Part shown: positions 1-64,000 of the stretch, in pieces
How positions within the stretch are numbered: the stretch's first letter is position 1
How the letters are laid out: the number at the start of each line of letters is the position of its first letter
Assembly (NCBI GenBank): GCA_977016875.1
Contig: CDRNST010000025.1
Location: 1,364,001-1,428,000, forward strand
Length of the DNA: 64,000 nucleotides
Reading direction: 5' to 3'
DNA from: Pavona decussata
Taxonomy: Eukaryota
Notes under the pieces: model-generated
Told to the model about the DNA's origin: nothing
Databases searched by the model: none
Seen by the model: only the letters and a program-made list of their open reading frames with translations
Position numbers and translations under genes: made by a program

Positions 1-13078: not shown

Positions 13079-14371
13079 ACTCCAGATATTGATCTCACCC
13101 ACCCAGCCACCCAACCCAACATCTACACCTACACTCGCACATGAAAATTTCATGCAATGATGTACTTTGGTGAAAAACCAACCAACCAACAAAATAAAAC
13201 AAAATAGGCGTTTGTATGTTATAGGATGTTATCTATCTAAAGACTTGTATAACATGAATACTTGGTGATAAACTTGGACTGTGTATATGGGTGGTTTAAT
13301 ACATTGACAACTTCCTTAAACTGTCTTTAAATCAATGCTTGAAACCAATAGGCTCTTTTCGATCTATAAAAATTCAGCTTGAGAATGAGGCCAAGAAGAT
13401 ACAAGCAAATGAAATTTAATATTAAATCATGTTTATTCATTTCTGCTATTTGTGTCCTCTGGACCTCGATATCAAGCTCAATTTTAACACTTCGAGCCAA
13501 GACGTCTTTGATTGTTTAATTGTTCTTTTTGGTGTTGTATGAGTTGTGAAATGGTTTTCACCCATGACGTGGGATGGTTTATGACGAGAACGAAAGTGTC
13601 GATTATCTGTTTACAATTGAAACACTTGTTATCTTCATTAAGTTTTATGCATGCACATAAAAACATGAATAAGGTTATTGCAATTATTTTTCCACAAAGG
13701 AGAAAAGTAACGGAGTTAACCTCGCTTATCTTTCTTTTTTTAACCAATTTATTCGTTTTATGGTGGATCAAATTACATTAGTTCTGTTTGATCAGCACAA
13801 GACGTGTAATTTGTCTATATTTGAGGAGAAATAATTGTGGCAAACAGGAATGGCTTTAAGTTTAAACAGCTTATAAATCACGTAAAGAAATATACACAAG
13901 TGAAAGTCTGTATTTGTATGAATTATTTAAAAGTACAGGTAACTGTTTCATAGAAATCTTTTAATATTTTCATTTCAGCCAGTTTTGTTTCATCACGATG
14001 ATAATTCAAAACATCTTAATAATTCTTACCACCACCCCTATACGTTGGGAAGCTTAAAGGTGCCATATATGTAGACACACTGTCTCTTAAACTCCAAAAT
14101 AAGAACGAATCTGTAGTTTCGACCTTGGTAAGACAATGGATTAATTTTGATCGACAAAATAGGTCAAGTTTAAATATAACTACCGTTTCTATGCCTTTGT
14201 TATTCGTAAAACCCTGGAGATCGGTGAAATTAATATTTATTGTATGAAAAGACAATAGATTGACTCTGATTTCTCATTGCAGATATTTCGCCCTGTTGAC
14301 GGCTGTTAGGCTTTACACAAACAAATGTAAGGTCGCATTTATAATTTTACTGTTGATATAAACATAATGCA

Positions 14372-17300
14372 ATGAAGGTCAATCATCTACTAATGGTCAA
14401 GAGCCACACATCTCCAATGGCTTCAACTCCTGGGCGTCGAAGAATCAGTCCAACATTTTCTCACCTTTTCTCCGCGTGTTTCCTCATTTTAATTCTCGTT
14501 GTCCGCGTTTCAAACTTGCGCGCATACGAATCTGCATTGAAATCCCCAAAGCGGGCACAAAACTTGAATGGGGATTTCATAATTGGTGGATTGTTTCCGG
14601 TGTTTTTGAGCGAGAAAAATGCAACGAAATGTCAGGTTAATAACAATCGTTTTCAACATTTCACATCTCTTCGCGGCCGCACTGTCAGTTGCTACCGAAT
14701 GAACCTGTTTGGATTGATGTGGGTCGAAGCAATGTTATTTGCGATCGAGGAAATCAATAACAGCACAGAAATTCTCCCGAATGTGACCCTTGGATACGAC
14801 ATACGGGATAGCGCGAACGAGGTACAATTTGCGATGGATGCAGCTCTAGATTTCTCTTCGAGCGAAGACTTTGGCAGTAACAAAACGTGTTCTAATTCTT
14901 CCATAATTGCCGTAATTGGAGGAGCCGGTTCGAAAATATCGAAGGCGGCGGCGTTTATTCTGGGTGTTTCGTCCATTCCACAGATAAGCTACTCATCGAC
15001 GAGTCCTTCTCTCAGCAACAAAGCGAACTTTCCTTCGTTTTTGAGGACAATACCCCCTGATCATGTACAAGCGCAAGTCATGGCGGATCTAGTAACATTT
15101 TTCAACTGGACTTACGTATCGACGATAGCTACTGATGAGGATTACGGCCGGCTTGGTATTGAGGCGTTTAAACTTGAAATAAAGGCAAGAAATGTTTGTA
15201 TTTCTGTTGACGAGCTTTTTCACCCAGATTATACACTTCCCGAGACGAAAGCGCAAATTGCTCGCATTGTCAGTGAGCTCAAAGCGGACAAACTTGCAAA
15301 AGTAGTTGTGTTATTCTGCGAGATACCAAGTGCTCTAACGTTCTTGGAAGAAGCAGAGCGACAACACGTGGAGGGAAAAATTTGGATTGGGACGGATTCA
15401 TGGGGAGATAAGAAGTCTATTTTATCGTTTAGAGATTCAACAGTTGGTGGGATGTTGGCCATTGTACCAAGTAGAGGAAATATTGACAAATTTGAACAAC
15501 ATTTGACGAAGCTATCGCCACTGAACTCCAAGCACAATCCTTGGTTTGCAGACTTTTGGCAGGGAACGTATGGATGCAGAAAGGAGAAAAATACAATTCA
15601 ATGCGACGGTTTGAGGGAAAACAATACGGAAGCAAACGAACAAAATTGCTCGCATCGTCACGTGCGTTGTCCTGGCCTCTCGGGTGACAAGCTACCAAAC
15701 GCTGGCAGTTTGCAGTTAAACAAAGCAGCTAATGTGATGGATGCAGTTTATGCTATAGCTGTGGCTCTTGATGATATGATAAAATGCAAAGGGAGGAGAG
15801 GACATTTAGCAAATCACACTTGTGCAGTAACGAAAAACGGAGTCAAACCTCGAGAGCTTCTGGGTTACGTCAAGAATTTGTCATTTACAGGAAAGCTTGG
15901 TTTTCCGATCGTCTTCGACAAATATGGCGATATTAAAGGTTGGTAGATCATGTTTTCTTAAAAAAAAAAGTCTATTGACACACTTTTGTGGCCTTATTGA
16001 ATGCTTCACTGATCAACGCCGGAATTCATCCGGGGCATTCAACGGATTGTAAAATCTTTCAATATCTCGTGGTATATGGATTTAATTGCCTTCGTGATAT
16101 GCTACTCCATTTCTGAAAGCATCGAAGTAGGTCAATATCTGCACGTATTTTTGCATATAAATAGATCACATCTTAATATCACAAATAACTTGCCCTTAGC
16201 TCGTTGATACTGAGCCAGACTTCATTTTAACATGTGAAAATTCTTAGCAACGTGCTTACAAGTTTTTTTTAGAAACTCTATTGAATCTTATCTAGAAAAT
16301 TGAAATCACTACATTTGGATATCAATTATATACAAATACGGCTTTCAACATGGGATTTTTAATTTTTTATGTTCTATTTAAACGTATCATTTCATAACAT
16401 CTGCATGCATACATGTATTATTTTTCTTTGCAACATCAAGACAGGTGAACGAACGCAATTAAGGAAAGATTTTGTTTAGACTAAATGCCAGCATTTTCAT
16501 CTCTTTATTTCTCACAAAAGTTTCGTATTTGTGTATATCACAGCTACAGCTTTATCACCATATATCGGCAAATCGGTCGAGCCTTTTTATATCAGTAGAA
16601 GATTTCAGTTGGGAAAATCGTGTGGCTATTTTAACTCAACACAGCTTTTATGCAACAATATAATTTTGTTTTCTTGACTTTGCTTTACACGTTGAAGGTC
16701 ACTTTGAATAAATTTTACCTTAAACGTCTAAAAACAGACTAAAACAGAGAATCCCAAAAGGTTGGCGAATGTACTTTTACCAGACTCAGTTTTGGTGGCC
16801 TGGTTGAAATTTAAACGGCTATACTTTAACCAGGATCTAGATCTAAAACAAGGAGCGCTTATCATTTGAAATCATTTCATGTTGTTCCTTTCATCCTATT
16901 TTGACAGGAAATAATTATTATTGTTTGTTTGACATAACGGTTAAAATTTTTAATGTTTTTGGGGAACGTTTGGCATGAACCCATCAAAGTCCTTAGGCCC
17001 TTTGGCCAGCGGTTGGCCTCCTGGCGACCAAGCGCTTGCCAAAGAGCCTGAGGAGTCTGGCTACGAAACCACCAAATATCACCTCAGCGTGAGATCAACG
17101 GGCTGCATGTTTTGAGAACAAAACTAGTCTAAAAATTTCAACGCATATACGGTTTCCGAACAATTTATCAATAAAGCACGGCTTTATACACTCGGTACCA
17201 ATAAATTTGCCGCTTCTTTTTTTTAAAGGAAACTACTTGGTGAAAAGTTTGCAGCCGGCCCCAGACCTCGCTCATGGCAAGAAATTTATCACGCTTGGGA

Positions 17301-18487
17301 CCTGGGACTGGGCCACGCGCAAGCTTCATTTCGTCAACAAAACCAATATCTCTTGGAATGGTTGGAACCAAAAAGTTCCTTTCTCGCGTTGCAGTTCACC
17401 ATGTGAACCTGGGTACTACAAAGTTCAAGGCGATTTGCCATGCTGTTGGAAGTGCGTGGAATGTCCGTTTGGATCCATCACAAATACTACTGGCCAGGCA
17501 GCGTGCCATGCTTGTCCCCTAGGATTCGCCTCGAATGAGAACCACACTCTTTGCTTGAAGCTACCGGAAGTGTACCTTGAATGGGGTTCGAAAGCCGGAA
17601 GTGTGATTTTAGGCTTCTCGGGGATTGGTTTCTTGAGTTCCGTTTTTGTACTTGGAGCGTTTTACAGATATCGGAACAGCGCTGTAGTGAAAGCTTCAAC
17701 GCGCGAGTACTCGTTGCTAATTTTACTCATGATATCTTGCATGTTCTTGTTACCTCTCTTGCACTTAGGCCGAGCTACCGACGTAGTTTGCAAAGCGCAG
17801 CCATTCTGTTTCGCTTTCATTACTACCTTCTTGGCATCCCTTATGCTGACGAAAACCTTACGTCTTCTGCTTATTTTCAAAAAGAAAGCTCTCCCAGGAA
17901 AAGCTGGTTTTTACAGCATTCGCACGCAGCTGTTGATCCCGGTTCTTCTCACACTGGTTCTTATATCCGCCATTATCCCATGGGTGTTGTCATTTCCGCC
18001 GGAAGTAACCATGCACTACTACGAAACTCACGTCGGTATTGACTGCGGCGAGAAAGCGGACAAGCTGCTCATGATCATTTTGGGGTATGCCGCTGTCCTG
18101 GCTATACCATCGACGTATCTCGCCTACAGGGCTCGCAAATTGCCGGAGAATTTTAACGAGACGAGATTAATCGGTTTTACGATGTTCACCGTGTGTGTTA
18201 TCTGGATAATATTTGTCCCTTCGTACTACGACAGCGACGTACAAAACAGAAGTATTATTCTGTGCTTTGTTCTCATCACAACCGGCTTCACCACCCTCGT
18301 TTGCATGTTCTCCCCTCGTCTGCGAATCATCTTATTTCAACCTGAGAAAAATAAAACCGAGCTGGTGAGAGCCAGTATGTTCGATTATACAATGCGCGTG
18401 CGCAACGGATCGACCGCTGCTAAGCAACTTCGAAAAATGTCGGTCGTAACGATCGGAACTTTTTCTGTTCCACCTAAGGAATGCTAA
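14372..18487 (+). CDS. Class C GPCR (CaSR/mGluR-like), 2 coding exons: 14372-15938 and 17229-18487, about 941 aa
   Basis: Exon 1 encodes the Venus flytrap (GDFIIGGLFP, PQISYSSTS, FLRTIPPD, DEDYG). A phase-1 intron AAG|gttggt ... ttttaaag|GA rejoins the frame as DIKG-NYLV. Exon 2 encodes the cysteine-rich domain and 7TM (KLPENFNETRLIGFTM, FSPRLRIILFQPEKN). The true start may be the downstream Met (MASTPG). Confidence 0.95.
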
Positions 18488-18964
18488 TGATTCATACTTT
18501 AAAATCATTTTGTCACAAAATGAAGCTCAATGGATGTCGGAAAGAATTCATTAAATGGGAAGTATCACGAAAACTTGCTGGCATTTCAAAACCCAAAAAT
18601 GTTTGTCTGTCAGCAGAAACAACGAAATAATTGTCAAGTTTGTTATAAATTATCGACCCAGTGCAATAAAACTGTCGATTAGTGCCTCTGGCCAGAGACA
18701 GAGTAGGCCAGTATGGATTGAAACTTGAAAAATGTTAGGCTAAATATTTTTCAAGTTCTCATTTTTGTTTCCAAAATGCGCCAGAACAGATCACGAGTTG
18801 TTTCCAATAATTGAGTTGAATTCTTTCCTCTCGCCGTTCTAGAATTATTTGACAGCTGACTGAAGGTCTTACTTCATCATTTAAAAAAAAAGATATTAAT
18901 AGTTGTTGCAGCTATATTTTAAGCATAGTTTTGAACGAGGCAAGAGATTTTTAAAGTGTATTAT

Positions 18965-19310
18965 TTGCTCGATGAAATCTTCATGTTTTTCTCGTATGAA
19001 AATTCGAAAAAAAAATCCTTATCAAGTTTTCTTCCCTGCGTTTGAGGCGTATAAAAGTGTCAAATTTCACTTCCGGTTGGGTACGAAACCACGCAAAGCG
19101 GGAGACTGGGGATAGTACGGCTGTGACGTCAATACAAGAACGGTAGTCTCGCAATTTTTTTTATCCCCAGTCTCTCGTCTAACGCGGTATTGTACCCAAC
19201 AGGAAGTGAAATTTGACGCTTTTGTATACCTCAAACGCGGGATAGAAAAATTGATAAGGAATCTTTTTTTACGATTTTCATACGAGAACAACATGAAGAT
19301 TTGATCAAGC
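18965..19310. mobile_element. Palindromic (foldback) MITE-like element; partial copy at about 32030-32210
   Basis: aaatcttcatgtttttctcgtatgaaaattcg...tttcacttccggttgggtac mirrored by gtacccaacaggaagtgaaa...ttttcatacgagaacaacatgaagattt. Confidence 0.75.
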
Positions 19311-20298
19311 AGCTGAAAAGAATTCTCTCATACACACTTTAAAATCATTGTCTAACGAATTTAACTTCGTTGGATCCCAGGCACTGTTTGATAGCATGCA
19401 CGAAATTTCCAAGATGTCTTGTCCAAATTTTTATGTATGAAAAATTACGAGCAAGGCTGCTGCATGAAAGTCTGCTATTTGATCTCTGAGATGAAATCTG
19501 CTACGAAGGTTTAGGTTTAGGTGTTTATAAATAACTTGGTTAAATCGATTTTTCCATGGCGACGAAAAAAAAAAAAACCTCAAAATCAATCAATCCTATA
19601 CATTTATGAGCGATTCAGATATATTTTAGAAAAGCCAATACGAACACTTTAGCCTATATTACATAGGAAACAGAATGGACAAGAATAAAAAAAAATCTGT
19701 ATGTTTAATTTGATTTCAAATAAATTGAAAAACTTTGGAACCTGTCATAGTTCGATTGTAATAGTATGAGGTCCTAAAAATAAGCAATTTGTATGAATGA
19801 CTTCAAAACAATGCCAAAATGCTGAAAATGTGTCCTAAAGTTACTGTTTGAAGCCAAGAAAGTTTTGTCGCGATCTCGAGAAAGGGTTTTTCCCGAGATG
19901 GTTAGGTGAGAATTTTCTTGAAATCCTCGAATTCGTTGCCTATTTGCAAAAATCTCAGGAATGGCTCGAGACCTTGACTACGCATGCCCGATAATGTGAT
20001 AAATTTTATTTCAAATATTTATCAGGAATTTATTTCTGGAACACTTTCAAATTTCACGAGATTGGAGAGTACGAAATCTAAGTGTGCGACATTCCGGGTA
20101 GCAGGTTTTGCTTTAAACATTTACTATATACAGTGTTTAATACTGTGCTACCTCTTAATTGGGTTGATGCAATGTAAAACCTGCAAAACTGTTACAAGAA
20201 TGGCGTTCGCATTAACTTGACAAAACAGCCCATTTTACAGTTGGGTGCTTAGTGACCTGGCCTTAGATTGGAGGCGAGGCTGGGGTGATCTTGTTTCC

Positions 20299-20677
20299 AT
20301 TGCCTGATTTCAAACCGTGGGGGTCTGGGTACGAGTCTGTGTATTATGGGTTATGGGACTCAACACCCACATATAGCCGGAAAGAGCACATCGAACTTTA
20401 TAACATCCTCAAGTTTGGTGTCAATCAAGCTAATATTAGACGAGATACAGCCATTCAAAAACTTAAAAATTTTCTAAGAATCCGGCGTTCCATACATTTC
20501 TTAGTAAAATTTGGAGTTTTTGAATGGCTGTATCTTTCCTAATATTAGCTTGATTAACACCAAACTTGGAAATGTTGTACAGTGCGGTGTGCTCTTTCCG
20601 GCTATGTGGGTGTTGAGTCCCATAGCCCATAATACACAGACTCGTACCCAGACCCCCACGGTATGAAATCAGGCAAT
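20299..20677. mobile_element. Foldback element with about 175-bp inverted arms
   Basis: attgcctgatttcaaaccgtgggggtctgggtacgagtctgtgtattatggg... mirrored by ...cccataatacacagactcgtacccagacccccacggtatgaaatcaggcaat. Confidence 0.85.
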
Positions 20678-20743
20678 ACAAACCTCAGTGCTTTTCATAA
20701 TGTACATCATGCTGTTCTTATGCCAACTAGTTTGCATTTATCA

Positions 20744-21341
20744 AATGGAAGAAAGATCCTCGCAGTTAGTACGCAACTTAAGCAGTTGCGAAAAGAAAGC
20801 CTGAAAAAAAATTCAGGCTTCAGGGGCCTGTTTCTCGAAAGTCCCGGTAACTTACCGGGCCCGAGAAGTATATTTGTAAATGTAAAATTCAGTGATAAAC
20901 TGTGTTTGCAAGGACCACCGTGACAAAATAAAAGTACCGGATCCTGTAGTGAAGGATCTAATCAGCAAAAAAATTGTAAAGCAAATAATCTAACAAAAGA
21001 GCAAGGCTGATTTCACGGTCAGGGAAGTATATACTTCCCTGACCGTGAAATCAGCCTTGCTCTTTTGTTAGAATATTTGTAAATGTTTTTTCGCTAAATT
21101 ACACAGTGAATACAGACATGATACTTGACCAATGTTTTCATCGAATTATAAGATTTTAAAATTTAGTATTCAAAGCTAACAAAAATTGACCTCTGTTAAG
21201 AAACATTTATCACCAAAGACACTTATCGGGCCCGGTAAGTTACCGGGACTTTCGAGAAACGGGTCCCAGGAACGGGTTTTTTCAGGCTTTTTTTTCAACT
21301 GCTTAAGTTGCATACTAACTGCGAGGATCTTTCTTTCATTT
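20744..21341. mobile_element. Three nested insertions: outer inverted repeat, Harbinger-type MITE (20824-21266, CAG TSD), inner hairpin insertion (20884-21072)
   Basis: Outer aaagatcctcgcagttagt/actaactgcgaggatcttt; TIR gggcctgtttctcgaaagtcccggtaacttaccgggcccga / tcgggcccggtaagttaccgggactttcgagaaacgggtcc; 14-bp TSD atatttgtaaatgt around the inner insert. Confidence 0.8.
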
Positions 21342-21850
21342 GATCTTTCACCAGCAGTTCAAAATATATGTTTCATATATTTACATTCATATAGTTTGCA
21401 TTTCGCCTGAAAACAAATGACCTTTGCCGATACTGGTGCAGTGCTCTACCTCTACCGACCTATCAAGCGAACTGGGAGCTGGTCAGTTCTTTTTAGCTCG
21501 TGGAACCAGTGACACGGGTTATGGGATGCCTGTGACAGAAATTTGGATCACGGGTTTACAATAGGATATCCCATGGGAAGACAGTCATGCCTAATGGACA
21601 GGTGTCATTACATTGTTTATCGTAGCTTTTTCGGATAAGACTAGGCGTTATCGTAGTTTTTTCGGAAGAAACTCGGCTCCCGGTCCAACCTCGTTTCCAG
21701 AGTTTTTCCCTTGTAAATTAAGAAAGGCGGGAAATAAAAAATGAAAAAAATAAAATAAAATAAAAGTAAAGAAAGAAGAAAACAAATTTAAAAAACAGTT
21801 TCGTAACAGCTTCTTTTTCGATAAAATCGTCCAGATGTATTGTTTCAGCC

Positions 21851-22030
21851 AGTGATACAGGCATACTCGGAAAAAGAAAATCCGAGTGTCCCTATCAGGA
21901 GTCGAACCTAAGACCTTCCGATTACTAGTTCAGATGCTCTACCACCGAGCTACAGGAGACAAAAGACTATTAAACTCGGTTCAAATTGTAGAAAATGATC
22001 CTGCATAATGCTTGGATTGAATGTCGATGA
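21851..22030 (-). repeat. Solitary partial copy of the tRNA-derived repeat arrayed at 57752-58820
   Basis: acaggcatactcggaaaaaagaaaatccgagtgtccctatcaggagtcgaacctaagaccttccgattactagttc matches the array unit. Confidence 0.8.
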
Positions 22031-23901
22031 CGCGCGTATGTGATGTCGAAGGATTAAGGGATACCGATTGTCTTCCTCCACTTACTTACAAGCCCTTGAA
22101 GGTTATTGCTACTCTTTGAACTTTTTTCCAGTTTCAGCTGTAGTTGATTTAGTCACAAATTTCTGGGGAAAAAAGTTTACATGCTCGTATGTGGTCTAAT
22201 GCGGACCATGTAATTTATCGAAGAAACCAAAACATGGTGTTCTTTGATTGCATCTCGGTCTGATCAAGATAAAGGAAACTCGATAAATCGTTCACGTACG
22301 GATTAGTTTCAGCAAATTAATTGTTGTTGCTTTTTGCGAGGTAAGATAAATCAAGACAACTGAGATATGTTGCATTGTTTGGTTAGGCAACGGCGTCTTT
22401 TAATTTTTATCGGATTTGAAAAAAAATTGCCAGCAAGTCACAGTAATTGGGAGCTACTGCATACATGCCCCGTGATATGATATCTGCAAATTAAAATATT
22501 TATTTTTATCGCGTCTCATTGGATGAGAAAATAAGCCGGACAACTGATTGGCCAAGAAAGTTAAAAGAATTCCCGCGAACCAATGATTTCAAAGTGTGCC
22601 GTCCGCAAGCGCCACATTGGAACTTTCGCATATCTTCGAAAATCTGCGGAGAATTCGTCGCTCAGATGTGAAAAATGTTATCAGCATTTTAACCCCATTA
22701 CATTATGCATGCGGTTGGTATATTCATTTTCAGCTAAATTTGTTGTGAAGTCTCAAAGACAGGTGGTTTAATATTTATTGATTGTCAAAACAGAGCACAT
22801 GTTTAAAATGATGAGAACAGTAACTCAATCAGCGATGCTTCAAAAACACCCAGCGTAAAACATAGCTTATTTAATAGTGTAAGAAAAAAAGTAGTGGCGA
22901 AAAATATATATCCTTTTGGTGAATTAGTAAGATTAAATCGCACTCTCAGAATTATTTCTAAACAAATTATGGCATAAATTATTTACAGAACATTCAGTCC
23001 TGGGACTATTGAATTTACAGAGGCTTAAGAATATCTTATCTAAAGAAATATATTTTTAAAACATGCGGCTTAAATAGGTTTTTGTAGTAATTTAAATTAC
23101 ACATTCACTGTTAATATCATGGTGTTAAAAGTGTTTTAATTTTTGCTCAACCATTTTCTCGCTATGGAAATATTCATATTTTTGGCCATGTTTTATGGAT
23201 AGCATCATATACATGGAAATCTCTTGATAATCTTTCAGATGCTATCGCCGAAAACGCATGCAGATTTAAAATTTTAGAGCTTGTAAATTTATTCATGATT
23301 TGGCTAAAAGGGATTTCAAAGCTTTGTTTGATCAGATTATTTTCTGCTTTAATTTACAGACGAGTAAAAGCAAGGTGAAAGACATTTGAAAAAAAGTGGA
23401 AATAAAGACATTATAACCCTTAGCCCAGTACCATTAAAGTCACTGAAAACTCGAGTACAATTTAATTAGCATAATAAAAAGACAGCCTGCTTCACCCGCC
23501 TCTAAACGTGTCTGCACAAAAAAATACCTGTCATTATTACTGACAGCAAAATGATAAATTCAGTTTGGCCATTGTTAAGGCGTAACAGAGAATAAATTCT
23601 TTTGTGTAACCTTTGCAGAAACTATTCATTTTCGACTAGGGCTTACGTTTAGACAATTTTCCGCTCCGGCGAATTCTTGGGTTGACCGCAGAATGTCAAC
23701 ATGCGTGCTCGAGGGTTTTTAAAAACTGCAAGTGACTTGATTGAATGGTTTGACATCTCACGGATATTATTAACCCGAGAAAGTGCAAGGACAGGAACTT
23801 AACATTCGCGCGATTTAAGGCGAGGAAAAAGCACCGAGGTAGACATACAAGAGATGAATTGAACGTCTTAATTACTCGTTCAAGCGACGCGAGATTGAAA
23901 A

Positions 23902-24918
23902 ATGGCAATTGTCATGAAGACCTTTCATTTTTTCGTGTACAGCTTGTTAATTTATGGCTTTTTTCAAGACAAACTCGCCAAAATCGGTGCCGAAGATCCG
24001 GCGCTTGGGAGGAAAGTAAACAAAGCTAGCGGACAAGAGAGAAATATCCTGATTTTGAACGAACAGTTCGCTGATGTACGTGTCAAAAGAGAAACAGATA
24101 GGAGAGCTGGCGTTGGGAAAGCGGAATTGCATTCAACTATTGACGACGAAGACGGCCAGTTTGAAGAAAACGGGGATTTAGGAAGCGGTAAGACAATGAA
24201 CATACAAGGTGACGATCCCGGTGATCAAAATTTGGACGCGAGGAGCGTTAACTCAAAACCAGAATTAAACGGTACTGCGTTACAAGTAAGCGACCTGAAG
24301 ACTTCAACAGCGAATGTTTATTCGACGATTGTTTTGACAATCGGCTCATGGACGACGTCCAATGTGATTAAAACTACAAAATTCGTTCATGATGTAAATA
24401 TAACTAGTTTTGCGACTGCAGTGGCTGCCACTGCTACTACAACTCCGCTTTTAATCACGGCACACCGCGTCAGCGCCGTTGTACAGAATACAGCTGATAT
24501 CGAAGCGAGTGTATTGTCAAGCGTGAAAAGTTCTTCTCGCGAATCCATTATATCGACTCGTGACAGCACACGAGCGTCGGTTAAGCCATCATCTGTTTTG
24601 GTTTTAAGCTCGTCAAGCGCGAGTCCAACAGCGCTAACTACAAAACAACCCAGCACAGTTGAGACGACAACGAAGGAAAGCAACGGTGTACAGAATCAGA
24701 AAGACCCTTCGCCGAAGCGAGAAGAAAAGAAAACTTTATTTGGATTTGTGACGATTGAAATCCTTGTTGCCCTGCTTGCTGGTGCTGCGTGTGCCGTAAT
24801 ACTGCTCATATTTCTGGTTCATCGCTTGAAAAAGCGCAATGAAGGCAGTTACGAGCTTCAGGAAACGCTAATGTTGAAATCAAGCGGTTATGCCGAGGAA
24901 AAAGAGGTTTTCGTATAA
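23902..24918 (+). CDS. Syndecan-like single-pass membrane proteoglycan, single coding exon, 338 aa
   Basis: Signal peptide; RVKR furin-type site; acidic Ser-Gly site (DDEDGQFEENGDLGSG); Ser/Thr-rich mucin stalk; TM helix; juxtamembrane RLKKRNEGSY (syndecan C1-like RMKKKDEGSY); C-terminal EVFV PDZ-type motif. Confidence 0.85.
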   Translation: MAIVMKTFHFFVYSLLIYGFFQDKLAKIGAEDPALGRKVNKASGQERNILILNEQFADVRVKRETDRRAGVGKAELHSTIDDEDGQFEENGDLGSGKTMNIQGDDPGDQNLDARSVNSKPELNGTALQVSDLKTSTANVYSTIVLTIGSWTTSNVIKTTKFVHDVNITSFATAVAATATTTPLLITAHRVSAVVQNTADIEASVLSSVKSSSRESIISTRDSTRASVKPSSVLVLSSSSASPTALTTKQPSTVETTTKESNGVQNQKDPSPKREEKKTLFGFVTIEILVALLAGAACAVILLIFLVHRLKKRNEGSYELQETLMLKSSGYAEEKEVFV

Positions 24919-26913
24919 ATTAGTAATGTTTACTCTTTGCTGTGGCCATGTTAAGAGTCCCAGAGAGGTGCATTTTAAGTCTTAAATTTATTAAGGCGCT
25001 GGCAGACTTAAATTATTCGCTTCTATAGTCTCAAGGGCAATGCAAGATAAGCTAAACGGTGTATCGACGTTCCACTTAGCGCTCAAGTTTCGATATGAAA
25101 ACGCTGTGCCAAATGGGAAAAGGCACTGAGAATTTTCTGATAGCAAATACTCTTTGATTTCGTTGACAGCGTTGTCTAGCGGAAAAGTTTTTCGAGAGAA
25201 GTGGGTTCATTCTTTGATGCGCGTTTAAGATAAACTGCTTAGTTGTGGATGAGATGACAGATGAGTGCAACTAAGCTGTGTTTAGATTAGTTCACCGTTC
25301 AGAGGAGATTTCAAACAGATAGACATTAATCCCAAATGACAGCAGGACTTTTATTGTACGTAAAAATGTGAAAGACGCGCAGCACACAAAAGAATTGAGG
25401 TTTTAATAGCAATATGCAAATATTTGGCTCAACCCTCGAACTTCTTGTTTGCGTTTCGTGCGGAAAAGACATGACGTCTTGGCCTCCCTTTCGATGCACG
25501 GCGAATCATCCTTTCCCTTATGATCAAAGCAACATTTCTGATGAAGATTTTTCCACATTGCATGCATGGAAATAGTTCTAAAAAGCATTGTCTTTGTTTA
25601 TCCCTCGCTTTGCCGTTTCAAGACCCAAGAACCGGGGCATAATTTTATACTGTTCTTATTTTGGAACTAAGACAAACCCTTTTTGCGGGTATTTTTCAAA
25701 TCATGTGACGAGGTTAGATAGTACATTTGCGTTTGTGGATAAAATCCTTGAGTAGTGACCGTTCAAATACAGTGTTCGGCAATATTGCTTTTCTACCGGT
25801 GTTGTTTGTTCAGTGAACTTTGCACAGGTGAAAATTTACAAAAAAGCCAAATTTCTACTTTAACACACTCGAAAGAAGAAAACACATTTATTTGGTTTCT
25901 GAAGCTGTCGATCACAAATCTGATTTTCACTTTTTTAATGCCCTGTACTCGTAAAAAATAAATTGAAGTAGACATATAAACAGGAACCAGAAAATTGTAT
26001 ATGAATAAATTTATTCAAAGCAAACAGCTGGTGGTTTCATTTTGTATGACACTCGTACAAAAAAAAGACATAATAGTGTTAAAAAAATAATGGAGACTGC
26101 ATGCAAATAAGTTTTATTGTCCCTTAAAAGCGAATAATAACTAAGAGTTAACCAGTGTTATTTTCTTTTAACGAGCTTTGGCGGCACTGGGTTTCGCGCT
26201 CTGCGGTTTAAGGTGATAATGAGTGTCATATCACTGATGCAACCGATATTTAAAGCAATATCTTTATTCCGTTTTCTATGAATTAAGAAGTGCTCTTTTT
26301 TGTCTTGAAATCACCCAGTAAGAAGTGTAAGAAACCTTAAATAAGGTCTACTTATTTAACAGAAAGTTGGGTCGCAAGGAACCAAACAGTATTGCATTTA
26401 TTTTACCGTAGAACCCAGTTAAATTCAGCGCATGTGCGTTTGACCCGATACTCAGAGAATGAGTGTTTGGGTTGCCTAATGGAAATGCGCCATTTTCTCG
26501 AGAACCAGCAATCGTTATTTCATGAATTTTGGCCGAAAACTTCAGCAAACAGAAAATTTGAATTTTAACTGAGAAAATTTCAAGTATTTGAGAACTAAGC
26601 CGGATATATTAAACAAGGAATTGCAGAAAGTTCCTGTCTTGAAATTTAACGAGACCAATTTTAACACGCAAGTATTCTGGCTTGGTCACGTGATTAGCTC
26701 CACTACCTCTTGCTTTTCAAAGGAAGGACTGCTAACCGTGAGCAAAAAGTTACCGCCAACTTTTGTAGGATTAAAACTAAACAATACTTCTTTTGATTTC
26801 GGGTGAATTAAAACTTTTTTCAGCGATATGACGAAAATTTAAAAGAAGAAAAAAACAAAGGATTTCGCATAGTCAACAGCCGACCATTTAGTTTGAATGC
26901 AATATTTCGTTCG

Positions 26914-27218
26914 AAAACTTTAAAAACTGCAAAAGCCGTGAAACGGAAGATCTTGCTTGCTCGGTACGTTGGATCTCACAGGAGATCTAATCAGCCAAAC
27001 TTGAAAAATAGACGATGAGAAGTCCAAAGACTACTGCAAAGCTGACACAACGTAATATATTTTAAAACAATATTTCGGCTGGCCAAACCAGCCTTCTTCA
27101 GGTTTAGATGTTGATGTAACATCTTAACCTGAAGAAGGCTGGTTTGGCCAGCCGAAATATTGTTTTAAAATATATTACGCTGTGTCAGCTTTGCAGTAGT
27201 CTTTGGACTTCTCATCGT
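26914..27218. mobile_element. Hairpin insertion (Penelope-like retroelement relic?) with a minimal hammerhead motif in each arm
   Basis: Near-perfect inverted repeat with arms of about 100 bp at 27011-27219; 14-bp TSD caatatttcgttcg (26900-26913, 27219-27232); CTGAAGA-a-ggctgg-tttgg-ccagcc-GAAA core. Confidence 0.75.
27125..27165 (+). ncRNA. Minimal hammerhead ribozyme-like motif (mirror copy on the - strand at 27065-27105)
   Basis: aac-CUGAAGA-(A)-stem II GGCUGG/CCAGCC-GAA-AUAU (self-complementary stem III)-U-guu (stem I with aac). Confidence 0.6.
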
Positions 27219-28725
27219 CAATATTTCGTTCGCTAGAATTGTTTTCTCCCAGTTAGTTTATTCAGCTAAAGAATCTGCAGCGAAAAGGACAGTTTATTTA
27301 TTTTGTTCATTTACAGATTCGTCCTACACTTGGGCAGGTGGAAAAACAACAGGGCACGAAGTACCCTAGTCGGTTATACACCTGACCCTACCCCCCCCCC
27401 CCCCTTAACATTAAGTAAAGTGAAAAGTAAAGTCCAATCCCTTATTTAAACTCTTCTTATATGATTCACACAACTTCATCCTAGACCGGGTTTTATTTTG
27501 TCTTCTGGGGCCAAAGGGGAAGGGGAGGGGGGGGGGGGGCAGATTCCACCCCGTCCATAACTTCCCAAGTATAAAGGCTATGACAATGAGGCTCGGAGTA
27601 CGTCCAAAAATGTTTCCTTTGAGGTACGCAACAGTAAGTGATGACGTCATATGACGTGGTAATTACGTCATGATTGCCAAGTGGTGACCATCTTGGATCC
27701 AATAATCTAAAAAAGGAGCAAGGCTGGCTTCACGGTCAGAGAAGTATATTTTTCAATATTTCGAAAGGCACGGCCTTTCTACTTCAGGGTATGTTTGGAC
27801 CCGACAATTTGGATATCTGGATTTCCCCAAACTTTAGGAAAGAGCCGAAATAGGACAAAAGTAAGACAATACAGAAACACGAAAATGGATAGAAGGATAC
27901 CGGAGGACTGATACAACAGTTTTCTTACTTCCTAATTGGCTTGTGTAAAGGCTAAGGGCACAAAAACGAACTTTTTGCTATTCAAACACTGTTGAGCAGT
28001 CTTTTCACGTGTTACCGTATGCAGTGGTAACTGAGGTGGTTCTGAAACGTGAGAGAACTGTAAGGCTCTCCTGGCCCTTTCTCTCCGTTCATGGGCGGGA
28101 AAAGGAGAGACCCTGGGAACGGGGTAACCCATTTTCAAACCTGGAGAGAAATCTGGGTACAAGATTAACCCAAGAGAGCCCAAGTATTGGCAGTGCTTTG
28201 ACGTTATAAAATGCTCAGCCACCCTCATCCATTCAGTACTTCTCTACTTAGTTAAACTCCCGTTTTGTTGCTCGCAAATTTTTTCAGTTGACAATTACAT
28301 CATGTTTGACATTTATGCCAGTTGTATAACATTCTAAAAACCGTTTTATGTGCCCACTCTTACATGCATGACTGGTCAAAACTGCATGCAAATCTACCCT
28401 CGTTATACACCGATGGACACAAAAGACTACAAGAAACTCAATTGTGCGATAAACATCGCAAATTAATGAAATCGCTCACTAAGTGTTCATTTTTAGATCC
28501 CAGACAGTGATATTGGTGCAAGTTAAATCAACCGCATGAACGTACTTTCAGAATTACTTTGTGGGATAATGAGGCGCTGGATGTCATTTCAATGACAAGA
28601 GTTGTGCTCAGGAAATGATTAAGAGGTACTTGCTAAGGAATCTTCATTATTCGTGCCTGCAAACTTTACATATTTACCTTTGAACGGCCGAGCAGATACA
28701 ATCTTCAGCAAGCCTGCAGGCGGTC

Positions 28726-31700
28726 ATGGCTTCGCCTCAGCAAATTACAACGAATGTTGCTCGCAAGACATATTTAATATCGCGTCATGGGTTTGTGTTA
28801 CGAGTGACGCAAGATACAGTTGGGAGCAGTGAACATGGAACAAGCGATCCTTTTGGTAAGTATATAGTTGTAAGCAATGTCGGTCAATTGTTAATTGAGT
28901 TATAACTGTGGATGAAATCCCTAAGGCGAGACAATTCAAATTAAATTTAATGGGCAGTAATTTCCCCAGCCCTGCACTTTGTCGACTTGTGCTACTACGC
29001 AAATCCAGAAAATTGAGCGGTACTTTTCTGTGCTGCCGTATCTCATGCTTCAACGTCGTGTGTAAATCAAATCACAGAGACCCCAAGGATGAAAGTTAAA
29101 TTACTGCATGAGCGGTAATTTCTTTGGTAACTTTAGAAATCGTGAATCGATGGAATCTTAGCTGAATGTAACCAATCAACTGAAAGCCACAGGGAAGTAC
29201 TTTCCTGTGGTGCTGTTTATTATGCTGTACAGGTGATTCTTGAATTCGAAGTCTGTTAATAAAATTCTAAAGTGTGACTATTCGAATGAAAGCTACTGAG
29301 CAGAACTTTCCTGTGCTGCTGTTTATTATGCTGTTCCAGGTGACGCAGCTAACGTTTGAATCGGCCTAGAAGTGGATGAAATCCTTTAAAAGTGTGACCA
29401 TTCAAATCAAAGCTATTATAAGCAGTACTTTTCTGAGGTACATGCAGTTTCAATATGCTATAAAAAGCAGATCTATCCTTTGATACTGATCAGTTTTAAG
29501 TCAAACCATCACGCAATGAAAACTGTTTTGCTTCATCTTTTTGTGTTGGCTCTTGTTTTTCGAAAAAAAGGAATAATTAAAAATTATTTCCTTAGGCGGT
29601 TGGGTCTTTCCTTAGGCAATAACATCGAGAACATTCTTTTTAAAAATGTACATCCATAAGAACTTGAACACTAGAGAGTCAAAACTTAGAATATCGAATT
29701 GATAAAAAATGAGTGACCGTTTCAGTTACGAACCCAAGCAGCTGCAAAAGAAAATTCAGGCTTTCTTTAGTTTCATACCAGCTCAAGTTACACTACTGCG
29801 ATGGTGTCTCATCTATAGCAATTCTTTCATCCGTAATTCAAAATATACGAATTTGATATATTTCGCTACCGTAGTGTGATTATCATTTGCAAATGTTAAT
29901 TTGGTTTGCAAAAAAGAAAACGTTTCTGACAAAATACTTTTCTGAAGTGAAAGGCGATTTAAATTATCCAAGCCGGTCGGGAAAAGAACCGACACAGTTC
30001 ACTGGTTTGTTCTAAACAGATCTGTTCAGTTATTGTAGTCAGTTTTAATATTTAAATGGATCCTACATATCCGTTCCCAAAGACTTCAACATTCATTACA
30101 TCCTTTTACCTCGAGCAATGCAAGATAGTGTGATAAGATATACAGGCAGAAATTTAGCCCTTATCTATATTTAGTATTAGCTGGCTTTTTAGTGGAACGA
30201 ACTAAAATATCTTGACAATTTCCGGAGTTCATTTTGGAAAAACGTTCTTCATGCAACTAGCTAGGTCATTTTGCCATTGAATTAGCATTGCGGGGACATT
30301 TTCGAGGCAAACCGCCGACTATTTCAATCCGATACCAGGGCCGTCGCCCCTCTGTAGAAAAGGGACAATCTGGGGACGAGTTTAGTGTTACGTGTAAATC
30401 GTACGTATGGATGTAACTGCTCCTTACATCTCGATACCTTGATTTCGATCGATCCATAATATCTTGGCTTGAGTGGAAAAAAAAAATTAAAATAATTTAA
30501 GGATCCCAAAACAAGAGAAGAATGATGACAGTGAAGATCAGAATTTCTTGGAAGGTGTTGTTCAGTAAAATTATAGACATTTTCAAATAGCGTTAACAAA
30601 CTTGCCATCAGTTTTGAATTGAAGGAATAAAAACAAACAAACGAGAATACAGTGAGAAGAAATCACCTGGCCCCAGTTGTTCAAAGAGCAGATAACTTTA
30701 TCCAATGGATAATTAAATCGCTATCCAGCGAATAAAATGTACTTCAACCAAAGCTTTTGGCAAGTTTTTCAGACAATCCCTTACTTAAATTAGACAGACG
30801 CTTCTACTTTATACACAAATTATAGGGCTGAAGGGAAATTATTGCACGCATTCTATCTACCGCATAGCGACCTATCCAGTGGATAAAATTATCCGCCCTT
30901 TGAACAACTGGGAACTGGTCTCCTGCATGCGTTGAGGAGAAGTTTTATTGATTTTCAGCCGTCCTTGAAATGATGTCAGTCGGTCAAGGTGAGATTGTGT
31001 TACGAGGAGAAGCAGCAAATAGATACATTGGAATGGACAGTGATGGAAACCTTGGGACTTATGTAAGTGATAACTTCTTCCTTCGCTTCGTGTATAACGC
31101 AAGATACCTTTGCAAAAATTGTAGAAAAAGAAAAGAAAACATGCTTTGCAGGGGTTGCCCAATCATGAAAGTACTCACCTCTTATCATCGTGTCCAGGTT
31201 TCGATACCCTGACTCGGCGTCCTATGTGCCATTGAGTTTGTCGATGGTTTCAAGTCCATGCTCAGAGATATTTTTCTCCCAACATTTTTGAAACTTCAAT
31301 TATATATGGATGTCCTTAATAACCACTGATGGCTTAATTCCATTGATACTTAAATTTATGTACTTTTTCATTTAATAATATTTATTTATCGATCCGTTGT
31401 AAAGCTCCTTTTTAACTGGACAGCGACTACGTGCATCCATCTTGGATTAATGGCACATAGAATATAACATAAATTTAGTGTAAAACGAATTGTATCTTTT
31501 GTCTGTAAAGTATCTTATCTAATACAAAACAATTTGGAAACTTTGAAAATCAAGGAAATGTGAAAATAAGGTTATTGTCGTTGGTGTAAAACAAAAGAGA
31601 ATATTATTTTACTTAATCCTTTGCAGGAAACTTCACGACGTATTTGCACTTGTTGGTAATTGTAACTGAACCGAATTCCCCACTCTATAAATTATGGGAA

Positions 31701-32447
31701 GACTGGACCGAGTGAAAGCTTGTGGAACTTGCGTTAAAATTTTAAAATACTTCGTTATTAAAAGATAAGGCATTTAATTTGACAGCTTGCAGGTGATAAG
31801 TTATTTGTCAGTCTGACAGTTTACTAAATCAGTTTACGAATCATTTTAAAAATCTTGAAGCTCTTTTTGTTAAATCACAAAATGATCTTGACTTCACTTG
31901 ACCGGACTCCATTTACGTACACATATATTTCTCTATTCCTCAGTTGTACAGAGGAAGAAAACTGTGTGGACGAAAATATGAATGGGATTGTTGAATACTC
32001 AGAATGAAACAACTGAGGAATAGAGAAACCACGAGACTAGCGTTCCTGTATCGACGTCACAGCCCTTACTATCCCCAGTCTCCCGTTTTACGCGGTATCA
32101 TAACCAACTGGAAGTAAAATGTGACTCTTTATGCGCCGAGAAAAATTGATAAGGAATCTTTTTTTCGATCTTCATACAAGAACAATATGAAACAGATTTG
32201 ATTAAACAATTGAACAATTTCTGTCATTTACACATTTAACTCAGTACGTTTCTTCGTCTTTCAACAGAATTCATTAATTGAGAACTGTGTATTCAAAGAA
32301 CGTCATAACGTGAATGGCTACAGCTCATTCGAGTCCAGACCTCATTCCGGCTGGTATATGGCGCTGACAAACGATGGCAGAGCAAAGCCTGGACCCAAAA
32401 CTGCCCCGAGTCAGAGAGCTGTGGAGTTCTTACCAGGAAAAATTTGA
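28726..32447 (+). CDS. FGF-family gene A (FGF1/2-like, no signal peptide); exons 28726-28855, 30959-31062, 32268-32447; 137 aa
   Basis: Spliced protein MASPQQ..KTYLISRHGFVLRVTQDTVG..DPF/AVLEMMSVGQGEIVLRGEAANRYIGMDSDGNLGTY/NSLIENCVFKERHNVNGYSSFESRPHSGWYMALTNDGRAKPGPKTAPSQRAVEFLP. It has the canonical FGF 104-bp middle exon with phase 1/0 introns and fits the HBGF/FGF signature G-x-L-x-T-x6-N-C-x-F-x-E-x6-Y. Confidence 0.93.
29185..29480 (+). repeat. Degenerate tandem minisatellite (about 3 units) in FGF A intron 1
   Basis: Recurring gtactttcctgtggtgctgtttattatgctgtacaggtg ... gtgtgaccattcaaatgaaagcta. Confidence 0.75.
30667..30916. mobile_element. MITE with TIRs
   Basis: ccccagttgttcaaagagcagataactttatccaatggata / tatccagtggataaaattatccgccctttgaacaactggg. 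Confidence 0.75.
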
Positions 32448-33266
32448 TGATACTGTCACGAGATTGTCTTTCTTTGCTTCCGCCACGCGGAAATTTAATG
32501 TGAATATATGAAACATATTTAATCTTTTTAATTCAGACAACCATTAACTTTTGTTCTTTTAATTGACGAGTTAGTTTCTGGAGTTTACCGGTTTTAACTG
32601 ATTAACGCCGTCAACAGCTGCGTGAGTTGTTTTTACGAAAAAGAATTCTGTAGTATAATTGGCAACAGTCCTTGATAGCAGGAAGACAGTCATAATTTGA
32701 AGACATGTTTGGACCGTTACAACAGCCAATTTAAATCTGAAAATTTCCTACTTCGTGTTCTTCCAATTGATTCAGCAGTTTATATCATGCTTCTATCAGC
32801 TCGCAGCTAAAGATAAAATAATCTTTCATATCCACAAGAAAAAGACACCCTTAAATCAATATTTAAAACCCCTAGGTACGACTCAAGTAATTACGTATTC
32901 TTTTATTGTTCTCTTTACTATTTTGTTTGCATTCCTAATTAGTGTTATATTTTCATTTCGTATTCAATTCTATAACTTATTTCGTAACTTACAATGGTGG
33001 TTGTCAAGGCCGAAACATGTCTTCAAATTAGAAGGTGCTGTGTCTTCAAAGCTCTCGAAGCGCCATCTTGAAGAATGCGTAAATAATTATTTTCTTGCGA
33101 AGTGAGTGAAGCAAGGGTGTGGACGTTCGAAAATTTAATTTATGGTATCCACGCTCAAGTTGTTGAAGTGACTTTCCACTTAAATTACTCTTGCATTGCA
33201 AAAAAGTTAAACGACTTGACTTTGAACGCGAGCAAACATTATAGTTATACGATTAGACGCATAATC

Positions 33267-33545
33267 AAGGCTCGTTTAAACGGTTTAAACATGTAACCAA
33301 CATTCGTTCTACAAAAGTTGGACGGATGTTGGACAAACGTTGGACGAAGTGTTCAAACTGCTTCGACACCATTCAACCTTTTTTTTGAGAACAAAGGAAA
33401 ATGTTGTATGGATGTTGAATGAAAGTTTAAACCAATTTAAATTTGATCCAACAAGCTTTCAACAATGTTGAACGACCTGTTCAAACGCTCCCGACATTTT
33501 GTTCAACAAAGTGTTGAATGCATGTTGAACCAAATGTTGAAAAAT
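33267..33545. repeat. Dispersed CAACA/TGTTG-rich MITE-like repeat; related element at about 55752-56000
   Basis: Many internal caacat/atgttg inverted motifs, aggctcgtttaaacgg start. Confidence 0.5.
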
Positions 33546-33814
33546 TTATACATGCCGGGGGATGCTACTTAAAAAAAAATATAGGATTTTATCATCTTCA
33601 TTATCGACATAGTAACAAACATAAGTTGCAATAAATTAAGATATTATTAATAGCTATTATACCTATAAAATAAAATGTAAATGTTTGCACTTGCAATTTT
33701 TTGTGTAAATGTACTGTCAAAAACAGTTAACATTTGACAAATGGCGACAAGGAGTAATCTTCGAAACATCACGTAACTCTCTCATCACTGATTTTTAAGT
33801 TTTCCTTTGTCAAC

Positions 33815-33925
33815 TGCGCATGCGTCACACGCTTAACCGCTGTGAAGAGCACATCCTACCTATTGTCACTGCTGCACGTGTCATCCACGTGCACAGTTAG
33901 TACAAGGATTGTTGCATGTATAATA
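33815..33925 (+). promoter_or_regulatory. Putative core promoter of FGF B
   Basis: NRF1-like TGCGCATGCG (33815), two CACGTG E-boxes and TATAATA (33919) about 140 bp upstream of the ATG; possible short 5'UTR intron 33978-34040. Confidence 0.4.
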
Positions 33926-34056
33926 GAAAACTCGTCTCAAAACTGACTGGAGTGGTCCGCGATCACGAGTTATCGAGGTACACAGTTATTAATTTAGTTT
34001 CCATCTTTTTTAAATCGTAAACTATTTCAAGCTTTTAAAGTGTTGAACGACGGATC

Positions 34057-37000
34057 ATGGCTGGCTTGACACCGGAATCTCCGCACCTTGTCCGCTTAAA
34101 CTGCCGTCATGACTACTACCTACGAGTGACTGAGGACAGTGTGGAAGGAACAAAGGATAAAAACGATGACTACAGTGAGTAATAGAGGGATGACGCAGTA
34201 GTGAGAGCACTCGCCATCCACCAGTATGGCCCAGGTTCGATTTCCGCACTCGCGTCACATAATGTCCCTACTGGGCTTATAATAATAATAACTTTATTAA
34301 CGTGTCAAGAAATGTAGCTGAGGGGAGAAGTCCCCTCTACTAATAGTGGACACCTAACTAAATTCTAAAAATTCTAAAAAATTATAAAAATGAATTAAAA
34401 ATTTACATCTTAAACCATATATTTCCTCCGGGTACTCTTGTTATAGCCTCTTCAAGAAAAACATTTCCAAATTCCAATTTGATCTGGAAGTGTCTTCAAT
34501 TAGTGCTCTGTGCTAAATATATTTTTGTATTTATTTATTTATTTTCTGAAATATTTCTTGATTACAGCAGACATGAATATTTCCGGCAATATACAGCTTT
34601 TTCAATTAACGTTGCTGACAATTAAAGCGTAGCGCTAAGGCGATAAAACCGAAAACTGAAAATCTTTCCGGTATTTCGACTGTCAGTGCCTTAGGATGGA
34701 TGAAAACATCATAAACATTCAGTGCCTCTTAGATTTATTTCCTAGGAGTGAGTCACAGCAGAGTTTAAAAGCTTTATCGTCCTTTGGTCTTGTGATGTAG
34801 GCTTTTCCATAAAGTTAATTGAAAAAAAAAACGTATATGTATTGCGGATGAAAATATAAGGAAATGAAATAATTAATTAAGGAGTTTTGATGAAACAGAC
34901 CAAAGTATTTGCATACTTATTCTCCTATGAAAAGCGGTTTCGAGCTAATGACCTTTGCAACACAACTAAATGCAAATACTCGATCATTTGAGCTATCAAA
35001 GCCGTCCTGGGTATTTAGAACCCATAGAACTACGTTGTTTTCAACCCTAGTAAAGAACCATGATTATAAGATAAAATGAAACAAGAATTAAGCGAAGAAA
35101 AATTTGTAATGCTACTACGAAGGAACGATTCATTTACTATTAATCCGTGTTAGTTTTTACTTCTGTCAAACCTAGGCGGCATGAAAATAGCTTTAGTCTT
35201 AAGCCCAGCTGCTTGTAATTTTTAATTTTAGCAAATGTGCGGAATTTTACTTTCACTGCACTATGAGTCATACTTCACAATTTCGCTCTATTTTTAAATT
35301 CACTACCTTCTGCAATTTCTTCTTCATCAAAACCAAAATTTTAGACGAAACCGCAAAAAAAAAATGGTGTTTTTTTTTTCTATTTAAGATGAGCTAAAAA
35401 AAAATGAGGGAAGCATCAGTCATAATTAGGGATACAAAATTGACTCTATATTATTGCTCATAAAAAATGGGAGACAGCTATTTTGCATCACATGCTGTGA
35501 ACCTCACTATGAAAGCGAAGCTCAGTGCAAAACTTTTCATATGAATATTAGTTTTGTTTGCATATGAATGAAAACTAATTTTCATAACAAAAACTTTGCA
35601 CTTAGCCTCGCTTTCATAATGATGTTCAAAGCAACTCGGAAATGGCCTATTGCACTGGAGAGTGAATGTTTACTTGTTAAACTACTGGCAATACGCCCAC
35701 AGTGGTTGGTGTATGCGGTTTCTGTTTTGCCGATAATATTTCGACGGACGCGTATTAAGATTCCATGACGCTTTGTTCGGTCACGTTCATTCGATTTAGA
35801 TTGCAAGTGATCGAAGGTGAATTTAGCCAGAAGTACGGTCAAATTTGAATTGTCAATGAACTTTAATTTCAACAAAACTGATAGTTTTTCTCAACAAAGT
35901 AAACTAAAATTAAAGCGGTAGACGAAGCTAGTACTGGTCTACCCGCCTAGATTAGCTCTAGCTACTTGCGGGTTAGTGTTGTCTTTCAATTTTATGTTAA
36001 ACATTTTTGAATAAACTTGAAACTTGAAACTTGAAAACTTGTCATTATCCCCTGAAAGGTGTTCAAACAGTTGAGTCTGTGGGTGTAATAGCCCTTATCA
36101 CCCAGCGGCCATGTTGAGTTTCGGGAGAATAAAAAGCTTTGTTCTCGCACCGCAAGCCTCGGCCAGAAGCGAATTCAGTGCGAGGGTTTCCATGCAAAAA
36201 CAAAGCTTTTGATTTCTCAATATTCCTTGGAATGAATGCCATTATTCCTTTTATTTAGCAATCTTGGAAATGACATCACTTGCTGAAGAGGGAACTGTTA
36301 TCCGAGGAAAGACAGCTAATAAATACGTTGGAATGAACAGTGAGGGAAACCTGTCAACTTACGTAAGTGCAAAATTAATTTCCGTGCAAAATGCTCAGTG
36401 CCGCTATAATATTGTAAAATATAGTATACTCATCATAGTATATTGCAACAGTTTCATGCAACCTGGTTGGCTACCTAATTACGTACATAACGCAATGTGT
36501 CGTTCCTAGCTCATCTGGAAAGCCCGCTTTCTCCGACGAAATAGAAAAGGGTTTTTTTTTTTTGCTCTTGCTTTCTCTCATTTTTCTTCAGACGAATGAG
36601 GCATTTTTTCTGAGTTTATTTTAAAAAATATTGGAGATCTATCAGTTCTAGTATCTTGGCAGCCGGTCATGCATCGACGCAATCGTTAAAATGATGGTCC
36701 AGTTTAGTTAACAATTACCCTACTACTACACAGAAACTAGTGCCAATTGTCTTGGGCTGCGGGTGCCGGATGGCCAAGATTGAAACGGATTGTAATTAAC
36801 GTGAAAGAATTGGCCAAATTGTTCAAGTTCTTCCAGCCAGTGTATTTTAGAGAAATCGCTAAAAAGACTTGATTATAGTTTGTTCTTCCAAAGAGAAATT
36901 ACTTAATATTTCCCTGGCTGATCTAAGAGCAATTTGTTGTTAGAGAAAAGGTATCTTGTCAATCTTGTCAAATATTTAAAGCAGTTTTGATCAAAACACA

Positions 37001-37288
37001 GGGTAATGCCCGTGACAGTGTCCCATGTAAGAGTTTAAGACACATCATGTATAATTTGTATAAATTGTGATCTCTTAACAGAGTTCCTTGGTCGAGGATT
37101 GTGTGTTTAAAGAAAAACAGACTGATAGAAAAGGCTACAGCGCATTTGAATCCAGGCCCCATGCTGGCTGGCACCTGGCGCTGACCAAAGACGGCCGCAC
37201 AAAGCCTGGACCCAAAACTGAACGTGGCCAGAGAGCCGTAGCTTTCTTTAAAACGACAATTCATTGCCAAAATATGGAGAAAAATTAA
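34057..37288 (+). CDS. FGF-family gene B (tandem paralog of A, leaderless); exons 34057-34174, 36259-36362, 37082-37288; 142 aa
   Basis: MAGLTPESPHLVRLNCRHDYYLRVTEDSVEGTKDKNDDY/TILEMTSLAEEGTVIRGKTANKYVGMNSEGNLSTY/SSLVEDCVFKEKQTDRKGYSAFESRPHAGWHLALTKDGRTKPGPKTERGQRAVAFF; 104-bp exon 2; consensus splice sites. Confidence 0.92.
34187..34520 (+). mobile_element. tRNA-derived SINE, interrupted, in FGF B intron 1
   Basis: ggatgacgcagtagtgagagcactcgccatccaccagtatggcccaggttcgatt (A/B boxes) and tail tttcctccgggtactc..ccaaattccaatttgatc shared with 59712-59975. Confidence 0.65.
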
Positions 37289-37432
37289 CCTTGCATTAAG
37301 CAATAACTGATTTGTCAAATAAAAACATGTAATGCTCAGGGATGGATAGTAAATAAATAAAAAAATAACAAATTTAGGGAAGGTAGCACTAAGCTAACTC
37401 CAGGTTAATTAGGGTGGCCCTCAAAAGTCGAA

Positions 37433-37608
37433 TAGGCTATTTCCGAGTTGCTGTGAGCCTCACTATAAAAGCGAGGCTCAGTGCAAAACTTTTCATATGA
37501 AAATTAGTTTTGTTTGCATATGAATTGAAATAAATTTTTATAACAAAAACTTTGCACTTAGCCTCACTTTCATAATGAGGTTCAAAGCAACCCGGAAATG
37601 GTCTATTG
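37433..37608. mobile_element. Short palindromic MITE; second copy at about 35495-35651
   Basis: ataggctatttccgagttgc ... gcaacccggaaatggtctat. Confidence 0.7.
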
Positions 37609-38020
37609 GAATTTGGAGATGTTGGTTTTGTCGAGAGAGGAAAACTTGAGAACACGGATAAAAACCCTCGGAGCAGGGGTTCGTTTCTCAAAGCTCCCGA
37701 ATATCTTTAGAGTCCGGAAAAAATTACCTTCTCAACAGATTACCGTTTGTTTTTCGTCCAAATTTAACTCAATGTGTTTCTTAATCTCGAAAAACTTAAA
37801 TATTTTGGCATTCACGATTCTAAAAAATTGCATTTTTTTTTTAATGAATTTTGTACAAGTAAAATAGCTGTGCGGCTCCAAAATCTTCTCAGGAGTTCCA
37901 GGAGCGCACGCCAGGGACGAGAGCCAACAACAAACTTAATCCACGTGTGGCGTCAACGCCGAAAATCGAACCCGCGCCACACTGGTGGAAAGCGAGGGCT
38001 CTCACCACTGCGCCACCCCT
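37609..38020 (-). mobile_element. tRNA-derived SINE (minus strand) split by an inserted MITE relic (about 37675-37913)
   Basis: Reverse complement of the 59712 SINE head (cgaacccgcgccacactggtggaaagcgagggctctcaccactgcgcca) and body. Confidence 0.6.
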
Positions 38021-38074
38021 ACCTTTCCCACTCTCACAGCGAACTCTGAGGGAACAGCGTGTAGTCTAACCAAA

Positions 38075-38270
38075 GCACTTATGTCCAGAGATGCACCTAA
38101 CCCTGAATTTGGTTACATTTATATAAGACAGACATTTTTGTCGTTTCAATATGACTTCATGTTTGACAGAATTATTTGTGTTTTAGTAAAAATTTAGGTT
38201 AGGGGACACTTTGTGATGTCTATCATGCATTTCATGCATCTCATCAGCGTCCATTTCTGGACATATCTCA
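38075..38270 (+). repeat. Dispersed repeat; second copy at 47990-48185
   Basis: gcacttatgtccagagatgcacctaaccctgaatttgg...catttctggacatatctc is nearly identical at both sites. Confidence 0.8.
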
Positions 38271-38626
38271 AGCAAATCCTCCAATCACTGACACCCAAAT
38301 TGAGGATAGAAATGCGTCATTTATGACCATCAACCATGGTGCTACCTATATTGATACACCGCTGCTACAGTCGACACAATCGCCTGATCAAGACCAGTAG
38401 TATAGCGGTCAAAACATCACGATCAACACCCATGTGACACAATCGAAAGGCAAACGATTAAGTTTGATTTCACAGGCAATTTTATCTTTTAATAATTTTA
38501 TTTCAGACGTTCAATATCAGCAGTATTGATATGATAAATGAGTAGGAAGGAATGCGACCCTCCGTGTGTTTTTACTTTAATTTCGATTACATTGATTAAT
38601 TAACTTGCTGAGATAGAGCGTAACAG

Positions 38627-41600
38627 TTAGGGTTCAGTCACCCAGCAATTTCCCGGTCCATTTGCAGGATCAGAAACCATCTGTTTGCCGGTTTCATTGC
38701 TGACCTTGGTCCCGTCAGAGGCGTCAGTAGCCTCAGTAGCGACGCTTACTTTGCCACCACTGAGCACCAGGTACTTGCCTCTTTTGTCCTGGCTTTCTAA
38801 CTTGAACCCACCAGTAGCAGGCTCCTTTATAAATATACATTTCGGTTCATCTTTATCCTTTTCGCCCTGTTAAAAGACAGAAATAGGAAGCTTAAGCAGC
38901 GACGACGGCAACGGCAACGGCAACGAAAACGTCACCTGATTTATTTCATTTGCGCTACTTCGCGATTAATTCAACTCGCTCAACTTCTACAGAAACGGAG
39001 AACTATCAAGGAACCAAATTGATAGGAGTGGCGTTCTAGTTAAGAAGGAAAATGAAAAATTCACTGTCGTGCGTTCACGTTCTCCACAAAACCTTAAATG
39101 TGGTCATTTCACGTTGATCAATTGTTTTTGCTCATTAAACCTATTGCTTTGAGGCGTTGTCGTTGCCGTCGCCGTCGTCGTTGCTTAAACTCTCTAATAC
39201 CAGAAAAGGGACCACCTTGCCTTGGGTGAGGGTGGGTGGTTACGCAACTGACACCAACTATAGGCAAAATTTTCAATGCAGTCTAAAAAAAATTGCGCGA
39301 GACAAGAAATGGAATATTCATTTTGCTTTAATGTTTTATACGGCTTCCCAACAGGAGGTTGCAATCTTATTGTAATTTTAAACATAAATATTCGAGACAT
39401 GAGCAAGACACAATCTGTTTTAAGGTAGGTGTCAAGAGATGCAGCTTAGTTTTGATTGAATTCATTTTGTAACGACCAAGAAAGCTGTCACGGTAATTTA
39501 TAGGGAGGGGTTTACATTTCCGCGCATGTGAATGAATCTGAATGCTTTTTTTCTCTTTCTTATCAACTTTATGGCCTTAAAATCCCACTCACATGTAATT
39601 CAGTTATCACTTTCTATAATTAGTCCAAGCAAAATGACTGATGACTAAAATTCACAGAAAATGCTAGTGGATTGTACTCATATTGTCGATATTAAATTTA
39701 GCGTTGACCCGTAGGATTTATTCCACGGTTGATATTTTTACAGTTATTTACATGCGAAATAACGCAATCATATGAAAAAAATACCACCCAAGTTACCTAT
39801 TCCCTTCCGAATGGTTCATAAACAACGAGTAAAATTAAACAGCCTTAGATCATGGCAAGCAAAGGCGAAAAAGTACTTTGATTCAGGGACATACGCAGAA
39901 CCGTGAACCTCTCCCTTTACAATTTTGATATAGGACATTCGGTGATACTGCTGTAAAAAATATTTGAAATTAGCAAAATGGCCAATTTTGAAAGTCAGTA
40001 CCGTTTCAAATAGCGAAGATTCAGGAATTCTTGCAGACGTTTGAATGAAGACAAGAAAAACTTGCTCCTTACTTATACCAACATCCAGAAAATTCACAGA
40101 CTTAATGAAACTATATCTTCGCTATCTCAAAAGGCAAGATTCTCAAAGTTGGCCTTTTTACTTTCGCGGTTGCACTGGCCATTTTAACCTTGGGTAAATG
40201 GCTTTTTCCTACTGGGAAGCATTTTTTTGTGTGTAACCGATTTTCCCAGAGTTATAATTGCCTCCGGGAAATTTTCATGGATACGTCAAAAAGAACAAAA
40301 GAATTTCCCTATGACAGTTCCAGAGATAAGTTGCATGGGTAATAATTAAGAACCCAAAGTGGCTCAACCAATCACGAGAAAGTGAAATGTACCAAACACA
40401 AGAAATCACATGTTGTTTACGTGCTGTGTTCATCTTGGCGCCAAATCGCAATTTATCGGCGTATAACCGAAAGCATGAAATCGATCAAAACCCACAGTGA
40501 ACCAAACCAAAGCTATTTTCTCAAAAGGAAGCTTTAGGGAAGAGGTCCAGTGTAACCGCACCTATGGTCTTTGTCAAATTGAGCCAAATCGACCAAATTA
40601 ATTGGCACGTGCCAAATGAAACCAAAATTCCCGCGAAACTGCAAGGGTTCATAGTTCAGGTAATTGTTCAACTTTGTCAAGTGACGTAACGTGTGCCCGA
40701 TTTCCTTGAACATTTTTAGAATAGTTTTTAAACACCCACCTTATTAAAAAAAAAACAACTAAAAATAATAGTAGAATCAATCCTAGACTTATAAGTGCTT
40801 TCAATTACAAAAATCCCTTTAATGTGATTCATATGATCAATCACCACTTTGAGTAATCGTAGCTGAAGAGTTCTGAAAGGTTTTGGTGTCACCACCCTTT
40901 ACAACGCCCTTTTAACATTTGATCATGTGGATAACACGTGATTTTCGTTCTTGTACATCCTCATTGGTCGAACGTCAGCGTATGTGCCTGTCAATCCTTG
41001 ATCACGAGCGTTTTTAGACGACAAAGAATGCTGATGTTATTCTGTAAGCGAGGACAGTTTAATTGTCATTTTTCAATAGAGAAAATTTGCCACAGACTAA
41101 AAATGTTTTAAAGTAACCAATGCTAATGCAACTCAATACGGCTGTGTGACACAAATGTTTTCCTTTAAAAGACAAAACACAAATTTGTTCAAAATCTTGA
41201 TTTAGCCACAGAATAAACGTGAACTCACACGTTTCATTTGAAATTAGAAAAATTCCATGGTCAAATCCTTCATTAGGGTATTGTTTGTATACGACACTGA
41301 CGTTGTTTCGAGGCAAAAACAATAAATTCTTGATCAGCTTTTCCTGATTACAACCAGAGTGAAGGGATCAACTTTTGTTGCACGTCTTGAACATTTATCA
41401 TTCTGTTCGAGTGTATTAATAAAGTGTTCGCTCGATGACGACTTTGCAAGGGTATGGGTACTCAACGAGAATATTAAACCAAGGCACTTCAAATGCTGTT
41501 TTCTGTGTTTCCAGATCGTTTAGTTACCTTTTAACCCTTTAAGCCCTAACAGTGATCAGCATCAAATTTCTCCTTGTTATATCAATACTTATTCAACCAT

Positions 41601-43252
41601 GAGGTCATGGGACTTTAAGATACAATCATTCAAGATGAATTGTTTTGGTATTTCAATAACTTCTCCCAAGTACTTTTATGAGAAAAGTATGGGGCCAAGA
41701 TATGAGAATTTGTTCTTTGATATTACGGGTTAAAGGGTCAAAGACACATTTGCGTGTGCTGAATTAAATGATCTGTTCTGCTGCTTAAGTTGAAAATTTT
41801 AGTTGCAGAACCTTTTTAGGAAACGGAATCTTCTCTCCCGAATTTACGAGCTGTTGTTATCTTTATGAAAATGTTGGCTGGCCTTATTTCGCATTTTAAA
41901 CGAGACATTTGCGCCTCCGAAAATGAAAGGAATTGATTTTACAGTGTCGTGAAATTTTGAGCCGACATTTTGCTGAAGAAAACTATAGATTTTCTTGAAA
42001 ACAAAATACGAATTTCTGAGGTGATTAAGACCTTCCAAACAGATGTCAACCGAAATAAAGCCATTGGATGCTCCTGGAAAGTGACATCACTGCTTAATGA
42101 TAAGAAAAAACGAGTGCTTTTAAACTTGTTCACGGGGGTAACGAAAAACCCGGAACTAAATTCTTTACGACTGGTAGAGTAGTTAAGAGAAGTCAGAGTA
42201 GTGAAAGAGTACTAATTTATCACTCCGTTGCCAACAACAAATGTAAGGCCGTTTTTTGGAAAGTACTTTATTCTTACTAATTCGGGTTTTTTTCACATAA
42301 TTTTTAGGCCTTTTAGACGTATAATTTCATATTTTCCCATTAGATCTAAATTCTAGTATTTTGTAGTATCCTATTTTATAATGTAAAGTAAATCGTAATT
42401 CAGCTCAGAAACTGCAATGATTTATCTCATTAAACCTATCGGCTCTGTCTATCACTCTCCATCTCTCAGAGCCATTCACACAACTGGGCACTTATACGGG
42501 GTCACTAAATAGGAAGCTTGAATGTGTACTTGCAGTAAAATAGAAATTTATGATACTTACGAATAACTTGACAATTAGGCGCCCTTCCTCATCCTCCTGG
42601 ACCCCAACGTACTTTTCAGACGCTTCCAACCGTACGGAATCTCCTTCCGGAGAGATTTTCTTAATTTTGACTAAAAAAAGAAATATGATCACATTTTAGT
42701 TTCATTACGAAATGTGAAATTTGTAAAGCCATATGTACACCAGCTTGGAATAAAATTATCAAATGCAGTAATGTTCGTGGGGTATTTTAGGCATGCTAGG
42801 TACAGGGGACCACTCAATGAAAGTATTTTCTTCAAACACACGTAGATACGAGGAATTGAAAACGAACCCAATTCTTCGCACTTCTCCCATCACACAGCAT
42901 CAAGGGTTCTTTAATTTCCTTTATCAATCAATCTGTCACACTCAAGTAAAGATTAAGCAAAAAATAAAAGGCTACAGGCGTAACGTCCTTGACTGAAAAA
43001 GCGGCTGCCTTAACTATGGATTGACCTGCAATTCAACTTGAAGTTGACAGTTCTTAGTCACACCGCTTAAAAAAAAGCTACGTTTTGGCGACAGATTTAA
43101 TTAAAGGAGTTCCAGAAATTTTTTTATTACTTACCAAAGTCCTTACCAGAGTCGTCTGTTTTTTCTTCGATTCCTTTTACTTCGTCGTTAGTGATGCAAA
43201 GATATTTTTGACTTTTAGACCAACGCAAGTAAACTTCTGTTGTCTGCTCCAT
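38627..43252 (-). CDS. Divergent FGF-like beta-trefoil gene C; exons 43252-43135, 42670-42561, 38866-38627; 155 aa
   Basis: MEQTTEVYLRWSKSQKYLCITNDEVKGIEEKTDDSGKDF/VKIKKISPEGDSVRLEASEKYVGVQEDEEGRLIVKLF/GEKDKDEPKCIFIKEPATGGFKLESQDKRGKYLVLSGGKV... Same phase 1/0 intron pattern as A and B, strong GTAAGT donors, and retained YL, KYVG, GRL and CxF motifs. Confidence 0.78.
38884..39196. mobile_element. MITE-like element just upstream of the exon-3 acceptor of FGF C
   Basis: taggaagcttaagcagcgacgacggcaacggcaac / gttgccgtcgccgtcgtcgttgcttaaactctcta. Confidence 0.75.
39505..39845 (-). repeat. Inverted duplicate of 46085-46430
   Basis: Reverse complement matches gaaccattccgaagggaataggtaactcgggtggta...atgtgagtgggatttttaaggccataaag. 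Confidence 0.8.
40877..41312 (+). repeat. Direct duplicate of 43334-43783 (5' flank of FGF C)
   Basis: aaaggttttggtgtcaccaccctt..acaacgcccttttaacatttgatcatgtggata...tagggtattgtt..tatacgaca at both sites. Confidence 0.85.
41535..41737. mobile_element. piggyBac-like MITE (TTAA-CCCT termini); related relic at about 1955-2110
   Basis: ttaaccctttaagccc ... gggttaaagggtcaa. Confidence 0.55.
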
Positions 43253-45144
43253 CAAGCTGCGATAGTGGATAGCAAGCGAGATACTATTGAAAGTTCTCAG
43301 TAAGAAATCGTGGCTGATTACTGACGAATTCTCAAAGGTTTTGGTGTCACCACCCTTCACAACGCCCTTTTAACATTTGATCATGTGGATATATAACACG
43401 TGATTTTCGTTCTTGTGCTTGCTCATTGGTCGAACGTCATCGTATGTGCCTGTCAATCCTTGGTCATGATTATTTTGCTTTTTTTAGACGACAAAGAATG
43501 CTGACGTTATTCTTTACGCGAGGACAGTTATCATTTTTCAACAGAGAAAATTTGCTACAGACTGAAAATATTTTAAAGTGAGCGATGACAATGCCCACTC
43601 AAAAGGGTCGAGTGGCGCAAATGTTTTCCTTTAAAAGACAAAATACAAATTTGTTCAAAATCTTGATTTAGCCTGAGAATAAACGTGAACTCACTCGTTT
43701 ATTTGCAATTAAAACTGAAAAATGACATGGTCATATCGTTATTAGGGTATTGTTCGTATACGACATTGGGGTTGTTTCGTGGCATTGCTTGAGTTACACC
43801 TTGGTTTTAATTGCGGTCGACGTAGACAAAGCTCACTCCTGATAAAGATGGGAGTCGAGATTACATGGGACAACGTTAATTTTAACAGATAAATTTTGGG
43901 ACGTGTATCTAGCATCCCCCGCAGGTTTTGAATGGGCGGATGACATAATCACCAACTTACAATTAACCTACGATCAGGGGTCTGTTTTTTCCAAGCAGCT
44001 TACAATATGGAAGTAACAAGCCAATGCATAAGATATTCAGTCAGGAAATAAGAAAATGAATCTACAAGCTGATCTTCTGTCACAAGATGCATCTGTCACA
44101 AATGAAAGGAAGACCGCGTAAATAACTTTACACTTCAACCTTTCTCTTATATTCGGTCTCGATGATTTTTGGTACCAAATTTCACCATGCATTCACCATG
44201 CATTATACAAGATGCATTAGTTCTAGACTACAATTTTCAATGTAACAGCCAAATTTATCACTAGTCAGAATTGAATTGTTTTTAACAATACTGAAATTTA
44301 TTGTTCTTTGACAACAACCAAAAGTCGCCAAAATCCATCAAATCGGCAGACGTCGAAAGAGAAAAAGCTCGGGGGCTCGAAAGAAGCTCAATTTCATTAT
44401 AAATTATTAAGCCTTGATTGCAAAATTACAGGATGATCCGTGAATAGTTCATTGAACACACACAAATTGGCGGATGTACAAATGCGCATGCGCCAGGTAT
44501 AGACTGCTGATCTGATTGTACGCAAATGCTACAATCCGTTTTAGCACAAATGTGTATCGTTCTTTCGAAAGTAATTTTTGTCTATATACTCCACCGTTTA
44601 TTTTTTCTTAGTTAACGGCTTAAAACGGGATAGATCCCTTTAAATTCTGTTTGATTGTCTTAAGCTTACCCTATCCTGTAGCGATTCTTTTTTAAAGGTA
44701 CAAGAAATTGTTTCTACTTTTAGCTCTACATTTGAATAAGGAGAAAATTATTTTCTCTTGCAGAAATAGCAATATTGGGGTCAAACTATTGTCATATCGA
44801 GATCAATCAGTACTGAAAATTTTGGCGAAAAAATTGGCCATTGCTTCGGATATTGTTGTGGCAAGCCTAGAGAACCTCTGCAAAAGTCAGCTAAATCTAG
44901 TGCTGCCCGCCCCAATATCAGTTCAGCGGAAGCGACGGAGAAGAAAATACCGGCTCGTGTATACAATCGGTATGATGTAAAATATATAGTTTAAAAATAG
45001 CCTTGTAGTTTTGGCAGTAGAAAATTTTTGCCGGTGTGATTGTTTTCACGAAACCATTGATGGAACCGAATTTACAAAAGAAATTCATCTTGGAGACACT
45101 TCAGGGCCCAAAACAAGTCGAATTACAGACAAGTAAGACAAAAC

Positions 45145-48100
45145 ATGGATGGTTTGGTAAGAAAATGTTCTGCACAAACTCTGTTGTTTTGTCGTAACGG
45201 TGCATTCCTTCGAGTCACCGAAGACGAAGTTCAAGGAATTATTATCAATCCCGATGAAGATCAAGATGATGCATACAGTAAGTAGCATTAAAAAAAGAAG
45301 AAGCTAAAACAGAAAATTTTAAACGTTGTCATGAAGAAAGAAAGACATCACTCAGTATTTCTCAAACTGATTCATAATTCATGATCTTAATTGTCATAAA
45401 ATTTGATGAACGTTTGCTTTTAATTTCTCTAAAGACTGTTTCATCCTATTTTGAAACAAAATCCATTGTCTCGTTTTCTGAACACACTTTTTCTCGTGTT
45501 TGATGTATAACGTCAAAAATGCGGGACAACGGTGTTTTTTCCACCAATACTGTTAGCCCAAAGTTCGTTAACAAAGGTGGACGGGTTCATTTCGTAGATT
45601 AATCTAGCCCGTTAAGTTTTTGACGTTTTATCTCGTACTGCGAACTGTTAACAAAATTTTATTGCTTAAAACATTTTACTTCAAAATATTCATCTCACGA
45701 TGTTAGTTCATGAGATTAAATGTAAATACAACTGATATAAAACGTAACTGGTTCTCTAAAAAACTCTAAACTACAAGAACCATCGGAAGCAAAAGGAAGA
45801 CATAACGACTTCCGCGTAGGTTTTCCCAGTTTACATAAAATTTTTGGCCGGCTCAAAGAAGATATATTTAAAAATAAAAAAATTAGCTATTTTTGTCTGC
45901 CGATATGAAAAACAGGAAAGTGAAATCCTACATGACAAAAACATGTGATGGGCTGAGTAGCATTTATCTTCTCCACTAGGAATCGATCGCTTGAGTCTTT
46001 CGGACACGCTCTGGGTATTTAAATGGAAGGGTTCACGGTTCTGCGCATGTCCATGAATCAAATTGCTCGCTATGACCCAAGCCTGATTAATTTAATTCGT
46101 TGTTTATGAACCATTCCGAAGGGAATAGGTAACTCGGGTGGTAATTTTTTTATATGATTGCGTTATTTCGCATGCAAATAACTGTAAACACATCAACTGC
46201 GCAATAAATCCTACGGGTCAACTCTAAATTTAGTATCGACAATATGAGTACAAACAATTCACTAGCAATCTTCTGTGAATTTTGGTCATCAGTCATTTTG
46301 CTTGGACTAATTATAGAATGTGATTACTGAAGTACATGTGAGTGGGATTTTTAAGGCCATAAAGCTGATATGAAAGAGAAAAAAGCATTTTGATTCAAGC
46401 ACTTGAGCTGAAATGTGAACCCTTCCCTTTAAACACTGGGCTGCTGACATACTGGTAACAATCTAGCCAAACGTGGAGCGAATTTTATAAAATTAAAGAT
46501 TTCAAAAATGGATGTGCCAAAAATGTGTTAAGTCATCGAGTGTGTTTAAACAAATGTATTGCAGCGTCGAAAGAATGTACGTTGCTTCTTCTGCTTGCTT
46601 TAAGTTACGTTGAATATGTTATTGGCAATTTATTTTAAAGAGCTTGAGGAGAATACAAGTCGGGAGGTTCAGTAGAGGTGTATTGTATAGTACGGTATGC
46701 CATGGTGCGTTGCCATGGTTACGATGCATCACGTTTCGGTATGGCAGATATACAGTTTTGCTTTATTTTTCAGTCATTCTAGAAGTCATCTCTTTTTATC
46801 AAGTAAACGAAAACGAGGTAGAAGAAAACAAAGTTGAAGATAGAGTAAAAGGCGAGCAAAAAAAGCGAAAGAGAGACAAAGGAAAAGGAAAAGGAAAAGA
46901 CAAAAGCAAACTAGCGCAGAAAGTCGACGAAAAACGCGAAGTAAAAAGGAAGGAGCAAGAACAAGACGTGCAAATAATAAAAGCCATCCGTGGTGTCGTT
47001 TCCAATAAATATATTGCGATAGGTGACCATGGAAGACTTGAGACTACCGTAAGTATATTATCAACTTCTTTTTCCCTAAATGTACAGTGGAACCTCTCCT
47101 TACGGACACCTCTTTAATACAGACACCTCTCTATTACCGACAGTTCACTTGGTCCCTTGGAGACCGAAATCTGTATGGAGTGTGTGCACGGCGGCCATGT
47201 TGGAGGACTAAAACAATAGAAGATGTTTGCATAAAAATAGAATATATTTCCCAAAAGAAAATCATTGTATTGTTTTGGTCCTCCAACATGGCTGTAGTGC
47301 AGACACTCTTTAGAGGCTACCTCTCTAAAAAGGACACCTTTATAATGCGGACACTTAACCCTGTCCCCTTGGTGTCCGTAATAAAGAGGTTAGACTGTAT
47401 TTTATTTTTTGCGTGTCTCAGCATTTTGTTTTCATTTCTCGCTTACCTCACGTGGTTTTAAGGATGCTGCTCTAGCTGACTTTAATGACCAGCGCTTTTG
47501 GGTTATTATGAAAAAATTAGGAGTGTTGTCACTACGGTAAGGTGAGGTGTTTGTACCCCTAACCTGAGTATCAGGCTTTTGCACCCCTTGCTCAATTGAA
47601 TTTATAAACAATCAACGTCAAAATTACAGAATAAAGTGACAAAATCCCACAAAGAACGGAGAATAACAAAGCAAAAAAAAAAAATGTTTTGTGTTGCATC
47701 ATAGTAGTCACAGTGGGTATAACTGTAAGTATTGGTGCTGATATTAATATCTTAATATTAATATTAATATAATATAATAATATAATACTAATATTCATAT
47801 TAATATCTTTCACGAATTATTTTAAACAGATATGAATTCTTTTCATCTTTGTAAAGCGCTTAGAACAGGATTGGATAAGCGCTATATAAGTAGTTATTAT
47901 TATTATTAAAGGGTGCGGGCTCAGTTGAACGTTCACAACTTTTCTTAATCAGTGTGAACAAGTGCTAACAAATCTCTCAACGTTTTCGGGCACTTATGTC
48001 CAGAAATGCACCTAACCCTGAATTTGGGTACTTCATATAAAACAGACCTTTTTGTCGTTTTCATATGACTTCATGTTTGACAGAATTATGTGTGTGTTAG

Positions 48101-48591
48101 TGAGAATTAAGGTTAGGGGACACCTTGTGATGTCTATCATACAGGTCATGAATCTCATTAGCGTGCAATTCTGGAGATATCTCTCTTCGGAGAGGGGGTT
48201 GGGGGGAGGGGGGAGGGGAGTCGGCCCAGCACTCCACGGACCATAGGAGACCGGAAAGAAGCCCGGTCTGGATAGGGTTAATATTATAATTGTTTTAGGT
48301 CTTTGTGTTAGTTTTAGTATGATGCAGTTACCTTTCTGACAGGACACCCTAAATAAGGATTGTGTGTTGACCGAGCACCTGAGTCACACAACTGGTTACC
48401 GATGGTTCGAGTACAGATACCACGCCGGAAAGAGCTTGGTGCTGACAGAGGATGAAACGGAACTGAGTGAGCGAAACAGGGATTTTTTATATCTTATTAA
48501 TGGCGTTTTTCAGCCCTTCGAGATAGATTGCAGAGACAGCCTACTTCGTTACCATAATTTCGCAGCTTCGTCAATGCCATCTTTTTTGTAA
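45145..48591 (+). CDS. Divergent FGF-like gene D with a large charged insertion; exons 45145-45277, 46774-47048, 48343-48591; 218 aa
   Basis: MDGLVRKCSAQTLLFCRNGAFLRVTEDEVQG..DDAY/IILEVIS[K/E-rich insert]IIKAIRGVVSNKYIAIGDHGRLETT/DTLNKDCVLTEHLSHTTGYRWFEYRYHAGKSLVLT. Exon 2 is 275 bp = 104 + 171; intron phases 1/0. Confidence 0.85.
47085..47397. mobile_element. Tc1/mariner(pogo)-type MITE with a nested palindromic MITE (about 47175-47310); related relic at about 57460-57653
   Basis: ta|cagtggaacctctccttacggacacc ... ggtgtccgtaataaagaggttagactg|ta, TA TSD. Confidence 0.75.
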
Positions 48592-49777
48592 AGAGAATGA
48601 AATTTGTTTCATTGGTCAACTTAATTATTTTTTGTAAACTTCTTAGAATGCAGCCGTTTAATATATAAATCGTGGCATCATCAATGATGGACTCTGCAAC
48701 ACAAAAGTATCAACTGCTTCATCTGAAACAAACTTCGCAAGATTATAAAATTGTTCTCAGCACCGTAAAGAAACAAAGCTGAGGAAAATAACGATATTAG
48801 AGAAGCCAACTCGAGCAAAACTCTTTCAATCGATTGGCTGAAAAAAAAAAATGCTTTAGAATTAGCCAAAAAAAAAACTGTTGGAAAAAATTTGATTGAA
48901 ATAAATGCTGGAAAGAATTTTCTTCGTTTCCATAGCTTAATGGTGAATGTAAATTTATGGTAATGTATTTATATACTGCACATATCACATAGTCTAATGG
49001 CGGTTTACAATTATTCTGTGGGGTGAGATCGTTCGTTAGCATTTTAAGGCGCCAGAGGAAACCGCTGCAAGTAGAATACGCAAGCTATCATAGTCATTTG
49101 ATGACCTTAATTATGCGGTAGCGCGTTTGAGTAGATCGTCTTTTAAGGAAAATTCCCAACTCATTTCATAGCAATCGCTCTAAACATTCAAAACAGCAAC
49201 ATGAATAAATTATGGGCTCGTTTCTCAAACGATTCGGAAAGTTCCGTAATCTAGAGATTGGTGGTATTGCAAACTTGTCCAATGTCTTCTTAAAATTGAA
49301 ATCATAACGATTCTCTTTCTTTTTTTTTTTTTTTTTCTTTGCCCAAATCAATAAAAGGTTTAGAAACATTGCACATTCATCGGAACTTTCAAAAAACGGG
49401 CCTCGTCGCGTTGTGAAGCCAAAACCAATCAAACTTACGAGAAAATATTTTCACCACTCTCACTTGAAAACTCCCAATACCAATAGCGGAAGTTATTTAA
49501 ATCACGGCCGAGAATACGAATATCCGGACTGGGGCGAGCGAAAGACTCAAAAACTGTGCTAACATGTTGCATGACTTTTTCCAAACATTTCCAAGTGCGT
49601 CATTTGTTTAATTTATTGAGGGCTTTGTGAGTTCAATTAAAGCTTAAGGTATTGTTAGTTTTTAAAGTCACGTCAATTGAAGACTTCCTTTGGTCGCCGT
49701 CAATAGGTTGTAATAGCACGCATTGATCGCTCAGTAGAGAATCTCAGCTCTCACAGTGCTAGCTGGCCTATGATGAA

Positions 49778-62200: not shown

Positions 62201-62798
62201 CCCCCCCCCTCTCCCTTCCCTCCTCCCCCGCCCCCCAAAAGGAAACACCCGCTGTGGGTCAAGGGTCCTTTTCAGGTTTTGAAAATACAGTTGACCGTTC
62301 CCGTCTGTGAACTTAATCTCTTGGATCTGACGTTAGCGTAGCCGTATTTAAGTGGTCCTCATTAACTCAGTATTTACCTCTTTGGTGCACCGCAGCCTCA
62401 AAATTAGCCATCAGAATAGTTCCATTTTACTCACCGAAACGGCTTCAGTTTGCCGATACATCGGTTACCAATCGCTAATACAGATCTTTTGAAGCATAAG
62501 AGTGAATTTCTCATAGTGCGTGATGTATTCCAAACTAATAGATCTGTGCCTGAGGTCTCCATTTAATTGCTCAACTAAAAGATCCGCTTGTGATGGTTTA
62601 TTTGTATCTAAAGAATGAGGATTACGAATTCATAATTAAAACGTTTGTGAAAGTTCATCGACGAAGCGTTTCACGCAAACAAGTTTTACTTACTATGGGA
62701 ATTATCTCTGGAGTTTAATCGATACGCTGCATTTATTCTTTTTTCTAGCTGCATCCACAAATGACACACACGAAATGATCTGATAATGCTACATATGA

Positions 62799-63117
62799 TC
62801 CGGGGGGGGGGGGGGGGGGGGTGGACTGTCATGTGAATGGGACGGGGATGCTTGTCGTCTCGCTTAAGGGTGAAAATTTCGGATTTTGGTCTCACTTAAG
62901 GTCTACTGGGCAAAACGCCATTGTATTTAGTCCTGAAGGTCTCGTTTAGGGTTGCACGCGAAGAAATATAAAACTATACATTTGTCTGTGTTTTAAAATG
63001 GTCTCTATTAGGGGCCAAAAGAAGCTTTGGTCACCCCCAGATTGGTCTCCTTTCAGGGTTTAATTTGAAATTTCTGACGAGCATCCCCACCCCTTTCATA
63101 TGAGAGTCCCCCCCGGG
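62799..63117. mobile_element. MITE with CCGGGGG termini
   Basis: ccggggg..ggactgtcatgtgaatgggacggggatgcttgtcg / gacgagcatccccacccctttcatatgagagtcccccccggg; flanking (c/t)atatgat near-TSD. Confidence 0.7.
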
Positions 63118-63743
63118 TATATGATACACGTTTGCTGAAGAGTGTTTAGTGACTTTTAGTGAATGCCAAAAATATTTGTAAACTGAACAACCTGAACTAT
63201 TACCGCTTACTGCTAACAGACTATGTATACAAGGCAAATTCTTGAAGGGCATCTCAGATGAAAAGATTGAAATCTACAGTGATTTGTTTCAATTTGATTT
63301 TATGTTCCTCGTTTTACTCAAAAGATTTTGACCCGTTACCAAATAATTTATGGATTATAATTTATGGATTATGTGACTAAAATTCGAGCTTTTAAGCCCC
63401 CAAGAAATTGTAGCTTGCCAATTTTTAGAAACATCGAACAACAATTATTTTTTTCAAGTGAAACCATGCCTTGTACGCCAGCGAACCATGCCTTAATTAG
63501 TATCATGAGTAGCCAGAGCAACTTTTGATCTAGTCTAATATCTTCAAGAGGTTCTTTTGTACTACTTCCGTAAACAAAATTAATTGTTTTGCAAGCCAAT
63601 TGATATCGAGCTTCGTAAGAGTAATAAATCCTAGCAGGGAGTGCCAAGGAAGTCACAGTTCACCTTACTGCTTGCTCGCCTTCAGTGTGAAGTTTGTGTC
63701 CGCGACGAAAATTAAACCTTGGTTTGAGAGCAGAGTGACAAGC

Positions 63744-63786
63744 ATGGCCGAGGATTTAGAAGAAATCATACGGTCTAAAAGATCAA
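63744..63786 (+). CDS. Candidate first coding exon of an unidentified downstream gene (MAEDLEEIIRSKRS)
   Basis: ATG in good context (agcATGG) followed by a consensus donor A|gtaagt; the remainder would lie beyond the window. Confidence 0.4.
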
Positions 63787-64000
63787 GTAAGTAAACACGT
63801 TATGTTTAGTAGAATTTGGTCTGGCGGGGTTCTACACTGACGAACGTAAATGCCATGTGATTGTTTGTAATCCAGACAAGCGTACGATTTATGTTGAAGT
63901 CTACCTCGCTGACTCGCTTAGCTGTCTCACTGAGTCTCACCAGCTCCAAAACAAAGATAACGTGACTGATATTTTGGCACTGCACAATGTGTTCGAGCTG

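What the first reader, a model, noticed from the sequence alone, without database searches (positions are those of the whole stretch)
28726..48591. Hidden cluster of four leaderless FGF-family genes with graded divergence
Seen: four three-exon genes (+,+,-,+) with identical intron phases (1,0), middle exons of 104, 104, 110 and 275 bp, and no N-terminal hydrophobic signal peptide. Known: the 104-bp middle exon and lack of a leader typify FGF1/FGF2, which are secreted unconventionally. Inference: a local expansion in which A and B keep the canonical fold and C and D are neofunctionalising. These genes are easily missed or mis-merged by automated annotation.
Basis: partly seen in the sequence, partly recalled or inferred. 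Interest (0 to 1): 0.7.

Follow-up and report, generated by a model that had tools for sequence, protein, structure and literature searches.

The report
Coral FGF cluster with fast-evolving member
Four real, intact, signal-peptide-less FGF-family genes sit side by side in this stony-coral genome: two are ordinary FGF1/2-type growth factors, one is a conserved altered copy, and one changes faster in its coding exons than in its introns, which is unusual for this family.

Summary
Four three-exon genes (A +, B +, C -, D +) have canonical GT-AG introns in phases 1 and 0. Their middle exons are 104, 104, 110 and 275 bp, and none has a hydrophobic N-terminus.

A and B are clear FGFs. Exon 3 alone scores 48.8 and 42.5 bits on PF00167, and the best solved match is FGF2. 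They keep the basic heparan-sulfate loop.

C and D fail Pfam and PDB searches exon by exon. They are still collinear homologues, forming one clade beside A/B (aLRT 88, UFBoot 95). A D-like gene from a third coral, with a plain 104-bp exon, bridges D to the canonical FGFs.

Both are expressed and spliced as modelled. RNA contigs join D exon 2 to exon 3 and C exon 1 to exon 2 at the exact predicted bases.

D is under purifying selection (dN/dS 0.22).

C is single-copy here and duplicated in a sister genome. It has dN/dS near 1. Its exons diverge 1.6-3.7 times faster than its own introns, and all 7 exon indels are in frame. This points to diversifying selection, not decay.

The 104-bp exon is a general FGF trait, not specific to FGF1/2. 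The claim that the cluster is "hidden" could not be tested. Searches and folds of the joined proteins were left out by rule.

The parts
28726..28855 (+). Gene A exon 1 (ATG to G|GTAAGT donor, 130 nt, phase 1)
   Evidence: In-frame stop 14 codons upstream.
30959..31062 (+). Gene A exon 2 (104 nt)
   Evidence: PF00167 22.4 bits, profile positions 35-64.
32268..32447 (+). Gene A exon 3 with stop (180 nt)
   Evidence: PF00167 48.8 bits. Also found by the genome-wide PF00167 scan. Best PDB match is FGF2 at 49 bits, with the basic loop motif kept.
34057..34174 (+). Gene B exon 1 (118 nt, phase 1)
   Evidence: In-frame stop 6 codons upstream of the ATG. 100% conserved in the sister genome.
36259..36362 (+). 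Gene B exon 2 (104 nt)
   Evidence: PF00167 17.2 bits.
37082..37288 (+). Gene B exon 3 with stop (207 nt)
   Evidence: PF00167 42.5 bits.
43135..43252 (-). Gene C exon 1 (118 nt, phase 1, tandem donors at 43147 and 43135)
   Evidence: An RNA contig joins 43135 to 42670, skipping 464 nt with GT..AG on the minus strand. Matches B exon 1 at E 2e-6 pairwise. Single copy in the genome.
42561..42670 (-). Gene C exon 2 (110 nt). Its 3' half is hypervariable, with 6-, 6- and 12-nt in-frame indels against the sister genome.
   Evidence: An in-frame 3-nt deletion variant at 42589 is seen in RNA contigs. Single copy.
38627..38866 (-). Gene C exon 3 with stop (240 nt, acceptor ttttaacag, phase 0). An acidic Ser/Thr-rich tail replaces the basic FGF loop.
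   Evidence: Single copy. The junction to exon 2 is not covered by reads.
45145..45277 (+). Gene D exon 1 (133 nt, phase 1)
   Evidence: Conserved in relatives at 85-100% aa identity.
46774..47048 (+). Gene D exon 2 (275 nt = 104 nt of core plus 171 nt of insert)
   Evidence: The acceptor position is conserved in L005 and L024. PF00167 14.1 bits at profile positions 41-66. An RNA contig runs 46918-47048 and then jumps to 48343.
46797..46967 (+). Lys/Glu-rich insert of about 57 aa in the beta4-beta5 turn of D (20 K+R, 15 D+E)
   Evidence: It is 18 aa shorter in L005 and absent from the D-like gene of L024.
48343..48591 (+). Gene D exon 3 with stop (249 nt). The basic loop is replaced by an acidic stretch.
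   Evidence: Single copy.
43956..44117 (-). Conserved non-coding block between C and D, covered by an RNA contig. Possibly a 5' non-coding exon or shared promoter.

Best explanation
This is a tandem cluster of four intact, transcribable FGF-family genes in a stony coral. All have the ancestral FGF gene structure and no signal peptide.

A and B, and a fifth gene E about 20 kb further on, are FGF1/2-type ligands. They keep the basic loop that binds heparan sulfate. Most likely they leave the cell by an unconventional route and signal locally through the coral FGF receptor. This step is inferred.

C and D are a sister lineage born from the same stock. An older coral relative has a single D-like gene lying tail-to-tail with an A/B-like gene. 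Both C and D have replaced the basic loop with acidic sequence, so they probably no longer bind heparan sulfate. This is inferred from sequence.

D then gained a charged insert of about 57 aa in a surface turn. It is held under purifying selection, which makes it a conserved, probably intracellular, FGF-like factor. The intracellular location is inferred.

C is transcribed and correctly spliced. Its copy number varies between sister genomes. Its exons change faster than its introns while the reading frame is always kept. This is the signature of diversifying selection on the loops of a stable scaffold. Its partner is unknown.
For: Gene models and phases.

Family membership of A and B: PF00167 48.8 and 42.5 bits on exon 3 alone. 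FGF2 is the best solved match, and K125, K129, Q134 and K135 are matched by K, K, Q and R.

No leader.

Homology of C and D:
- Exon-by-exon matches in order.
- hhalign of D exon 3 against a 19-sequence coral FGF exon-3 profile gives P 1e-4.
- The C+D clade has aLRT 88 and UFBoot 95.
- The bridging D-like gene in L024 scores 20.9 bits on exon 2 and 15.3 bits on exon 3 against Pfam.

Expression: exact spliced contigs for D (47048|48343) and C (43135|42670). There are no retrocopies in the genome.

Selection:
- D has dN/dS 0.22 over 170 codons at dS 0.45.
- C has dN/dS 0.96-1.21.
- C exon versus non-coding divergence is .180 vs .049.116 vs .072 and .151 vs .073 (Fisher p 4e-18.002, 5e-7). The controls B and D show no excess.
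- Exon indels are multiples of 3 in 7 of 7 cases, against 4 of 13 in non-coding sequence.

Cnidarian leaderless FGF-1 homologues are already described (bioRxiv 10.1101/596734; PMC3420111).
Against: - C exons get no Pfam or PDB hit, and D gets only a weak exon-2 hit. hhalign for C exon 3 is weak (P 0.028).
- The fold of C and D is untested.
- Only two of eight junctions are read-supported. The runs are labelled 'RNA?' by guess.
- Synonymous divergence in C exons is also raised, so misalignment near indels or a mutational cause may inflate the excess.
- Only three C sequences exist, two of them from one genome, so no site test was possible.
- The KKRKR-like stretch of the D insert is not conserved in L005, which weakens a nuclear reading.
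- No secretion, heparin or receptor data exist.
Confidence: 0.8

Rival explanations
1. C is a relaxed or decaying copy (a young pseudogene that is still transcribed). Its dN/dS near 1 is neutrality, not selection.
For: dN/dS is 0.96-1.21. There is no Pfam or PDB signal. No relative was found beyond the sister genome. The basic loop and the FLP-type end are lost.
Against: Three copies keep full reading frames and splice sites. All 7 exon indels are in frame, against 4 of 13 in flanks. Exons diverge 1.6-3.7 times faster than the introns and 3' flank of the same gene, whereas neutrality predicts equality. Invariant blocks persist between the variable loops. The gene is spliced correctly in RNA contigs.
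Confidence: 0.15
2. The four genes are conventional secreted FGFs whose signal-peptide exon lies upstream and was missed, so 'leaderless' is a modelling artefact.
For: RNA 5' ends were not mapped. Contigs run upstream of the C start codon, and a transcribed conserved block lies at 43956-44117.
Against: In-frame stops lie 6-39 codons upstream of each ATG. The same Met-start alignment holds in the sister genome, L005 and L024, and in gene E. The block at 43956-44117 is not coding-conserved in L005. Leaderless FGF-1 homologues are known in Hydra and Nematostella.
Confidence: 0.07
3. C and D are still ordinary extracellular FGFR ligands. Their changes only tune diffusion range, through lower heparan-sulfate affinity as in endocrine FGFs, and do not give a new function.
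For: Core framework residues are kept. The Tyr/Phe matching FGF2 Y103 is retained in the alignment. Vertebrate FGF19/21/23 show that weak heparan-sulfate binding is compatible with receptor signalling (established knowledge).
Against: A 57-aa charged insert in a core turn of D and an acidic 40-aa tail in C have no counterpart in known ligands. C evolves far faster than a ligand tied to one conserved receptor would be expected to. None has a leader.
Confidence: 0.2

Closest known systems
FGF1/FGF2 subfamily (vertebrate acidic and basic FGF) and the cnidarian FGF1/2-like group (six Nematostella genes, Hydra HyFGF-1)
   Same: A and B (and E) are about 140 aa and little more than the core domain. 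They have no signal peptide. FGF2, then FGF1, are the best solved matches. They keep the basic Gly-box loop and have three coding exons with a 104-nt middle exon.
   Different: Grouping with bilaterian FGF1/2 was not tested by a tree here, and the literature gives it low support for cnidarians (PMC3420111). K119/R120 of FGF2 are not matched in A. Secretion route and receptor are untested.
FGF homologous factors (FGF11-14), the intracellular FGFs
   Same: D resembles them in having no leader, having lost the heparan-sulfate or ligand-type surface, carrying a basic, partly NLS-like segment, and being conserved under purifying selection.
   Different: There is no sequence affinity to FHFs: PDB searches with D exon 3 and its profile find nothing. 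D descends from the coral FGF1/2-like stock. Its basic segment is an insert inside the core rather than an N-terminal extension, and it is only partly conserved.
Accelerated-evolution gene families, in which exons change faster than introns (for example snake venom phospholipase A2 and conotoxins; from general knowledge, not checked in papers here)
   Same: C shows exon divergence above intron divergence, clustered in-frame indels, conserved framework blocks and copy-number change between close relatives.
   Different: C has no signal peptide, no cysteine framework and no known target. Only three sequences exist. No FGF-fold example of this behaviour is known to me.

Membership tests
FGF family (Pfam PF00167, beta-trefoil growth factors) | Significant match to the PF00167 profile | tested here: met
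   For A and B only. Exon 3 alone scores 48.8 and 42.5 bits against a cut-off of 24, and exon 2 scores 22.4 and 17.2 bits.
FGF family (Pfam PF00167, beta-trefoil growth factors) | Significant match to the PF00167 profile, genes C and D | tested here: not met
   Tested exon by exon. D exon 2 scores 14.1 bits (E .049) and D exon 3 gives nothing. C gives nothing. The joined proteins were not scanned, because they have no reference. The D-like gene of L024 reaches 20.9 and 15.3 bits on two exons.
FGF family (Pfam PF00167, beta-trefoil growth factors) | Ancestral gene structure: two introns inside the core at fixed places, phases 1 and 0, middle exon about 104 nt | tested here: met
   All four genes have it. 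C has +6 nt and D +171 nt, both in frame. The feature is described as ancestral in 10.1101/2024.08.30.610304.
FGF family (Pfam PF00167, beta-trefoil growth factors) | Twelve-strand beta-trefoil fold | not testable with these tools
No full-length relative was returned by the searches.
FGF family (Pfam PF00167, beta-trefoil growth factors) | Homology to bona fide FGFs shown through intermediates or phylogeny | tested here: met
   The C+D clade sits beside A/B (aLRT 88, UFBoot 95). L024 D-like exon 3 hits A exon 3 at 1.6e-9 and D exon 3 at 1.7e-12. For C alone the support is weaker.
FGF1/2-type leaderless heparin-binding ligands | No N-terminal signal peptide | tested here: met
   Shown by hydrophobicity and upstream stops. 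SignalP was not available and 5' ends were not mapped.
FGF1/2-type leaderless heparin-binding ligands | Basic heparan-sulfate-binding loop between strands 10 and 12 | tested here: met
   A and B keep the K..K....Q(K/R)A pattern aligned to FGF2. C and D have acidic replacements, so the feature is not met for them.
FGF1/2-type leaderless heparin-binding ligands | Groups with bilaterian FGF1/2 in a tree | not tested
   No bilaterian sequences were available as files. The only evidence is the order of PDB matches: FGF2 49 bits, FGF1 39, FGF18 38, FGF8 36.
FGF homologous factors (FGF11-14) | Sequence affinity to FHF cores | tested here: not met
   D exon 3, and its profile, give no PDB match at E up to 10.

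The most novel reading that the evidence does not exclude
Gene C is the first FGF-fold protein recruited as a hypervariable binding scaffold. It would be a coral-lineage-restricted, copy-number-variable, leaderless trefoil whose loops are under diversifying selection. That implies an arms-race partner, such as a symbiont, a pathogen, self/non-self recognition or gametes, rather than a developmental receptor.
Probability: 0.3. Interest if true: 0.7.

Novelty: new variant of a known kind. Interest (0 to 1): 0.5.

Why it matters
FGFs are usually treated as slowly evolving developmental ligands. Here one small coral locus shows three fates of duplicates side by side:
- conserved FGF1/2-type ligands (A, B);
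- a conserved derivative that has lost the heparan-sulfate loop and gained a charged insert (D);
- a paralogue whose exons outrun its introns (C).

If C is truly under diversifying selection, the FGF trefoil joins the scaffolds that animals reuse for fast-evolving recognition. Corals would then offer a tractable case.

The locus also gives exact, partly read-verified models for genes that domain scans do not recognise. D and C get no significant Pfam hit, so they are likely to be unnamed or missed in annotation.

Tried and rejected
1. I first took the ORF at 44192-44000 (minus strand) as C exon 1, broken by a 16-nt tandem duplication, which would have made C a pseudogene. This is rejected. RNA contigs join C exon 2 to an exon ending at 43135. 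The 44-kb block is also not coding-conserved in L005.

2. I considered two overlapping frames at 42130-41850 and the 93-aa ORF at 40097-39816 as C exon 3. Both are rejected. Neither has an acceptor in phase, the ORF overlaps a repeat, and the true exon at 38866-38627 was found through the sister genome.

3. An alternative 245-nt D exon 2 starting at 46804 is rejected. Homology of the first residues and the conserved acceptor in L005 and L024 favour 46774.

4. The D insert as a retained intron is rejected. The spliced contig carries its 3' part, and it stays in frame in relatives.

5. phmmer and profile searches of C and D exon 3 against PDB found nothing.

6. The ESM Atlas search on D exon 3 gave chance-level hits.

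7. The full library search with the D exon-3 profile gave a single hit.

8. Word searches for C found only the window's own genome and the sister genome.

9. Matus et al. 2007 (PMC4580332) is not held.

10. Everything was done exon by exon by reference. The tree used exon-wise alignments concatenated inside the sandbox.

The N run at 8045-8182 was left untouched.
Full report
**Setting.** The window is contig C25:1364001-1428000 of a 602-Mb assembly. Earlier notes of this scan and the sequencing-run labels place it in a stony coral. A scan of the whole genome with PF00167 finds 24 exon-level FGF matches on 13 contigs, several of them in tandem groups. The family is therefore large here, and this locus is one of several clusters.

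**Observation.** I read the junctions base by base and obtained four clean three-exon models.

| Gene | Strand | Exon 1 | Exon 2 | Exon 3 | Protein |
|---|---|---|---|---|---|
| A | + | 28726-28855 | 30959-31062 | 32268-32447 | 137 aa |
| B | + | 34057-34174 | 36259-36362 | 37082-37288 | 142 aa |
| C | - | 43252-43135 | 42670-42561 | 38866-38627 | 155 aa |
| D | + | 45145-45277 | 46774-47048 | 48343-48591 | 218 aa |

All introns are GT..AG, in phase 1 and then phase 0.

No first exon has more than four consecutive hydrophobic residues. In-frame stops lie 6 to 39 codons upstream of each start.

An ORF at 44192 and two candidates for exon 3 had to be dropped.

**Family.**
- For A and B, exon 3 alone passes the Pfam FGF threshold (48.8 and 42.5 bits) and exon 2 adds 22 and 17 bits.
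- A exon 3 matches FGF2 best among solved structures (49 bits), then FGF1 (39), FGF18 and FGF8. It aligns K, K, Q and R to the heparin-binding K125, K129, Q134 and K135 of FGF2.
- D gets only 14 bits on exon 2.
- C gets nothing. Neither C nor D exon 3 finds anything in the PDB, even as a profile.

Homology of C and D therefore rests on other evidence:
- each of their three exons matches the same exon of A or B, in order and with the same phases;
- hhalign of D exon 3 against a 19-sequence profile of this coral's FGF exon 3 gives P 1e-4, while C gives only P 0.028;
- there is a bridging gene, described next.

**Relatives.** The protein collection holds no spliced model of C or D. It holds only unspliced ORF fragments from other coral assemblies. 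These fragments led to orthologous DNA in three assemblies.

- *Sister genome* (ENA ERZ25073805; L003, L004, L006, L007; 91-97% nucleotide identity). It has B and D. It carries a 7.7-kb tandem duplication that gives two complete C genes plus a dead copy of D exon 1.
- *More distant coral* (ERZ26692694, L005; about 70-78% identity in aligned blocks). It has all three D exons with conserved splice sites and a shorter insert.
- *Third coral* (ERZ25071802, L024). The full library search with the D exon-3 profile returned one hit, from this coral. L024 carries a D-like three-exon gene with an ordinary 104-nt middle exon and no insert. It lies tail-to-tail with an A/B-like gene, with nothing of the C type between them. 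Its exon 3 matches both A (1.6e-9) and D (1.7e-12). Its exons reach 20.9 and 15.3 bits on Pfam.

An ML tree on exon-wise alignments (137 columns) puts all C-type and D-type genes in one clade (aLRT 88, UFBoot 95). That clade sits next to A/B. C lies on a very long branch of 2.0 substitutions per site.

Amino-acid identities are graded: A-B 51%, A/B-D 34-38%, A/B-C 23-24% and C-D 26%.

**Expression.** One reads call was allowed, so I laid two runs of the same species and two coral metatranscriptomes on 42480-48479.
- One 269-nt contig lies on 46918-47048 and continues at 48343-48479. This is the exact D exon 2/3 junction, and it carries part of the insert.
- One contig joins 42670 to 43135, skipping 464 nt with GT..AG on the minus strand and 54 nt on its shorter side. 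This is the exact C exon 1/2 junction.
- A weaker joint, 42622 to 43147, suggests a minor in-frame isoform of C.
- RNA contigs also carry an in-frame 3-nt deletion at 42589.

C and D exons are single-copy in the genome, so these contigs are transcripts and not retrocopies. Junctions of A and B, D exon 1-2 and C exon 2-3 were not covered.

**Selection.**
- *D against L005:* dN/dS is 0.22 over 170 codons at dS 0.45. Against the sister genome it is 0.28-0.34. D is a constrained gene.
- *B against the sister genome:* it has too few changes to judge, and its exon and non-coding divergence are alike (.028 vs .031).
- *C:* pairwise dN/dS among the window copy and the two sister copies is 0.96-1.21. 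All reading frames and splice sites are nonetheless intact. All 7 exon indels are multiples of three, against 4 of 13 in the flanks.
- *C, exon against non-coding divergence:* exon divergence exceeds that of the gene's own introns and 3' flank in every pair.

| Pair | Exon | Non-coding | Fisher p |
|---|---|---|---|
| window C vs sister copy 1 | .180 | .049 | 4e-18 |
| window C vs sister copy 2 | .116 | .072 | .002 |
| sister copy 1 vs copy 2 | .151 | .073 | 5e-7 |

D shows the opposite pattern (.035 vs .059).

Invariant blocks persist in C between the variable stretches. A neutral pseudogene should not diverge faster than its introns, so diversifying selection is the better reading.

There are three caveats:
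- synonymous divergence is also raised;
- alignment near indels may inflate the counts;
- there are only three sequences, two of them from one genome.

**What changed in C and D.** In the exon-wise alignment both genes lose the basic loop that A, B, E and FGF2 share. D has an acidic stretch of about 8 fewer residues. C has a roughly 40-aa acidic Ser/Thr-rich tail.

D also carries an insert of about 57 aa (20 Lys+Arg, 15 Asp+Glu). By alignment to FGF2 it lies in the turn between strands 4 and 5 (the strand assignment is from my own knowledge of FGF2). The KKRKR-type stretch in it is missing from L005, which keeps only the distal part of the insert.

**Mechanism (inferred).** A, B and E should act like FGF1/2: leaderless, heparan-sulfate-bound, short-range ligands. 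Leaderless FGF-1 homologues are already described in Hydra and Nematostella, and six Nematostella FGFs group loosely with FGF1/2. D is probably an intracellular FGF-like factor. In this it is analogous to FHFs, but it is not one of them. C is a trefoil-type scaffold with fast-changing loops, and its partner is unknown.

**History (inferred).** The ancestral state was probably a pair of genes lying tail-to-tail. A/B then duplicated in tandem. The partner gene duplicated in inverted orientation to give C and D head-to-head. D acquired its insert. C accelerated, and it duplicated again in the sister genome.

**Comparison and verdict.**
- The 104-nt exon and the core introns are pan-FGF traits, not specific to FGF1/2.
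- The fold of C and D is untested.
- The claim that the cluster is 'hidden' cannot be judged here.

A and B are new members of a known kind. D, and especially C, are new variants of it.

Noticed in passing
L001:4993-9944 (= window coordinates about 68993-73944, beyond the window end): A fifth canonical leaderless three-exon FGF gene ('E', + strand). Exons are 4993-5125, 8692-8795 (104 nt) and 9777-9947, in phases 1 and 0.
   Followed up: partly
window 43956-44918 (minus strand block 44117-43956): A roughly 1-kb block between C and D aligns to the distant coral L005 at 70% identity but is not coding-conserved. An RNA contig covers 43956-44117, and a GTAAGC donor near 44003 is conserved. It may be a 5' non-coding exon of C or a shared bidirectional promoter.
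   Followed up: partly
L006/L007 (sister genome, ENA ERZ25073805 ctg133244): A 7.7-kb tandem duplication carries a second complete C gene and a copy of D exon 1 with an in-frame stop. The window genome has a single C that looks mosaic relative to the two sister copies: its last intron stretch is closest to copy 1, and its 3' flank is closest to copy 2.
   Followed up: partly
window 46063-46435, 47083-47400, 47991-48183; also 39579-39919, 40863-41315 and 43321-43766: Dispersed repeats sit inside the D and C introns. They have very high, multi-contig RNA depth at 90-95% identity. A 93-aa ORF at 40097-39816 in C intron 2 overlaps one of them and mimics an exon.
   Followed up: partly
L004:12282-17101: The sister genome has a roughly 4.8-kb insertion just downstream of D that the window lacks at about 48955. 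It carries a reverse-transcriptase ORF (PF00078).
   Followed up: no
window 42589 and 42622-43147: RNA contigs show an in-frame 3-nt deletion variant in the hypervariable half of C exon 2. They also show a possible minor in-frame isoform that uses a donor 12 nt upstream and an acceptor 48 nt inside exon 2.
   Followed up: no
G000 contigs C88 (3011288-3061615), C132 (542853-561919), C219 (451802-476865): Three further tandem groups of FGF exon-3 matches occur elsewhere in the genome. With at least 18 exon-3 hits in total, this coral has roughly 20 or more FGF genes.
   Followed up: no
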